Origin: a virus
Length of the DNA stretch: 41,169 nucleotides
Direction: 5' to 3' (one strand)
IMG/VR virus record: IMGVR_UViG_3300031418_000040
The position numbers were made by a program, and so were the translations under genes. Shown piece by piece: positions 1-41,169 of this stretch (the first letter of the stretch is position 1; every line of letters begins with the position of its first letter). The notes beneath the pieces are model-generated. The model had not been told where the DNA came from and did not search any database. It saw only the letters and a program-made list of their open reading frames with translations.

Positions 1-112
1 CGCCTTTCAGGGGCGGTTACGACATTGCTTACAGCTTGTTTTTATTCGTTTTAATCGGTAGTTCGAAGATGGTGCCCGGGGTGGGACTTGAACCCACACA
101 GCCATAAGCCGA
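1..112. repeat. attL-side copy of a perfect direct repeat of at least 112 bp bracketing the prophage (partner 41058..41169)
   Basis: Bases 1..112 read identically to 41058..41169. Both copies are cut by the window edges, so the true repeat is probably longer. It contains the tRNA 3' half plus 69 bp of downstream flank. Confidence 0.9.
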
Positions 113-126
113 GGGATTTTAAATCC
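70..126 (-). tRNA. Truncated 3' fragment of tRNA-Leu(UAA), the duplicated att remnant and not a functional gene
   Basis: The reverse complement reads GGATTTAAAATCCCTCGGCTTATGGCTGTGTGGGTTCAAGTCCCACCCCGGGCACCA. That gives an anticodon loop with UAA, a long variable arm, a T-arm GTGGG/TTCAAGT/CCCAC and an acceptor 3' strand plus CCA, closely resembling enterobacterial leuZ-type tRNA. Sequence 127..160 has no D-arm or 5' acceptor strand. Confidence 0.8.
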
Positions 127-157
127 TGCCTTATTACCTTTGATTACAGGATTTTAG

Positions 158-233
158 GTGAATATTTCATAATATAACCAACTTTATATGACTATAAATA
201 TCAGTACGTTACAAACGGATATTTGTGAATATT
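158..233. promoter_or_regulatory. Candidate integrase arm-type binding sites (GTGAATATT twice, at 158..166 and 225..233) in the AT-rich attL arm
   Basis: An exact 9-mer occurs twice. Its reverse complement AATATTCAC shares the core ATATTC with the duplicated ATATTCTGAAG next to int at 41010..41033. Confidence 0.35.
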
Positions 234-267
234 ATGATGTATTTTAGCTTGTTTTATGAGCTTTAAA

Positions 268-591
268 TCATATTGTTGGCCTGTTCCAGTCATAGTGAGC
301 AGTTATAGTTAATACCACCGTTCCGAGCACTATTACTTCTTCCATAATTTGACCTTCCAGTACCTCACCGTCCGGCGTGATGATCGACTTACCCATCAGT
401 TTTCCGATGCCTACCTCACCAAATATTTCATAGTAAATTTCTGATCCATTGGCAGGTGTCATGGATGAGTCAACGACATACTGAAGCCCACCAAAATCAA
501 CGAGCGACGTTGATGATGGGCGCGGGATGAACAGGCGGTTCAGGCAGATGCCGTCTTCGATGTAGTCCGTGGCCGGGGATGGAAAGCCCAT
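268..591 (-). CDS. UmuD'-like (HumD-like) S24-fold protein that starts at the position of the UmuD cleavage site and lacks the GDSM catalytic segment
   Basis: The N-terminus MGFPSPATDYIE..LN matches E. coli UmuD from Gly25 (C/GFPSPAADYVEQRIDLN). VVDSSMTPANGSEIYYEIFGEVGIGKL aligns with [27 protein letters not shown]. The ASGDSMIDGGISDGD segment is replaced by a short FGGLQY. The ATG overlaps the upstream stop (TGATG). Confidence 0.75.
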   Translation of the reverse strand: MGFPSPATDYIEDGICLNRLFIPRPSSTSLVDFGGLQYVVDSSMTPANGSEIYYEIFGEVGIGKLMGKSIITPDGEVLEGQIMEEVIVLGTVVLTITAHYDWNRPTI

Positions 592-833
592 CAGAAACCT
601 CCGTTGTTCGGATTGAACAGCAGGAACGTCCGGCGCTCGCCTTCCTCTGTAGACACGTCTTTGAATGTGCTCTGATAGTGCTCAATCCAGCGATTGGCCT
701 CAGCAAGAGACCAATCGTAGTTGACCTGTGCCAGTGCTGCGACAAAGTCAGATGTGGTCACTGTGCGCCGCCCGCTGGCAGCAATCTGTATGCTCGCCCG
801 GAACGCCGCCGGGATGTCGTCTCTTCTTCCCAT
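591..833 (-). CDS. Hypothetical 80-aa protein, first gene of the SOS-boxed operon
   Basis: ATG-initiated ORF with AAGG 6 nt upstream. It is translationally coupled to the UmuD'-like gene. A LexA box lies 12 nt upstream. I recognise no family. Confidence 0.6.
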   Translation of the reverse strand: MGRRDDIPAAFRASIQIAASGRRTVTTSDFVAALAQVNYDWSLAEANRWIEHYQSTFKDVSTEEGERRTFLLFNPNNGGF

Positions 834-844
834 GATTACCTTGA

Positions 845-864
845 TACTGTTTGGATATACAGTA
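845..864. promoter_or_regulatory. LexA (SOS) box TACTGTTTGGATATACAGTA
   Basis: Fits CTGT-N8-ACAG with flanking TA..TA. It sits directly downstream of a candidate promoter on the minus strand (TTGATC-N18-AATAAT) and 12 nt upstream of the ATG at 833. Confidence 0.8.
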
Positions 865-981
865 TTATTTGATCATGTGGCGTGAATGATCAACCGGGTG
901 AGTCGGGGAAAATTGTCAGGATGATGATCTTGAGGGGAATTTAGCTGGCTTATTCTTTCCATGAACTTATGAATTTCGCTT

Positions 982-1200
982 TCAAAAATTATTGGCGAGT
1001 GTAAAGTTCTCACGCAGCTCAGACTGCGCTTGGATTCCCTTTCCCTTGACCGAATTTATGCCTGTGTAACGCAGGCTTTTTCCTTCCTTGCATTTATTAA
1101 TGGCCCTACTAAACTCAAATTGACACAAGATAGTGTCAACCTCACAGAGCCATGTCTCTGCGTAACAAGGATTTCTGCCCGCAATAATTTTCGCGGGCAT
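982..1200 (-). CDS. Hypothetical small protein (72 aa), doubtful
   Basis: ATG ORF in the lower-GC spacer between the tail fibre and the SOS operon. The SD is weak and no motif is recognisable. Confidence 0.3.
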   Translation of the reverse strand: MPAKIIAGRNPCYAETWLCEVDTILCQFEFSRAINKCKEGKSLRYTGINSVKGKGIQAQSELRENFTLANNF

Positions 1201-1243
1201 TTTTTTGCCTGAAATTTTAGTGCCAACTTAATTCTTATCTTCT

Positions 1244-2470
1244 TTACTCCTCGCCCTCTGCTGCCTGCTCCATCTCGCGCATGCGAGTGTTCCATGCTGA
1301 GTCCTCAGGCATCTGCAGGCGAAGGTCAATCCAGCGGCCCTCAGGAATATCCATCGGCTCACCGGCTACAATCATCGCGCTGTCGACGTCAAAACGGCGT
1401 TTAAAGACCGAGACGGTGATACCCCCCTCTTTATCTGTGGATAGCTCAACGAAGCACATGCGGTTACCGTTGATATCTTGTGGCACTTCCAATGTCCACC
1501 CCTCATCTGCCATACCCACAGCACCTTTAACAAGATAGACGCCCGTTGATATTCTCTCTGCAGTCACGCCTTCTGCTTCAGCATTTACCGATACCAGTCC
1601 AGCGACGATATGCTGCTCATCAACTGCGAAATCTGGCTGCATTTGGCTAACGTCATTCGTAAGCCGGGCGATTGGTGACGCTCGTTTGATGAAATTATTG
1701 GTATCAATGGTCGTGTTAGCAGTTGACCACATTGTTGACCATGGGGTTGTCGTATCTATTGCTGACGTTGTTGTCGAAAATCTTGCCCAGACAGCACCAG
1801 ATGTATTCATGTAGAGTTGTGCACGCCTGTAATTAGTATAAATAGACTGGAATCCACAACCGTTTTGAGCAAGGCCAATAGCCGCCTGAGCGTTAGGTGC
1901 ACCACTGTATGAAAACGTACCCGATCGCTGATGTACCGCGACTTCATTATCTCGATAAAGCCCCGACGATTCTAAAGGTATTGTTAAGCCATTCAGTTTC
2001 GTGATATCGCTGTTTTCCCCCTTTTTCGCATAAGCATCTAGCGCTGTTTTATCTGCCTTATTCGCGTATTGAGCCGACATGTAGCCCCAGCTGGGGCCGG
2101 TGAACGCGCTGCGGTCAGGTCGCTCTATGGTAACCGATGCGGCGTCACTGTAAATCTTCTGCCAGTTCGCCAGCTGCGCAATCATGCCGCGCTGGTTCGT
2201 TGCCATGTCATTCAGGACTTGCTGAGTAATTGCATACTTCAGTGTTGCCGGAACGCCGTACCAAGCTAACCCGCTGGCCGTTGGTCCGTTGTACGCCTGC
2301 GCAATGGTGAGCTGCGTGTTTGAAGCGATCGACGCGACAATCATGGTATAGGGCGCACCGCCGACAGTAACGCCGATAAAGTCACCCCCTTTCAGCTCTG
2401 AAGTGAACGCAGTTCCGGTGCCACCCACGGTGGTTGAGTTGTTGGTTAACGCAATAGTTCCTGCTGGCAT
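1244..2470 (-). CDS. Tail fibre protein
   Basis: 408 aa, located immediately after the J-like gene. The N-terminus MPAGTIALTNNSTTVGGTGTAFTSELKGGDFI is typical of the conserved attachment domain of enterobacterial prophage side tail fibres. Confidence 0.7.
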   Translation of the reverse strand: MPAGTIALTNNSTTVGGTGTAFTSELKGGDFIGVTVGGAPYTMIVASIASNTQLTIAQAYNGPTASGLAWYGVPATLKYAITQQVLNDMATNQRGMIAQLANWQKIYSDAASVTIERPDRSAFTGPSWGYMSAQYANKADKTALDAYAKKGENSDITKLNGLTIPLESSGLYRDNEVAVHQRSGTFSYSGAPNAQAAIGLAQNGCGFQSIYTNYRRAQLYMNTSGAVWARFSTTTSAIDTTTPWSTMWSTANTTIDTNNFIKRASPIARLTNDVSQMQPDFAVDEQHIVAGLVSVNAEAEGVTAERISTGVYLVKGAVGMADEGWTLEVPQDINGNRMCFVELSTDKEGGITVSVFKRRFDVDSAMIVAGEPMDIPEGRWIDLRLQMPEDSAWNTRMREMEQAAEGEE

Positions 2471-2487
2471 AGTTATCTCCGGGCAAT

Positions 2488-2513
2488 AAAAAAAACCCGG
2501 CGCAGTGGCCGGG
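2488..2513 (-). terminator. Rho-independent terminator (minus strand) between J and the tail fibre gene
   Basis: The minus strand reads CCCGGCcactgcGCCGGG followed by TTTTTTTT. Confidence 0.7.
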
Positions 2514-2533
2514 TTTAGCTTAATAGGGGTCTG

Positions 2534-5500
2534 CTAGTTTCTTGTAACAACTGAAGCACTTCTTTGGGTGAATACATGATAGCGCGCGATTAACCCAAGC
2601 CTCGCCGAACCATTGTGTCCGTTCCTGACCTCATAAGTTAATGCAGTTGAGCCTGTTCCTGCTGATACTGTAAAGGCTAGCGACCTCAGATCCAAAAATT
2701 CTCCGCCCTCTGCAACAGTCTTTCCATCACATGTCAATCTGACGTAAGAACCTGTGCCGGGAGAGCCGCTGCTTATAATTGCATTTAACATCCGACCATC
2801 AGTAGCTGGAATAGTTGACGCATCTCCATCCGCTGAGATCAACGCGCCAATAATGGAAATTCTCTGCACAAAGTTTTGACGCTTAATGACACATAATGTC
2901 CCTGAAATGGAGCCACCTCCTCCAACACTTCCATTATAGTTACGCTCATATGCACCAATCAGATAATCACCCACATCACCAACGATTTTATTAGCGTATA
3001 TCGTTCCCTTAAAATCTCCATCCGTCGCGTATACGGTACCGTTGAACTGCCCATCGGTGGCATAAACTGTGCCACGAACAGTGACATTATTAAATTCAGC
3101 ATCACCAGACTTATCAATATTCCAGCCTTTATTTCCAGCAGAGTAATCGTTTGATCTGATGTACTGACCAATCATTGCATTTGTGATCCATGCATCCCCA
3201 ATGAATGCCTGGTTAATCAGTACCTGCCCGTCTTTAATGATGAACGGGGAGTAATAATTACCCTGCGAACCACTGATGACAACAAACTGATTGGCGTTCA
3301 CGGCCACGCGAGTATCAACGCTGGTGCCGTTGACTGTTGCGGCCACAGACAGGCCAGCATCGTAATTCGTGCCGTTATATCTGATGCCGGTCTTCAGTGT
3401 GTAAATTGCTGAGGGGTTATCGACATCAGCGTATGCGACGAAATTCTGCTGAATTGCCGCCTGCTGTTCGTTGTAGTTGGCAGTTACAACGGTTGCCAGG
3501 CTGGCGACCGATGACTGCGCATCTGCAGCCACTTTGCTGGCCTGGATGATGCCAGCTCGGTTGTCGCCGTACTGTGCCCATTGCTGTTGAACAGTGTCGT
3601 ATCCGGCGAGGATATCCTTCAGGATGGCTTCCGGATCAGTCAGAAGTGGGTCCAGCAAAGCCTGACCGTCTGGAGACGTCAGGAAGTCTTCAACAACATC
3701 ACCGATCAGGTCATTCGCGTTAACGTTCGATGCGCCGCCCACAAACGCTGTCCAGTCCCCTACATTGCCGATTTTATCTACCAGGCGCGCGCGGTACCAG
3801 CGGCGAACGCCAGCTGGCATCGGCCCATGCTGATAGCTGACGCCGGGGTATGGAATAAGGCTCAGGAGTTGCGGGTTCTGGCCATCTGCTGTGGTGGCCA
3901 CCTGCAGTTCGGTGTATGCGGTGTCGCCGGAGCCAGCGGGGAATGCCCAGGTAATATCGATATTCCACACAACGTTAGTGGTGGCGAACAGGCTGACAGG
4001 CATTCCCGGCTTACCGACCTTGCCTGTTAGCGGCGTTGAGTCTGAATATCCCCATGGGGACGAAACCTCAGCTGCATTGACGGCCCTCACGCGGACATCA
4101 TAAACGCCCGTGTAAATCCCGCTGATGCTGAAGCCCTGTGCGCTGGTCTGGCTGACGTTGATCCAGTCGCCTTTATCCTTGCGCCACTGGGCAACGTAGC
4201 TTATCGCGCCCTCTACACTGCCCCACTTAACCTGCATGCTGGCCACGGACAGCCCCTGTTCAACATAACTGAGCTCCTCAATGCTGATGTTGGCGGGTGG
4301 CTTCAGTACGCTGATTGGCGTAACGGTGATCGGTGCCGGTTCAATACGCACGCCATCGTCGATATAGCGGTACTTATTCGGGTCATGCTGCACGCCAGCG
4401 ACCGTAAACGTGCCGTCATCGTTAGACGAAATCGAGGTAATACGGAAGTACTGAATGGCAAGGTTATCGCTGTCAATGGCCCATACAGCGCCCGCTACCG
4501 GGTCCATGCGGAAACTGGTTGAAACTGTCACGGTTAGCTTGTCACTGCTGACTGTAGCGATGGTGCGCGTCTGAGCAGTTCCGTCTGGAAGGTTTACTAC
4601 CAGCCGATCCCCTGCTGAGTATTCGATGGCCCGGTCCAGCTTCACGTTGCGTCCATTAACCGCGCTAATGCGGCCGCCGTTCTGCTTACCACTGCGGAAC
4701 GGATCGGCCACGCCGATAATCTCAGCTGGCACCGGGATGTAGCCGTCCAGCCCGACACCAAATGAGACGGTTCCATCTTTAGCGTTAGAAAAAAGTGCCC
4801 AGCGTCCGCGCCTGTGTGCTTCGCTCTGCGATGTGCAGCCTATCGCCGTTAATGTTAATTCCCGGACGCCATATCGCGCCACAAGCTCGGAATCGTAAAC
4901 GCTTTCAACGGTGTCGGAATAGTGATTGGCCGGATCGGAGTAACTGGTCTGGCACGATGAATAGCGGTTTTTATAGCTGCCACCAGCATACGTGAACAAT
5001 CCATCTACCACGTTAGCCGCGTGATAAACAAAGTCCACGTCCACGTTGCCGTTGGAATCAACTTGCGGCACGTCTGCGTTCACGAAAATCTGGCTGTTAC
5101 CCCAGAACGTGATGCCACGGAAAATAGCAGCTATATCTTTCAGTACGGTATAGGCATCCTGTTGGCTCTGGATAAACACATTGCAGGTGAATCGCGGCTC
5201 TGTGCCGCCAGCGCCGTTCGGCACCATTTGATCGCAGTACTGTGCGATCGAGTACAGCTCCCATCTGTCAATCATGGAAGCATCAACGCGCGTGCCCATG
5301 CCACAGATTTTATCAAGCACCAGATCGTAAAAAATCCATGCCGGATTATTGGTATAAGCGTATTTAAAGTCGCCCTGCCAGGTGCCGCTGTACGTCCGGC
5401 TGATTGGTTCGTAATTCGACGGCACGCGAACCAGCTTGCCTTTCGGTTTGCAGGTAATCTTTGGTGCCTGGCCATTAAACTGAGATGCATCCACCTCGAC

Positions 5501-6196
5501 ATAAAGCAGGGCAGTGTTTGGGTAACGCAGTTTGCTGTCGATAACCTCAGCGAATGAAAAAACTTTGAAGGCATTAATCAGGCGGGACGAGGTTGAGTCT
5601 GCAGTAATACGGCGCACCCGGATTGCCCATCCTGTCGTGGCCTTAGGCAAGTCAATACGATGGTCGCGCTGATATTCTGACGTGGTTTTCCCGTTAAATC
5701 GCCCGTCAACCACCTGTACCCATGAGCTGCCATCCGTTGAGAGGTCAATAGCATACTGCGTGACTGTTCCCACCATGTCGCCATTATCTTTGTACTGATA
5801 CTGGATTGGCAGGCTGAGTTTGATGCGCACGGCATCAAGGGAAAGGTTAGTGTACTGGCGAGTCCAGGGGGCGGGCTGCGTTACAGTGACACCGACCGAC
5901 AGCTCATTATCGACCTCGGGCATACCCTGAATATAAGTCTGGTCCTGGGTGCCCTTACGGTAATCCCAGACCACTCCCGTGAAGTTATAAGTGCCATCGT
6001 CATTCGCGAGCTGGGTATCGTTGAGGTAAATCTGCTGCGCAGTCAGGTCGCCCTGTATCTCTCCCTCTGAGATGGCCAGCAATAGCTTCAGTTTTGCTAC
6101 GGAAAGCAGGTCATCAGCCTGCTCTGTTGGGGTTCGCGGATTTCCACCGCCGCCCTTACTTCCCTGATAAATCATTTCACCGTCAAGAAGTCGCAT
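2534..6196 (-). CDS. J: Tail tip / host specificity protein (lambda gpJ family)
   Basis: 1220 aa. The N-terminus ..GGGGNPRTPTEQADDLLSVAKLKLLLAISEGEI resembles the lambda J N-terminus. It follows the K and I homologues. Confidence 0.9.
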   Translation of the reverse strand: MRLLDGEMIYQGSKGGGGNPRTPTEQADDLLSVAKLKLLLAISEGEIQGDLTAQQIYLNDTQLANDDGTYNFTGVVWDYRKGTQDQTYIQGMPEVDNELSVGVTVTQPAPWTRQYTNLSLDAVRIKLSLPIQYQYKDNGDMVGTVTQYAIDLSTDGSSWVQVVDGRFNGKTTSEYQRDHRIDLPKATTGWAIRVRRITADSTSSRLINAFKVFSFAEVIDSKLRYPNTALLYVEVDASQFNGQAPKITCKPKGKLVRVPSNYEPISRTYSGTWQGDFKYAYTNNPAWIFYDLVLDKICGMGTRVDASMIDRWELYSIAQYCDQMVPNGAGGTEPRFTCNVFIQSQQDAYTVLKDIAAIFRGITFWGNSQIFVNADVPQVDSNGNVDVDFVYHAANVVDGLFTYAGGSYKNRYSSCQTSYSDPANHYSDTVESVYDSELVARYGVRELTLTAIGCTSQSEAHRRGRWALFSNAKDGTVSFGVGLDGYIPVPAEIIGVADPFRSGKQNGGRISAVNGRNVKLDRAIEYSAGDRLVVNLPDGTAQTRTIATVSSDKLTVTVSTSFRMDPVAGAVWAIDSDNLAIQYFRITSISSNDDGTFTVAGVQHDPNKYRYIDDGVRIEPAPITVTPISVLKPPANISIEELSYVEQGLSVASMQVKWGSVEGAISYVAQWRKDKGDWINVSQTSAQGFSISGIYTGVYDVRVRAVNAAEVSSPWGYSDSTPLTGKVGKPGMPVSLFATTNVVWNIDITWAFPAGSGDTAYTELQVATTADGQNPQLLSLIPYPGVSYQHGPMPAGVRRWYRARLVDKIGNVGDWTAFVGGASNVNANDLIGDVVEDFLTSPDGQALLDPLLTDPEAILKDILAGYDTVQQQWAQYGDNRAGIIQASKVAADAQSSVASLATVVTANYNEQQAAIQQNFVAYADVDNPSAIYTLKTGIRYNGTNYDAGLSVAATVNGTSVDTRVAVNANQFVVISGSQGNYYSPFIIKDGQVLINQAFIGDAWITNAMIGQYIRSNDYSAGNKGWNIDKSGDAEFNNVTVRGTVYATDGQFNGTVYATDGDFKGTIYANKIVGDVGDYLIGAYERNYNGSVGGGGSISGTLCVIKRQNFVQRISIIGALISADGDASTIPATDGRMLNAIISSGSPGTGSYVRLTCDGKTVAEGGEFLDLRSLAFTVSAGTGSTALTYEVRNGHNGSARLGLIARYHVFTQRSASVVTRN

Positions 6197-6206
6197 ATTT
6201 CACCCA

Positions 6207-6230
6207 TAAAAAAAGCCACCCGAAGGTGGC
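6207..6230 (-). terminator. Intrinsic terminator hairpin between I and J (minus strand)
   Basis: GGCCACCttcgGGTGGC followed by TTTTTTT on the minus strand, then the conserved leader ATGGGTGAAATATG. Confidence 0.65.
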
Positions 6231-6248
6231 CTGTCTGCCTGATTGTTA

Positions 6249-6854
6249 TTACTGCTGGTCGCTGGTAAAGCTGCCTGCGCTGATGATCGCACCACCGATT
6301 TCACGCTGGCCATACAGTACGGGTACCGGGTACCCCATCGCAACCGTGTTTACAGGTGAACCGAATGCATAGTTCGGCTTGTTATCTGTGCTCGAAGATG
6401 CGCCAATATTGTAATTTGGCTGCGGGGTCAGCATCTGAATAACACCTCCCAGCGCCATGCTGATACCCAGCCCGGTTAGCGCCGTTGTCACGGTGGAGGC
6501 CGTAACCCCGAGGACGGTAAACGATGCGCCGGCCGTAAAATATGCTGCTACCAGTGCCACTGCGCCGATCACTATCTGAAGCATGCCGCCGCGCTTGGAC
6601 CCTTCGATAATCGGCTCCATGCAAAACTCTGTAGACGCGGAGGACATGTCGAATTCCTGCAGGCCTATATTTTCTTTACCGCTGAAAAAGGCGAAACGCA
6701 CGCCGTTAAGATGGGCATTGGACACATACTTTTTGAACCCCGGCACCTGTGAACACATGGCGCGGATCAGCTCGCGCAGGTCTGCAACATGATAGCGGTG
6801 CACGGCTCCGAACTTCCTGGCCATAACTCCTTTTAATCGCATCATTTTAAGCAT
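6249..6854 (-). CDS. I: Tail assembly protein (lambda gpI family)
   Basis: 201 aa with a Gly/Ala-rich hydrophobic C-terminal half. Its position between K and J is as in lambda. Confidence 0.8.
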   Translation of the reverse strand: MLKMMRLKGVMARKFGAVHRYHVADLRELIRAMCSQVPGFKKYVSNAHLNGVRFAFFSGKENIGLQEFDMSSASTEFCMEPIIEGSKRGGMLQIVIGAVALVAAYFTAGASFTVLGVTASTVTTALTGLGISMALGGVIQMLTPQPNYNIGASSSTDNKPNYAFGSPVNTVAMGYPVPVLYGQREIGGAIISAGSFTSDQQ

Positions 6855-7566
6855 TCATCAGCTCCCTGTGGCGCACAATGCGCACGGTTCGGTTGCGCCA
6901 GTAATCACCATACGGGACGCGCGTGGACAGACTCTCTGAGTTGTGGTGCAGCATCAGGTTGTCACCGACATAGATGGCTGCGTGATTGGTTACCGGGGAC
7001 TGCACGCGCATCATGATCATGTCGCCCGGGTGCATCTCCGCCGGGTCAACCTGCACGAATCCTTCAGCCTCCCAGTTGTCGTCGTAGCGACTCTCTTTAC
7101 CGTCATGCCACCATTCATAATCGACAGACCAGTTGTTTAGCGTGATGCCGTGCTCCTGCCGGTAGTAATCCATAATGAGCGTCCAGCAGTCGGCGTAGCC
7201 CAGCACCCACTGCCGCCCGACCAGCTCCCGTTCTCCGCGCGGACTGATGGTGCAAAAATCCCCGTCAGGCCATGACATGATCCCCCACTCAATGCCGGAA
7301 TGATCGCACTGCACCCGGTCAAACTCTGTCGGGATAAGCTGCGGCACATCCGGGTGCGAATGAATTACCATCAGAATATCGCCCTGAGCCTCCGCTGCAC
7401 GCTTGTCCTCCGGTGACAATGTGAAGTCCTGCGTGGGATCGCCCGCAATGTTCCTGCAAGGTATGTAAGTCTGGGTCCGGCCTGACTGAATGATTAGGCC
7501 ACACGCCTCCTTCGGGTATTCCGAGGCAACGTGTTTACGTATAGCGGTAAGTAGTTTTTCTCGCAT
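6847..7566 (-). CDS. K: Tail assembly protein K (MPN/JAB plus NlpC/P60 domains)
   Basis: Contains a HSHP JAB-type metal motif and a C-terminal NlpC/P60-like region (ADCWTL..., HAAIY). Its position after L is as in lambda. Confidence 0.85.
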   Translation of the reverse strand: MREKLLTAIRKHVASEYPKEACGLIIQSGRTQTYIPCRNIAGDPTQDFTLSPEDKRAAEAQGDILMVIHSHPDVPQLIPTEFDRVQCDHSGIEWGIMSWPDGDFCTISPRGERELVGRQWVLGYADCWTLIMDYYRQEHGITLNNWSVDYEWWHDGKESRYDDNWEAEGFVQVDPAEMHPGDMIMMRVQSPVTNHAAIYVGDNLMLHHNSESLSTRVPYGDYWRNRTVRIVRHRELMNA

Positions 7567-7568
7567 CG

Positions 7569-8306
7569 CTATTTCCCCTGTAAATTTGCTGCCGGGAATC
7601 CACCAAACGATAACGGCTTATCTTCACCAAACCGCGCCTTGCAGTCAGCCATGCGCCCACCACAAACGTCCTTTGATGGATCGCTGGTTGGCGTCCCGTC
7701 TTTGGCGAAATACCGTGTTCCTGCGTAGTCACAGCCTGTTCCGGTGCGGTACCAGCCGCGTATGCACCACGTGCATACTGGCGTAATCTGTCGGGATGGC
7801 AGTTGCAGGCTCTGAATATCAAAGGGTGAGCACAATTCGAACTCAACAACGGAGCGCGTCTCTGCCGTTTTGGCATTGACCAGGAAAAGCTGGACGCGTT
7901 CCTCCTGGGGATTCGCGTTAGGGTTCCCCCCAATCCAGTTTGCTGCATCGAGATACTTGGCCATCGTGGTGTGAATTTTCACTTTGGCCTTCACCAGATC
8001 GTCATACTGAAGGCAAAGTGCCGCGACGAAATTCCCCACATTACTGACCGAAAGTTTGGGGGTTGGCTGAGCACCTGCGCTGCTCATTTCCATCCCGGAC
8101 AATTCGTAAGGGTGAGGATCGTACTCTTTGCCCTGCCACACGATGGAAGGAAGGTTATCCGCTGCGAAGGATTTCCACCCGTCCGCAGGAATGTTGTAAG
8201 CATGAAACCTGAGGACATTATCCATGCCAAAATCGGTACCATCGACCTCTACCAGTTGGACCAGGCTACCCGGCTCCAGCTGCTGTATATCCTGTAAAAA
8301 AGGCAT
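7569..8306 (-). CDS. L: Minor tail protein L
   Basis: 245 aa, MPFLQDIQQLEPGSLVQLVEVDG.. with a C-terminal Cys cluster (CTWC..C..C) as in lambda gpL. Confidence 0.85.
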   Translation of the reverse strand: MPFLQDIQQLEPGSLVQLVEVDGTDFGMDNVLRFHAYNIPADGWKSFAADNLPSIVWQGKEYDPHPYELSGMEMSSAGAQPTPKLSVSNVGNFVAALCLQYDDLVKAKVKIHTTMAKYLDAANWIGGNPNANPQEERVQLFLVNAKTAETRSVVEFELCSPFDIQSLQLPSRQITPVCTWCIRGWYRTGTGCDYAGTRYFAKDGTPTSDPSKDVCGGRMADCKARFGEDKPLSFGGFPAANLQGK

Positions 8307-8317
8307 ATTTCACCCAA

Positions 8318-8339
8318 TAAAAAAGGGCGCTCAGCGCCC
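8318..8339 (-). terminator. Intrinsic terminator hairpin between M and L (minus strand)
   Basis: GGGCGCtgaGCGCCC followed by TTTTTT, then the leader ATTGGGTGAAATATG. Confidence 0.65.
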
Positions 8340-8358
8340 TGTTAATTATCGTGACTTG

Positions 8359-8700
8359 TCATGGTGCGAAAGACTGCTCAAAGGTGAAGGCTATTTCCAC
8401 AAAGTTTCCGTTGATGAAGTTTGGCCGGATGGAGTCCGCCTCAACGCGATAGAGCTTTTTCTCTCCCCATGGATTAACCCACCAGCACGACACGGTGACG
8501 TGTGATTTCAGAAATGCCCTGACGGTGGCCATCTCAGCCTTACTGCCGCTGCAGGTTACTGGCCACGACTCGCGGGCACCGTTGATACCCGTTCCGGCGA
8601 CTTGCTTATAGCCGTCACCAAACTGAGCCTGCATAGTGGAAACCGTCAGTTCTTCCGTGGCCCCTGTTCTCAAGCACCATCCAAATTCGTCAATTGCCAT
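8359..8700 (-). CDS. M: Minor tail protein M
   Basis: The start was moved to MAIDEFGW, directly after the tape-measure stop at 8703. Size of about 113 aa and position match lambda gpM. Confidence 0.75.
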   Translation of the reverse strand: MAIDEFGWCLRTGATEELTVSTMQAQFGDGYKQVAGTGINGARESWPVTCSGSKAEMATVRAFLKSHVTVSCWWVNPWGEKKLYRVEADSIRPNFINGNFVEIAFTFEQSFAP

Positions 8701-8702
8701 AC

Positions 8703-11207
8703 TTACCTCTTGTAAAGCAGGCCGCCGGGCGACATTTGCATGCGTGCCCAATCATTGATGGTTTTTTTCATCATGCCTTCCAGCTGCTTGGCTGCATCCG
8801 TTGTATTTGCCGTGCTGGTTTCCCCTGCACCGCCACCCTCGATTGTGATCGGAACACTAACTGAAATGCTCGGGCCACTACTGGAACTGCGGTTAATGGC
8901 GGGAGTGGGATTGCTTCCGGTGCGCATTGATCCTACTAGACCACCGCTGGCATAGCCGCGCATCATGTCGTAAAGGTTTTCCACGCCAATTCGCTCAGTG
9001 GCTTCTTTGGTGAAGACAAATTCCCCTTTATGCACAATGCCTGCCGGGTCGAATTTGCCCCCCTGCCCGGTGTAGCCGCCTCCATCGAATACGCCAGCAT
9101 AAGCCTGATAGCCGGTGCTCATGCCTAACGCCCCGGTAGAACCGGCCCCAGCAGCTGCTCCGCCCGCCGCCGCACCTCCTGCTGCACCGCCCACGGAGCT
9201 CGCGAACCCACTGATAAGATTCACAGCGGCCATCTGAAGACCGATTTTCACAATCATCGACAGGACTGAGGTCATCCAGTCCTTCCAGCTGGCTTTGTTG
9301 CCGATCAGCATGTCCGCGACATTATCCAGGGCGCTGCCCAGGCCATTGCTTACTGCGCTGGCTGCTGATGCAGAGTAGTTAGATGATTCATCCAGCCAGT
9401 TGGCCAGGCCATCACTCATACCGCTCATCCAGTCTGACTGCATCACATCAACGCTTTTGTAATAGTCTTCCTGAATACTCAGTCGTTCGCCCATAGCGCT
9501 CTTAAGCGCGCTGGTTTCAGTGTCGTAGAGGGATTGAGTGATTTTCCCTGACTGGTAAGAAAGCTGAAGCTGGCGCTGCTGTTCCAGAAAGCTGCGTTCA
9601 ATGCCCAGCCGTTCCTTCATTCTGTCGCGCTCTTTGTCACCAAGTCCGGCCCCCTGAGCGTCAACGCTGAGGTCTTCGCGGGCGTTCTGATTATCGGCTC
9701 TGAGGTTGGCGGTAAACTCAGCCACTTTCGCCATCTCAATGTTGGCCTGTTTAACTGCGTTCAGGCGGTCAACCTCAGCAGCCAGCCCTGCCAGCCGGGA
9801 TTTCTGTGCTTCGTTAATGCCTGCCAGCCTCCCGTCAGCAATATCGAACTGCAGCTTCTGGGCCTCGGTCACTTCGACCGTCTTTTTACCCGTGGTATCA
9901 ATCAGGGCAATCTGTCGCTGATAGCTCAGCTCAAGAGACTTAAAAGCGTTATCAAGTTTTTTTGCAGCAGCGTCAGGCTTGGTAGTGGTTTTTCCGTTTG
10001 TGCCTCCTGCCGGGAGACTGAAGTCCATCAGGCTATCGGCGGTGCCAGTCCCCACAGAATCAGCAATCTTTATCGGCTTCTGCTTGCTTAATTTATCGCG
10101 CTGCTGATAAAGCGTGTCCAACTCAGCGTTCACGGCTTTGATGCTGTCATCCTTGCCTGTGATCCATCCGAACATCGACTGACCTGAGCCATACATATCG
10201 TTTGAACGAGTCGTCTGGTTCTTCTCCAGCCAGTTAATGCGCTCCTGCACCTGGCTCGGGTTGTTCATGTCAATATTGCCGCCCAGCGCAGACATACGGG
10301 CATTTGAGTTCGTGGCAAGTTTACCAGCGCCGGCTGCAGCTTTAACGAGCCACCCTGCAAGCTGAGCAACCTGGCTTACCAGCTCGACGATGCCCTGCAA
10401 TACGGCGGGGTCGGTGAGAACTTTTCGTACTTCATCCAGTGAAGACTGAAGCGGGGAAAGGTCCACCTTTGCCAGTCCGCCAGCAATCTCCATTTTCAGG
10501 CCTTTAACCTGCGCTTCCATATCGAGGAAGATGTCGTTGACCTTCACCAGGTCATCGATAGACGCCGGATCGGGCGCTACACCGTAATCTTTCGCGATAC
10601 GGATAAACTTTTGCAGCTTTTCATTGTTGTTATCGAACAGCGGCAGCAGTTTTGACAGGTCGTTACCGAGGCTTTCAAGGATGGTTACCTTTCCCGCGTT
10701 GGTGCTGATTTTCCCCAGTGCTTCCCCGATCGCCAGCATCTGCTTGTCGGGAGATACCTTCGACAGTTTGTCAGCAGACAGGCCAAGAGCATTCAGCGCG
10801 TCAACGGCCTCGCCTGACTTGTTCAGTACCGCGTCACCGATTTTGTCGCTGAGGTCTTTGAAGATGTCAGCCATGTTATCGCCAGCCACGCCAGCACGAT
10901 CGGCGGCGAACTGCCAGGCCAGCAACTCCTGGGTCGACATCTTCAGTGACTTAGCCCACTGGTCCGTGGATGCAATCTGCTGTGAGGTAGATTTAAGAAG
11001 ATTGAAGCCAGCAACGCCTACGGCGGAAGCGGTAGCAGCAGCAGCTGCACCTATCCCCGCCAGCGCGACAGAGGTCTTCTGTGCATCCTCCTGAACCTGC
11101 TTACCCCATTTCGCTGACGCTCTTTCCGCCTTGTCCATGCCGGAGACAAAACCGCCAACTTTTGCGACCAAATCTAGAGTTAATGTTCCGAGAGATTTAC
11201 TTGCCAT
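8703..11207 (-). CDS. H: Tail tape measure protein
   Basis: 834 aa, Ala/Gly-rich and coiled-coil-like. It lies downstream of G/GT. Confidence 0.9.
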   Translation of the reverse strand: MASKSLGTLTLDLVAKVGGFVSGMDKAERASAKWGKQVQEDAQKTSVALAGIGAAAAATASAVGVAGFNLLKSTSQQIASTDQWAKSLKMSTQELLAWQFAADRAGVAGDNMADIFKDLSDKIGDAVLNKSGEAVDALNALGLSADKLSKVSPDKQMLAIGEALGKISTNAGKVTILESLGNDLSKLLPLFDNNNEKLQKFIRIAKDYGVAPDPASIDDLVKVNDIFLDMEAQVKGLKMEIAGGLAKVDLSPLQSSLDEVRKVLTDPAVLQGIVELVSQVAQLAGWLVKAAAGAGKLATNSNARMSALGGNIDMNNPSQVQERINWLEKNQTTRSNDMYGSGQSMFGWITGKDDSIKAVNAELDTLYQQRDKLSKQKPIKIADSVGTGTADSLMDFSLPAGGTNGKTTTKPDAAAKKLDNAFKSLELSYQRQIALIDTTGKKTVEVTEAQKLQFDIADGRLAGINEAQKSRLAGLAAEVDRLNAVKQANIEMAKVAEFTANLRADNQNAREDLSVDAQGAGLGDKERDRMKERLGIERSFLEQQRQLQLSYQSGKITQSLYDTETSALKSAMGERLSIQEDYYKSVDVMQSDWMSGMSDGLANWLDESSNYSASAASAVSNGLGSALDNVADMLIGNKASWKDWMTSVLSMIVKIGLQMAAVNLISGFASSVGGAAGGAAAGGAAAGAGSTGALGMSTGYQAYAGVFDGGGYTGQGGKFDPAGIVHKGEFVFTKEATERIGVENLYDMMRGYASGGLVGSMRTGSNPTPAINRSSSSGPSISVSVPITIEGGGAGETSTANTTDAAKQLEGMMKKTINDWARMQMSPGGLLYKR

Positions 11208-11222
11208 TATGAACTCCAGACG

Positions 11223-11242
11223 AAAAAAAACCGCCGAAGCGG
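11223..11242 (-). terminator. Intrinsic terminator after the membrane moron (minus strand)
   Basis: CCGCttcgGCGG followed by TTTTTTTT. Confidence 0.6.
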
Positions 11243-11253
11243 TTAGTTATGAT

Positions 11254-11724
11254 TTAGTAATTCTCCTTGAGTCTTCTGGCTAACTCATCTCTGAATTTTT
11301 TTCCTAATACTTCAGGTTGCCGGGAGCAAATTTTATCAGTGATTGGCCTGCTAAATAGCAAAATGTCACTAATTGAACTGCTCCCATACTTTTTCAAAAG
11401 CTTAAGAGAAAGCTCATCGACTTTTAAGTGATTTATATCGCAAATTCCATCATCATTGATAAAGTATTCGGATTCATCAATGCTATCGATATTGGTATGA
11501 TCAATATTTTCACGTGATTTCCTCTTTCCTGAAACACGTGATAACAAAATACCACCAATGAACAAAACGGCCGCTATTAATAGCAAGTTCTGTTGCCTAG
11601 ACATCAGATGAATGTTAACGACTCTAGTATCATCATCAAATGGCACTGTCACGTCGAAAAAAAGAAAGGCATAGACGCCAAGGGCAGCTCCTACAAGGGT
11701 AATAACCCATCCATAGTTTTTCAT
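11254..11724 (-). CDS. AT-rich moron encoding a two-TM membrane protein of unknown function
   Basis: I prefer the ATG at 11724 (GGAGAG 5 nt upstream) over the TTG at 11748. Two hydrophobic helices (WVITLVGAALGVYAFLFF and LLLIAAVLFIGGILL) are followed by a charged soluble tail. GC is clearly lower than in the flanking tail genes. Confidence 0.7.
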   Translation of the reverse strand: MKNYGWVITLVGAALGVYAFLFFDVTVPFDDDTRVVNIHLMSRQQNLLLIAAVLFIGGILLSRVSGKRKSRENIDHTNIDSIDESEYFINDDGICDINHLKVDELSLKLLKKYGSSSISDILLFSRPITDKICSRQPEVLGKKFRDELARRLKENY

Positions 11725-11774
11725 AAAACTCTCCGATTGTTGTGTCAATCGAAAGTATCATACCTATGTGATGA

Positions 11775-12421
11775 TTATGTCCAGTCAGACATTGCTTGCG
11801 ACAGTGAGATTGGTGTTTTTTCAATGTGTGGGGCAAAGTCTGTGATTTTGTAAGGTGGGTCATTCTGCCCCCGGTTAACGTTGGCCAGCGTGCTGGCCAC
11901 CAACGCCGCCCCCCACTCAGTACGCATCATCGGGTTCAGATTGCCGTAGGCGGCTCGGTACTTAACCCAGAGCTGGTACTCCCGGAAGCTGAGGTTTTCC
12001 CTGGCTTCGGCAATGGTTCTTCCGCCAATTCCGTTGAGGACAAGCTCACACCAGAATTCGTCTTCGGCGCTGAGTTGGTGGTCTTTCCCAGATCGTTCAC
12101 CTCCTGAATTGCCACCAGGAGTGCGATAGTCAGGGCACCATCAAGCGCGCCGCGATCGGGGTCAGCTTCGCCAGTAATGTCCTGGGGCGTGAAGACCGGG
12201 TGGCCATCTTCATCACAGATGCTGGCTGCAATACGCCCGGCAATGCCGTCAACCTTGCCCACATGAGCCAGTACGTCAGATGTGGCGCTGTGGTAGCCCA
12301 GCGGTCGGATAAATACCGTGGCTGTAAATTCTTCTTCACGCTGCTTCCAGGTGATTTGTTTTTCCACCGGACGGCCTGTGAATGCGCCGGATTTTTTCAG
12401 TGAATCGAGGGTCAGTTTCAT
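11775..12421 (-). CDS. GT: Tail assembly chaperone GT fusion produced by a -1 programmed frameshift
   Basis: My manual -1 frame translation after G GGA AAG gives ..DHQLSAEDEFWCELVLNGIGGRTIAEARENLSFREYQLWVKYRAAYGNLNPMMRTEWGAALVASTLANVNRG..DWT*, which resembles lambda gpT. The stop is at 11775..11777. Confidence 0.8.
11936..12421 (-). CDS. G: Tail assembly chaperone G
   Basis: Lies between the major tail and tape measure genes and contains the slippery heptamer. The sequence after the slip site is low complexity. Confidence 0.8.
   Translation of the reverse strand: MKLTLDSLKKSGAFTGRPVEKQITWKQREEEFTATVFIRPLGYHSATSDVLAHVGKVDGIAGRIAASICDEDGHPVFTPQDITGEADPDRGALDGALTIALLVAIQEVNDLGKTTNSAPKTNSGVSLSSTELAEEPLPKPGKTSASGSTSSGLSTEPPTAI
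12083..12089 (-). other. Slippery heptamer GGGAAAG (-1 frameshift site)
   Basis: The plus strand ctttccc is GGGAAAG on the coding strand in register CTG GGA AAG. This is the heptamer I recall for lambda G/GT. Confidence 0.8.
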
Positions 12422-12473
12422 GTTCTTTCCTGCGAGATAAGATTAGGCGTGACATGTCACGCCCGATTGTTGT

Positions 12474-12971
12474 TTAGCTGCCTGCGCCAGCCTTCGGAAT
12501 CCACACGCCAGCACCTGAGCGCTGAATAGTGGCGGTCGTCTGCACAACCGTATTGGCCTGGAAGTCAAACGGGAAGTCAGCAACATAGCCTTTGAAGACA
12601 TACCAGGTGCGCGTATCCGGCAGAATAAGGCCATCAACTGCGCCAGATGCGCCAGCAGCGCCAACGGTTGGCTCGTCCTCGCCATCCGCCCAGCCAATAG
12701 CAAAGGTTAAATCATCCTGATCGGAAGACTCCGCCAGGTTGCTTAACATCAGGTGGCTGGCATTGGCCGGGTCAGCGTTGAGTGTTGCTGATGCCTGTGC
12801 CGGAGTGCGAAGGCCTTTTTTGTAAGTGCGCGTGCTTCGCTCACTCAGGCAGGTGTCCTCAATCTGATCGGCGGGGTTTCCACCCGGTGAGAACGCGGTA
12901 ATGCATTCGACCTCTCTGACCACGCCCGCGGCGAGAACATAGAGCTGAGTACCTTGTGTCACGACTGACAT
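12474..12971 (-). CDS. Major tail protein
   Basis: 165 aa, immediately upstream of G/GT. The strong terminator-flanked, highly expressed gene context fits a major tail protein. Confidence 0.75.
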
Positions 12972-12989
12972 AGATTTTCTCCAGATAAT

Positions 12990-13010
12990 AAAAAACCCGC
13001 CGTGGCGGGT
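12990..13010 (-). terminator. Intrinsic terminator hairpin upstream of the major tail gene (minus strand)
   Basis: ACCCGCCacgGCGGGT followed by TTTTT(T). Confidence 0.6.
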
Positions 13011-13029
13011 CTGTTGTTAAGGGTTTTTG

Positions 13030-13395
13030 TTATCGCAACACTATCCAGTCGACATCGAACGAATAGCGGTACCGTTTGGTTTCACTGTCCTGCTCCTGCT
13101 CACCCCATCGGGTGATATAGGCGCGTGGTTCAATAGCATCACGCAGCGCGCGCGCTACGGCTATCACTTCACTGTCGGTGTTGGCATAGATATCAACCTG
13201 CAGCGTATAACTGTCCGCGTCCGGGCGCGTACCAAGGTAATTTTCAGGCCCGCCGGTGATGTTTTGCCACACAGCGTAGGGATAGGTGGGTGTTTCGGGA
13301 TTCTTCCCAAACGGGTAAAGTCTCACCGTAGTGTCGCCCAGCAGCGCCCGGACATCAGCACTGGCTGCGCAGGTAGTGAAAATTGGTGCAATCAT
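13030..13395 (-). CDS. Tail completion / tail terminator-like protein (DUF3168-like)
   Basis: 121 aa, located between the head-tail joining genes and the major tail gene. Overlaps its upstream neighbour by 4 nt. Confidence 0.6.
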   Translation of the reverse strand: MIAPIFTTCAASADVRALLGDTTVRLYPFGKNPETPTYPYAVWQNITGGPENYLGTRPDADSYTLQVDIYANTDSEVIAVARALRDAIEPRAYITRWGEQEQDSETKRYRYSFDVDWIVLR

Positions 13396-13886
13396 CCGCC
13401 CCCCGCTTTCTTTTTTGCTCTGGCGATCGCCCGATCAAGCGCCCGGTCATACTCGCTGACGAACGTTGCCACCACTTCGTTAATGCTGGAATCACCAGCC
13501 GGTCGCATAATCGGCTGGGCTCTCATGTTCTCGGTTCCGAACTCGATTAGCCTCCAGTGCGGAGTGGGTGAATTTTTGCTGAGCGAGGGGTGATTTTTAA
13601 GTTTCGCACCGTACATCACACCGACACGGAATCCGAGGTCACCAGTGCGCTTAAATCGCCTGCCGTCCCAGCGCTGAGCGATGTTATCAGCGATGCTGCG
13701 CCCGGTGCCGGGGTCGTCGATTCTCGCTGCGTTCGCTTTCGCTCTGGCGACAATGACATTTCCCGCCTTACGCAGCGCGGCACGTCCGCCCTTGTTCCGC
13801 ATATCATCGCTCAGGGTATCCAGCCGACCCAGCAGCGTATCGATGCCAGTCAGCTTAAAGCTCACACCATCAGCCATCATTAACAC
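13392..13886 (-). CDS. Head-tail joining protein (HK97 gp10-like)
   Basis: 164 aa, with position and size typical of this family. Called from synteny. Confidence 0.6.
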   Translation of the reverse strand: MLMMADGVSFKLTGIDTLLGRLDTLSDDMRNKGGRAALRKAGNVIVARAKANAARIDDPGTGRSIADNIAQRWDGRRFKRTGDLGFRVGVMYGAKLKNHPSLSKNSPTPHWRLIEFGTENMRAQPIMRPAGDSSINEVVATFVSEYDRALDRAIARAKKKAGGG

Positions 13887-14202
13887 CCTCTGAACACGGT
13901 AAAGTCAGGTATTCCCGACCGCTCACAGCATCAGGCAAAACACCTTCAATGTTATAAATCCTGCCTCGGAAAACGATTCGGTTTGCGTTCGTCAGCCCGG
14001 CACGGTAGCGGATAGTGATGCGGGTAGTTATTTCACCCTGCGTTGCCTGCGCCGCGATAAACTCCCGGGCAGACAATGGCACCACGTCAGCCCACACCGT
14101 AGCCAGGTCGCGCCACTCAGGATTGACTGCGCCTGTTAACTGATCCTGCACGTTAACTTTGTGCTGTAGCGTGATCCGGTTCCGTAGTTTTCCTGCCTGC
14201 AT
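13870..14202 (-). CDS. Head closure / head-tail adaptor protein
   Basis: 110 aa. The start MQAGKLRNRITLQ is characteristic of phage head-closure (SPP1 gp16-like) proteins. Confidence 0.65.
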   Translation of the reverse strand: MQAGKLRNRITLQHKVNVQDQLTGAVNPEWRDLATVWADVVPLSAREFIAAQATQGEITTRITIRYRAGLTNANRIVFRGRIYNIEGVLPDAVSGREYLTLPCSEGVNDG

Positions 14203-14204
14203 CG

Positions 14205-14417
14205 CTACCCCCCGACCTTACCGCTCAGATACGTTGGTGCCGGAGAATCGGGCGAAGTGGCTTCAATTTCATCGGCAAAGGTCTGATACAGAACAGCGGC
14301 CAGAGACTCATTCGACTCTGCCAGGCGACTTAGTGCTGCTGTCTGGTCGATCTGCGCTTGCGTCTGCTTCTGCATCGCTTCCAGCAGTGCTTTTACCTGT
14401 TGCTCGTTCATGTGCAA
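14205..14417 (-). CDS. Hypothetical head-module protein (70 aa)
   Basis: Compact ORF in the operon with helical composition. Confidence 0.5.
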   Translation of the reverse strand: MHMNEQQVKALLEAMQKQTQAQIDQTAALSRLAESNESLAAVLYQTFADEIEATSPDSPAPTYLSGKVGG

Positions 14418-14473
14418 TCCTCATCAAATTTTTGAGCCACTCTCGGCGGCGCTTACAGCCTGAGCATGCCACG

Positions 14474-14800
14474 TCAGACTCCATAAATTTTGTGTGGCTG
14501 TAGAAGTGCTTCTACAGCAAGGGGCACTGAAGAAGGCGTCTGGCCTATGACTACCGCTTCACGGTTTGAGTACCAATGACCGATAAGCAGCAGCATCGCG
14601 GCTCGGATGTCATCGTCTAGCAGCAGACGATTCTCATCCGTGTCATAGCCAGGATCGGTATTGAGTTGGTAGAGCGTTCTGCGGGTCCATGTCTGCACGT
14701 AACGGCTCGCCGCGCCGGAATAAATCCCCAGCAGGTTATCGTCGTCAGTAAAGTCAGGCTCAATCCGACAATGAGCCTTAATAATGCTCATTTCGATCAT
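14474..14800 (-). CDS. Head-tail connector protein (gp6-like)
   Basis: 108 aa, with position and size typical of this family. Called from synteny. Confidence 0.6.
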   Translation of the reverse strand: MIEMSIIKAHCRIEPDFTDDDNLLGIYSGAASRYVQTWTRRTLYQLNTDPGYDTDENRLLLDDDIRAAMLLLIGHWYSNREAVVIGQTPSSVPLAVEALLQPHKIYGV

Positions 14801-14808
14801 AGAACCCC

Positions 14809-15081
14809 TTATTTAGTTTTGGTTTTGGTTTTTGGCTGCTCTGGCTGCTCTGGCTGCTCTGGCTGCTCTGGCTGCTCTGGCTGCTCTGGCTGCTCTGGCT
14901 GCTCTGGCTGCTCTGGCTGCTCTGGCTGCTCTGGCTGCTCTGCAGGATTATCCTGAGCCACCAGCTGCGCATATAGCTTTTTAATCAGCTCGCGGCCATG
15001 CTGTTCGGCAGTCTCGAACGTTGCACCGGCGGGTTTCACTTCACCATCGTGATAGATGGGCTTGAGTAATTTCAGTTTCAT
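14809..15081 (-). CDS. Small head-module protein with a (EQP)12 (KT)3 repeat tail
   Basis: 90 aa. A globular N-terminal 45 aa is followed by 12 perfect EQP repeats encoded by the 9-bp tandem repeat. Confidence 0.65.
   Translation of the reverse strand: MKLKLLKPIYHDGEVKPAGATFETAEQHGRELIKKLYAQLVAQDNPAEQPEQPEQPEQPEQPEQPEQPEQPEQPEQPEQPEQPKTKTKTK
14834..14941. repeat. Perfect tandem repeat, 12 x 9 bp (GGCTGCTCT)
   Basis: 108 nt with no visible deviation from the unit. In frame within CDS 14809..15081. Confidence 0.95.
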
Positions 15082-15095
15082 CTTTAGCTCCAGCT

Positions 15096-15116
15096 AAAAA
15101 GCGGCCCGCAGGCCGC
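15096..15116 (-). terminator. Intrinsic terminator after the major capsid gene (minus strand)
   Basis: GCGGCCtgcGGGCCGC followed by TTTTT. Confidence 0.65.
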
Positions 15117-15130
15117 CTGGTAAGAGGGAT

Positions 15131-16351
15131 TTATGCGCCGCCGCCAGCAGCAGGCGCAGTGAAGGTGCCGTAGACGAAGGCTTCAGGGCGCTTAACTGCC
15201 AGCGCCAGACGCTCTTCACAACGAATTGAGATCATGTTCTTCTCGAAGTCGTCGGCGTTCTCAGTAGAAATCACTACGTTGGCATCTTCACGATCAAAGA
15301 TTTGCGCACCGGCATTGAAAGCCCCGGTAAGGAATTTGCCCTGGAATGCGGCAGCTTCAGTTGCCACCACCGGTAGCCCCCACAGGGTCGGGCCGGTCAG
15401 TGCTGCAGGGTTCGCCAGGATATAGCGGCCCAGCGTATCTTTAATAAGTTCGATCTTCGCCCAGTCAATAAAGTGCAGAACATGGCCTGATGCTGGGAAG
15501 CGGGCAAGCTGTGCCTGAAGCATGGCAAGGCGCAGATCATCAATCCCGTTCTGCTGCTCTACTTCAAACGCTGCTGCATACTCCGATGCCTGCGGGATGA
15601 TGCCTTCCAAATGAGCGCCAGTACCGTCTCCGAACAGAATCTCCTGCTCTTCGACATATTTCAGGCCATAGCGCAGCTCAGCGTCGATAGTTGACTGAAG
15701 CTGCGGCATATCATCCAGAATCTGCTTTGCTGCCTTAAACAGGTGCGCGATGGTGCGAACCGGGGTGATCTTCTCTGCAAACTGAATATCGCTGTAAGGC
15801 TTAGTGGTGTTCTCAGCGACAGCCTTCGCATTGTTTGTGAAGCCGGTCTGCTGTACCCAGTAAATGGTGTTCGATGCAGTGCGGCCCGGTGCGATCAGGT
15901 CACGAATGAACAGGCGCTGTTTTGGTTGCGCATCAATACCTGGAAGGCGATCGGGAGCCACAATCTGGCCGGGGACGTTCACCGTCAGCAGCGCAGCGCT
16001 AACTGGAATACTGAGACGCTTATTACCCTCTACGCCAGCCGAGAAGGTCTTCAGCGCTTCAGATGAAATAACCTGCTGGCCGACGGACTCAACCAGCTTA
16101 GTCGCGCTGCTAAGAGGCATCTGGGCAACGTGCTGCTCCAGCTCGCCCAGCGCTGCCTTTAGCGTTTTTTCCGCTTCGCGCATGGCGTTAAACTCAGAGG
16201 CCATTTTATCGACCGCTGCCTTAGTTTCTTCTGAGAGAGAACCGGATTTTTTGGCTTCTTTCAGTGCCTCCTCTGCCTTGGCGCTAAATTTTCCGTTGGC
16301 CTCTTCGATACTGGCAGTTACTTTTTTCAGGATTTCATTTACTTCAGACAT
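15131..16351 (-). CDS. Major capsid protein (HK97 family) with an N-terminal delta/scaffold-like coiled coil
   Basis: 406 aa. It follows the prohead protease, and the first ~100 aa are helical (KAEEALKEAKK...). Confidence 0.9.
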   Translation of the reverse strand: MSEVNEILKKVTASIEEANGKFSAKAEEALKEAKKSGSLSEETKAAVDKMASEFNAMREAEKTLKAALGELEQHVAQMPLSSATKLVESVGQQVISSEALKTFSAGVEGNKRLSIPVSAALLTVNVPGQIVAPDRLPGIDAQPKQRLFIRDLIAPGRTASNTIYWVQQTGFTNNAKAVAENTTKPYSDIQFAEKITPVRTIAHLFKAAKQILDDMPQLQSTIDAELRYGLKYVEEQEILFGDGTGAHLEGIIPQASEYAAAFEVEQQNGIDDLRLAMLQAQLARFPASGHVLHFIDWAKIELIKDTLGRYILANPAALTGPTLWGLPVVATEAAAFQGKFLTGAFNAGAQIFDREDANVVISTENADDFEKNMISIRCEERLALAVKRPEAFVYGTFTAPAAGGGA

Positions 16352-16360
16352 GGGTGTTCC

Positions 16361-17209
16361 TTATTTGCCGAACGCGGCCAGCGCGTTTTTGAGGGATTGT
16401 AAGTTTTCAGGGTTTATTTCTTCGGTAGCGCCCGGCTTACCTTCAGGGTCGGCAGCAGCGCCTGGCTTACTGCCTGATAAAGCTTTCAATAATTTCCGCC
16501 GTTCTGATCGCGGAGTGTCTGTTTTGGCGAGCAATGCATCGAGCTTTCTCAGCGCTGCTGATGGACTGTCATCGTCATCAGCGATTTCATCAGCTGAAAG
16601 CAGGCGGTCAGCAAATCCTTTTTCAACGGCATCGCTGCCGCCGATATAGGTTTCCGCGTTCATCATTGCGTCGATGGTCGTCGTATCCAGACCGGTTCGG
16701 GCGCCGTAAATGTCGTTCATGGCCTTGTCGAAAGGCTCCAAGTCCGCCGCAATCTGTCCCAGGTCATGCCGATTGCCCATCGCATAAACCCAGCAGTTAT
16801 GGATCATCAGGAAAGCGCCGCGCCCGATTTGAACTTCATCACCGGCCATTGCAATGATTGACGCCGCCGACGCGGCGAGGCCCAGTACCTTGACCGTCAC
16901 CTTGCCGTCGTATTCGCGCAACAGGTTGTAAATCGCCAGCCCTTCGAACATGTCGCCACCTGGCGAATTGACGTTGACCGTGACGTCTGCGCCGCCTAGC
17001 CCCCGAAGCGCTCCGGCGATACGGCTGGCGGTGACACCCTCTCCCCAGTAATCGGCACCGATCACATCAAAGATGGAAATGCTGTTATCGTCCGGTTTGG
17101 CCGCTTTGATGCTGCCGTTCCAGCGCTCCATTGCGGAAGACGGCAAATCGCGTTTTTCACGCGAAAAGGGCCGCCCCTCCGGCGCTGCCGGAAGACTTTT
17201 TATTGTCAT
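16361..17209 (-). CDS. Prohead maturation protease (ClpP/S49-like)
   Basis: Motifs NSPGGDMFEGLAIYNLL and LAASAASIIAMAG. Lies between the portal and capsid genes. Confidence 0.85.
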   Translation of the reverse strand: MTIKSLPAAPEGRPFSREKRDLPSSAMERWNGSIKAAKPDDNSISIFDVIGADYWGEGVTASRIAGALRGLGGADVTVNVNSPGGDMFEGLAIYNLLREYDGKVTVKVLGLAASAASIIAMAGDEVQIGRGAFLMIHNCWVYAMGNRHDLGQIAADLEPFDKAMNDIYGARTGLDTTTIDAMMNAETYIGGSDAVEKGFADRLLSADEIADDDDSPSAALRKLDALLAKTDTPRSERRKLLKALSGSKPGAAADPEGKPGATEEINPENLQSLKNALAAFGK

Positions 17210-17220
17210 GGGAGATGCTC

Positions 17221-18525
17221 CTAGGCCGCTTGTTTAAGCGGTGATTGTTCGAAAGGTATGTCTGGGAACACGCAGGCGTGTACTTCCTGAAAGACTTTTG
17301 CCCGCGCTGCCTGGCTATTTTTCTTCAAGTCTTCCAGCGGTGTCAGATTGAGCTGCACGGTATAAATATCGCCACCCTCAATCGGTGCCATGTTTTCCAG
17401 TCGGCGAACGTCATTGCGTGACATCCAGCCGTTTTGCAGCGCCGTGGTGTAATAGGCAGAACGCCCCGCGCTGTCGGCACGCAGCAAACCTTCCACCGAG
17501 AACTCGGCAAAATAATCCTCGTCGCCGTCCAGCAGACAGCGCGCGATTTCCTGCTCGATGTTGACCAGCAGCGGCCGCAATGTATTGGTCAGAAATTGCA
17601 GGTTCATGCCTTCCACGCTCGACGCCCAGCTGCTCTGCTTGTCGGCATGCCCCACCATAAACGGCGGAATACGGAACCAGCGGCAAATCTCCTCGATGCT
17701 GAATGAGCGGCTCTCCAGCATCTGCGCCGCTTCGGGGTTCATAGTAATGCCCTGATAGGACAGGTCTCCTTCCAGCACCATGACCTTGCCGGCGTTTTTG
17801 GAGCCGACAAAGTCCCCGAGATTTTTCTTTAGCCTGCCGCGCTGGTCCTCGTTCAAGGCCGTTTTTGCACTGATGAAACCGGAGTTTTGGATCCCGTTCT
17901 CGAATATCTTGGCCGCCGATTCCTCGACGGACATGGCCGAGCCAATCACGTCGCGCCCGACCATCATCGGCAACATGCCGCAGACGCCATCAAGGCCGAA
18001 CCCGCGAATATGCATGATTTTTTTAACCGGTATGACCCGTTTGCCGAGTTTGTCGGTGTAGGTGTATTCCAGCTGCCCGTTATCCAGCCGTTTCACCACC
18101 ATATTCTGCGGTAGCAGAGGATTGAGGCCCACCAGCTTGTTACCGATCATCAACTTTTCGATATAGCCGTTACCGCGCAGACTAAGACTCGCCACCACCA
18201 TCAACATAAATCGTGATGGCGTCATTTCTGCATTGGGCTGTCGGCAGAGCACGCGATAGGCCGGATGATCCTGTGCCAGTATTCGCGAACCATCCGCCTG
18301 ACGCCGGTACACCTTGAGCGGCAGCGTAGACACGGATTCGCTCAACAGCCTGGCACAGGCCCACACCGCAGAAAGCTTGATGGCCTTATCGACCGACACC
18401 GTTTTACCGCTGCTGCTCGTCCCCATCCACTCCTGCCAGAAGTCGCCAGTCGTCAGGCTGATGGGAACACCCAGCCAGTTTAAAAGGGCGCTTTTTACGC
18501 GCCCGGGTTTTTTATTGGATTTCAT
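17221..18525 (-). CDS. Portal protein (HK97 family)
   Basis: 434 aa, directly after the large terminase with an ATGA overlap. Confidence 0.85.
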   Translation of the reverse strand: MKSNKKPGRVKSALLNWLGVPISLTTGDFWQEWMGTSSSGKTVSVDKAIKLSAVWACARLLSESVSTLPLKVYRRQADGSRILAQDHPAYRVLCRQPNAEMTPSRFMLMVVASLSLRGNGYIEKLMIGNKLVGLNPLLPQNMVVKRLDNGQLEYTYTDKLGKRVIPVKKIMHIRGFGLDGVCGMLPMMVGRDVIGSAMSVEESAAKIFENGIQNSGFISAKTALNEDQRGRLKKNLGDFVGSKNAGKVMVLEGDLSYQGITMNPEAAQMLESRSFSIEEICRWFRIPPFMVGHADKQSSWASSVEGMNLQFLTNTLRPLLVNIEQEIARCLLDGDEDYFAEFSVEGLLRADSAGRSAYYTTALQNGWMSRNDVRRLENMAPIEGGDIYTVQLNLTPLEDLKKNSQAARAKVFQEVHACVFPDIPFEQSPLKQAA

Positions 18526-20252
18526 CAGACACCTATCATTATCGGATCGTCGAAGAACGCGCTGTTGTCCGGCTTATCACCTCCATTGACGATCAGGCGG
18601 CTTTTCGCAGTAAAGAGCGCCACCGGTCCATCGATTTTGTTTTCCGGCGTGGACTTGTTCGGAAAGACGTTGTCATTTTTGTCTGGCTTGACGGTCACGT
18701 TGGACATCATCCACGTCATGACGGGGTTGCCGTCGTGGTGGAACTTGCTGCCGTAGATATCCGCCTGCACCGTCTTCATGGACTCGGACAGGTTTTTTAC
18801 CGTCTGCGCCACCTCCACCAGCGGCAGCCCCTCGTCGGCCAGCGCCAGGCTGAACTGCGTGGCGCTCCACGGGTCGAAGGCGATTTCCCGCAGGCTCTCC
18901 CCTTTAACCCAGGCTTCGACCTCGGCCTTGATATAGCCGTGGTCGATAACGTCACCGTCGGTCAACTCCAGATGGCCTTCCGCCGACCATTTCCTGTAAA
19001 GCTCGGCGATATGGTTCGGGGCCGTTTCAAGCCGCCCCTCCGGAATCCAGAATTTATATTTGGAATACGTGTGGCCATCCGGCGACAGCCACGTTTTAGC
19101 AGCGGCGCAGATGTCGATTTTGTTCGACAGGTCGATGCCAACCCACATCGGCCATTTGGCCAACTGCTCGTCCGACGGCAGTCCTGCGCACTTGGCCCAG
19201 CGGTCCATGTCCATCCAGGCGCTTTCGGCCGTGACCCATATATTGAGGTGTTTAGTAAAGAAATTGGGACGTGCGGCGATTTGTTCTTTTGCTTTCTTGG
19301 CGAGACGGCGCATGTCGTCCCAGCGTTTGCAAATCCCGAGACCCGGATTCGCTTTCGGCCAATTCTTCTCGTCAAAGGGATCGTCTCCTTCGTCGAGGGT
19401 GTAAATCATCGCGAAGTACGTGTCGTCTTCTACTACGCCGCGCAGCACCTTAATGGCGTAATCCCGCTGCTCAAAACAGATGCCGTCCTTGTTTGAACCT
19501 GCCGTGGTAATGGCGAAAAGCAGAGATTGCAGACGCGCGCCGGTCGCTGTTTCCAGCACGTCCCACACGTCGCGGGTGCGGTGAGCGTGGAGCTCATCGA
19601 CAATGCCGCAGTGAATGTTCAAGCCGTCGAGATTGTTCGCGTCGCTGGAAAGCGGCTCAAACTTGGAAGCGGAACGCTCCTGGTGAATGTTGAGTTTGAC
19701 GTGACCAAACAGACGGCCCAACGAACGGGGCGCTTTCTTAATCATGTTTTTCGCATCGTCGAAAACGATACGCGCCTGGTCGCGGGTCGTTGCCGCCGAG
19801 TAAACCTCCGCTCCGCCCTCGCCGTCAGCGCCGGTCATGTAAAGACCGATGCCGGAGGACAACGTAGACTTGGCGTTTTTACGCGCCACCTCGTCATAGG
19901 CCGTGCGGAAACGACGCACCAGAATGGTGTCACCGTCATCATCAAGCATCTGTTCGCCGGTCATCTCGTCGATAAGCGGGATCACGAAGCCAAACAGGTT
20001 AATCAGGATAAAGACATGCCACGCCATCAGCTTTATCGGCTTACCGGCCAGCGCGCCTTTGACATGGGGAACAAAATTATAAAAGTCGAGAATGTGCTGG
20101 GCGCGATCCTCGTTAAAGTAGATGCCGCGCTCCGGCCCATGCTCTAAATCGTTAAGGAATCGCCGGCACGCTAGGTGTACCAGTTCGCCAGCAACAATCT
20201 CGCCAGCCAGCACGCTCTCTGCGTACTGAATACCTTCCGAAACGGTTGCCAT
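18525..20252 (-). CDS. Terminase large subunit
   Basis: 575 aa, located between the small terminase and the portal gene. The composition fits an N-terminal ATPase plus C-terminal nuclease. Confidence 0.9.
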   Translation of the reverse strand: MATVSEGIQYAESVLAGEIVAGELVHLACRRFLNDLEHGPERGIYFNEDRAQHILDFYNFVPHVKGALAGKPIKLMAWHVFILINLFGFVIPLIDEMTGEQMLDDDGDTILVRRFRTAYDEVARKNAKSTLSSGIGLYMTGADGEGGAEVYSAATTRDQARIVFDDAKNMIKKAPRSLGRLFGHVKLNIHQERSASKFEPLSSDANNLDGLNIHCGIVDELHAHRTRDVWDVLETATGARLQSLLFAITTAGSNKDGICFEQRDYAIKVLRGVVEDDTYFAMIYTLDEGDDPFDEKNWPKANPGLGICKRWDDMRRLAKKAKEQIAARPNFFTKHLNIWVTAESAWMDMDRWAKCAGLPSDEQLAKWPMWVGIDLSNKIDICAAAKTWLSPDGHTYSKYKFWIPEGRLETAPNHIAELYRKWSAEGHLELTDGDVIDHGYIKAEVEAWVKGESLREIAFDPWSATQFSLALADEGLPLVEVAQTVKNLSESMKTVQADIYGSKFHHDGNPVMTWMMSNVTVKPDKNDNVFPNKSTPENKIDGPVALFTAKSRLIVNGGDKPDNSAFFDDPIMIGV

Positions 20253-20255
20253 TCA

Positions 20256-20729
20256 TCATTTGCGCTTTTTCAAAAATTCTTCGAGTGGGTCGGCTTCCCC
20301 TTTCCCTTCGCTGCTGACTTTGCTGCGAGCGGCTGGAGTCATGCCGAATTCAGACATCATTGCCCGCAGGCGTTTCCAGGCATCGGACATCATCGCTACC
20401 TGCGGGTGAGCTTTTACCAAAGTCTCACCCTGCATGTTCGTGACATTGTACGTTTCGCCAACTTGCTCGATCACGTCACGGTGTTTGCGCCATTCAACAT
20501 ACGCGCCGATAAGAAGTTCGAGCGCCATGCCATCAAGCTTGGTAATGACGTTGGCGCAGTCCAGCTCATCGCCGATACGCTTGAACCAGTACTTTTCCTG
20601 TTTGTTAAAATGCTTCGGAATTGGGGGTACCCCAGAAGGGGGTTTCGGCTCGGCCTTGTTAATTGCCCGTTTGGATGGGTTACCCTTCACCAAACGCAGA
20701 GCCGTCGGGGTTTTCGGCGGTCCGGACAT
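20256..20729 (-). CDS. Terminase small subunit (P27-like)
   Basis: 157 aa. The N-terminus MSGPPKTPTALRLVKGNPSKR is typical of P27-family small terminases. Confidence 0.8.
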   Translation of the reverse strand: MSGPPKTPTALRLVKGNPSKRAINKAEPKPPSGVPPIPKHFNKQEKYWFKRIGDELDCANVITKLDGMALELLIGAYVEWRKHRDVIEQVGETYNVTNMQGETLVKAHPQVAMMSDAWKRLRAMMSEFGMTPAARSKVSSEGKGEADPLEEFLKKRK

Positions 20730-20985
20730 GATTGAAAACTCCTATTAATCGATCCTCGGGGGACCCCTAAAAAAGATTTGTAACCTGCGGGTGCGTGAAA
20801 AAAACTTAGGCGGCGGTCCTTTAGGGCGTCAGCCCTGAACTTTCGACCTGCCCCACCCCTCAAATGAGAACCAGTCTCATTTTCATGATTTTGCACCATT
20901 TTGATGCAAAACACCCGAGTGTAGATGATAACGATTATCGTTTTGAGTGCTTTTTGGTTTTTCTGATGGATTCCCGATGGGTACC

Positions 20986-21336
20986 CTATCTGTTGCTTTC
21001 ATTGGCCGTCTTGCGCTTATGACAGGGCCAGCACAGCGCCTCAAGGTTGCTGTCATCGTCTGCGCCACCATGTGCTTTGGGCTTGATGTGGTCGACCGTA
21101 GGGGCCGCTGTTATGCGCCCGTTTCGCATGCAGTTCTGGCAGAGGTGTTTGTCTCTGGTGAGTATCCGTGCACGGCGTATATCCCACGCACTGCCGTATC
21201 CACGTTCCTGCCTGCTCTTTCCCTGCTGATGCTGCTGCCATCCTGTGTGGATATGTTCAGGGCAGTAACCTGAGCGGTCAGTTGTGGTCTTGCCACAGCC
21301 ATACTTACGGCATGCGCGTGGTATTGCTGCTGGCAT
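20986..21336 (-). CDS. HNH endonuclease (packaging-associated)
   Basis: Motif VDHIKPKAHGG..D.SNLEALCWPCHKRKT plus N-terminal Cys pairs. Its location just upstream of the terminase is as in HK97-like cos phages. Confidence 0.85.
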   Translation of the reverse strand: MPAAIPRACRKYGCGKTTTDRSGYCPEHIHTGWQQHQQGKSRQERGYGSAWDIRRARILTRDKHLCQNCMRNGRITAAPTVDHIKPKAHGGADDDSNLEALCWPCHKRKTANESNR

Positions 21337-21358
21337 GGTGTTACCTCATGGCCGGGAT

Positions 21359-21598
21359 TCAGGCTAACCGCCGGGCTCTTCTGCGTTCGTTACGTGGTTC
21401 ATTGTCCGGGTGCTTTTCTACAGTTACGCCGTCAGCATGATCCACAAGGGAGTAGCACGGATAGATGACCTTGCGGCCAAGAGCATCGCCAACGGCATAG
21501 TCAGCGGCTTTCGTGCTGTTCCAGTTCTTCAGGATTGTGCTGATACCGCTTTGTGGTGGGCTATACCGGAAATGATGCTCAAGCGCTTTATCAAGCAC
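21359..21598 (-). CDS. Hypothetical protein (79 aa)
   Basis: ORF with backbone-like GC upstream of HNH. No motif recognised. Confidence 0.45.
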   Translation of the reverse strand: MLDKALEHHFRYSPPQSGISTILKNWNSTKAADYAVGDALGRKVIYPCYSLVDHADGVTVEKHPDNEPRNERRRARRLA

Positions 21599-21979
21599 CG
21601 CCTGCCTGTTACGGTGGTGAGCGCAATTCCGATATTAGAGCGTTATTGTGCTGCAGGTGCATATGCAACATCGTTAATCACAACTTCCATACATACATTA
21701 ATGGTCATTTAGATTTTCCTGCTGGATAGGCAAGTAAATGCCCCGGTATTGATGAAACCACCAGCCTATGATTCGATGTGCTTGTGCTGAAAAGTGAACT
21801 CAGTTTTTGCGGTTTTCAGTACAAAATAAAGACCAGAGGACATAACCAATACAATAGATACACAGAATTCCCTGTGCATCGTTCTATCAACGTTGTGGAG
21901 GGTGTTTATAAGCGGATTTAAATTGCTATAACTTATACGCCAGTTGTCACAATTCTCGTTGACCTGGTCTACTTCTGTA

Positions 21980-22183
21980 TCAACTCGAAGACTCAGGCAT
22001 GTAATCCATCTTGAGCACATCATTAGGCGCCAAGTATACCCATACGCCATCTTCTTTAAGAATACTGACGAATCCATTAACCAATTCAGCCTGACGTAGG
22101 ACATCTAGCCCGTGAAGGTTTAGCCTGTTTGATTGGTTAGCGTGATTTAGTAGAAATCGGACATGGACAATATATTTATACAC
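21980..22183 (-). CDS. Possible small protein in the AT-rich island (up to 67 aa, start uncertain)
   Basis: The translation is protein-like (..GLDVLRQAELVNGFVSILKEDGVWVYLAPNDVLKMDY..), but the GTG start abuts the AGGAG with no spacing. The true start is unclear. Confidence 0.3.
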   Translation of the reverse strand: MYKYIVHVRFLLNHANQSNRLNLHGLDVLRQAELVNGFVSILKEDGVWVYLAPNDVLKMDYMPESSS

Positions 22184-22251
22184 TCCTTCGAAAAAGAAAC
22201 GAATTATTCGCAGTAAGGGATAATTCGCATATAACAGAAGTTTGGATAAAG

Positions 22252-23073
22252 TTATTGAGCCACATCAACAAATTCAAGTCCTGCGGATATCTCCCGTAGC
22301 AATAAAAGCCCTCTATCAGTTATTTTTAGATCAACAATGATAGGGTCATAACGTTCATAATGGCTTAGCGAGGCTATTAACCCATTATTTGGAATTGCTT
22401 GGTTTATAGCATTTTTAGCGTTAAGGTCTCCACCAGAAAGACACTCCAGACCAGAATTTAGCAATATCATCATGAGCGTATGCATTTTTGAAGGCTGCAA
22501 ATTCTTCCGACTCGAAAAATCTTCAATGTATCTAATTAGTGTGTCACCGTTTTTTGCTTGTAATCTCCAGTGGTTAATCCCAAACTCCTTACCATTAGAA
22601 ACTGCGTAAACAACGATGTTTTCCAAAAGTTTCAGAAATCCTCGTGAAAATTTAATCTCTCCGCCTACAAACTTCATGCCATATTGTTCATTTATACCAT
22701 CATCAAATACATATTTATTTTCATCCTGAAGGCCTGACTCGTGAGCATCAACGCATCTAAACATTTCATAAATTATTAATTCAGGTTGTTTTTCTTGATT
22801 AATTATATTAGGCAATTCGCCCTCATAATAAATATTTTCAGGCAAAGAATCTGGCCCTAAGAACATTTGTCTAATTCGAACCCCTGTGAAACGGGTATAC
22901 CTTTCTTTATTACCCATATTCTCCTTGGGATTTTTTAATGACTTAGTCCCTTCAGGATAAACTTTCCTTGAGGAGCCATCAACCGCAGAAACCAAGAGGC
23001 AAAGAGCAGCTTCGAACCTTCCGCCATCCATGTTATAATGTGCATCATCAATTCTTTTTGAAATATTACCCAC
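22252..23073 (-). CDS. AT-rich island protein of unknown function (273 aa) with one Rx4H (HEPN-like) motif
   Basis: GTG start with GGGAGG 4 nt upstream. EMFRCVDAHESG contains R-x4-H. No other family is recognisable. Confidence 0.7.
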   Translation of the reverse strand: MGNISKRIDDAHYNMDGGRFEAALCLLVSAVDGSSRKVYPEGTKSLKNPKENMGNKERYTRFTGVRIRQMFLGPDSLPENIYYEGELPNIINQEKQPELIIYEMFRCVDAHESGLQDENKYVFDDGINEQYGMKFVGGEIKFSRGFLKLLENIVVYAVSNGKEFGINHWRLQAKNGDTLIRYIEDFSSRKNLQPSKMHTLMMILLNSGLECLSGGDLNAKNAINQAIPNNGLIASLSHYERYDPIIVDLKITDRGLLLLREISAGLEFVDVAQ

Positions 23074-23161
23074 AACGCCTCCCAGATAAAGATCGTGTAT
23101 TTTCCAATTTTTCTACCGTGATCAACTTAAAGATAGCACATTTCTTTCTGGATGAGTGAAA

Positions 23162-23398
23162 ATGAAAAAAGGAATAGCATCAGAAACTGGAACATTACCT
23201 TCTACTCTGAGTTTCAAAGTACCCCTGCAGGTAGCAGTTCTGCTTCACCACTGTCAATATTCACTCTTTGAGGGTGAAATAATCACGTTCAGCGGATTAA
23301 GTAAGCAAGTAGCTGATAGCATCAGCATGCCTCGTAGTTCCGTTACTAACCTCATCCATAATTTCCTACTTAAAAGTCAGAGAAACCAGATTATTTGA
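23162..23398 (+). CDS. Small putative winged-helix/HTH protein divergent from the 273-aa gene
   Basis: ITFSGLSKQVADSISMPRSSVTNLIHNF looks like a helix-turn-helix. I prefer the ATG at 23162 over the GTG at 23156. Confidence 0.5.
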   Translation: MKKGIASETGTLPSTLSFKVPLQVAVLLHHCQYSLFEGEIITFSGLSKQVADSISMPRSSVTNLIHNFLLKSQRNQII

Positions 23399-23611
23399 CG
23401 AAAGCTGCTGTAATCTTCAGGCCATCGAGTTCAGGTCAGCGCCTTGGCAACTCAGACCATGTGTCTGATGTTTATGTCAAAAAAAATTTGAATTTACATT
23501 CATGGCTTTAGCTAAGGAATATAGTAAGGACTATATCGAAAGTTCCACACCTAGAACTTAATCGCCAGCATCATCAGGCCCACTCGCAAATGGGCCTTGT
23601 GATGCTTGCTG

Positions 23612-23800
23612 TCAGCCCAGCTTTGCGCGGACCAGCGCATCTTTTGCTTCCAGCAACTTGCGCAACCCTGCTGATTTCTCAGCGCCATCGGGTAGCGTTT
23701 CATCAAGTTGCTTAGCCAGATCGCCAATTGGCTTGCTGACCTCCTGTAGATGGGCTGGCAGATGTTCGTACGCAAAATACTTCATGATAGGGGATGGCAT
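23612..23800 (-). CDS. Hypothetical protein (62 aa) downstream of Rz
   Basis: The ATG overlaps the Rz stop, and GC matches the backbone. Confidence 0.55.
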   Translation of the reverse strand: MPSPIMKYFAYEHLPAHLQEVSKPIGDLAKQLDETLPDGAEKSAGLRKLLEAKDALVRAKLG

Positions 23801-24348
23801 TAATACTTCTCCTGTTGTCGGGTTTGTTCAATGTTTCGGATGCCAGCCAGTTGACTGTTCGCCTGGTCAATCGCCGTAAGCAACGGATCAATCCAGAGCA
23901 CGGCCTGGCAATACGTCAGGGTGCCGGAGGTAATGGGGCCAGAACGGGCGCTGTTAGCGATGCCGGTATCGGCGTGCATTGCGCTGGAACGTAAACTGTT
24001 CGTGTAGTCGAGCAACCGGCCAGCGACAGCAGCAGGAACAGGCAGAGTGCAGGTCGGCTCACTTTTGAGGATGGTTCGATACTCAATCTCTTTCTCCTGG
24101 GCTTTGCCTGTCAGCGCCACAGCGTATTGTTGCTGCCTGGCGGATATCTCGTTGAAGCGGTTAAACTGGAACGACTGCGTAGCAATTACTTTTACCTGCA
24201 CGTCGTTTTCGTTCTTGAGCTGCTGATTAGCAGTGAGTTGGTCGCTGTACTGCCCGTGATAATAGACAGCCGCACCACCCAGCCCGATAAGCAGGAGCAG
24301 GAATACCGCAACCAGCACCAACGTGCTTTTAGTGGAGGTCATTTGCAC
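23800..24348 (-). CDS. Rz: i-spanin (Rz-like)
   Basis: N-terminal TM helix (LVLVAVFLLLLIGLGGAAVYY) followed by a coiled-coil periplasmic domain. Follows the endolysin gene. Confidence 0.85.
   Translation of the reverse strand: MQMTSTKSTLVLVAVFLLLLIGLGGAAVYYHGQYSDQLTANQQLKNENDVQVKVIATQSFQFNRFNEISARQQQYAVALTGKAQEKEIEYRTILKSEPTCTLPVPAAVAGRLLDYTNSLRSSAMHADTGIANSARSGPITSGTLTYCQAVLWIDPLLTAIDQANSQLAGIRNIEQTRQQEKY
23916..24086 (-). CDS. Rz1: o-spanin (Rz1-like lipoprotein) embedded in the +1 frame of Rz
   Basis: My manual translation gives (M)SIEPSSKVSRPALCLFLLLSLAGCSTTRTVYVPAQCTPIPASLTAPVLAPLPPAP*. It has a lipobox LAGC and a Pro-rich mature part. The start is TTG with AGGAG 7 nt upstream; the alternative is GTG at 24062. 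Confidence 0.75.
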   Translation of the reverse strand: MSIEPSSKVSRPALCLFLLLSLAGCSTTRTVYVPAQCTPIPASLTAPVLAPLPPAP

Positions 24349-24835
24349 TCTCCGCCAGGCAGAGAGAACGCTCCATATCCCGGCGATTCAATAACCCTTT
24401 CCACTTCATGCCGCCTGCATATACCCAGCGGCGCATTTCATCACAGGCACCAATGTGGTCGCCTGAGTTAAGTTTTTTCAGCAACGTGGACTTTGAGAAA
24501 GCATCGGTGCCAACGTTAAACGTGAAACTGTAAAGCGCAGCACGTTTGAACTCGCTGAGTGGCACTTTAACTTTTGCATCCACAGCCTTCTTAACTGGCT
24601 GGAGGTCTTTCCATAGCAACTGGTCACATTCCCGGTCGGTGTAGGTCTTACCCTTCACAATATCTAATCCGGTGTGACCATCGCAGACAGTCCAGACGCC
24701 AACAACATCCTTATACGGGGTGTATACCCTTCCCTCTACGCCGTCTCTGCCGCCGAGGAATACCGTTGCAATCATCATCGCTCCACCGCCTGCGGCAGCA
24801 ATGAGCTTGTTACGCAGCGCAGTTGAGATAGCCAT
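24329..24835 (-). CDS. SAR-type endolysin (GH24 lysozyme)
   Basis: N-terminal weakly hydrophobic Gly/Ala-rich signal-anchor (LIAAAGGGAMMIATVFLGG) followed by EG..YTPYKDVVGVWTVCDGHT, a lysozyme motif. The ATG at 24835 follows the holin stop (TGATCATG). Confidence 0.85.
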   Translation of the reverse strand: MAISTALRNKLIAAAGGGAMMIATVFLGGRDGVEGRVYTPYKDVVGVWTVCDGHTGLDIVKGKTYTDRECDQLLWKDLQPVKKAVDAKVKVPLSEFKRAALYSFTFNVGTDAFSKSTLLKKLNSGDHIGACDEMRRWVYAGGMKWKGLLNRRDMERSLCLAESANDLH

Positions 24836-24837
24836 GA

Positions 24838-25086
24838 TCACTCCTTATTGAAGTTAAGTGCTGCTGCATACCCTTTCGTTTCGAGCGCCCGCTTTAAAGC
24901 TTTGTGGTCTCGCCATTTGAAAAAGGCTGTCACCACTAAACCCAGAGCAGCGATAACCAGACCGCCTATGATGCCAATGGCGCTCCATTCGTCAGGGCTG
25001 TAACGAGTAAGGATGCTGTTGGCAACCGTCCCCGCTGATGCGCCGTATACGACGCCACTGGCTACTTTGCTCATATCGATACTCAT
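24838..25086 (-). CDS. Holin
   Basis: I prefer the start MSIDMSK (GGAGGT 5 nt upstream). 82 aa with two TM segments and a charged C-terminus, immediately upstream of the endolysin. Confidence 0.8.
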   Translation of the reverse strand: MSIDMSKVASGVVYGASAGTVANSILTRYSPDEWSAIGIIGGLVIAALGLVVTAFFKWRDHKALKRALETKGYAAALNFNKE

Positions 25087-25134
25087 GCTCACCTCCGGCT
25101 GCGCCGTGGTGCTGTGTGTGAGGAATAAAGGGAT

Positions 25135-25162
25135 AAAAAAAGCCCCGGCTGGTGCCGAGGCT
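25135..25162 (-). terminator. Rho-independent terminator just upstream of the holin (tR'-like, minus strand)
   Basis: AGCCTCGGcaccagCCGGGGCT followed by TTTTTTT on the minus strand. The position is equivalent to lambda tR'. Confidence 0.7.
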
Positions 25163-25282
25163 GGAATCTTATGATGTAAGCGTTGTGTCGAAGTGACCAC
25201 TCTTATCACGTTACAATATCGATTGCGTACGCATAACCATTTACGTATTCTCTAGAAATAAAAAAACTCATAAGGGAATTTA

Positions 25283-26371
25283 ATGATGTCAGGAATCAAT
25301 TTTTCTTTTGAAGGCTTGACTATACAAAGAATCATTGCTCATAGGATTTTTCCTCGTGCTAATGATAAAACTATGACTCCTGCCAAACTCAGTCAGCAGC
25401 TGTTGGCATTTGATCAAGATGCGCTTGACGTATTGCAAATGAGGATTACTGAAGCCTTAGCTGCAAAATCTCATGGGATTGAGATGTCAATCAATGCAAC
25501 AGTGGCTGATAGTTTTTTGAATCTTTCCGCTTCTACGATGCATTCAGACGATGCTACGTTCATCCAAGTAAGTAAAAGATTTGCAAACAAACTTACCGAA
25601 GCTCAGCAAGGGAGCGGTGCGCCTGGTGGTATTCTAACGGTAATGTCTGGATCAGTAGGTGAAGGCCAACTCCCATTCGTATGTGTTATAAAAGCAGAAA
25701 CTCAATCAGGATTTAGAACGACAGAGAATGCTATACAGCTTTCCATGGAATACATTTCAGAGTTACTACTTACTCCAACGCAAAAATTTTATAAAGTTGG
25801 TTTCGTTATTGAAAAATCCCTCACACAAGCAGATGGTGCAGGGAATTATAACCCTGAGCTATTCCGAGCATTCCTTTTTGACCATTTAATGTCTTCAACT
25901 GATACAAAGAAAGCAGCAGCTTACTTCTACAATAAGTTTCTAGGCATGGATATAAATAAGTCATCAAAAAAACTCACTCAGGATTTTTATGAAAATACTT
26001 GTTTATTTATAAACAATTCAGGCATCACTGAGGAGAAAAAACTAGATTTACATGAAGCTTTAAGGTCAGAGCTTAGGTCAAACAAAGCAACAATCAACAT
26101 AACGACATTTGCCAGCGAAAGCATACCCGAAGACATTCGGGAAAGTTATACAAGCATGATGGCTTCTAAGCAACTCCCCACCATATCTTTCAATAAAGAC
26201 ATTGAATTTATTTCCAGCAAGCTAAAAAGAAGAAATAAATTAGTGTTCACAAATGACATATGGATATCAGTTCCTCCAGATGAACTAAAAACGTTGGTTG
26301 AAATACTTCCAAATACTGAAAATGATAGTACAATATTAAAGATAAATGGTAAGCTTTCGAGGCAAGAGTGA
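25283..26371 (+). CDS. NdpA/YejK-like (NA37 nucleoid-associated protein family) protein
   Basis: 362 aa. IQRIIAHRI near the N-terminus, F..VSKRFANKLTEAQQGSGAPGGILTV and YFYNKFLGMD parallel YejK features (IALHQLI, FSRAATGRLRDEL...GGIVLF, FMDFLGA). AT-rich. The stop overlaps the next start (ATGA). Confidence 0.6.
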   Translation: MMSGINFSFEGLTIQRIIAHRIFPRANDKTMTPAKLSQQLLAFDQDALDVLQMRITEALAAKSHGIEMSINATVADSFLNLSASTMHSDDATFIQVSKRFANKLTEAQQGSGAPGGILTVMSGSVGEGQLPFVCVIKAETQSGFRTTENAIQLSMEYISELLLTPTQKFYKVGFVIEKSLTQADGAGNYNPELFRAFLFDHLMSSTDTKKAAAYFYNKFLGMDINKSSKKLTQDFYENTCLFINNSGITEEKKLDLHEALRSELRSNKATINITTFASESIPEDIRESYTSMMASKQLPTISFNKDIEFISSKLKRRNKLVFTNDIWISVPPDELKTLVEILPNTENDSTILKINGKLSRQE

Positions 26372-27363
26372 TGGAACTTAATGAATTTCACAGGTATTTA
26401 TTAGATAACCACCCTATGCATGCAGCATGGGGTGATGTTGTTTCCTCTGAAATTCAAAAGGCTGTTATGGCAGCAACCGATAGAAAACATCTTAAGGGAT
26501 TTCTGAAAGTTCCTGTTGAACCACGAGTTAAAGATATAAAGTCTGCGATTGGAAAAGTTGCCAGGAAAGGTTACGAAAACCCTGTAATACAGATGACAGA
26601 TTTAGTAGGGACACGATTCGTTGTACTTCTATCTTCTGATATTGATATTGTTTGTAGTGCTTTAGAATCAATATCAGAATTTTCTTCAGTTGTTTCAAAA
26701 GACTATCTATCTGACATCGAAACAAACCCTAAGATATTTGATTATCAATCTAAGCATTACGAAGTAAGACCTAAAGAAGAATTTACTGTTAACAACATTA
26801 CCATAACAACAGAAGCCTGCTGTGAGGTGCAAATTAGGACATTGTTACAGCATGCTTATGCAGAGCTAGTACATGATAACATTTACAAGCCTGTTGGTGT
26901 GGTTCCTAAAGCAGCTGAACGGCATATCGCCCGCAGTATGGCGCTCATGGAAACCACAGATGACCTTTTTTGCTCAACAATGGAATTACTTTACGAAACA
27001 AATAAAGGAAGAAATGAGTTCTTATTTTCATTAGTGGAATTGTACAAAGCTTGCATTGGTGAAGAACATGTTCATTTGGATGATGCAACAAACTTTCACA
27101 TCCTAGATGAATACAAGAACTTCATTAATGAGGAAACTTTCAATAAAGTGGAAGAGCTAATCAAAAAAAAGAAATTTTTACCATCAAGAATTCGCAATCG
27201 CTCTTCGGAAAACTCTCTTTTCGGACAACCATCAGTATTGTTTTTATATCACCTAGTAAGCACATTAGATAGCGACCAAATCACTAAGCTTTGGCCGCTC
27301 CCTGGATACTTAAAAGACCTTAACTTAGTATTCAGTGATCTAGGTGTAAATACCAGCCTATAA
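26368..27363 (+). CDS. RelA/SpoT-domain nucleotide pyrophosphokinase (small alarmone synthetase / toxSAS-like) with a ~130-aa helical C-terminal extension
   Basis: RSH synthetase motifs appear in order: RVKDIKSAIGKVARKG, DLVGTRFVV, DYQSKHYEV, EVQIRTLLQHAYAELVHDNIYK. Confidence 0.85.
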   Translation: MMELNEFHRYLLDNHPMHAAWGDVVSSEIQKAVMAATDRKHLKGFLKVPVEPRVKDIKSAIGKVARKGYENPVIQMTDLVGTRFVVLLSSDIDIVCSALESISEFSSVVSKDYLSDIETNPKIFDYQSKHYEVRPKEEFTVNNITITTEACCEVQIRTLLQHAYAELVHDNIYKPVGVVPKAAERHIARSMALMETTDDLFCSTMELLYETNKGRNEFLFSLVELYKACIGEEHVHLDDATNFHILDEYKNFINEETFNKVEELIKKKKFLPSRIRNRSSENSLFGQPSVLFLYHLVSTLDSDQITKLWPLPGYLKDLNLVFSDLGVNTSL

Positions 27364-27372
27364 TATTATAGG
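27357..27372. repeat. Perfect 16-bp palindrome CCTATAATATTATAGG spanning both convergent stop codons
   Basis: Contains TATAAT on both strands, the TAA of the RelA/SpoT gene (27361..27363) and the TAA of Q (27366..27368). Confidence 0.9.
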
Positions 27373-27734
27373 CAATCTATTTCTAATTTAACTTCCAGCA
27401 TGCAAAGCACACCTCCAATGAAACCTTCAGCCGTCTGTATCTCTTTTCTGATTGTGCCATCTGAACAATGTCGACGGCGGGCGATAGTTCTTAGTGAGAT
27501 GTTGTAGCGATAGTGGGCCACTACCAGATCGTACTCTTCCGGCTTAAATTTCTTTAGCTTCGCTATACAGCTGTCGATGATGATGCCATCGTGATCTGTC
27601 AGTGATGGCCGCTGATTTGAATCAGCTGGCAGCAAACCTTTAAACCCGGCTGCTATTGATGAATAGTCAACGCCAGCACCTTCTGACGCGGCCCAACCTC
27701 CCCAGCACTCCAGGATGTATTTCATATCACGCAT
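27366..27734 (-). CDS. Q: Late antiterminator Q (phage 82/21-type)
   Basis: MRDMKYILECWGGWAA...YSSIAAGFKGLL...CSDGTIRKEIQTAEGFIGGVL matches my recollection of the 82-type Q family. ATG with GGAGA 5 nt upstream. Confidence 0.85.
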   Translation of the reverse strand: MRDMKYILECWGGWAASEGAGVDYSSIAAGFKGLLPADSNQRPSLTDHDGIIIDSCIAKLKKFKPEEYDLVVAHYRYNISLRTIARRRHCSDGTIRKEIQTAEGFIGGVLCMLEVKLEIDCL

Positions 27735-28755
27735 TTTTGTCTCCGCTATTTTTTTTACCAGTGGCAATCACGCCTAAACCTAGGGCTCTGTCGAGAGTGC
27801 GCAGGATCAGTTCCGGCTGCGTGCCGTACTTCGACTCAAACGCACGAACATCTGCATGAAGTTCATCGTGATGCGCTCTGCATAGCGGCAACACGAATAA
27901 GTCATGTGCTTTGGTTCCCATTCCACCTTGTCCGTAACCGATAAGATGGTGCGGGTCGTCGGCATGCTTACCGCAACACAGACACGGCTGTTGCTTAACC
28001 CACTGGGTGTATTTTTCGTTGGCCCAACGGCGGCGCTTTGGTCGCAAAAGATAAGTCTCTGGCGTCTCGGGGTCGATAGCCATCTCAAGCACCTGTTTTG
28101 CCTGCTCTTCCAGAATGCTGACCGCTGAAGGCTCTGGCCTGATCCGAGACTCCTTCAATGTGCCAGTCAATGCCTTTTCATCCGGGAGTTTCAGCACCTG
28201 CCGCGCAGCGTTCTCCGGCATCAGGTCGGTGACGCTCTTTGTTGCAGCCCACCAGCAGAGTTCCGGTAACGATAACTGATGTGCTTCCGGCAGCATGAAC
28301 GCAGAACACGCCCTGTCGATTACCCACAGGGCGGTATTACGCGCCGCTAAATTCAGCATCGGTGGTGAGGGTTCAACTTCCCTCAGTTTGTTATCGCAGT
28401 GATAGCAAAGCCGTACTGCACCGTTCCCCGTACGCAGAGTTGTATGATCTGATGAATGCCAGTCCCCACTCCACTGACAGCCACCAGCAACACGCATCAG
28501 GTGTTCTTCCAGTACGTTAATGCCACCGGCAGCCCTGATAACCCGTTTATGTGTGAAGAACGTCAGCATGCCAGGGTAATCAAGTAGTGGTTGCTCTGCT
28601 TCTGCAAGTTGCCCCGATGGCAGGCTGTGCATGTAATGTGGCTCGGTACAGATGAGCACCCGGCGCGAACGGAACAGCGACATCAGCTCACTGCCAGGGC
28701 GCAACAGGACAATGCCCAGGTCGGGCTGTATGCAGGGTTTTAGTAACGCTCTCAT
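27727..28755 (-). CDS. DUF968-family protein (YdfU-like)
   Basis: C-terminal motif QQPCLCCGKHADDPHHL..GGMGTKAHDLFVLPLCRAHHDELH. I prefer the ATG at 28755, overlapping the KilA-N stop (TAATG). Confidence 0.75.
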   Translation of the reverse strand: MRALLKPCIQPDLGIVLLRPGSELMSLFRSRRVLICTEPHYMHSLPSGQLAEAEQPLLDYPGMLTFFTHKRVIRAAGGINVLEEHLMRVAGGCQWSGDWHSSDHTTLRTGNGAVRLCYHCDNKLREVEPSPPMLNLAARNTALWVIDRACSAFMLPEAHQLSLPELCWWAATKSVTDLMPENAARQVLKLPDEKALTGTLKESRIRPEPSAVSILEEQAKQVLEMAIDPETPETYLLRPKRRRWANEKYTQWVKQQPCLCCGKHADDPHHLIGYGQGGMGTKAHDLFVLPLCRAHHDELHADVRAFESKYGTQPELILRTLDRALGLGVIATGKKNSGDKNA

Positions 28756-29567
28756 TAACACCCCGCTGCGCTGTTTGACGAAACCATTATGCGGATCAGT
28801 TCCTGTGCCTTTGTGATGTAGAAGTGGGGCTGTGTTTCGCGTGGGCTGTTAGGGCTGGTGATGTTTTTACCGAACAGCAGTCCTCTCGACGTTACTGACC
28901 AGAATTCTTTCCTGCCGTTACGCGCGCGACCTGAATTGCTTGCTCGCGATAGCTTCTCCACGATGCCAGCTGCTGCCAGTCGTCTAAACGCTTCAATAAC
29001 GCTGAGCTGTACGCGATTCCGCTGAATGAGTGCTGTGAGGGATAGTGTCGGTCGGCTCGAACCATCAACACTGTCAGAGGGCGCGTCTATCGCGTATGAC
29101 GGCATCATGTTTGGCAGGCCTGCGAATTCCTGTAGCTTATGATATGCGCCAAGCTTTGATGAATTGGAGAAGTTAAGCGTGCGCGCCGCTGACTCAAGCA
29201 GGATCACCCCGGCCTGCACCTGGTCAGAACGCTGGGTATTGCTCTGTCCAGTCATCGCCGCATCGAAAGTTCTGATCACCTTCAGGTTGAACATAGCGCT
29301 AATCCACATCGCATAGGCATACACCAGCTCTTTGCTGACGTATGTCCCCTGATTAGGGCCACCGCGAATAGACTCAATACACCCGATGCTCACATCTGAG
29401 CAACGGTCAATTTCCGCACATAACGCTTTGATGTTGTCCTGCCGGAAAAAGTTAGCCGGTTTATGCTTATCCTCTCCACCAGCAGCGCGGTGTAAATCAT
29501 TCAGGCAGTACCGCCCCGAGTTATCCTGGCGTACAGAAACGCCATCAATTACGAGTAACTGATTCAT
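28755..29567 (-). CDS. KilA-N domain protein (antirepressor-like)
   Basis: The N-terminus ..IDGVSVRQDNSGRYCLNDLHRAAGGEDKHKPANFFR.. is typical of KilA-N. Own promoter with an overlapping LexA-like box upstream. Confidence 0.75.
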   Translation of the reverse strand: MNQLLVIDGVSVRQDNSGRYCLNDLHRAAGGEDKHKPANFFRQDNIKALCAEIDRCSDVSIGCIESIRGGPNQGTYVSKELVYAYAMWISAMFNLKVIRTFDAAMTGQSNTQRSDQVQAGVILLESAARTLNFSNSSKLGAYHKLQEFAGLPNMMPSYAIDAPSDSVDGSSRPTLSLTALIQRNRVQLSVIEAFRRLAAAGIVEKLSRASNSGRARNGRKEFWSVTSRGLLFGKNITSPNSPRETQPHFYITKAQELIRIMVSSNSAAGC

Positions 29568-29621
29568 ACTTGTCTCCGCTTGTTGTGGTTACGGCCGCCT
29601 GCATGCGGACCGTAACTAAGT

Positions 29622-29659
29622 GACTGTATAAATATACAATCCTGACACCGACAGGGCAA
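29622..29659 (-). promoter_or_regulatory. Candidate promoter (TTGCCC-N17-TATATT) with an overlapping LexA-like box upstream of the KilA-N gene
   Basis: The minus strand reads TTGCCCtgtcggtgtcaggattgTATATTtatacagtc. The box GACTGTATAAATATACAATC (29622..29641) matches 16 of 20 consensus positions (CTGT-N8-ACAA). Confidence 0.5.
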
Positions 29660-29674
29660 CGTAAGTACGTTGTT

Positions 29675-30031
29675 TTATCGATGAAATTCATTGATCGTTA
29701 ACTCTGCTTTACCGTGACATGTCACATCACCCCACTCCACCACCATGCGCTTGATCTGAATATCATCAGCCCACACGCCAGCGTGGGTCACAGCGTCAAA
29801 CAGCGCCTTCTGGAAGTTGTCTAAATCGCGTTTAGCGCGGTTCGGCGGGTAGAGGACGACGTGGATATCAATGTCATGAGTGATCGCCTGTGGGCGGCGG
29901 CGGAGTTGCTCATAAACGGCAGCTATCGCATTGATGCGGTATTTGCGGCCACGCTCACTGATCAGCGTACCGCGAGAGGTAGAGCGCCAGTATCCGTTAA
30001 CACTGGGTGGAAATGGCAGGATCAGTTTCAT
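29675..30031 (-). CDS. rusA: Holliday junction resolvase RusA
   Basis: 118 aa, MKLILPFPPSVNGYW....KRDLDNF.K...D, typical of RusA. Confidence 0.85.
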   Translation of the reverse strand: MKLILPFPPSVNGYWRSTSRGTLISERGRKYRINAIAAVYEQLRRRPQAITHDIDIHVVLYPPNRAKRDLDNFQKALFDAVTHAGVWADDIQIKRMVVEWGDVTCHGKAELTINEFHR

Positions 30032-30654
30032 GCAACCCTACCCGGCAGCATCTGCACGCTGCTGTCGCACTCATTGCCCCATATGCCCCAGCCCTCTGAC
30101 GGACGGCGGGCGAACAGCTCTATGCGCGGAACATCGCCATAAAGCTGCTCCAGACGAAATCTGGCTTCTGCCGGCTTAGTGCTGTGCTCACCCTGGCAGG
30201 AGTAAATCACCTGTTTAACGGAGCGACTGGCCCGCTCCAGCCCCGTTCCCCGGACAGCCACCAGCGCAGATTCCTGATTGCCGCGCGTGTAATTGCCGGG
30301 GTTCATCCGTGTTTCAGCGTTCAGCATTTCCAGCAAGTCGGAAAAGTCGTGGATCGTCTGCTGTTCAAGAGCGGCGTTGAATCGCTGCTCTGCCCTGCCG
30401 TTGAACTTCACCCATGTGAACAGGAACATCTGGCGAACGTCAAAGCCCCACGCCTCAGCGACAGCTCTGGCCTCTTCAACATGGGTTCCGGTGTACCACA
30501 TCACCAAGACTGAGTTGTCCGCAGAAAGCTCCCATACGGGGAGCCTCTTGATTTCTGCAAGTGTCATCGTGCTGTAGTGATCGCTGGCTGCACCGTTGCT
30601 GATGGTGTTGCCATATGACCAGGGAGGATCAGCGTAAATCAGTCCGTACTTCAT
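30028..30654 (-). CDS. MT-A70 family DNA N6-adenine methyltransferase
   Basis: YGLIYADPPWSY motif. I prefer the ATG at 30654, immediately after the ParB-like stop. Confidence 0.85.
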   Translation of the reverse strand: MKYGLIYADPPWSYGNTISNGAASDHYSTMTLAEIKRLPVWELSADNSVLVMWYTGTHVEEARAVAEAWGFDVRQMFLFTWVKFNGRAEQRFNAALEQQTIHDFSDLLEMLNAETRMNPGNYTRGNQESALVAVRGTGLERASRSVKQVIYSCQGEHSTKPAEARFRLEQLYGDVPRIELFARRPSEGWGIWGNECDSSVQMLPGRVA

Positions 30655-31937
30655 CCGGCCACCTCTGATGATAACTCTTTGATGGCTGACTTTATTGCGG
30701 CGCGTAACTCTCTGACATTTCCCCATGTAGAACTCAGCGTGAGATTCAGCAAGCTCAGAAAATCTGACGCTGTTGGGGCGAAGTTGCGGTTTTCTTCGTA
30801 CACCTGACTGAAGCGCTGGAACATGTCTTCCCGTATCGCTTCATCAGCGTAATGCTTATCAACAAATGCCTGCAGTTCGTCAGTTGACGAATACGCGGCC
30901 ACCAGCTCAACGGCCTTGCGGATTGTGTCAGCGGGGACAACAACAAACTCTGGTTGCTCAAGTGAGTCCGACGCCCAGCTGTGCGCGTACTTCGATTCGC
31001 TGAATGTGAACTCTGCTTTGTCACCGAACGCGGCCGCAGCACATGCCCAGGCCTCAACACCGCTCTGGCTGATGATGTCTTCTTTCAGGAATGGCAGTTT
31101 GGTTTCCAGCGTTTTACCCTCTGTGCTCGCCTGTGCCGGCACGCCATGTTTTTCACGGTACTCGTTCAGAATGCCCATCGCTTCCAGATAGATTTCATCC
31201 GACGCTTTGTACCCGTCATCGCTGAATTCAAACGCGGCCATAAGCTCAACCAGGCGGCGGGCTTTAAGTGCGCTGAACTGTGGGATGGCGGCGGCTTTGG
31301 TCAGTTTCTTTTTGCCAGCGGCTTTGGCTTCGGCCATCTTCTCTTCAGCTACTGCGCCAGCTTTAGTGCCGTGTTCGCGGGATAATGACACTGCTGTTGT
31401 TGCCGCAACTTCCCCCGAACGGACCATACCGATCAGCGTATCGCCTACTTCAAGTAACTGGAGGTGATGCTCAATGTCGGCCACAGAACGTTTTACTTTT
31501 TTCGCAATTTCGGCTTCGGTCCAGCCCTGATTCATCAGGCGCTGATATGCACCTGCACGCTCCAACGGCAGCAGTGATCGTCCTTGGGAACTGGTGACCA
31601 TCAGTGCAATGCGATCAGCTTCTGTGCCTTTGGCGTCTTTGCATTCCAGACGAGCCACTTCAGTGCCTGCTTCAGTCGCAAGCAATGCACCGTAGTAACG
31701 ATGGTGGCCGTCGATGATTTTTAAGCCCTGCTCTGTGACCTGAACCACCAGCGCCGGGACTTCTTCACCAAGAATGAAAGCATCACGGAACTCTTCAACA
31801 TGCGCCTGATCGATGTCGCGAACGTTATAGCCGGGTTCTACATAGAACTCTTTCAGCCCTGCGAAGTAGGTTTTGCGTGGGACGATATCGGTTGCAGATT
31901 CATCGCGGTTTTTGTGTACTACTGAAAGTGAAGTCAT
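30651..31937 (-). CDS. ParB/Srx N-terminal domain protein
   Basis: The KIIDGHHRYYGALLA motif plus a downstream HTH-like region (WTEAEIAKKVKRSVADIEHHL). Confidence 0.75.
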   Translation of the reverse strand: MTSLSVVHKNRDESATDIVPRKTYFAGLKEFYVEPGYNVRDIDQAHVEEFRDAFILGEEVPALVVQVTEQGLKIIDGHHRYYGALLATEAGTEVARLECKDAKGTEADRIALMVTSSQGRSLLPLERAGAYQRLMNQGWTEAEIAKKVKRSVADIEHHLQLLEVGDTLIGMVRSGEVAATTAVSLSREHGTKAGAVAEEKMAEAKAAGKKKLTKAAAIPQFSALKARRLVELMAAFEFSDDGYKASDEIYLEAMGILNEYREKHGVPAQASTEGKTLETKLPFLKEDIISQSGVEAWACAAAAFGDKAEFTFSESKYAHSWASDSLEQPEFVVVPADTIRKAVELVAAYSSTDELQAFVDKHYADEAIREDMFQRFSQVYEENRNFAPTASDFLSLLNLTLSSTWGNVRELRAAIKSAIKELSSEVAG

Positions 31938-32053
31938 TTGCTTGCCATCTCCAATACCAAGGCCAGAAAGAGAAGAAAAATCATTACGCTAGCGAGTTGA
32001 ATGCTGTGATAGAAAATTTCGTGCCGGGTGAAGTGTTCCCGCAATTTCTTCAT
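31934..32053 (-). CDS. 39-aa single-TM micro-protein (below the ORF-track cutoff)
   Basis: My manual translation gives MKKLREHFTRHEIFYHSIQLASVMIFLLFLALVLEMASK*. The start overlaps the upstream stop (TGATG), and the stop overlaps the ParB-like start (ATGA). Confidence 0.55.
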   Translation of the reverse strand: MKKLREHFTRHEIFYHSIQLASVMIFLLFLALVLEMASK

Positions 32054-32505
32054 CACCAGTCCCTCCAGTGATCGATTTCAGGTACCGATACAACGCCGAT
32101 GCCCGGTGTGTCGTATGAAATGCCAACCTGACCGTGACTTATGCAGTGCTCACGTCGCGCTGCTGCTTTATCTCGGGCCTCATCGTTTTTAGTGGCATCC
32201 ATAGCAAGCAACCATTCGCGTGCCGCACGCCGCCAAAGGCCTCTTTCCTCAAGCTCAATGGCTCTACCACGATGCATGTCGTATTTCACACCCAGGCTGA
32301 CGCGCTCGGATTCCAGCGGCATGCGGTAGTAAAACGGGTGCGCTTTTAGTGCATAGCGTGTAACGATTTCTTCCACGTACAGTTCCGACATCAGCGGCTG
32401 AATAAGGCGTTTCGGTATGCCTGCACCAAGAGCAATCTGCGTTGACGTACAGCCAGGGTTATTGCGAACAAACTCAATAGCCATTTCACGAATATTCATG
32501 CTCAT
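32053..32505 (-). CDS. wHTH plus PerC-like regulator (150 aa)
   Basis: IELEERGLWRRAAREWLLAMD resembles my recollection of the PerC/Pch signature (LE..G.WRRAA..W). The N-terminus looks like a winged helix. Overlaps the replication gene by 4 nt. Confidence 0.5.
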   Translation of the reverse strand: MSMNIREMAIEFVRNNPGCTSTQIALGAGIPKRLIQPLMSELYVEEIVTRYALKAHPFYYRMPLESERVSLGVKYDMHRGRAIELEERGLWRRAAREWLLAMDATKNDEARDKAAARREHCISHGQVGISYDTPGIGVVSVPEIDHWRDW

Positions 32506-33536
32506 GCAGCCCCCTGCTGGTTTTCTTCTGCCGCGCCTTTAACCGCTTCCGTCCAGATGTTTTTCCATGAGGACCGGGCCATCACTTCGTTCATTCGCCC
32601 CAACCCTGCCGATCCAGCTGCACGCTTAGCCAGCTCCTCGGTACGATTCCGGGGTTTGCCTGGGTTCGCTACAAGCCGCTTGAAAGCATCGTCACGTTCA
32701 GCAGTGTTCACTGGCTCCGCTCGTTGTGTCGCTGCTGCACGGCCTGATTTATCCCATGCATTCGCACCAAGCAGGTTGGCCGGGAATTTAGCCGGATGGA
32801 AAATCGTCGGCGGGGTCAGATGCTTCGCCCACTCGGTGTTCATCCAGCGATCGGCCATGAACTCAACGACCGTCTTCAGCTCTTCGACAGTGTGGCCATC
32901 GACCAGGCGAGCCCTGATATTTTCCAGAGTCGCCTTCGCAGTTGTGTATCTGGCCCCCGTAACCAGGTTCAGATGCTTCAGCACCAGAATGGCCTGGTCT
33001 GTTACGTGGATTTCTTCAGAAATTTTGTCATCCCGTCCTGCCGCTGGAGGCGGTTGGACAAAAGTGTTTTTATCTGATGGTTCTTGTTTTGAATTTACTA
33101 ACGGATCGCCCCCAGATGCTGACGGGTGAAAACCTGTTTCACGGCAGTTATTCGACGGGTCAGAATTTGATGCCTCAGATTTCGACGCGTCAGATTTTGA
33201 TGCATCAGATTTTGAGGTGTCAGATTCTGGCGTATGAACTTTGCTGGCCGCTTCACGCAGTTTTGCCACGTTCAGATGATAAACATTGGATGCGTTACGG
33301 TTCCCCTGACGGCGCTGACGGCGGCTTAACCAGCCTTCTTTCTGAAGCTTGCCAATAGCCGTGCGGACAGTGCTTTCACCCGCGCCAATCTGGCGGGCAA
33401 TAGTTCCTACGCTGGGCCAGCAAACTCCATCGTCGTTACACCAGTCAGCCAGGCGTGCCATGATGACCACCTCTGTCAGTTTCATGCCGGACAGTGCGCA
33501 GCCATCCCAGACGTATGCGGATAACTTAACGCTCAT
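32502..33536 (-). CDS. Replication initiator (O-like; N-terminal wHTH, iteron-containing linker, conserved phage C-terminal domain)
   Basis: N-terminal HTH (CWPSVGTIARQIGAGESTVRTAIGKLQKEGWL). The internal SDASKSDASKSDASKSEASNSD is encoded by the 15-bp iterons. Follows the CII-like gene. Confidence 0.8.
   Translation of the reverse strand: MSVKLSAYVWDGCALSGMKLTEVVIMARLADWCNDDGVCWPSVGTIARQIGAGESTVRTAIGKLQKEGWLSRRQRRQGNRNASNVYHLNVAKLREAASKVHTPESDTSKSDASKSDASKSEASNSDPSNNCRETGFHPSASGGDPLVNSKQEPSDKNTFVQPPPAAGRDDKISEEIHVTDQAILVLKHLNLVTGARYTTAKATLENIRARLVDGHTVEELKTVVEFMADRWMNTEWAKHLTPPTIFHPAKFPANLLGANAWDKSGRAAATQRAEPVNTAERDDAFKRLVANPGKPRNRTEELAKRAAGSAGLGRMNEVMARSSWKNIWTEAVKGAAEENQQGAA
33145..33233. 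repeat. Origin-like iterons: 5-6 tandem 15-bp repeats (consensus GTCAGATTTTGATGC) inside the replication gene
   Basis: Units gtcagaatttgatgc, ctcagatttcgacgc, gtcagattttgatgc, atcagattttgaggt and gtcagattctggcgt, plus a degenerate upstream copy. An AT-rich stretch at about 33061..33105 lies adjacent. Confidence 0.75.
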
Positions 33537-33709
33537 AGAACCCTCGTGAATTTCTGTAAAAACCGCTCAAGCGGCTGCATGCACTCATACGGATAGTTCG
33601 CACGCAGGAAGATGACTTGCTGGTTGATTTTGTCCCAGCGGATGACTTTGACCAGAACGCCGCGCGGGTCCCGGTACGTCCGGTTAAGGTTTTGGCTGTC
33701 TTCATCCAC
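33533..33709 (-). CDS. DUF4222-like small protein (58 aa, GTG start; below the ORF-track cutoff)
   Basis: My manual translation gives VDEDSQNLNRTYRDPRGVLVKVIRWDKINQQVIFLRANYPYECMQPLERFLQKFTRVL*. GGAGGG 6 nt upstream. The stop overlaps the replication gene ATG (ATGA, 4 nt). Confidence 0.6.
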   Translation of the reverse strand: MDEDSQNLNRTYRDPRGVLVKVIRWDKINQQVIFLRANYPYECMQPLERFLQKFTRVL

Positions 33710-33911
33710 GCAGCCCTCCGGTCGGCGTAAGATCGTTTACCTGCTGCCATAACTTCTCAACGTCTACCCGTGGCACGTCCAGCTGGTAGTTGCTGTTCAC
33801 AGCCTCGCCGGGTAATCTTGCTTCATACAAAAACGAAGCCGGTGCTGCTCCACCTGGCAATGACTTACAATGCAATTGCGGTATGCCCGCTTTTTTTAGT
33901 AAAGTGTTCAT
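33702..33911 (-). CDS. Hypothetical protein (69 aa)
   Basis: ATG ORF between the CII-like gene and the DUF4222-like gene, with GGAGAC upstream. Confidence 0.45.
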   Translation of the reverse strand: MNTLLKKAGIPQLHCKSLPGGAAPASFLYEARLPGEAVNSNYQLDVPRVDVEKLWQQVNDLTPTGGLRG

Positions 33912-33926
33912 GTGCTTATGTCTCCG

Positions 33927-34460
33927 CTAAAAGTGACTTGAGCGCCGATGGCCAGGGGCTGCAATCCCCTGGTCATCAACCTTTCTGTTTACAATCAATT
34001 CCGCTGCCTCAACCTGAACGCCATGAAGTGCGGCCCATGCCAAAAAACCCTTCATCGTGTACCGAACAGCGCCAAGAACATTTCTCGCCACTTCCTTCAG
34101 TTCACTTTTATCAATAATGCCGTCCTCTTCAGCCGCTAGCTTTGACTGCGCAACCTTTCCGCGTGAAGCTTCAGCCATCATCTGAATGCTGAAAAGCTCA
34201 ACGTTATCCATCTGCTCCGGTGCCGGGTTATCGACCACCAGCATGCCGAACTGCCGTGCGAAGTAATCAGCCAGGAACGGGTGCCCCACTACGTGCTGCA
34301 TGTAAGCCAGCTGGTCCATGTCGAAAAAGCGCGTACCATTTTTCATGTGCAGGCGGTTGTTAAACTCGCTGTATTTCAGGCCCATCAGTTCAGCGATCTG
34401 GGTGTTAGTGCCTTCGTATTCCCTGCATGCCTGAATCACGATCTGCTGTAATTCCACCAT
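33927..34460 (-). CDS. CII-family (CP76-type) phage regulatory protein
   Basis: 177 aa. The N-terminal HTH (TNTQIAELMGLKYSEFNNRL) and the position right after cro support the call. Confidence 0.65.
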   Translation of the reverse strand: MVELQQIVIQACREYEGTNTQIAELMGLKYSEFNNRLHMKNGTRFFDMDQLAYMQHVVGHPFLADYFARQFGMLVVDNPAPEQMDNVELFSIQMMAEASRGKVAQSKLAAEEDGIIDKSELKEVARNVLGAVRYTMKGFLAWAALHGVQVEAAELIVNRKVDDQGIAAPGHRRSSHF

Positions 34461-34479
34461 TGCCCTATTCCTTTAGTAG

Positions 34480-34722
34480 TTAACGAGCTGGTGCTGAGCG
34501 ATTAAGATCAGCCATTCCATCAGTTGGGTTCGGATACAAATCTGGGCGAAGTTCATGAGGTGTAACTCCCGTAACCTCAAAAACTCTGATTACTCGCTCT
34601 GCTGGAACCATTCCTGAAGAGCGGTGTTGCCAATAACTAATGCTCATAGGTGATACTCCGAGCTTGCAAGCTAAAGCCCTGGCTGAGCCTGCAGCTTTGA
34701 TAGCCTTTCCTAATGGGGTCAT
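34480..34722 (-). CDS. cro: Cro-like HTH regulator (YdaS-type)
   Basis: I prefer the start MTPLGKAIKAAGSARALACKLGVSPMSISYW. Divergent from the repressor across the operator region. Confidence 0.8.
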   Translation of the reverse strand: MTPLGKAIKAAGSARALACKLGVSPMSISYWQHRSSGMVPAERVIRVFEVTGVTPHELRPDLYPNPTDGMADLNRSAPAR

Positions 34723-34752
34723 TGAAAATCTCCGGTATGTGCGATGAGTGAG

Positions 34753-34781
34753 ATTAAACAATGAGTTTATATAAAGGTCAA
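34753..34781 (-). promoter_or_regulatory. pR-like promoter (TTGACC-N17-TTTAAT) for the cro operon
   Basis: The minus strand reads TTGACCtttatataaactcattgTTTAAT. It overlaps the operator at 34755..34769. Confidence 0.65.
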
Positions 34782-34817
34782 TCTTTTGTTTATTCCTGCG
34801 TGTAAACAAAAGGTTTA
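34755..34817. promoter_or_regulatory. OR-like operator cluster with 15-bp palindromes TAAAC-N5-GTTTA
   Basis: TAAACAATGAGTTTA (34755..34769) and TAAACAAAAGGTTTA (34803..34817) are perfect. A degenerate site TCAATCTTTTGTTTA lies at 34778..34792. Centres are about 24 bp apart. Confidence 0.7.
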
Positions 34818-34827
34818 TCATTTAGGG

Positions 34828-35493
34828 ATGAAAACTAACGTGGAAACAGAAATGACTAAGCTCACTCGCCCTGAGGAGCTTCTCAAGGCAGCCAATGTCA
34901 CTAAAGCTGGATTGGCACGCATGGCTGAAGTCAGCCCACAGGCAGTTAATAACTGGTTTAAGCGTGGAGAGATCGGCAAGGAATCAGCCATAAAAATTGC
35001 TGCTGCAACGGGTTTAAGCTTGTCATGGGTGCTAGGTGAGGATAAAGAATCCGACAACATTGAACTCGTTGGCGGCGTCAAGGATGGGGTCATACCTGTA
35101 ATTGGCGACGCAGTACTGGGTATGGACGGCTTAATTGATATGATGGAGTTTCACGCCGGTTGGCTACAAATCTACAGCAATGACAGCCGGGCCTATGGCG
35201 TTCGAGTCCGTGGGGATAGCATGTGGCCACGGATTCAGTCAGGAGAATTTGTATTAATCGAGCCAAATACAAAAGTCCACCCCGGAGATGAAGTATTCAT
35301 TCGAACTGCTGATGGGCATAACATGATAAAAATACTGAACTTTACACGTGAAGGAGACTATCAGTTCACGAGCATCAATAACGATCACAAGCCAATAACC
35401 ATGGCACCAGCTAACGTAGTAAAAATTCATTTTGTATCTGGAATCATCAAAGCCACACGCTTCATATCAGCTGAAGACGTATCTAAAGAGTAA
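34828..35493 (+). CDS. cI: CI-type repressor (N-terminal HTH plus C-terminal S24 LexA-like peptidase domain)
   Basis: HTH TKAGLARMAEVSPQAVNNW. The S24 motifs are VRGDSMWPRI (Ser) and MIKIL (Lys). First ATG at 34828. Confidence 0.9.
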   Translation: MKTNVETEMTKLTRPEELLKAANVTKAGLARMAEVSPQAVNNWFKRGEIGKESAIKIAAATGLSLSWVLGEDKESDNIELVGGVKDGVIPVIGDAVLGMDGLIDMMEFHAGWLQIYSNDSRAYGVRVRGDSMWPRIQSGEFVLIEPNTKVHPGDEVFIRTADGHNMIKILNFTREGDYQFTSINNDHKPITMAPANVVKIHFVSGIIKATRFISAEDVSKE

Positions 35494-35562
35494 ACCCTCA
35501 AAAATCTTTACCCGGCTAACCTCCGGGTAAACGCCCGTAGTTTATACTCCTCACACAAAACA

Positions 35563-35603
35563 TAAACATTTAGTTGACACAAACTATAAAGCTATTGTTT
35601 AAT
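35563..35603 (+). promoter_or_regulatory. pL-like promoter (TTGACA-N18-TTTAAT) with two near-consensus operators
   Basis: TAAACATTTAGTTGA (35563..35577) overlaps the -35 and TAAAGCTATTGTTTA (35587..35601) overlaps the -10. The half-sites and the 24-bp spacing match those at OR. Confidence 0.6.
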
Positions 35604-35654
35604 CACTATCAACGAATGGTTCACCACTACATGTGGTCTTCAAGAGGCTCCTAA

Positions 35655-35864
35655 ATGTCAGCCGATGGAAAGGTGAAAATCTTCAAAAGCGGGATGTCAT
35701 GGAAGCCGCTTTATGACCACTGTCCTCACTGTGGTTTTGACTTGAGTACGATCCCACCTGAAACGCTGGAGAAAATTCTAGCCAAGGTGGAGGAAGAGCG
35801 TAAGCGTTCAAAGGAGACGTCACTATGGTCAAAAATCAGACGAGTGTTGAGTCGGGAGGTTTGA
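35655..35864 (+). CDS. Hypothetical early-left protein (69 aa)
   Basis: First ORF after the pL-like promoter, with GAGGCTCC upstream. It has one CxxC pair only. Confidence 0.55.
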   Translation: MSADGKVKIFKSGMSWKPLYDHCPHCGFDLSTIPPETLEKILAKVEEERKRSKETSLWSKIRRVLSREV

Positions 35865-36091
35865 TGGGTAAGTGTGTTGGATTAACTGTCAACGGTGATT
35901 TAGTTCAGATTTTAAATACTGATGGCGCAGTTGCAGCAGACTACCTCAGCTTCATTGATGGCGTCGTCTCTACTCTCCAAAAAAGCAAAGAAGAACTGGA
36001 AACAGAAGCGAATCAAAGCGGCCGCACACTCTACGGCCATCCTTATAGCGGAGTTGGTTCAGTAAGCATCCCAGAGATCTCTGATAAATAG
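35864..36091 (+). CDS. Hypothetical early-left protein (75 aa)
   Basis: I prefer the ATG at 35864 (GGAGG 4 nt upstream, TGATG overlap with the previous stop). Confidence 0.55.
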   Translation: MGKCVGLTVNGDLVQILNTDGAVAADYLSFIDGVVSTLQKSKEELETEANQSGRTLYGHPYSGVGSVSIPEISDK

Positions 36092-36295
36092 GTCCACTTT
36101 TATCCAAGAAGCCCGGCCTACTGTTTTAATTATGTGCTGTGCTGTTTGATCGCTGATTTCTATGTCCCAAGTATCGTAATTTTCTTCGGGGTATTCTTCA
36201 GCGAAAGTATGAATAATCAGGTGATGGCACTCTCTTTCAGAAAGCCCACAACCTGTATTGATAAGGCATTGAGTTAAAACGTCCGATCTTTTCAT
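36059..36295 (-). CDS. Antisense-oriented AT-rich moron (78 aa, acidic, Cys/His-containing)
   Basis: I prefer the start MKRSDVLTQCLINTGCGLSERECHHLIIH... It is convergent with and overlaps the 3' end of the plus-strand gene. The upstream extension of the tracked ORF looks non-coding. Confidence 0.45.
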   Translation of the reverse strand: MKRSDVLTQCLINTGCGLSERECHHLIIHTFAEEYPEENYDTWDIEISDQTAQHIIKTVGRASWIKVDLFIRDLWDAY

Positions 36296-36394
36296 GAAAT
36301 TCCATCTTGTTGTGTGAGAACTACAAGATACCACTGCCGCCTGAAGTGGAAAAGTTTCTACAGGCAATGTCTTACGAGTGCTGTGTGTAGTCTT

Positions 36395-36454
36395 GACGGT
36401 TGGCAGGGTTTGCCTCACCAGGGGAGTTTTGTAGCCCTGTTAACCGTCCTTTTT
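36395..36454 (+). terminator. Plus-strand-specific long hairpin followed by CTTTTTC (terminator-like)
   Basis: GACGGTTGGCAGGG (36395..36408) pairs with CCCTGTTAACCGTC (36435..36448). All 14 positions pair, counting two G:U pairs possible only in the plus-strand RNA. An inner CCTC/GGAG stem is present and a T-run follows. Confidence 0.4.
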
Positions 36455-36668
36455 CACAACAGGTAAGGGTATTTGCAAGGTGGGTCTTTGTTGAACGCTT
36501 TGAGACGCTGAGTGAATGCCGTTTCCTGTGGTGAATTGATGGGTTGCGTCAGCGCATCCCTTAATCGGTGACCTAATAATTAGGGCAATCCGCTAGTATG
36601 CTGCAGCAGGCACAGCGCGAGAAATACGGGTGTAACAGTTGGGCTGATGGCAGTCGGGAAAGACCGGC

Positions 36669-36773
36669 ACACATCGAAAAGAGCGCTGGCATGCAAAACC
36701 TATTTCGCAGCCGTTGTATTACCAAAAGCCAGGATGGGGCGGCAGAAACGCGGTAGTGCTCTTTTCGATGTGT
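36669..36773. repeat. Long-range perfect inverted repeat (16 bp, extendable to about 20 bp with G:U) enclosing about 70 nt
   Basis: ACACATCGAAAAGAGC (36669..36684) and GCTCTTTTCGATGTGT (36758..36773). The extension pairs 36685..36688 with 36754..36757 in the plus-strand sense. Confidence 0.85.
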
Positions 36774-36896
36774 TACTCAGCGGAGACGGCTGTGGATTAA
36801 TGCAGTGATCCACCAGCCATTTAATTAAATTATCAGGTTCCCGTTTTATTACCGATCGCGGTAAGGGATTCGTGCAACCTGAAATCAGGATAAGCC

Positions 36897-37463
36897 ATGA
36901 AGCATTTAATGATCGACCTTGAAACCATGGGCAATAAACCGAACGCTCCTATCGTTGCGATCGGCGCAGTCTTCTTCGAACCATCAACCGGAGAGCTGGG
37001 CGCGCAGTATTCGAAATCAGTGCTGCTGGCCAGCGAAATGAACCTCGGCGCAACGCCGGACCCGGATACCATTATTTGGTGGCTGCAGCAGTCCAGCGAA
37101 GCACGTTCTGAGGTGGTGACGGCGGTTACAAGCATCTTTGTTGCTCTTCACGAGCTCAGTATCTTCGTTACCGAGAACAAGTCGGAAGGAAGCGTGCAGG
37201 TTTGGGGCAACGGTCCTTCACTGGATAATGTTGTACTTCGAGCTGCTTATGAGCGCATTGGATTCCCAGCGTTCTGGCCGTTCTACAAAGACCGCTGCGT
37301 AAGAACGATGGTAGAGCTGGGTCGACAGATGGGTATCAATCCAAAAATGGATATGCCCTTCACCGGTGATCGTCATAACGCCCTGGCTGATGCCATTCAT
37401 CAGGCGCAGTACGTTTCAGTGATCTGGCAGAAACTCATCCCTGCAACTGTGGAGACTGAATAA
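36897..37463 (+). CDS. DEDD-type 3'-5' exonuclease
   Basis: MIDLETMG (Exo I), GNGPSLDNVVL (Exo II) and HNALADA (Exo III, DEDDh). Confidence 0.8.
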   Translation: MKHLMIDLETMGNKPNAPIVAIGAVFFEPSTGELGAQYSKSVLLASEMNLGATPDPDTIIWWLQQSSEARSEVVTAVTSIFVALHELSIFVTENKSEGSVQVWGNGPSLDNVVLRAAYERIGFPAFWPFYKDRCVRTMVELGRQMGINPKMDMPFTGDRHNALADAIHQAQYVSVIWQKLIPATVETE

Positions 37464-37990
37464 TGTCGTGGATTACCACCCTATCCGGCCGGCACTTCAA
37501 TTTTAATGAGATGCACCCTGAAAGTATCTCCATCGTAGACATCGCCGCCGCGTTATCGAATATCTGCCGGTTCACTGGCCATGTGAGCGAGTTCTACAGC
37601 GTCGCCCAGCATTCGGTTCACGTCAGCTACCTGGTGCCGCATGAGAACGCACTGGAAGCCCTTCTGCACGATGCCGCTGAAGCTTATTGCAGCGACATCA
37701 ATTCACCGCTCAAAGCCCTGCTACCTGACTATCAGGCCATTGAGGGACGTGTTGACGCAGTGATCCGTAATAAGTTCGGACTTCCACCAGCAATGTCACC
37801 TGCAGTAAAGCATGCAGACCTGGTGATGCTGGGTACTGAGCGCCGTGATTTGGGTCTGGATGATGGTGCAGTGTGGCCATGCTTAGAGGGTGTTGCTCTG
37901 GCTGACTTCATTGTTGCACCACTGGAACCGCGTGCGGCACGTGTTCTTTTCCTAAATCGCTGGAATCACCTGAGGGTAAATCATGATTAA
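37463..37990 (+). CDS. HD-domain phosphohydrolase (YfbR-like 5'-nucleotidase type)
   Basis: SVAQHSVHV and LLHDAAEAY HD motifs. ATGA-type overlap with the exonuclease gene. Confidence 0.75.
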   Translation: MSWITTLSGRHFNFNEMHPESISIVDIAAALSNICRFTGHVSEFYSVAQHSVHVSYLVPHENALEALLHDAAEAYCSDINSPLKALLPDYQAIEGRVDAVIRNKFGLPPAMSPAVKHADLVMLGTERRDLGLDDGAVWPCLEGVALADFIVAPLEPRAARVLFLNRWNHLRVNHD

Positions 37991-38288
37991 GCCAATGGAA
38001 GTAAAACGCGATCAGTATGGCTACTGGTCACACCCAGATTATCTGGCGTTCTGTGATGGCCGAGAGTTTATCCCTTCTGCTGAATTCAACCAGTGGATGG
38101 AGTCGCAGGGCTTGCAGTGGTCCGTTTCTTATCGTGACGAGGAAGAAGTCGAGCCTGGTATCGATGGTTCTGACCTCTCCTCATGGGAGCCAAAATCACC
38201 TGCTGGTGAAGGGTGGTTCGTAGGCTCAATCCATGACACTGAAGATGGTGCGGTGTGCATCTGGCTACGTACAGGTGAGCAGCCATGA
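37983..38288 (+). CDS. Hypothetical protein (101 aa)
   Basis: In the operon, with overlapping starts and stops. Confidence 0.55.
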   Translation: MIKPMEVKRDQYGYWSHPDYLAFCDGREFIPSAEFNQWMESQGLQWSVSYRDEEEVEPGIDGSDLSSWEPKSPAGEGWFVGSIHDTEDGAVCIWLRTGEQP

Positions 38289-38866
38289 GCGATATCGACC
38301 TGGTAAAAAAAGTGCGGGTTTACGCGGAAGAAGCAGAGAAAAACGGATTCGAGGTACTGACAGTTCCATTGCGCGACCTGTTCCCACTACTCGGGAGGAT
38401 GGAAGCGGCAGAGCGTGAGCGCGACGAGCTGCGGGCAGAACAGGCTGAGCATGATGAGCAGATAGCGAGAATGGAAAGTAAGTTCAGTCTGGCAAAGCGT
38501 GCTCTTGATTCCAAAACTGCGCGCTGCGAAAAGGCAGAGGCTGAGCTAAGGCGACGCGATGCTGCGGCGGGTGAGCCTGTTGCAGTAGTGGACATTCAGC
38601 GCGGGCGCGGGGACGGAAAGAAATATGCGCTGTGTTACACCAGTGCTGGCCATTCTCTGCCTGACGATATTTACAACCTCTACACAACCCCGCCAGCGGC
38701 CAGAGCGCCGGAGTGGTCAAACGCACAATGCATGGAGTTTCTTACCGTTGCCTTCCGCCAATGTGACATTAGCGGCGATATAGAAATGGATGATATTCGG
38801 CTTGGCGTCAAAATGGCGAATGCAGCAGCGCCAGCGCCGGGAGGTGATGATGTCAAACAAGGCTGA
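38285..38866 (+). CDS. Ea22-like coiled-coil protein
   Basis: Central charged coiled coil (ERERDELRAEQAEHDEQIARMESK..). The position in the early-left region resembles lambdoid ead/Ea22 genes. Confidence 0.5.
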   Translation: MSDIDLVKKVRVYAEEAEKNGFEVLTVPLRDLFPLLGRMEAAERERDELRAEQAEHDEQIARMESKFSLAKRALDSKTARCEKAEAELRRRDAAAGEPVAVVDIQRGRGDGKKYALCYTSAGHSLPDDIYNLYTTPPAARAPEWSNAQCMEFLTVAFRQCDISGDIEMDDIRLGVKMANAAAPAPGGDDVKQG

Positions 38867-39077
38867 AATCTTCGCGAAAATTCAGGCTCTGGCAACAGAC
38901 TGCCACCAGCTGGCATGCACTCTTGATGTCGGCAGTGATCGTACAGAAATGTTCGATGTCTATGGCGTTCTGCATAACCTCACCCGCCCCGGTTATGCCA
39001 GCGAGGTATGCACAGTTATGAATCCTCTGCTTTCATTCGCTCAGGAGGATGAAGACTGGGAAGAGGATGACGACTGA
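38850..39077 (+). CDS. Hypothetical acidic protein (75 aa)
   Basis: ATG at 38850 with GGAGG 5 nt upstream; the alternative is ATG at 38847. The C-terminus is EDEDWEEDDD. Confidence 0.5.
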   Translation: MSNKAEIFAKIQALATDCHQLACTLDVGSDRTEMFDVYGVLHNLTRPGYASEVCTVMNPLLSFAQEDEDWEEDDD

Positions 39078-39376
39078 TGGCAACAAAAGCTGAATTACAG
39101 GCGCAGGTTCGGCAGCAAGAAGAAGAAATCCAGTCACTGAAAAAAATGCTGGCGCGCGCGGAACGGGAACTGAACGATAAGTTGCTGCCGGAGGAGCTGC
39201 CGCCATCAGCCGTACCATACCTGATTTCCTGTTGGATGAAGCATTACAGCATGCCCTGGGAGGTCTTCTGGTGTAGCGACCACCTTCAGTGGGTCGATGA
39301 ACTGGATAGCAGCTTCCCTTATTCGATGTCCGATAACTCCTGTCCTATTTGCAGCAAGGAGAAGCGCTATGGCTAA
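39077..39376 (+). CDS. Hypothetical protein (99 aa)
   Basis: TGATG overlap with the previous gene. N-terminal coiled coil and a C-terminal CPIC pair. Confidence 0.5.
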   Translation: MATKAELQAQVRQQEEEIQSLKKMLARAERELNDKLLPEELPPSAVPYLISCWMKHYSMPWEVFWCSDHLQWVDELDSSFPYSMSDNSCPICSKEKRYG

Positions 39377-39707
39377 GTCAGCAGCAGAACGCAAAGCAGC
39401 GCAGCGCGCGCGGCAGGCTGCCAGCGGTGAGCAGAAGCTTGAGCTAGTTTTAGATGCGCAGGAGCTGGCGATGCTGGAACGTAACCGTGTCGCCCGCCGT
39501 CCCGGCAGAGACCCTTACGAACTGGCCGAGTATATCGCCCTTCTCATTCGTCAGGATGATGCCAGGGCAAAAGCACGGTTTAAATCTCTCAGTAAGAAAC
39601 GCTGTGGCCGTTGCGGTGATCAGTTGCCGGTGCAGAGTTGCCCGCTACATGAGGAGTCAGCCTGCTGGGCACGAAATGGATGGTATGAAGTGAAATTAAC
39701 CCCGTGA
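39369..39707 (+). CDS. Hypothetical basic protein (112 aa)
   Basis: I prefer the start MAKSAAERKAAQRARQ. C-terminal CGRCG..C Cys cluster. Confidence 0.5.
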   Translation: MAKSAAERKAAQRARQAASGEQKLELVLDAQELAMLERNRVARRPGRDPYELAEYIALLIRQDDARAKARFKSLSKKRCGRCGDQLPVQSCPLHEESACWARNGWYEVKLTP

Positions 39708-39731
39708 CATGTCACACCACTTAACTACCCG

Positions 39732-39989
39732 ATGCAGCGGGTTGCGGAGACAAATATGGTACAGGCGATTCAAGACGGAATTATTTCAGATGCTGACATT
39801 CAGGAACTGACAGGCTATCGGATTCCCTCAAAACAATGTGAGTGTCTGAGGAGTGCTGGGGTGTTTTTCATCACCCGCCGTGATGGCAGACCGCGAACCA
39901 CATGGCAACATTTTAACGACCCTCTTTCTCGCCGTCACGCGGCTGGAGTGGAGGATTTCGAGCCCAATTTCGGAGCATTGGAGAACTAA
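39732..39989 (+). CDS. DUF4224-like protein, candidate excisionase/recombination directionality factor
   Basis: The motif ..DIQELTGYRIPSKQCECLRSAGVFFITRRDGRPRTTW.. is typical of DUF4224. Directly upstream of and overlapping int. Confidence 0.6.
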   Translation: MQRVAETNMVQAIQDGIISDADIQELTGYRIPSKQCECLRSAGVFFITRRDGRPRTTWQHFNDPLSRRHAAGVEDFEPNFGALEN

Positions 39990-40999
39990 TGGCAAGAGTC
40001 AGGGTAAACAAAGAAGATCAGTGGATGCCTCCCCGGACGTACCGGGGCAGGTCCGCCTATGAATTTAAGCCCAAGAACGGTGGGACCATACGCCTTTGCG
40101 ACATCACATCAACTCCTTCACAGGTATGGAGTGCTTATGAAGCGCTGATTAATGATCGTACCGACGAAAATACGTTCTCTGGTTTGGTTGAAAACTTTTT
40201 CAAATCGGCTGACTTTTTCGAGCTCGGCAAAGAGACGCAGAAGGATTACAGGAAGTACTCACTGAAGGTGATTTCTGTTTTCGGCAAAATGCCGCCGAAT
40301 TCCATCAAACCAGAGCATGTGCGTAAATACCTGGACAAGCGCGGAGTCAAAAGCAGAACGCAGGCGAACAGAGAAAAAGCGTTTATGTCCCGTGTCTTTC
40401 GCTGGGGTTTTGAACGCGGGAAGGTTAAAGGAAATCCCTGCAAAGGGGTAAAGCAGTTCAAGGAGGTTGCACGAGACCGGTACATCACAAATGCTGAGTA
40501 CGCCGCGCTATATACCGTGTCGCCACCTGTGGTACAGGTTGCTATGGAGCTGGCTTATCTATGCTGTGCACGCCAGGCTGATGTGCTGGAAATGAAGAAA
40601 AGCCAGCTCGTTGAAGAAGGGATCATGATTAAGCAAAGCAAAACGAGTGTTGCTCAAATCAAAGCGTGGAGCCCACGTCTTGAATCTGTGGTTAAAGCAT
40701 GCAATGCCCTGCCCTTAAAGAGCGGCATGAGTAGCATTTTCGTTGTCCACCAGCCATCCGGTTCGAAGTACACGCGTGACGGGTTTAACAGTCGCTGGAT
40801 GAAAGCAAAGGAAGCCGCAAGGGAAGCTTATCCAAACCTTGATTTTAACTTCACCTTTCATGACCTGAAGGCGAAAGGCATCTCAGACCTGTCCGGAAAT
40901 ATTTATGACAAACAGGCGATTTCCGGGCATAAAAATGTTGAGCAAACTGCACGATACAACAGAAAAATCACTATTGTCCCGGTAGTCGGCGGTCAGTGA
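39989..40999 (+). CDS. int: Tyrosine integrase
   Basis: C-terminal catalytic region ...ARQADVL..., FTFHDLKAKGISD, GHKNVEQTARYNRK (R..H-x-x-R..Y pattern). Adjacent to attR. Confidence 0.9.
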   Translation: MARVRVNKEDQWMPPRTYRGRSAYEFKPKNGGTIRLCDITSTPSQVWSAYEALINDRTDENTFSGLVENFFKSADFFELGKETQKDYRKYSLKVISVFGKMPPNSIKPEHVRKYLDKRGVKSRTQANREKAFMSRVFRWGFERGKVKGNPCKGVKQFKEVARDRYITNAEYAALYTVSPPVVQVAMELAYLCCARQADVLEMKKSQLVEEGIMIKQSKTSVAQIKAWSPRLESVVKACNALPLKSGMSSIFVVHQPSGSKYTRDGFNSRWMKAKEAAREAYPNLDFNFTFHDLKAKGISDLSGNIYDKQAISGHKNVEQTARYNRKITIVPVVGGQ

Positions 41000-41009
41000 G
41001 AGAAAGGAA

Positions 41010-41033
41010 ATATTCTGAAGGTATATTCTGAAG
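41010..41033. promoter_or_regulatory. Candidate integrase arm-type sites (ATATTCTGAAG twice)
   Basis: Exact 11-mers at 41010..41020 and 41023..41033, between the int stop and the att repeat. They share the core ATATTC with the inverted left-arm repeats. Confidence 0.35.
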
Positions 41034-41049
41034 TGTGTTTTTGAGGCAT

Positions 41050-41073
41050 AAAAAAACCGCCTTTCAGGGGCGG
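41050..41073 (-). terminator. Rho-independent terminator downstream of the tRNA-Leu gene (minus strand)
   Basis: The minus strand reads CCGCCcctgaaaGGCGG followed by TTTTTTT. The hairpin part is duplicated at 1..16. Confidence 0.6.
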
Positions 41074-41169
41074 TTACGACATTGCTTACAGCTTGTTTTT
41101 ATTCGTTTTAATCGGTAGTTCGAAGATGGTGCCCGGGGTGGGACTTGAACCCACACAGCCATAAGCCGA
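41058..41169. repeat. attR-side copy of the direct repeat
   Basis: Identical to 1..112 and truncated by the window end. Confidence 0.9.
41127..41169 (-). tRNA. 3' part of tRNA-Leu(UAA); the gene continues beyond the window and is presumably the intact copy
   Basis: Same sequence as 70..112 (CCA end, acceptor, T-arm, start of variable arm). Whether it is intact cannot be seen. Confidence 0.6.

What the first reader, a model, noticed from the sequence alone, without database searches (positions are those of the whole stretch)
268..864. LexA-boxed terminal operon encoding an unknown 80-aa protein and a pre-truncated, catalytically degenerate UmuD'-like protein
What the sequence shows:
- A near-ideal SOS box TACTGTTTGGATATACAGTA (845..864) lies 12 nt upstream of a two-gene, translationally coupled operon at the extreme attL end.
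- The second product begins MGFPSPATDY. This is exactly where RecA-stimulated cleavage of UmuD (Cys24/Gly25) creates UmuD'.
- When I align it to UmuD from memory, the ASGDSM...DGD segment holding the nucleophilic Ser is deleted, while the following strands align well.

Established knowledge: phage P1 HumD is a precedent for a phage-encoded, already processed UmuD' analogue. No umuC-like polymerase gene is present in this prophage.

Inference: the pair could modulate host Pol V, RecA* or LexA-family proteins during SOS, or act in induction or anti-defence. The 80-aa partner has no family that I recognise.
Basis: partly seen in the sequence, partly recalled or inferred. Interest (0 to 1): 0.62.

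Follow-up and report, generated by a model that had tools for sequence, protein, structure and literature searches.

The report
SOS-controlled phage UmuD'-mimic gene pair
The last two genes of this Erwinia-type prophage are a DNA-damage-switched pair: a small winged-helix-like protein and a ready-cut, protease-dead copy of the mutagenesis factor UmuD'. The pair is common on enterobacterial phages and IncX3 plasmids, and I found no paper that tests its function.

Summary

**What is there**
- A unique, perfect LexA box (845..864) abuts a sigma-70-like -10 hexamer.
- Eleven bases downstream begins a translationally coupled pair on the minus strand: A (833..591, 80 aa) and B (591..268, 107 aa).
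- B starts at the residue equivalent to UmuD Gly25 and folds like UmuD' (TM 0.71-0.74).
- B lacks an 11-residue segment that includes the Ser60 nucleophile, and has Gly at the Lys97 position.
- The prophage has no umuC.

**How common it is**
- In 80 viral contigs carrying A, a LexA box lies 10-27 nt upstream in 80/80, and B follows directly in 75/80.
- The pair also sits on IncX3 plasmids.
- The short B form is one well-supported clade of at least 84 distinct sequences.
- Both genes are under strong purifying selection (dN/dS 0.02-0.14).
- A has PHROG 3893 as its only family, with no known function. It is neither DinI-, Tum- nor LexA-like.

**Reading**
- B is most likely an SOS-induced, non-catalytic UmuD' analogue of the P1 HumD / N15 gp26 lineage that acts on host UmuC or RecA*.
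- Whether it activates or blocks is untested.
- This scan reported the same cassette at least eight times on other genomes.

It is a real but moderately novel feature.

The parts
888..893 (-). -35-like hexamer TTGATC
   Evidence: Consensus scan. A TTGATC at a similar distance from the box recurs in Midgardsormr38, phiES15 and HK225.
864..869 (-). -10-like hexamer AATAAT. Its last base is the first base of the LexA box.
   Evidence: Consensus scan: 18-nt spacer, 9 of 12 matches.
845..864 (.). LexA (SOS) box. Minus strand reads TACTGTATATCCAAACAGTA.
   Evidence: Unique in the window, with 0.03 expected by chance. It is the only invariant block in the upstream regions of 7 phage and plasmid homologues. 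A box lies 10-27 nt upstream of gene A in 80/80 viral loci.
839..842 (-). Shine-Dalgarno-like AAGG for gene A
   Evidence: Read directly from the sequence.
591..833 (-). Gene A: an 80-aa acidic (pI 5.7) protein with a winged-helix-like predicted fold and unknown function
   Evidence: PHROG 3893, E 4e-31. No Pfam, NCBIfam, PADLOC or PDB sequence match. AF2 pLDDT 84.6. dN/dS 0.02-0.08.
598..602 (-). GGAGG ribosome-binding site for gene B, inside the 3' end of gene A
   Evidence: Read directly from the sequence. A's TGA and B's ATG overlap at base 591.
268..591 (-). Gene B: a 107-aa pre-truncated, Ser-less UmuD'-like protein (short form)
   Evidence: PHROG 3469 full-length match, E 1.4e-19. UmuD/UmuD' PDB chains at E about 1e-7. 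AF2 pLDDT 83.2. Foldseek 1ay9/1umu TM 0.71-0.74. dN/dS 0.05-0.14.
1..112 (.). att direct repeat (context only). The same roughly 105-112 bases recur at the right end of the window.

Best explanation
This is an SOS-induced accessory cassette (a moron) of temperate phages and plasmids of Enterobacterales.

**Shown**
- In the lysogen, LexA would sit on a box that abuts the -10 hexamer and covers the likely transcription start.
- The two genes overlap by one base (ATGA), with B's GGAGG site inside A's 3' end, which fits coupled translation.
- B keeps the beta-barrel body of UmuD' and the invariant N-terminal arm GFPSPAxDY.
- B has no N-terminal pro-peptide, no Ser nucleophile and no Lys general base. 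It cannot be, and need not be, processed.

**Inferred**
- After DNA damage LexA is cleaved and the pair is transcribed.
- B acts purely by binding, as a ready-made UmuD' analogue.
- Its most likely partners are host UmuC and RecA*.
- This would give the induced, damaged prophage translesion synthesis without waiting for the late, RecA*-dependent UmuD to UmuD' step. That is the role shown for phage P1 HumD.
- A is a highly conserved, non-basic winged-helix-like protein. It probably binds a conserved host protein in the same pathway rather than DNA.

**Odds**
- About 0.75 that B is a binding-only UmuD' mimic acting on the RecA*/Pol V axis.
- About 0.45 that its net effect is to supply UmuD' function to host UmuC.
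For: **SOS control**
- The box is unique and perfect in the window and abuts a promoter-like -10.
- A box lies 10-27 nt upstream of gene A in 80/80 viral loci.
- It is the only invariant block in otherwise diverged upstream regions of 7 phages and plasmids.

**UmuD' relationship**
- Sequence.
- Fold.

**N-terminal arm**
- G25, F26, S28, A30 and D32 are invariant in 109 distinct pre-truncated sequences.
- The same motif is kept in Bacteroidota pre-truncated forms that retain GDSM. Those are followed directly by a 417-420-aa umuC in 13 of 15 loci.
- F26 and P29 are RecA-contact residues in the RecA*-UmuD structure (PMC9926225).

**Selection**
- The short form is one clade with 100/97 support.
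- dN/dS is 0.05-0.14 for B and 0.02-0.08 for A.

**A partner polymerase is available**
- 26 of 27 carrier genomes encode a UmuC-type (DUF4113) ORF elsewhere.
- One viral locus has A followed directly by a degraded umuC (L075).

**Timing rationale**
- UmuD cleavage is a late SOS step (PMC9926225 abstract).

**From memory, not checked here**
- Engineered UmuD' carrying S60A still supports mutagenesis (Nohmi et al. 1988). Loss of the dyad in a pre-cut protein is therefore expected.
- Weigle reactivation of UV-damaged phage needs umuDC.
- HumD complements UmuD' (McLenigan et al. 1999). I saw only the title, and the paper is not held.
Against: - There are no experimental data for this family. I found no paper on it.
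- B scores 33 bits against the HumD equivalog model, whose cut-off is 120.
- B has lost 11 residues of the UmuD' body.
- The hydrophobic-pocket residues that receive RecA F203 (Y52, F94) and the acidic residue D91 are not conserved.
- None of the 37 non-Bacteroidota loci has umuC next to B.
- The conserved partner A has no counterpart in any characterised Pol V operon.
- The UmuC co-occurrence test is weak, because I believe umuDC is common in Enterobacterales regardless of the cassette; I measured no background frequency.
- A and B each occur alone under a LexA box: N15, HK225 and Pantoea plasmids. They are therefore not obligate partners.
Confidence: 0.45

Rival explanations
1. Decoy or dominant-negative. 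B binds the RecA* groove as an uncleavable pseudo-substrate, or forms heterodimers with host UmuD/UmuD'. Either would damp UmuD, LexA or CI cleavage or Pol V assembly. The mobile element would then restrain SOS mutagenesis or tune its own induction, in the manner of DinI or PsiB.
For: - The most conserved part of B is the cleavage-site-region remnant (F26, P29), which contacts RecA in the RecA*-UmuD structure.
- B is very acidic (pI 4.2), which would complement the basic patch of the RecA groove.
- The cassette sits beside divergent dinI homologues in HK225 and Eeyore.
- umuC is never linked in Enterobacterales.
- The body has diverged well beyond HumD.
Against: - The residues of the pocket for RecA L2 F203 (Y52, F94) and D91 are not conserved.
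- F18 of the N-terminal arm, part of that pocket, is absent by construction.
- The same N-terminal motif is equally conserved in Bacteroidota forms that are linked to umuC, so it does not by itself point to a decoy role.
- The window's own CI has an S24 domain. Blocking RecA* would then hinder the phage's own induction.
Confidence: 0.25
2. The key product is A. On this reading A is an SOS-controlled regulator or antirepressor, analogous in logic to 186 Tum or Gifsy GfoA, that inactivates a repressor or another DNA-binding protein. B would be a secondary passenger.
For: - A is more conserved than B.
- A occurs alone under a LexA box in HK225 and Pantoea plasmids.
- In Serratia P2-like prophages it sits after replication gene A, in the slot where phage 186 has its LexA-controlled tum.
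- Small LexA-controlled antirepressors next to dinI are known (PMC3121763).
- The predicted topology is winged-helix-like.
Against: - hhalign probability against Tum is 0.03-0.07%.
- A is 56% identical between Erwinia phages and IncX3 plasmids. By general expectation antirepressors track their cognate repressors, so a conserved host target fits this better.
- The window's CI has its own S24 domain, so the phage should not need an antirepressor.
- A's pI of 5.7 and its conserved acidic wing (STEEGE) are not DNA-binding-like.
Confidence: 0.08
3. The function is unrelated to mutagenesis or the SOS machinery, for example anti-defence or superinfection exclusion. The LexA box would serve only as a timing signal for induction.
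For: - The cassette lies in the moron region between the tail fibre and att. Cor-type exclusion genes lie in that region in Midgardsormr38, N15 and HK225.
- Distant A homologues in Yersinia prophages lie among early genes with Lar and methylases.
Against: - Neither protein matches any PADLOC model.
- B's only detectable relatives are UmuD/LexA-family proteins.
- Polymerase-related genes recur as neighbours of A: B, a umuC remnant and a theta-like gene.
Confidence: 0.1
4. A decaying, functionless remnant of a mobile umuDC-type operon.
For: - The catalytic residues and umuC are gone.
- Occasional pseudogenised copies exist (L016, L047, L075).
Against: - dN/dS is 0.02-0.14 over saturated synonymous distances.
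- B's length is fixed at 103-110 aa in 84 distinct sequences forming one deep clade.
- The box and the gene junction are conserved in 75-80 of 80 loci.
Confidence: 0.03

Closest known systems
Phage P1 HumD (NCBIfam NF051876, PHROG 811) and N15 gp26
   Same: Both are phage-encoded UmuD' analogues made without the N-terminal pro-peptide. They start MGFPSPA... and have no adjacent umuC. N15 gene 26 also has a LexA box about 14 nt upstream and lacks the Ser nucleophile.
   Different: - B is about 20 residues shorter: an 11-residue deletion of the Ser60 region plus a different C-terminus.
- It forms a separate clade and a separate PHROG (3469 rather than 811).
- It scores 33 bits against the HumD model, whose cut-off is 120.
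- It is usually preceded by gene A, which N15 lacks.
E. coli UmuD/UmuD' (Pol V accessory subunit; PDB 1UMU, 1AY9, 8GMT)
   Same: The fold matches (TM 0.71-0.74), and the N-terminal arm motif GFPSPAxDY is the same. LexA control is shared (E. coli umuDC's LexA control is from general knowledge).
   Different: There is no pro-peptide, no cleavage site, no Ser60 and no Lys97. B is not encoded with umuC. It falls below the Pfam S24 threshold.
impCAB-type plasmid operons (small ImpC protein, then a UmuD-like and a UmuC-like gene)
   Same: The layout is similar: an SOS-controlled operon in which a protein of about 80 aa precedes the UmuD-like gene. The layout of impCAB is recalled from memory.
   Different: A is not DinI/ImpC-like: no Pfam hit and hhalign probability 0.09% against a DinI homologue. 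There is no UmuC-like third gene.
LexA-controlled phage SOS modules: 186 tum, Gifsy dinI-gfoA-irsA
   Same: These are small genes under a LexA box outside the immunity region, often beside dinI (PMC3121763).
   Different: There is no sequence relationship between A and Tum. This prophage has a self-cleaving-type CI.

Membership tests
Peptidase S24 / LexA-UmuD family (Pfam PF00717) | Family profile match above the curated threshold | tested here: not met
   No Pfam hit at E<=1.
Peptidase S24 / LexA-UmuD family (Pfam PF00717) | LexA/UmuD C-terminal beta-barrel fold | tested here: met
   AF2 model at pLDDT 83.2. Foldseek gives UmuD' at TM 0.71-0.74 and probability 1.00, followed by LexA and CI C-terminal domains.
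Peptidase S24 / LexA-UmuD family (Pfam PF00717) | Ser nucleophile (UmuD S60) in a G-x-S-M context | tested here: not met
   An 11-column gap covers UmuD 57-67 in all 84 short forms. The Ser28 that HMMER aligns there is not conserved.
Peptidase S24 / LexA-UmuD family (Pfam PF00717) | Lys general base (UmuD K97) | tested here: not met
   Among the short forms this position is G or A in nearly all, and G63 in the window. The adjacent K/R aligns with K98. A one-residue alignment shift cannot be excluded.
Peptidase S24 / LexA-UmuD family (Pfam PF00717) | Ala/Cys-Gly self-cleavage site preceded by an N-terminal segment | tested here: not met
   The protein starts at the Gly. The in-frame sequence upstream is the out-of-frame 3' end of gene A, and longer database ORFs are frameshift read-throughs.
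HumD family (NCBIfam NF051876, equivalog) | Score at or above the curated cut-off (120 bits) | tested here: not met
   33 bits, covering residues 1-62 only.
HumD family (NCBIfam NF051876, equivalog) | Natively pre-truncated UmuD' analogue on a phage | tested here: met
HumD family (NCBIfam NF051876, equivalog) | Supports UmuC-dependent SOS mutagenesis | not testable with these tools
   Needs a complementation assay.
PHROG 3469 ('UmuD-like protein', 106 positions) | Full-length profile match | tested here: met
   E 1.4e-19, residues 1-105 against profile positions 1-104 of 106.
LexA (SOS) regulon member | Consensus CTG-N10-CAG box overlapping the promoter | tested here: met
LexA (SOS) regulon member | Box conserved in orthologous loci | tested here: met
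   80/80 viral loci, 7 phage and plasmid loci and genome loci.
LexA (SOS) regulon member | LexA binding and damage-induced transcription | not testable with these tools
Winged-helix DNA-binding proteins (for gene A) | H-S-H-H-S-W-S topology | tested here: met
   AF2 at pLDDT 84.6: H6-13, E15-17, E23-26, H27-36, H43-53, E57-59, E69-72.
Winged-helix DNA-binding proteins (for gene A) | Significant structural match to a solved winged-helix protein | tested here: inconclusive
   Most of the best PDB hits are winged-helix DNA-binding domains (FoxO, MarR, TubR). All are weak, with E>=0.07 and TM 0.36-0.50.
Winged-helix DNA-binding proteins (for gene A) | Basic DNA-contact surface | tested here: not met
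   pI 5.7. The conserved wing DVSTEEGE is acidic. Surface electrostatics were not computed.
DinI / ImpC family (PF06183) (for gene A) | Profile or profile-profile similarity | tested here: not met
   No Pfam hit. hhalign probability 0.09% against HK225 DinI.
186 Tum-type antirepressor (for gene A) | Sequence similarity to Tum | tested here: not met
   hhalign probability 0.03-0.07%. There is only a positional analogy in Serratia P2-like prophages.

The most novel reading that the evidence does not exclude
A and B together form a previously unrecognised SOS-triggered module that works by binding, not catalysis. B would be an uncleavable RecA*/UmuD-family decoy. A would be a new class of small polymerase- or RecA-associated factor. 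Its neighbours in different elements are a UmuD' mimic, a umuC remnant and a Pol III theta-like gene. Phages and epidemic IncX3 plasmids would use the module to retune host SOS timing, mutagenesis or induction.
Probability: 0.25. Interest if true: 0.65.

Novelty: new variant of a known kind. Interest (0 to 1): 0.42.

Why it matters
- If B supplies or blocks UmuD' function, temperate phages and the globally spread IncX3 carbapenemase plasmids carry a damage-switched lever on host error-prone DNA synthesis. That is relevant to how fast bacteria mutate under DNA-damaging antibiotics.
- The 80-aa partner is among the most conserved genes of unknown function in this phage region, and it is consistently mis-annotated as "DNA polymerase V".
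- A single set of laboratory-strain experiments would settle the function of a family present in more than a thousand sequenced plasmids and many prophages.

Tried and rejected
**Split LexA-like repressor (A as DNA-binding domain, B as C-terminal domain).**
- An HMM search of 1.84 billion representatives found almost only stand-alone proteins of about 79 aa.
- The longer 148-187-aa hits inspected are frameshift read-throughs.
- hhalign of A against LexA gives 0.08%.

**A as a DinI/ImpC homologue.** Rejected.

**A as a Tum homologue.** Rejected.

**Defence-system membership.** No PADLOC hit.

**Fold of A.**
- BFVD (viral structures): only its own family, HK225 gp28.
- PDB profile search: nothing below E 0.9.

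**Host UmuC.** I tested whether carrier genomes lack UmuC, which would have argued against the surrogate model. 26 of 27 have one, so the test did not discriminate.

**Host genome.** No genome is held for this window, so the host's own umuDC could not be checked.

**Literature.** The HumD paper, PMC94175, is not held. Searches found no functional study of the short family or of the IncX3 copy.

Full report
**1. What is in the sequence**

On the minus strand, ORF A runs 833..591 (80 aa) and ORF B runs 591..268 (107 aa). A's TGA stop and B's ATG share base 591. A GGAGG motif lies inside A's last codons, 6 nt before B's ATG.

The 20-mer at 845..864 reads TACTGTATATCCAAACAGTA on the coding strand. 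It matches TACTGT-N8-ACAGTA exactly and is unique in 41 kb, against 0.03 expected from shuffles. Every other CTG-N10-CAG site in the window has at least 8 mismatches to the LexA consensus.

A sigma-70-like promoter lies just upstream: TTGATC, an 18-nt spacer, then AATAAT. It ends on the first base of the box. Bound LexA would therefore cover the transcription start.

The window is a whole prophage bounded by a direct repeat of about 105-112 bp. The integrase is at the far end and a CI-type repressor with an S24 domain lies at 34786..35493. It contains no umuC.

**2. Protein B**

B matches PHROG 3469 ("UmuD-like") over its full length (E 1.4e-19) and PHROG 811 more weakly. It matches UmuD and UmuD' PDB chains at E about 1e-7.

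It falls below two curated thresholds. The NCBIfam HumD model gives 33 bits against a cut-off of 120. Pfam S24 gives nothing at E<=1.

B starts at the residue aligned with UmuD Gly25, the first residue of UmuD'. MAFFT alignments place an 11-residue gap over UmuD 57-67, which removes Ser60, and put Gly at Lys97. HMMER's pairwise alternative aligns B Ser28 with Ser60, but that Ser is not conserved in the family.

The AF2 model has pLDDT 83.2, with the first 20 residues at low confidence. Its best structural matches are UmuD' (1AY9 and 1UMU, TM 0.71-0.74), then UmuD on RecA (8GMT), then LexA and CI C-terminal domains.

**3. Protein A**

A has no Pfam, NCBIfam, PADLOC or PDB sequence match. Its only family is PHROG 3893, of unknown function. 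Databases widely call it "DNA polymerase V". I found nothing supporting that name; the Midgardsormr38 paper only notes that homologous entries carry it.

AF2 gives a confident model (pLDDT 84.6) with winged-helix topology. Foldseek hits are mostly winged-helix domains but all are weak, with E>=0.07. BFVD returns only its own family.

A is not basic (pI 5.7), and its most conserved loop is acidic (DVSTEEGE). hhalign rejects relationships to three candidates:
- DinI, 0.09%
- LexA, 0.08%
- 186 Tum, 0.03-0.07%

An exhaustive HMM search found 184 representative clusters, mostly stand-alone proteins of under about 100 aa (many about 79). The three A-plus-B-sized hits inspected are frameshift read-throughs.

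**4. The cassette elsewhere**

- *Nearest phage.* Erwinia phage Midgardsormr38 has the same pair between the tail fibre and the integrase.
- *Viral contigs.* In 80 IMG/VR loci carrying A, a LexA box with at most 5 mismatches lies 10-27 nt upstream in 80/80. B follows with a gap of -1 to +2 nt in 74 of 75 cases. Of these, 63 are short forms and 8 are long forms.
- *Upstream conservation.* Across seven diverged phages and plasmids, the box is the only invariant upstream block.
- *Plasmids.* A occurs in 1086 PLSDB records, by their size and identical match apparently mostly IncX3-type plasmids. In the IncX3 plasmid inspected, pKPC-NY79, A has a box upstream and precedes a long-form B cut by IS26.
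- *Single genes.* A or B can occur alone, still under a box. Examples are N15 gene 26, HK225 gp28 next to a divergent dinI, Pantoea plasmids, and Serratia P2-like prophages at the slot where 186 has tum.
- *No box.* In Yersinia prophages a distant A homologue lies in the early region, in one case directly after a Pol III theta-like gene, without a box.

**5. Comparative anatomy of pre-truncated UmuD' proteins**

A scan of 185,579 species genomes for proteins beginning MGFPSPA[TK]D gave 52 loci.

| Group | Loci | GDSM motif | umuC directly downstream | A upstream |
|---|---|---|---|---|
| Bacteroidota | 15 | kept in the 11 full-length (121-125 aa) forms | 13 of 15 | none |
| All other loci (nearly all Enterobacterales) | 37 | lost | none | 25 of 37 |

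In 109 distinct sequences G25, F26, S28, A30 and D32 are invariant. All 84 short forms share the same deletion. The short form is a single clade with 100/97 support and deep internal branches.

dN/dS against close relatives is 0.02-0.08 for A and 0.05-0.14 for B, at near-saturated dS. The loss of catalysis is therefore old, and the proteins are maintained for a non-catalytic role.

**6. Mechanism**

In the RecA*-UmuD cryo-EM structure, F26 and P29 of the cleavage-site region touch RecA. Y52, residue 54, F94 and F18 form the pocket for RecA F203, and D91 and E93 face a basic patch (PMC9926225).

B keeps F26, P29 and usually E93, but not Y52, F94 or D91. The invariant arm is shared with the umuC-linked Bacteroidota forms. 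It therefore fits a UmuD'-type role at least as well as a RecA decoy role.

26 of 27 carrier genomes have a UmuC-type gene elsewhere. This is consistent with the surrogate model but does not discriminate.

Two points are from memory. UmuD' function does not need Ser60. P1 HumD substitutes for UmuD'.

I therefore favour an SOS-induced UmuD' surrogate that bypasses the late UmuD-processing step (0.45). The main rival is a decoy or dominant-negative role (0.25).

A's extreme conservation across unrelated phages and plasmids points to a conserved host target. Its neighbours in different elements are all polymerase-related: B, a umuC remnant in L075, and a theta-like gene. This is a hint only.

**7. 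Novelty**

The lineage is known (HumD, N15 gp26), and the family is catalogued and annotated. I found no functional study of it. The Midgardsormr38 paper only notes the shared "DNA polymerase V subunit" hypothetical.

This scan has reported the same cassette at least eight times on other genomes, with matching conclusions. I rate it a new variant of a known kind, of moderate interest.

**8. Limits**

- No host genome is held for the window.
- No tool offers complex prediction.
- The HumD paper is not held.

Noticed in passing
window 1..112 and 41064..41169: The prophage is bounded by a direct repeat of about 105-112 bp. It contains a tRNA 3' half and a terminator-like hairpin. ARAGORN calls no tRNA because only part of the gene is present.
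   Followed up: partly
window 25283..27363 (+): A plus-strand gene pair sits inside an otherwise minus-strand block. One product matches the NA37 nucleoid-associated family (PF04245) and the other has a RelA_SpoT domain (PF04607). This could be a small-alarmone-synthetase toxin or defence-type moron.
   Followed up: no
L075 3001..4097 (IMG/VR contig 2791355160_000004): Here gene A is followed at the same TGATG junction by a degraded umuC rather than by B. The umuC starts MFALVDVNSF, then has a frameshift and an internal deletion, but its middle and C-terminus are recognisable. It is the only one of 87 loci with umuC next to the cassette.
   Followed up: partly
L123-L139 (Niastella, Longitalea and other Bacteroidota genomes): These loci encode natively pre-truncated UmuD' proteins (MGFPSPAKDY...). 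Most keep the GDSM nucleophile motif and are followed directly by a 417-420-aa umuC. They appear to be pre-cut Pol V operons.
   Followed up: partly
L144 3964..4243 (Serratia P2-like prophage): A distant homologue of A stands alone behind a TTGACA promoter and a LexA box (TACTGTAATTATATACAGTG, 17 nt before the ATG). It lies just after replication gene A, in the slot where phage 186 carries its LexA-controlled tum.
   Followed up: partly
L146 3767..4231 (Yersinia frederiksenii prophage): A distant homologue of A directly follows a gene for a DNA Pol III theta-like protein (PF06440). The pair lies in an early operon with Lar and methylase genes, and no LexA box is present.
   Followed up: no
L087 3461..4099 (IncX3 plasmid pKPC-NY79): The IncX3 backbone carries a LexA box, gene A and a long-form B. 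B's 3' end is cut by IS26. This is presumably the 'umuD' that IncX3 papers mention, though I did not read those papers.
   Followed up: partly
Database annotation of relatives: A is propagated as 'DNA polymerase V', and B as 'repressor protein CI' or 'phage repressor protein'. Several longer database ORFs (P0017, P0151, P0204, P0231) are frameshift read-throughs from A's alternative frame into B.
   Followed up: yes
L003 and L004 (phages Eeyore and HK225): A dinI homologue lies divergently next to the cassette, with one strong LexA box (TACTGTATAT..ATACAGTC) between them. HK225 has A but no B. In Eeyore, B's annotated start is too far downstream; the real start is MGFPSPAMDY.
   Followed up: partly

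Follow-up and report, generated by a model that had tools for sequence, protein, structure and literature searches.

A two-gene cassette carried by a complete lambdoid prophage (IMG/VR record IMGVR_UViG_3300031418_000040; the whole stretch of 41,169 nucleotides that was analysed is called the window below) is most probably a prophage-carried abortive-infection system of the type I PANGU kind, a reading to which we give a probability of about 0.8. The first gene encodes a nucleoid-associated protein (NAP) of the NA37/YejK family, and the second a small alarmone synthetase. Operons combining an NA37 gene and a GRel toxSAS gene were defined in April 2026 as type I PANGU, made up of the NAP Pag1A and the synthetase Pag1B (bioRxiv 10.64898/2026.04.06.716658), and another YejK-domain defence system, DS-1, has been validated by DefensePredictor (PMC13092281). 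The pairing, presented as novel in an earlier note made from the sequence alone, is thus not new: it has already been named, and the window pair is most probably a prophage-borne member of type I PANGU. The guess of that note that the cassette is a defence module is supported by the defence reported for homologous type I systems in the same preprint.

The cassette lies on the plus strand between the genes for the Q antiterminator and the holin, the latter being followed on the minus strand by lysozyme and Rz-like genes (Table 1). It is AT-rich, with a GC content of 0.36–0.38 across positions 25501–27500 against about 0.51–0.55 on either side. These values, together with the assignment of its neighbours to PF06530 and PF04971, bore out the earlier description of an AT-rich cassette placed between Q and the lysis genes on the opposite strand; both open reading frames were also as described, and every motif quoted for them was present in the translations. 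The location had been called a moron slot. It stood as a prophage cargo position and could be refined: the cassette is found between Q and a terminator-like hairpin and, by analogy with the pR'/tR' region of lambda, would be upstream of the late-promoter region and outside the late transcript.

The NAP and synthetase genes are encoded in this order on the same strand and overlap by 1 to 4 nt, which can be compared with the distance of <40 bp used as the operon criterion for PANGU. Their junction reads GAG TGA TGG, so that the overlap is GTGA for a GTG start of the synthetase or TGATG for an ATG start, and not the ATGA given previously. Public gene calls take the ATG and a 330-aa synthetase, and our holin call likewise agrees with the public annotation.

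Table 1. Features of the cassette and its flanks, in window coordinates.
Feature	Position	Strand	Details
Holin, first lysis gene	24838..25086	-	PF04971, E = 1.1e-15
Divergent intergenic region, holin start to NAP start	25087..25282		196 bp
Terminator-like hairpin	25141..25162	-	9 bp, 7 GC, then TTTTTTT; 55 nt ahead of the holin ATG
Pag1A-like nucleoid-associated protein, NA37/YejK family	25283..26371	+	362 aa, 40.4 kDa
Pag1B/GRel-like small alarmone synthetase	26371..27363	+	330 aa from ATG 26371 (331 aa from GTG 26368), 37.8 kDa
Perfect palindrome GCCTATAATATTATAGGC	27356..27373		Covers both stop codons where the synthetase and Q genes converge
Q antiterminator	27366..27734	-	PF06530, E = 7e-46; convergent with the cassette, 2 nt between stop codons

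The divergent region between the holin and NAP starts should carry two predicted elements, the cassette's own promoter on the plus strand and the phage late-promoter region on the minus strand. A Shine–Dalgarno sequence (AAGGGA) was found ahead of the NAP ATG; a sigma-70 scan of the region gave no consensus match of at least 9/12 and no cassette promoter. By analogy with lambda, the hairpin within this region may be a terminator of the tR' type, on which the antitermination by Q would act. At the other end of the cassette, the palindrome is AT-rich and weakly terminator-like, and may be an element at which transcription stops or pauses in both directions. No Rfam family or tRNA was detected on scanning the window. 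When the cassette was compared by Megablast with 50,697 phage records and 5,426 complete E. coli genomes, no match came up, and a protein-level search of the same 50,697 phage records returned partial SYNTH-domain matches only; the sequenced phage isolates among these records therefore appear to be without the pair, as neither the nucleotide nor the protein search gave a full match.

Analysis of the first gene product confirmed its proposed relation to the NA37/YejK family, with a match to Pfam NA37 over residues 18–333 (E = 8.8e-15; 55.3 bits against a cutoff of 24.6) and another to phrog_1974 (E = 3e-69). In its AlphaFold2 model (pLDDT 85), the only significant fold match in the PDB was E. 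coli YejK (9BE2), with E = 4.3e-10 over 351 columns. The model thus identifies the NAP as a divergent protein of the YejK/NA37 fold. Several basic residues were conserved in the family, K209, K229/K230 and the 313–319 cluster among them. Although it shares its overall fold with the housekeeping YejK/NdpA of E. coli, the NAP is only 16% identical to 9BE2 and had no match among the NCBIfam profiles; moreover, YejK is a stand-alone chromosomal gene, whereas the NAP gene forms an operon with an effector in an AT-rich prophage cassette. An identity with the housekeeping protein was consequently discarded.

The second gene product showed RelA_SpoT as its sole Pfam domain (residues 53–174; E = 4.2e-16; 59.7 bits against a cutoff of 27), with no hydrolase domain detected in this search, in agreement with the earlier call of a synthetase-only RSH enzyme. 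It also matched phrog_32462 (E = 9e-125) and, below threshold, the NCBIfam YjbM profile. Its AlphaFold2 model (pLDDT 87.5) presented an N-terminal helix, a SYNTH domain at about residues 50–175, a long helix at 180–228 and a helical C-terminal domain at 238–323, so that the helical tail noticed before corresponds to modelled helices spanning residues 180–323. The catalytic motif residues R52, K54, D77, Y125, E152, Q154 and R156 were invariant across the family, the G-loop tyrosine Y125 (in FDYQSKH) being kept in all 72 members compared, and the active site is predicted from these residues to be intact. The C-terminal domain, taken on its own, was homologous in 72/72 members and had no Foldseek match. 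As judged from its amino acid composition, the region 201–330 has a net charge of -5 (family median -1), with an acidic stretch at about residues 181–255 and a basic patch at about 256–285.

The closest relatives of the synthetase by fold were RelQ and RelP (SAS1/SAS2), which synthesise (p)ppGpp and likewise assemble as homotetramers, with Foldseek E ~ 2e-8 and a TM score of up to 0.79 on the target; they were also the top sequence matches for residues ~50–196. These enzymes, however, are without the 49-residue helix, the C-terminal domain of ~100 aa and the NAP partner. The match to CapRel (7ZTB) was weaker, with E = 4e-5, a TM score of about 0.44 and an rmsd above 10 Å. Regarding the possibility, considered at the outset, that the pair matches a named defence family, the literature answered positively with type I PANGU; PADLOC v2.0.0, in turn, only offered the candidate PDC-S33, with a partial match to the synthetase (residues 44–166 on profile positions 62–176, 43 bits). 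Membership in PDC-S33 was rejected, as the match is confined to the SYNTH domain of a 349-position profile.

The functional properties of type I PANGU have been reported for systems of F. futtsuensis, P. aeruginosa and E. coli in one source, a preprint that precedes peer review (bioRxiv 10.64898/2026.04.06.716658). According to it, phage-driven degradation of the genome frees the chromosome-bound NAP, the phage DNA itself not being recognised, and the freed NAP binds the C-terminal domain of the synthetase, converting an inactive tetramer into a 2:1 complex that makes pppGpp and aborts the infection. A complex solved by cryo-EM has been published as PDB 9UFP. Pag1B consists of an N-terminal toxSYNTH domain, an alpha-helical linker and a C-terminal NAP-binding (DMK) domain with an acidic, DNA-mimicking surface, and the replacement Y129A of the G-loop tyrosine in the F. 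futtsuensis protein abolishes defence. The systems tested protected only against T4 or Bas34, T1 and T5 being resistant to the two systems examined.

On the following features, examined in silico, the window pair matches type I PANGU. The NAP satisfies the published search criteria (NA37/NdpA, IPR007358; HMM E < 1e-10; length of at least 300 aa) with its E value of 8.8e-15, its near-full-length match and its 362 aa. As in the published operons, an NA37/YejK-fold gene is upstream of a synthetase-only RSH gene and overlaps it, the sizes of the proteins are close (40.4 and 37.8 kDa, compared with 40.6 and 37.5 kDa for those of P. aeruginosa), the synthetase has the same succession of SYNTH domain, helical linker and C-terminal domain, and the catalytic tyrosine is kept (Y125, equivalent to Y129). 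Beyond the window, obligate pairing, co-evolution of the two genes, a SLATT gene in a subset of the loci and a spread over more than five phyla are also common to both. In addition, an E. coli NA37-linked synthetase was 53% identical to that of the window, gapless over 330 aa, and the PANGU-Ec system of the preprint was put together from "NA37 and gRel" of E. coli; through this homologue the window synthetase appears to be indirectly linked to a tested system.

The F. futtsuensis pair was sought among the fetched loci by means of its published residues, which gave partial matches, and the best two, L062 and L067, were used as proxies. The window enzyme is ~30–33% identical to them. L062 has K200, R203 and K204 at the published numbering of the DNA-contact residues of F. 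futtsuensis, and the corresponding positions of the window NAP are T206, K209 and K210, two of the three thus being basic. There were also differences. Several published interface residues were changed in the window pair according to this proxy mapping, among them R258 to E254 and R306 to D300, and the C-terminal domain is only modestly acidic by sequence. Finally, the window copy is carried by a lambdoid prophage in convergent orientation to Q, whereas prophages are not mentioned in the preprint.

The earlier note had seen in the overlapping genes an architecture of the toxin–antitoxin type. In a classical type II module, toxicity of the synthetase would be constitutive, and the NA37 protein would counter it as an antitoxin, through binding or through repression of the operon. 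The tight overlapping operon and the co-evolution of the two genes are in line with this, and all five of the toxSAS subfamilies that Jimmy et al. 2020 (PMC7229694) validated were TA toxins with adjacent antitoxins. In the homologous NA37–GRel pairs, however, neither the synthetase nor the NAP was toxic alone, nor were both together, the synthetase by itself was not inhibitory either, both genes were needed for defence, and the NAP was an activator, required in vitro for the activity of the synthetase (bioRxiv 10.64898/2026.04.06.716658). It was a DNA-binding-defective NAP that turned the pair toxic, and a full-length, 362-aa partner of the YejK fold is atypical of antitoxins. We consider a type II module very improbable, and the antitoxin role suggested previously conflicts with what was found for the homologues, where the NAP activates. 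The alternative role given then to the NAP, that of a sensor of invading DNA, does not correspond to the reported cue either, which is the loss of the intact host chromosome that frees the NAP. By analogy with these systems, we propose that the window NAP is a chromosome-bound sensor and activator.

A second alternative keeps this sensing of genome damage through NAP release and changes the output, which would be pyrophosphorylation of tRNA 3' ends, as by CapRel, FaRel2 or PhRel, or synthesis of (pp)pApp. The acceptor substrate is known to vary among toxSAS enzymes, and the identity of the window enzyme to the proxies of the biochemically characterised F. futtsuensis system is low. Nevertheless, its fold is nearer to the pppGpp-making RelQ and RelP than to CapRel, the active-site motifs, G-loop tyrosine included, are invariant throughout the family and also in the subgroup resembling the F. 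futtsuensis enzyme, and no labelling of tRNA by Pag1A/Pag1B was found in the preprint (bioRxiv 10.64898/2026.04.06.716658). An altered output is thus improbable.

The co-occurrence of the two genes, proposed at the outset as something to survey, was borne out in a set of 80 loci from species-representative genomes, retrieved by means of the synthetase. In 74 of them the NA37 gene immediately preceded the synthetase gene on its strand, the remaining six being cut by contig ends (3) or apparently degraded or rearranged (3), and an intact adjacent pair was present in 71/80. Pairwise distances of the NAP and of the synthetase were strongly correlated (r = 0.90; Mantel, 0/999 permutations; 72 pairs), and NAP–effector co-evolution is also shown in Extended Data Fig. 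11 of the preprint. The two genes are translationally coupled, and in several phyla they have been inherited together and have evolved as a single unit. In a subset of the loci, extra genes encoding proteins of ~118–180 aa with two transmembrane segments flank the pair; five of the six sampled matched SLATT_1/4/5 and DUF4231 (E from 4e-6 to 3e-3), two of the DUF4231 matches being above the Pfam cutoff. Some type I operons are likewise reported to carry an extra SLATT gene (bioRxiv 10.64898/2026.04.06.716658). No SLATT-like accessory gene was present at the window locus.

The arrangement convergent with Q recurred in prophages of Erwinia, Enterobacter, Serratia, Kosakonia and Klebsiella, and other clades of the pair sat in P2-like prophages, in the slot delimited by ogr and gpD. 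Outside prophages, the pair was found beside DarT/NADAR in Pseudomonas, on plasmids and in several phyla without phage context. The prophage slots and the DarT/NADAR neighbour speak for a defence system of the PANGU kind, and the settings also bear on a third alternative, a module of lysogenic conversion or regulation in which the NAP would remodel or silence DNA of the host or the prophage and the synthetase would tune host physiology or the lysis–lysogeny decision through (p)ppGpp. In its favour, the latter is a global regulator, and the cassette adjoins Q and the late-promoter region. Against it, the pair moves between unrelated types of prophages (lambdoid and P2-like), as portable defence cargo does, it also occurs in the non-phage contexts just listed, and its homologues defend against phages (bioRxiv 10.64898/2026.04.06.716658). 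We hold such a module to be highly unlikely.

Under the preferred reading, that of a type I PANGU-like system, the NAP dimer of a lysogen would be bound to intact chromosomal DNA and the synthetase would be kept as an inactive homotetramer, as in its homologues (bioRxiv 10.64898/2026.04.06.716658). If a lytic phage of the kind that breaks down the host genome, such as a T4-like phage, superinfected the lysogen, the NAP would be freed and would join the C-terminal domain of the synthetase in a 2:1 complex. By the same homology, this complex would transfer pyrophosphate from ATP to GTP, GDP or GMP, and the resulting (pp)pGpp and NTP depletion would halt transcription and translation, aborting the infection. 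The cassette is probably transcribed from its own promoter in lysogeny, because it is on the opposite strand and outside the predicted late transcript, and it would guard the lysogen and thereby the prophage. Lambdoid phages are not known to degrade the host chromosome; therefore, the induction of the prophage itself should not trigger the system.

The newly described class of immunity, in which a nucleoid protein reports the loss of an intact chromosome to an alarmone synthetase, thus also rides as prophage cargo. Two slots recur, one following Q in lambdoid prophages and the other separating ogr from gpD in P2-like ones, which is consistent with temperate phages equipping their hosts to resist lytic rivals. 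Since both the pairing and its biochemistry and trigger are already described (bioRxiv 10.64898/2026.04.06.716658), no new question is opened by the window pair, and the addition made here is modest: the placement of its clade in lambdoid prophages, in convergence with Q, and that of other clades in the ogr–gpD slot of P2-like prophages. The prophage copies are natural and compact versions for testing under their native promoter. A further reading of the position, which we regard as rather unlikely, is that the Enterobacterales lineage of the system has become a specialised cargo of lambdoid prophages, with a fixed place that converges on Q, ahead of the late promoter and terminator, and that this place is itself regulatory. 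Transcription of the cassette in lysogeny and read-through into Q upon induction would then oppose each other across the palindrome. Defence would be on in the lysogen and down in the lytic phase, or transcription of the cassette would dampen Q and stabilise lysogeny. If true, this would be a built-in switch between host protection and prophage release, a possibility not considered in the preprint.

Among the other known systems, CapRel SJ46, a fused toxSAS TA from a Salmonella prophage, shares with the window pair the SYNTH fold and the condition of a prophage-borne toxSAS causing abortive infection. It is, however, one protein chain, held in an auto-inhibited state by its C-terminal domain, and it senses a phage capsid protein and pyrophosphorylates tRNA, whereas the window enzyme would need, by homology, a separate NAP. 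Its fused-antitoxin architecture is unmatched in the window, where the C-terminal domain does not superpose on CapRel, and membership in the CapRel type was discarded on both architecture and fold. DS-1 comprises a 391-aa, Zn-ribbon-bearing NA37 protein of E. coli and a 404-aa hypothetical protein (PMC13092281), and was excluded as the same system because this partner is not an RSH enzyme. Still, both DS-1 and type II PANGU (Pag2A and a transmembrane effector) have, like the window pair, a YejK/NA37 protein as one half of a two-gene operon, in these two cases of validated anti-phage activity; the effector that is transmembrane in type II PANGU is a soluble alarmone synthetase in the window.

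Analysis of the window revealed both open reading frames named in the earlier note on the plus strand, with all its quoted motifs in their translations. The Pfam search that it had proposed matched NA37 in the 362-aa nucleoid-associated protein (NAP; residues 18-333, E = 8.8e-15, bit score 55 with the cutoff at 24.6) and RelA_SpoT in the synthetase (residues 53-174, E = 4.2e-16), in which no hydrolase domain was found. As had also been described, the cassette is AT-rich (GC 0.36-0.38 versus about 0.51-0.55 in the flanks) and opposite in strand to Q and the lysis genes. The overlap previously read as ATGA was not recovered: the junction, GAG TGA TGG, gives either GTGA, for a GTG start, or TGATG, for the ATG start chosen by public gene calls (330 aa).

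Features of the cassette and the surrounding prophage (window coordinates)
Feature	Position	Strand	Remarks
NAP ORF	25283..26371	+	362 aa; 40.4 kDa; Pfam NA37
Synthetase ORF	26368..27363	+	331 aa from GTG; 37.8 kDa; Pfam RelA_SpoT
Antiterminator Q	27366..27734	-	PF06530, E = 7e-46
P21-type holin	24838..25086	-	followed by lysozyme and Rz-like gene
Terminator-like hairpin	25162..25141	-	strong, GC-rich, with TTTTTTT; 55 nt upstream of holin start codon
Palindrome	27356-27373		GCCTATAATATTATAGGC; perfect, 18 nt; covers synthetase and Q stop codons
273-aa ORF	22252..23073	-	PF27329 (Rv1289) in the public collection's precomputed annotation
Orphan MT-A70-type DNA methyltransferase	30028-30726	-	prophage early region; PADLOC MTase_II, E = 9e-52

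The whole stretch corresponds to a complete lambdoid prophage, with the tail fibre at ~1.2 kb and a CI-like repressor and integrase at ~40 kb. The proposed position of the cassette between Q and the lysis genes was correct, with one probable refinement. The hairpin preceding the holin looks like a lambda tR'-type terminator and would thus place the late promoter between cassette and holin. If the region is organised like lambda pR'/tR', the cassette would lie between Q and the late-promoter region, outside the late transcript. The synthetase and Q genes are convergent, with their stop codons 2 nt apart.

The pairing had been regarded as possibly novel; however, the same gene pair has already been defined as the type I PANGU anti-phage system in a preprint posted on bioRxiv on 6 April 2026, consisting of Pag1A, a YejK-like NAP, and Pag1B, a toxic small alarmone synthetase (toxSAS) of the GRel subfamily (10.64898/2026.04.06.716658). 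The window NAP resembles Pag1A in its NA37 domain, its length and an E-value within the preprint's own limit, and the operon geometry also agrees. The synthetase, like Pag1B, is a synthetase-only RelA/SpoT homologue (RSH) of three-part architecture, with a catalytic tyrosine invariant in the family (Y125, equivalent to Y129 of the F. futtsuensis protein), and the masses are 40.4 and 37.8 kDa, those of the P. aeruginosa PANGU proteins being 40.6 and 37.5 kDa. In Pag1B, an N-terminal toxSYNTH domain and a helical linker precede an acidic "DNA-mimicking" C-terminal domain, and Y129A abolishes defence (10.64898/2026.04.06.716658). The C-terminal domain of the window synthetase carries a net charge of -5 by sequence count, the family median being -1. 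By sequence comparison, the window pair is most probably a new prophage-borne member of this very recently described system, and its synthetase a candidate GRel enzyme. Moreover, its synthetase is 53% identical, without any gap, to an NA37-linked E. coli synthetase found here, through which it would be indirectly connected to the tested PANGU-Ec, constructed from E. coli "NA37 and gRel" (10.64898/2026.04.06.716658).

For residue mapping, the homologous pair at locus L062 was used as a stand-in for the F. futtsuensis pair, because its K200/R203/K204, E278/D282, Y129 and R279 sit at the preprint numbering. Through this proxy, K209/K210, E283/E287, Y125 and R273 were found to be kept in the window, and the equivalents of R258 and R306 were not; such partial conservation would agree with the pair-specific interfaces of the preprint. 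DefensePredictor validated a YejK-domain system of E. coli, DS-1, in which the partner gene encodes a hypothetical protein of 404 aa (PMC13092281). As this partner is not an RSH enzyme, DS-1 was rejected as the same system and considered a relative.

AF2 models built from alignments of 62 and 65 sequences were of high confidence (pLDDT 87.5 for the synthetase and 85.0 for the NAP). The synthetase model comprises an N-terminal helix, an alpha/beta synthetase core (~50-175), a single helix of 49 residues (180-228) and, at the C-terminus, a helical domain (238-323), the last two corresponding to the helical tail already noted; Foldseek found no PDB match for the C-terminal domain. RelQ and RelP, which are (p)ppGpp synthetases, matched the first ~200 residues (E ~ 2e-8, target TM 0.7-0.79), and the tRNA-modifying CapRel matched more poorly (E ~ 4e-5, rmsd above 10 A). 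Both fold and motif conservation disfavour a system of the same sensing logic with a different product, either pyrophosphorylated tRNA or (pp)pApp, which we consider improbable. The sole significant PDB match of the NAP model was E. coli YejK (9BE2, E = 4.3e-10, 351 columns, 16% identity).

In the published system, Pag1B by itself is an inactive tetramer, whose C-terminal domain is bound by the Pag1A dimer with nanomolar affinity to give a 2:1 complex that converts ATP and GTP, GDP or GMP into AMP and (pp)pGpp, with no tRNA labelling. Pag1A binds long DNA non-specifically, a DNA-binding-defective mutant of it makes the pair toxic, and T4 escape mutations in denA (EndoII) block host genome degradation (10.64898/2026.04.06.716658). 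Defence against T4 or Bas34 requires both genes, which upholds, as an interpretation, the defence role suggested in the earlier note. Its proposal of the NAP as an antitoxin is contradicted by the same homologues, non-toxic singly or together (10.64898/2026.04.06.716658), and a classical toxin-antitoxin pair is accordingly very unlikely. The suggested sensor of invading DNA was imprecise as to what is sensed; the cue reported for the homologues is degradation of the host genome.

For the window locus, the parts list and its conservation are established. By analogy with the homologues, in a lysogen the NAP would be kept on the chromosome and the synthetase would be inert; a lytic phage degrading host DNA would free the NAP, leading to (pp)pGpp synthesis, NTP depletion and abortion of the infection. 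The layout suggests that the cassette may be transcribed in lysogeny from its own putative promoter. Induction of the prophage itself should not set off the system, since lambdoid phages spare the host chromosome.

Separate homologue searches with NAP and synthetase gave parallel lists of taxa and contigs. The survey of co-occurrence called for earlier bore out the pairing: of 80 species-representative genome loci fetched by the synthetase alone, 74 had an NA37 gene immediately preceding the synthetase gene in the same orientation, in most cases with a 1-4 nt overlap, and 71 of these held intact adjacent pairs; the six exceptions were cut by contig ends (3) or apparently degraded or rearranged (3). 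Pairwise distances of the two proteins were correlated (r = 0.90, reached by 0/999 Mantel permutations), a co-evolution also seen in type I PANGU, and the C-terminal domain by itself was recognisably homologous in 72/72 family members. Judged from these sequence data, NAP and synthetase are one evolutionary unit. Hosts belonged to Pseudomonadota, Verrucomicrobiota, Bacteroidota, Bacillota, Actinomycetota and Planctomycetota, and a subset of loci carried an extra 2TM gene (~118-180 aa), with SLATT/DUF4231-type matches in 5/6 of those sampled (most slightly below Pfam cutoffs, two DUF4231 matches above). Likewise, some type I operons include a SLATT gene, and type I occurs in >5 phyla (10.64898/2026.04.06.716658).

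The pairs most closely related to that of the window occupy the same slot, convergent with Q, in lambdoid prophages otherwise different from one another, from Erwinia (95% identity), Enterobacter (58-59%), Kosakonia, Serratia (two) and Klebsiella aerogenes. In P2-like prophages of E. coli (L086-L090) and Salmonella (L093-L094), the pair (~8900-11000) is flanked by ogr and gpD, a second recurrent cargo slot. A few copies are on plasmids, and in Pseudomonas lurida (L095, 5021-6227) a DarT/NADAR (DarTG-like) module lies ~700 bp upstream, a defence-island-type neighbourhood. Given these locations, the pair behaves as portable defence cargo; its presence outside prophages also disfavours a non-defence regulatory module, which we hold to be quite implausible. 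A protein-level search of phage records found no pair in sequenced phage isolates. Prophages are not mentioned anywhere in the preprint (10.64898/2026.04.06.716658), and this context is the single addition of our analysis to it.

Several loci seemed to be eroding. In Neisseria gonorrhoeae (L044, 9995-11004), the synthetase homologue is split in two ORFs and the upstream NA37 gene is seemingly intact; a 212-aa synthetase fragment is recorded on at least about 1000 contigs, which suggests a PANGU-like locus that has become a pseudogene and is widespread in the species. In Pigmentiphaga litoralis (L064, 9544-10789) and at L048 (8911-10004), the NAP gene is seemingly truncated, frameshifted or partly fused to the synthetase ORF, and these may be decaying or rearranged copies.

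Elsewhere in the prophage, no restriction gene was detected adjoining the methyltransferase. Finally, a second AT-rich island (21500-23500, GC 0.36-0.43) lies between the lysis and the HNH/terminase genes. Its 273-aa ORF, with no match in the Pfam copy used, PHROGs or PADLOC, is conserved in the same prophage on metagenome contigs L001-L003 and could be another gene of cargo or defence.
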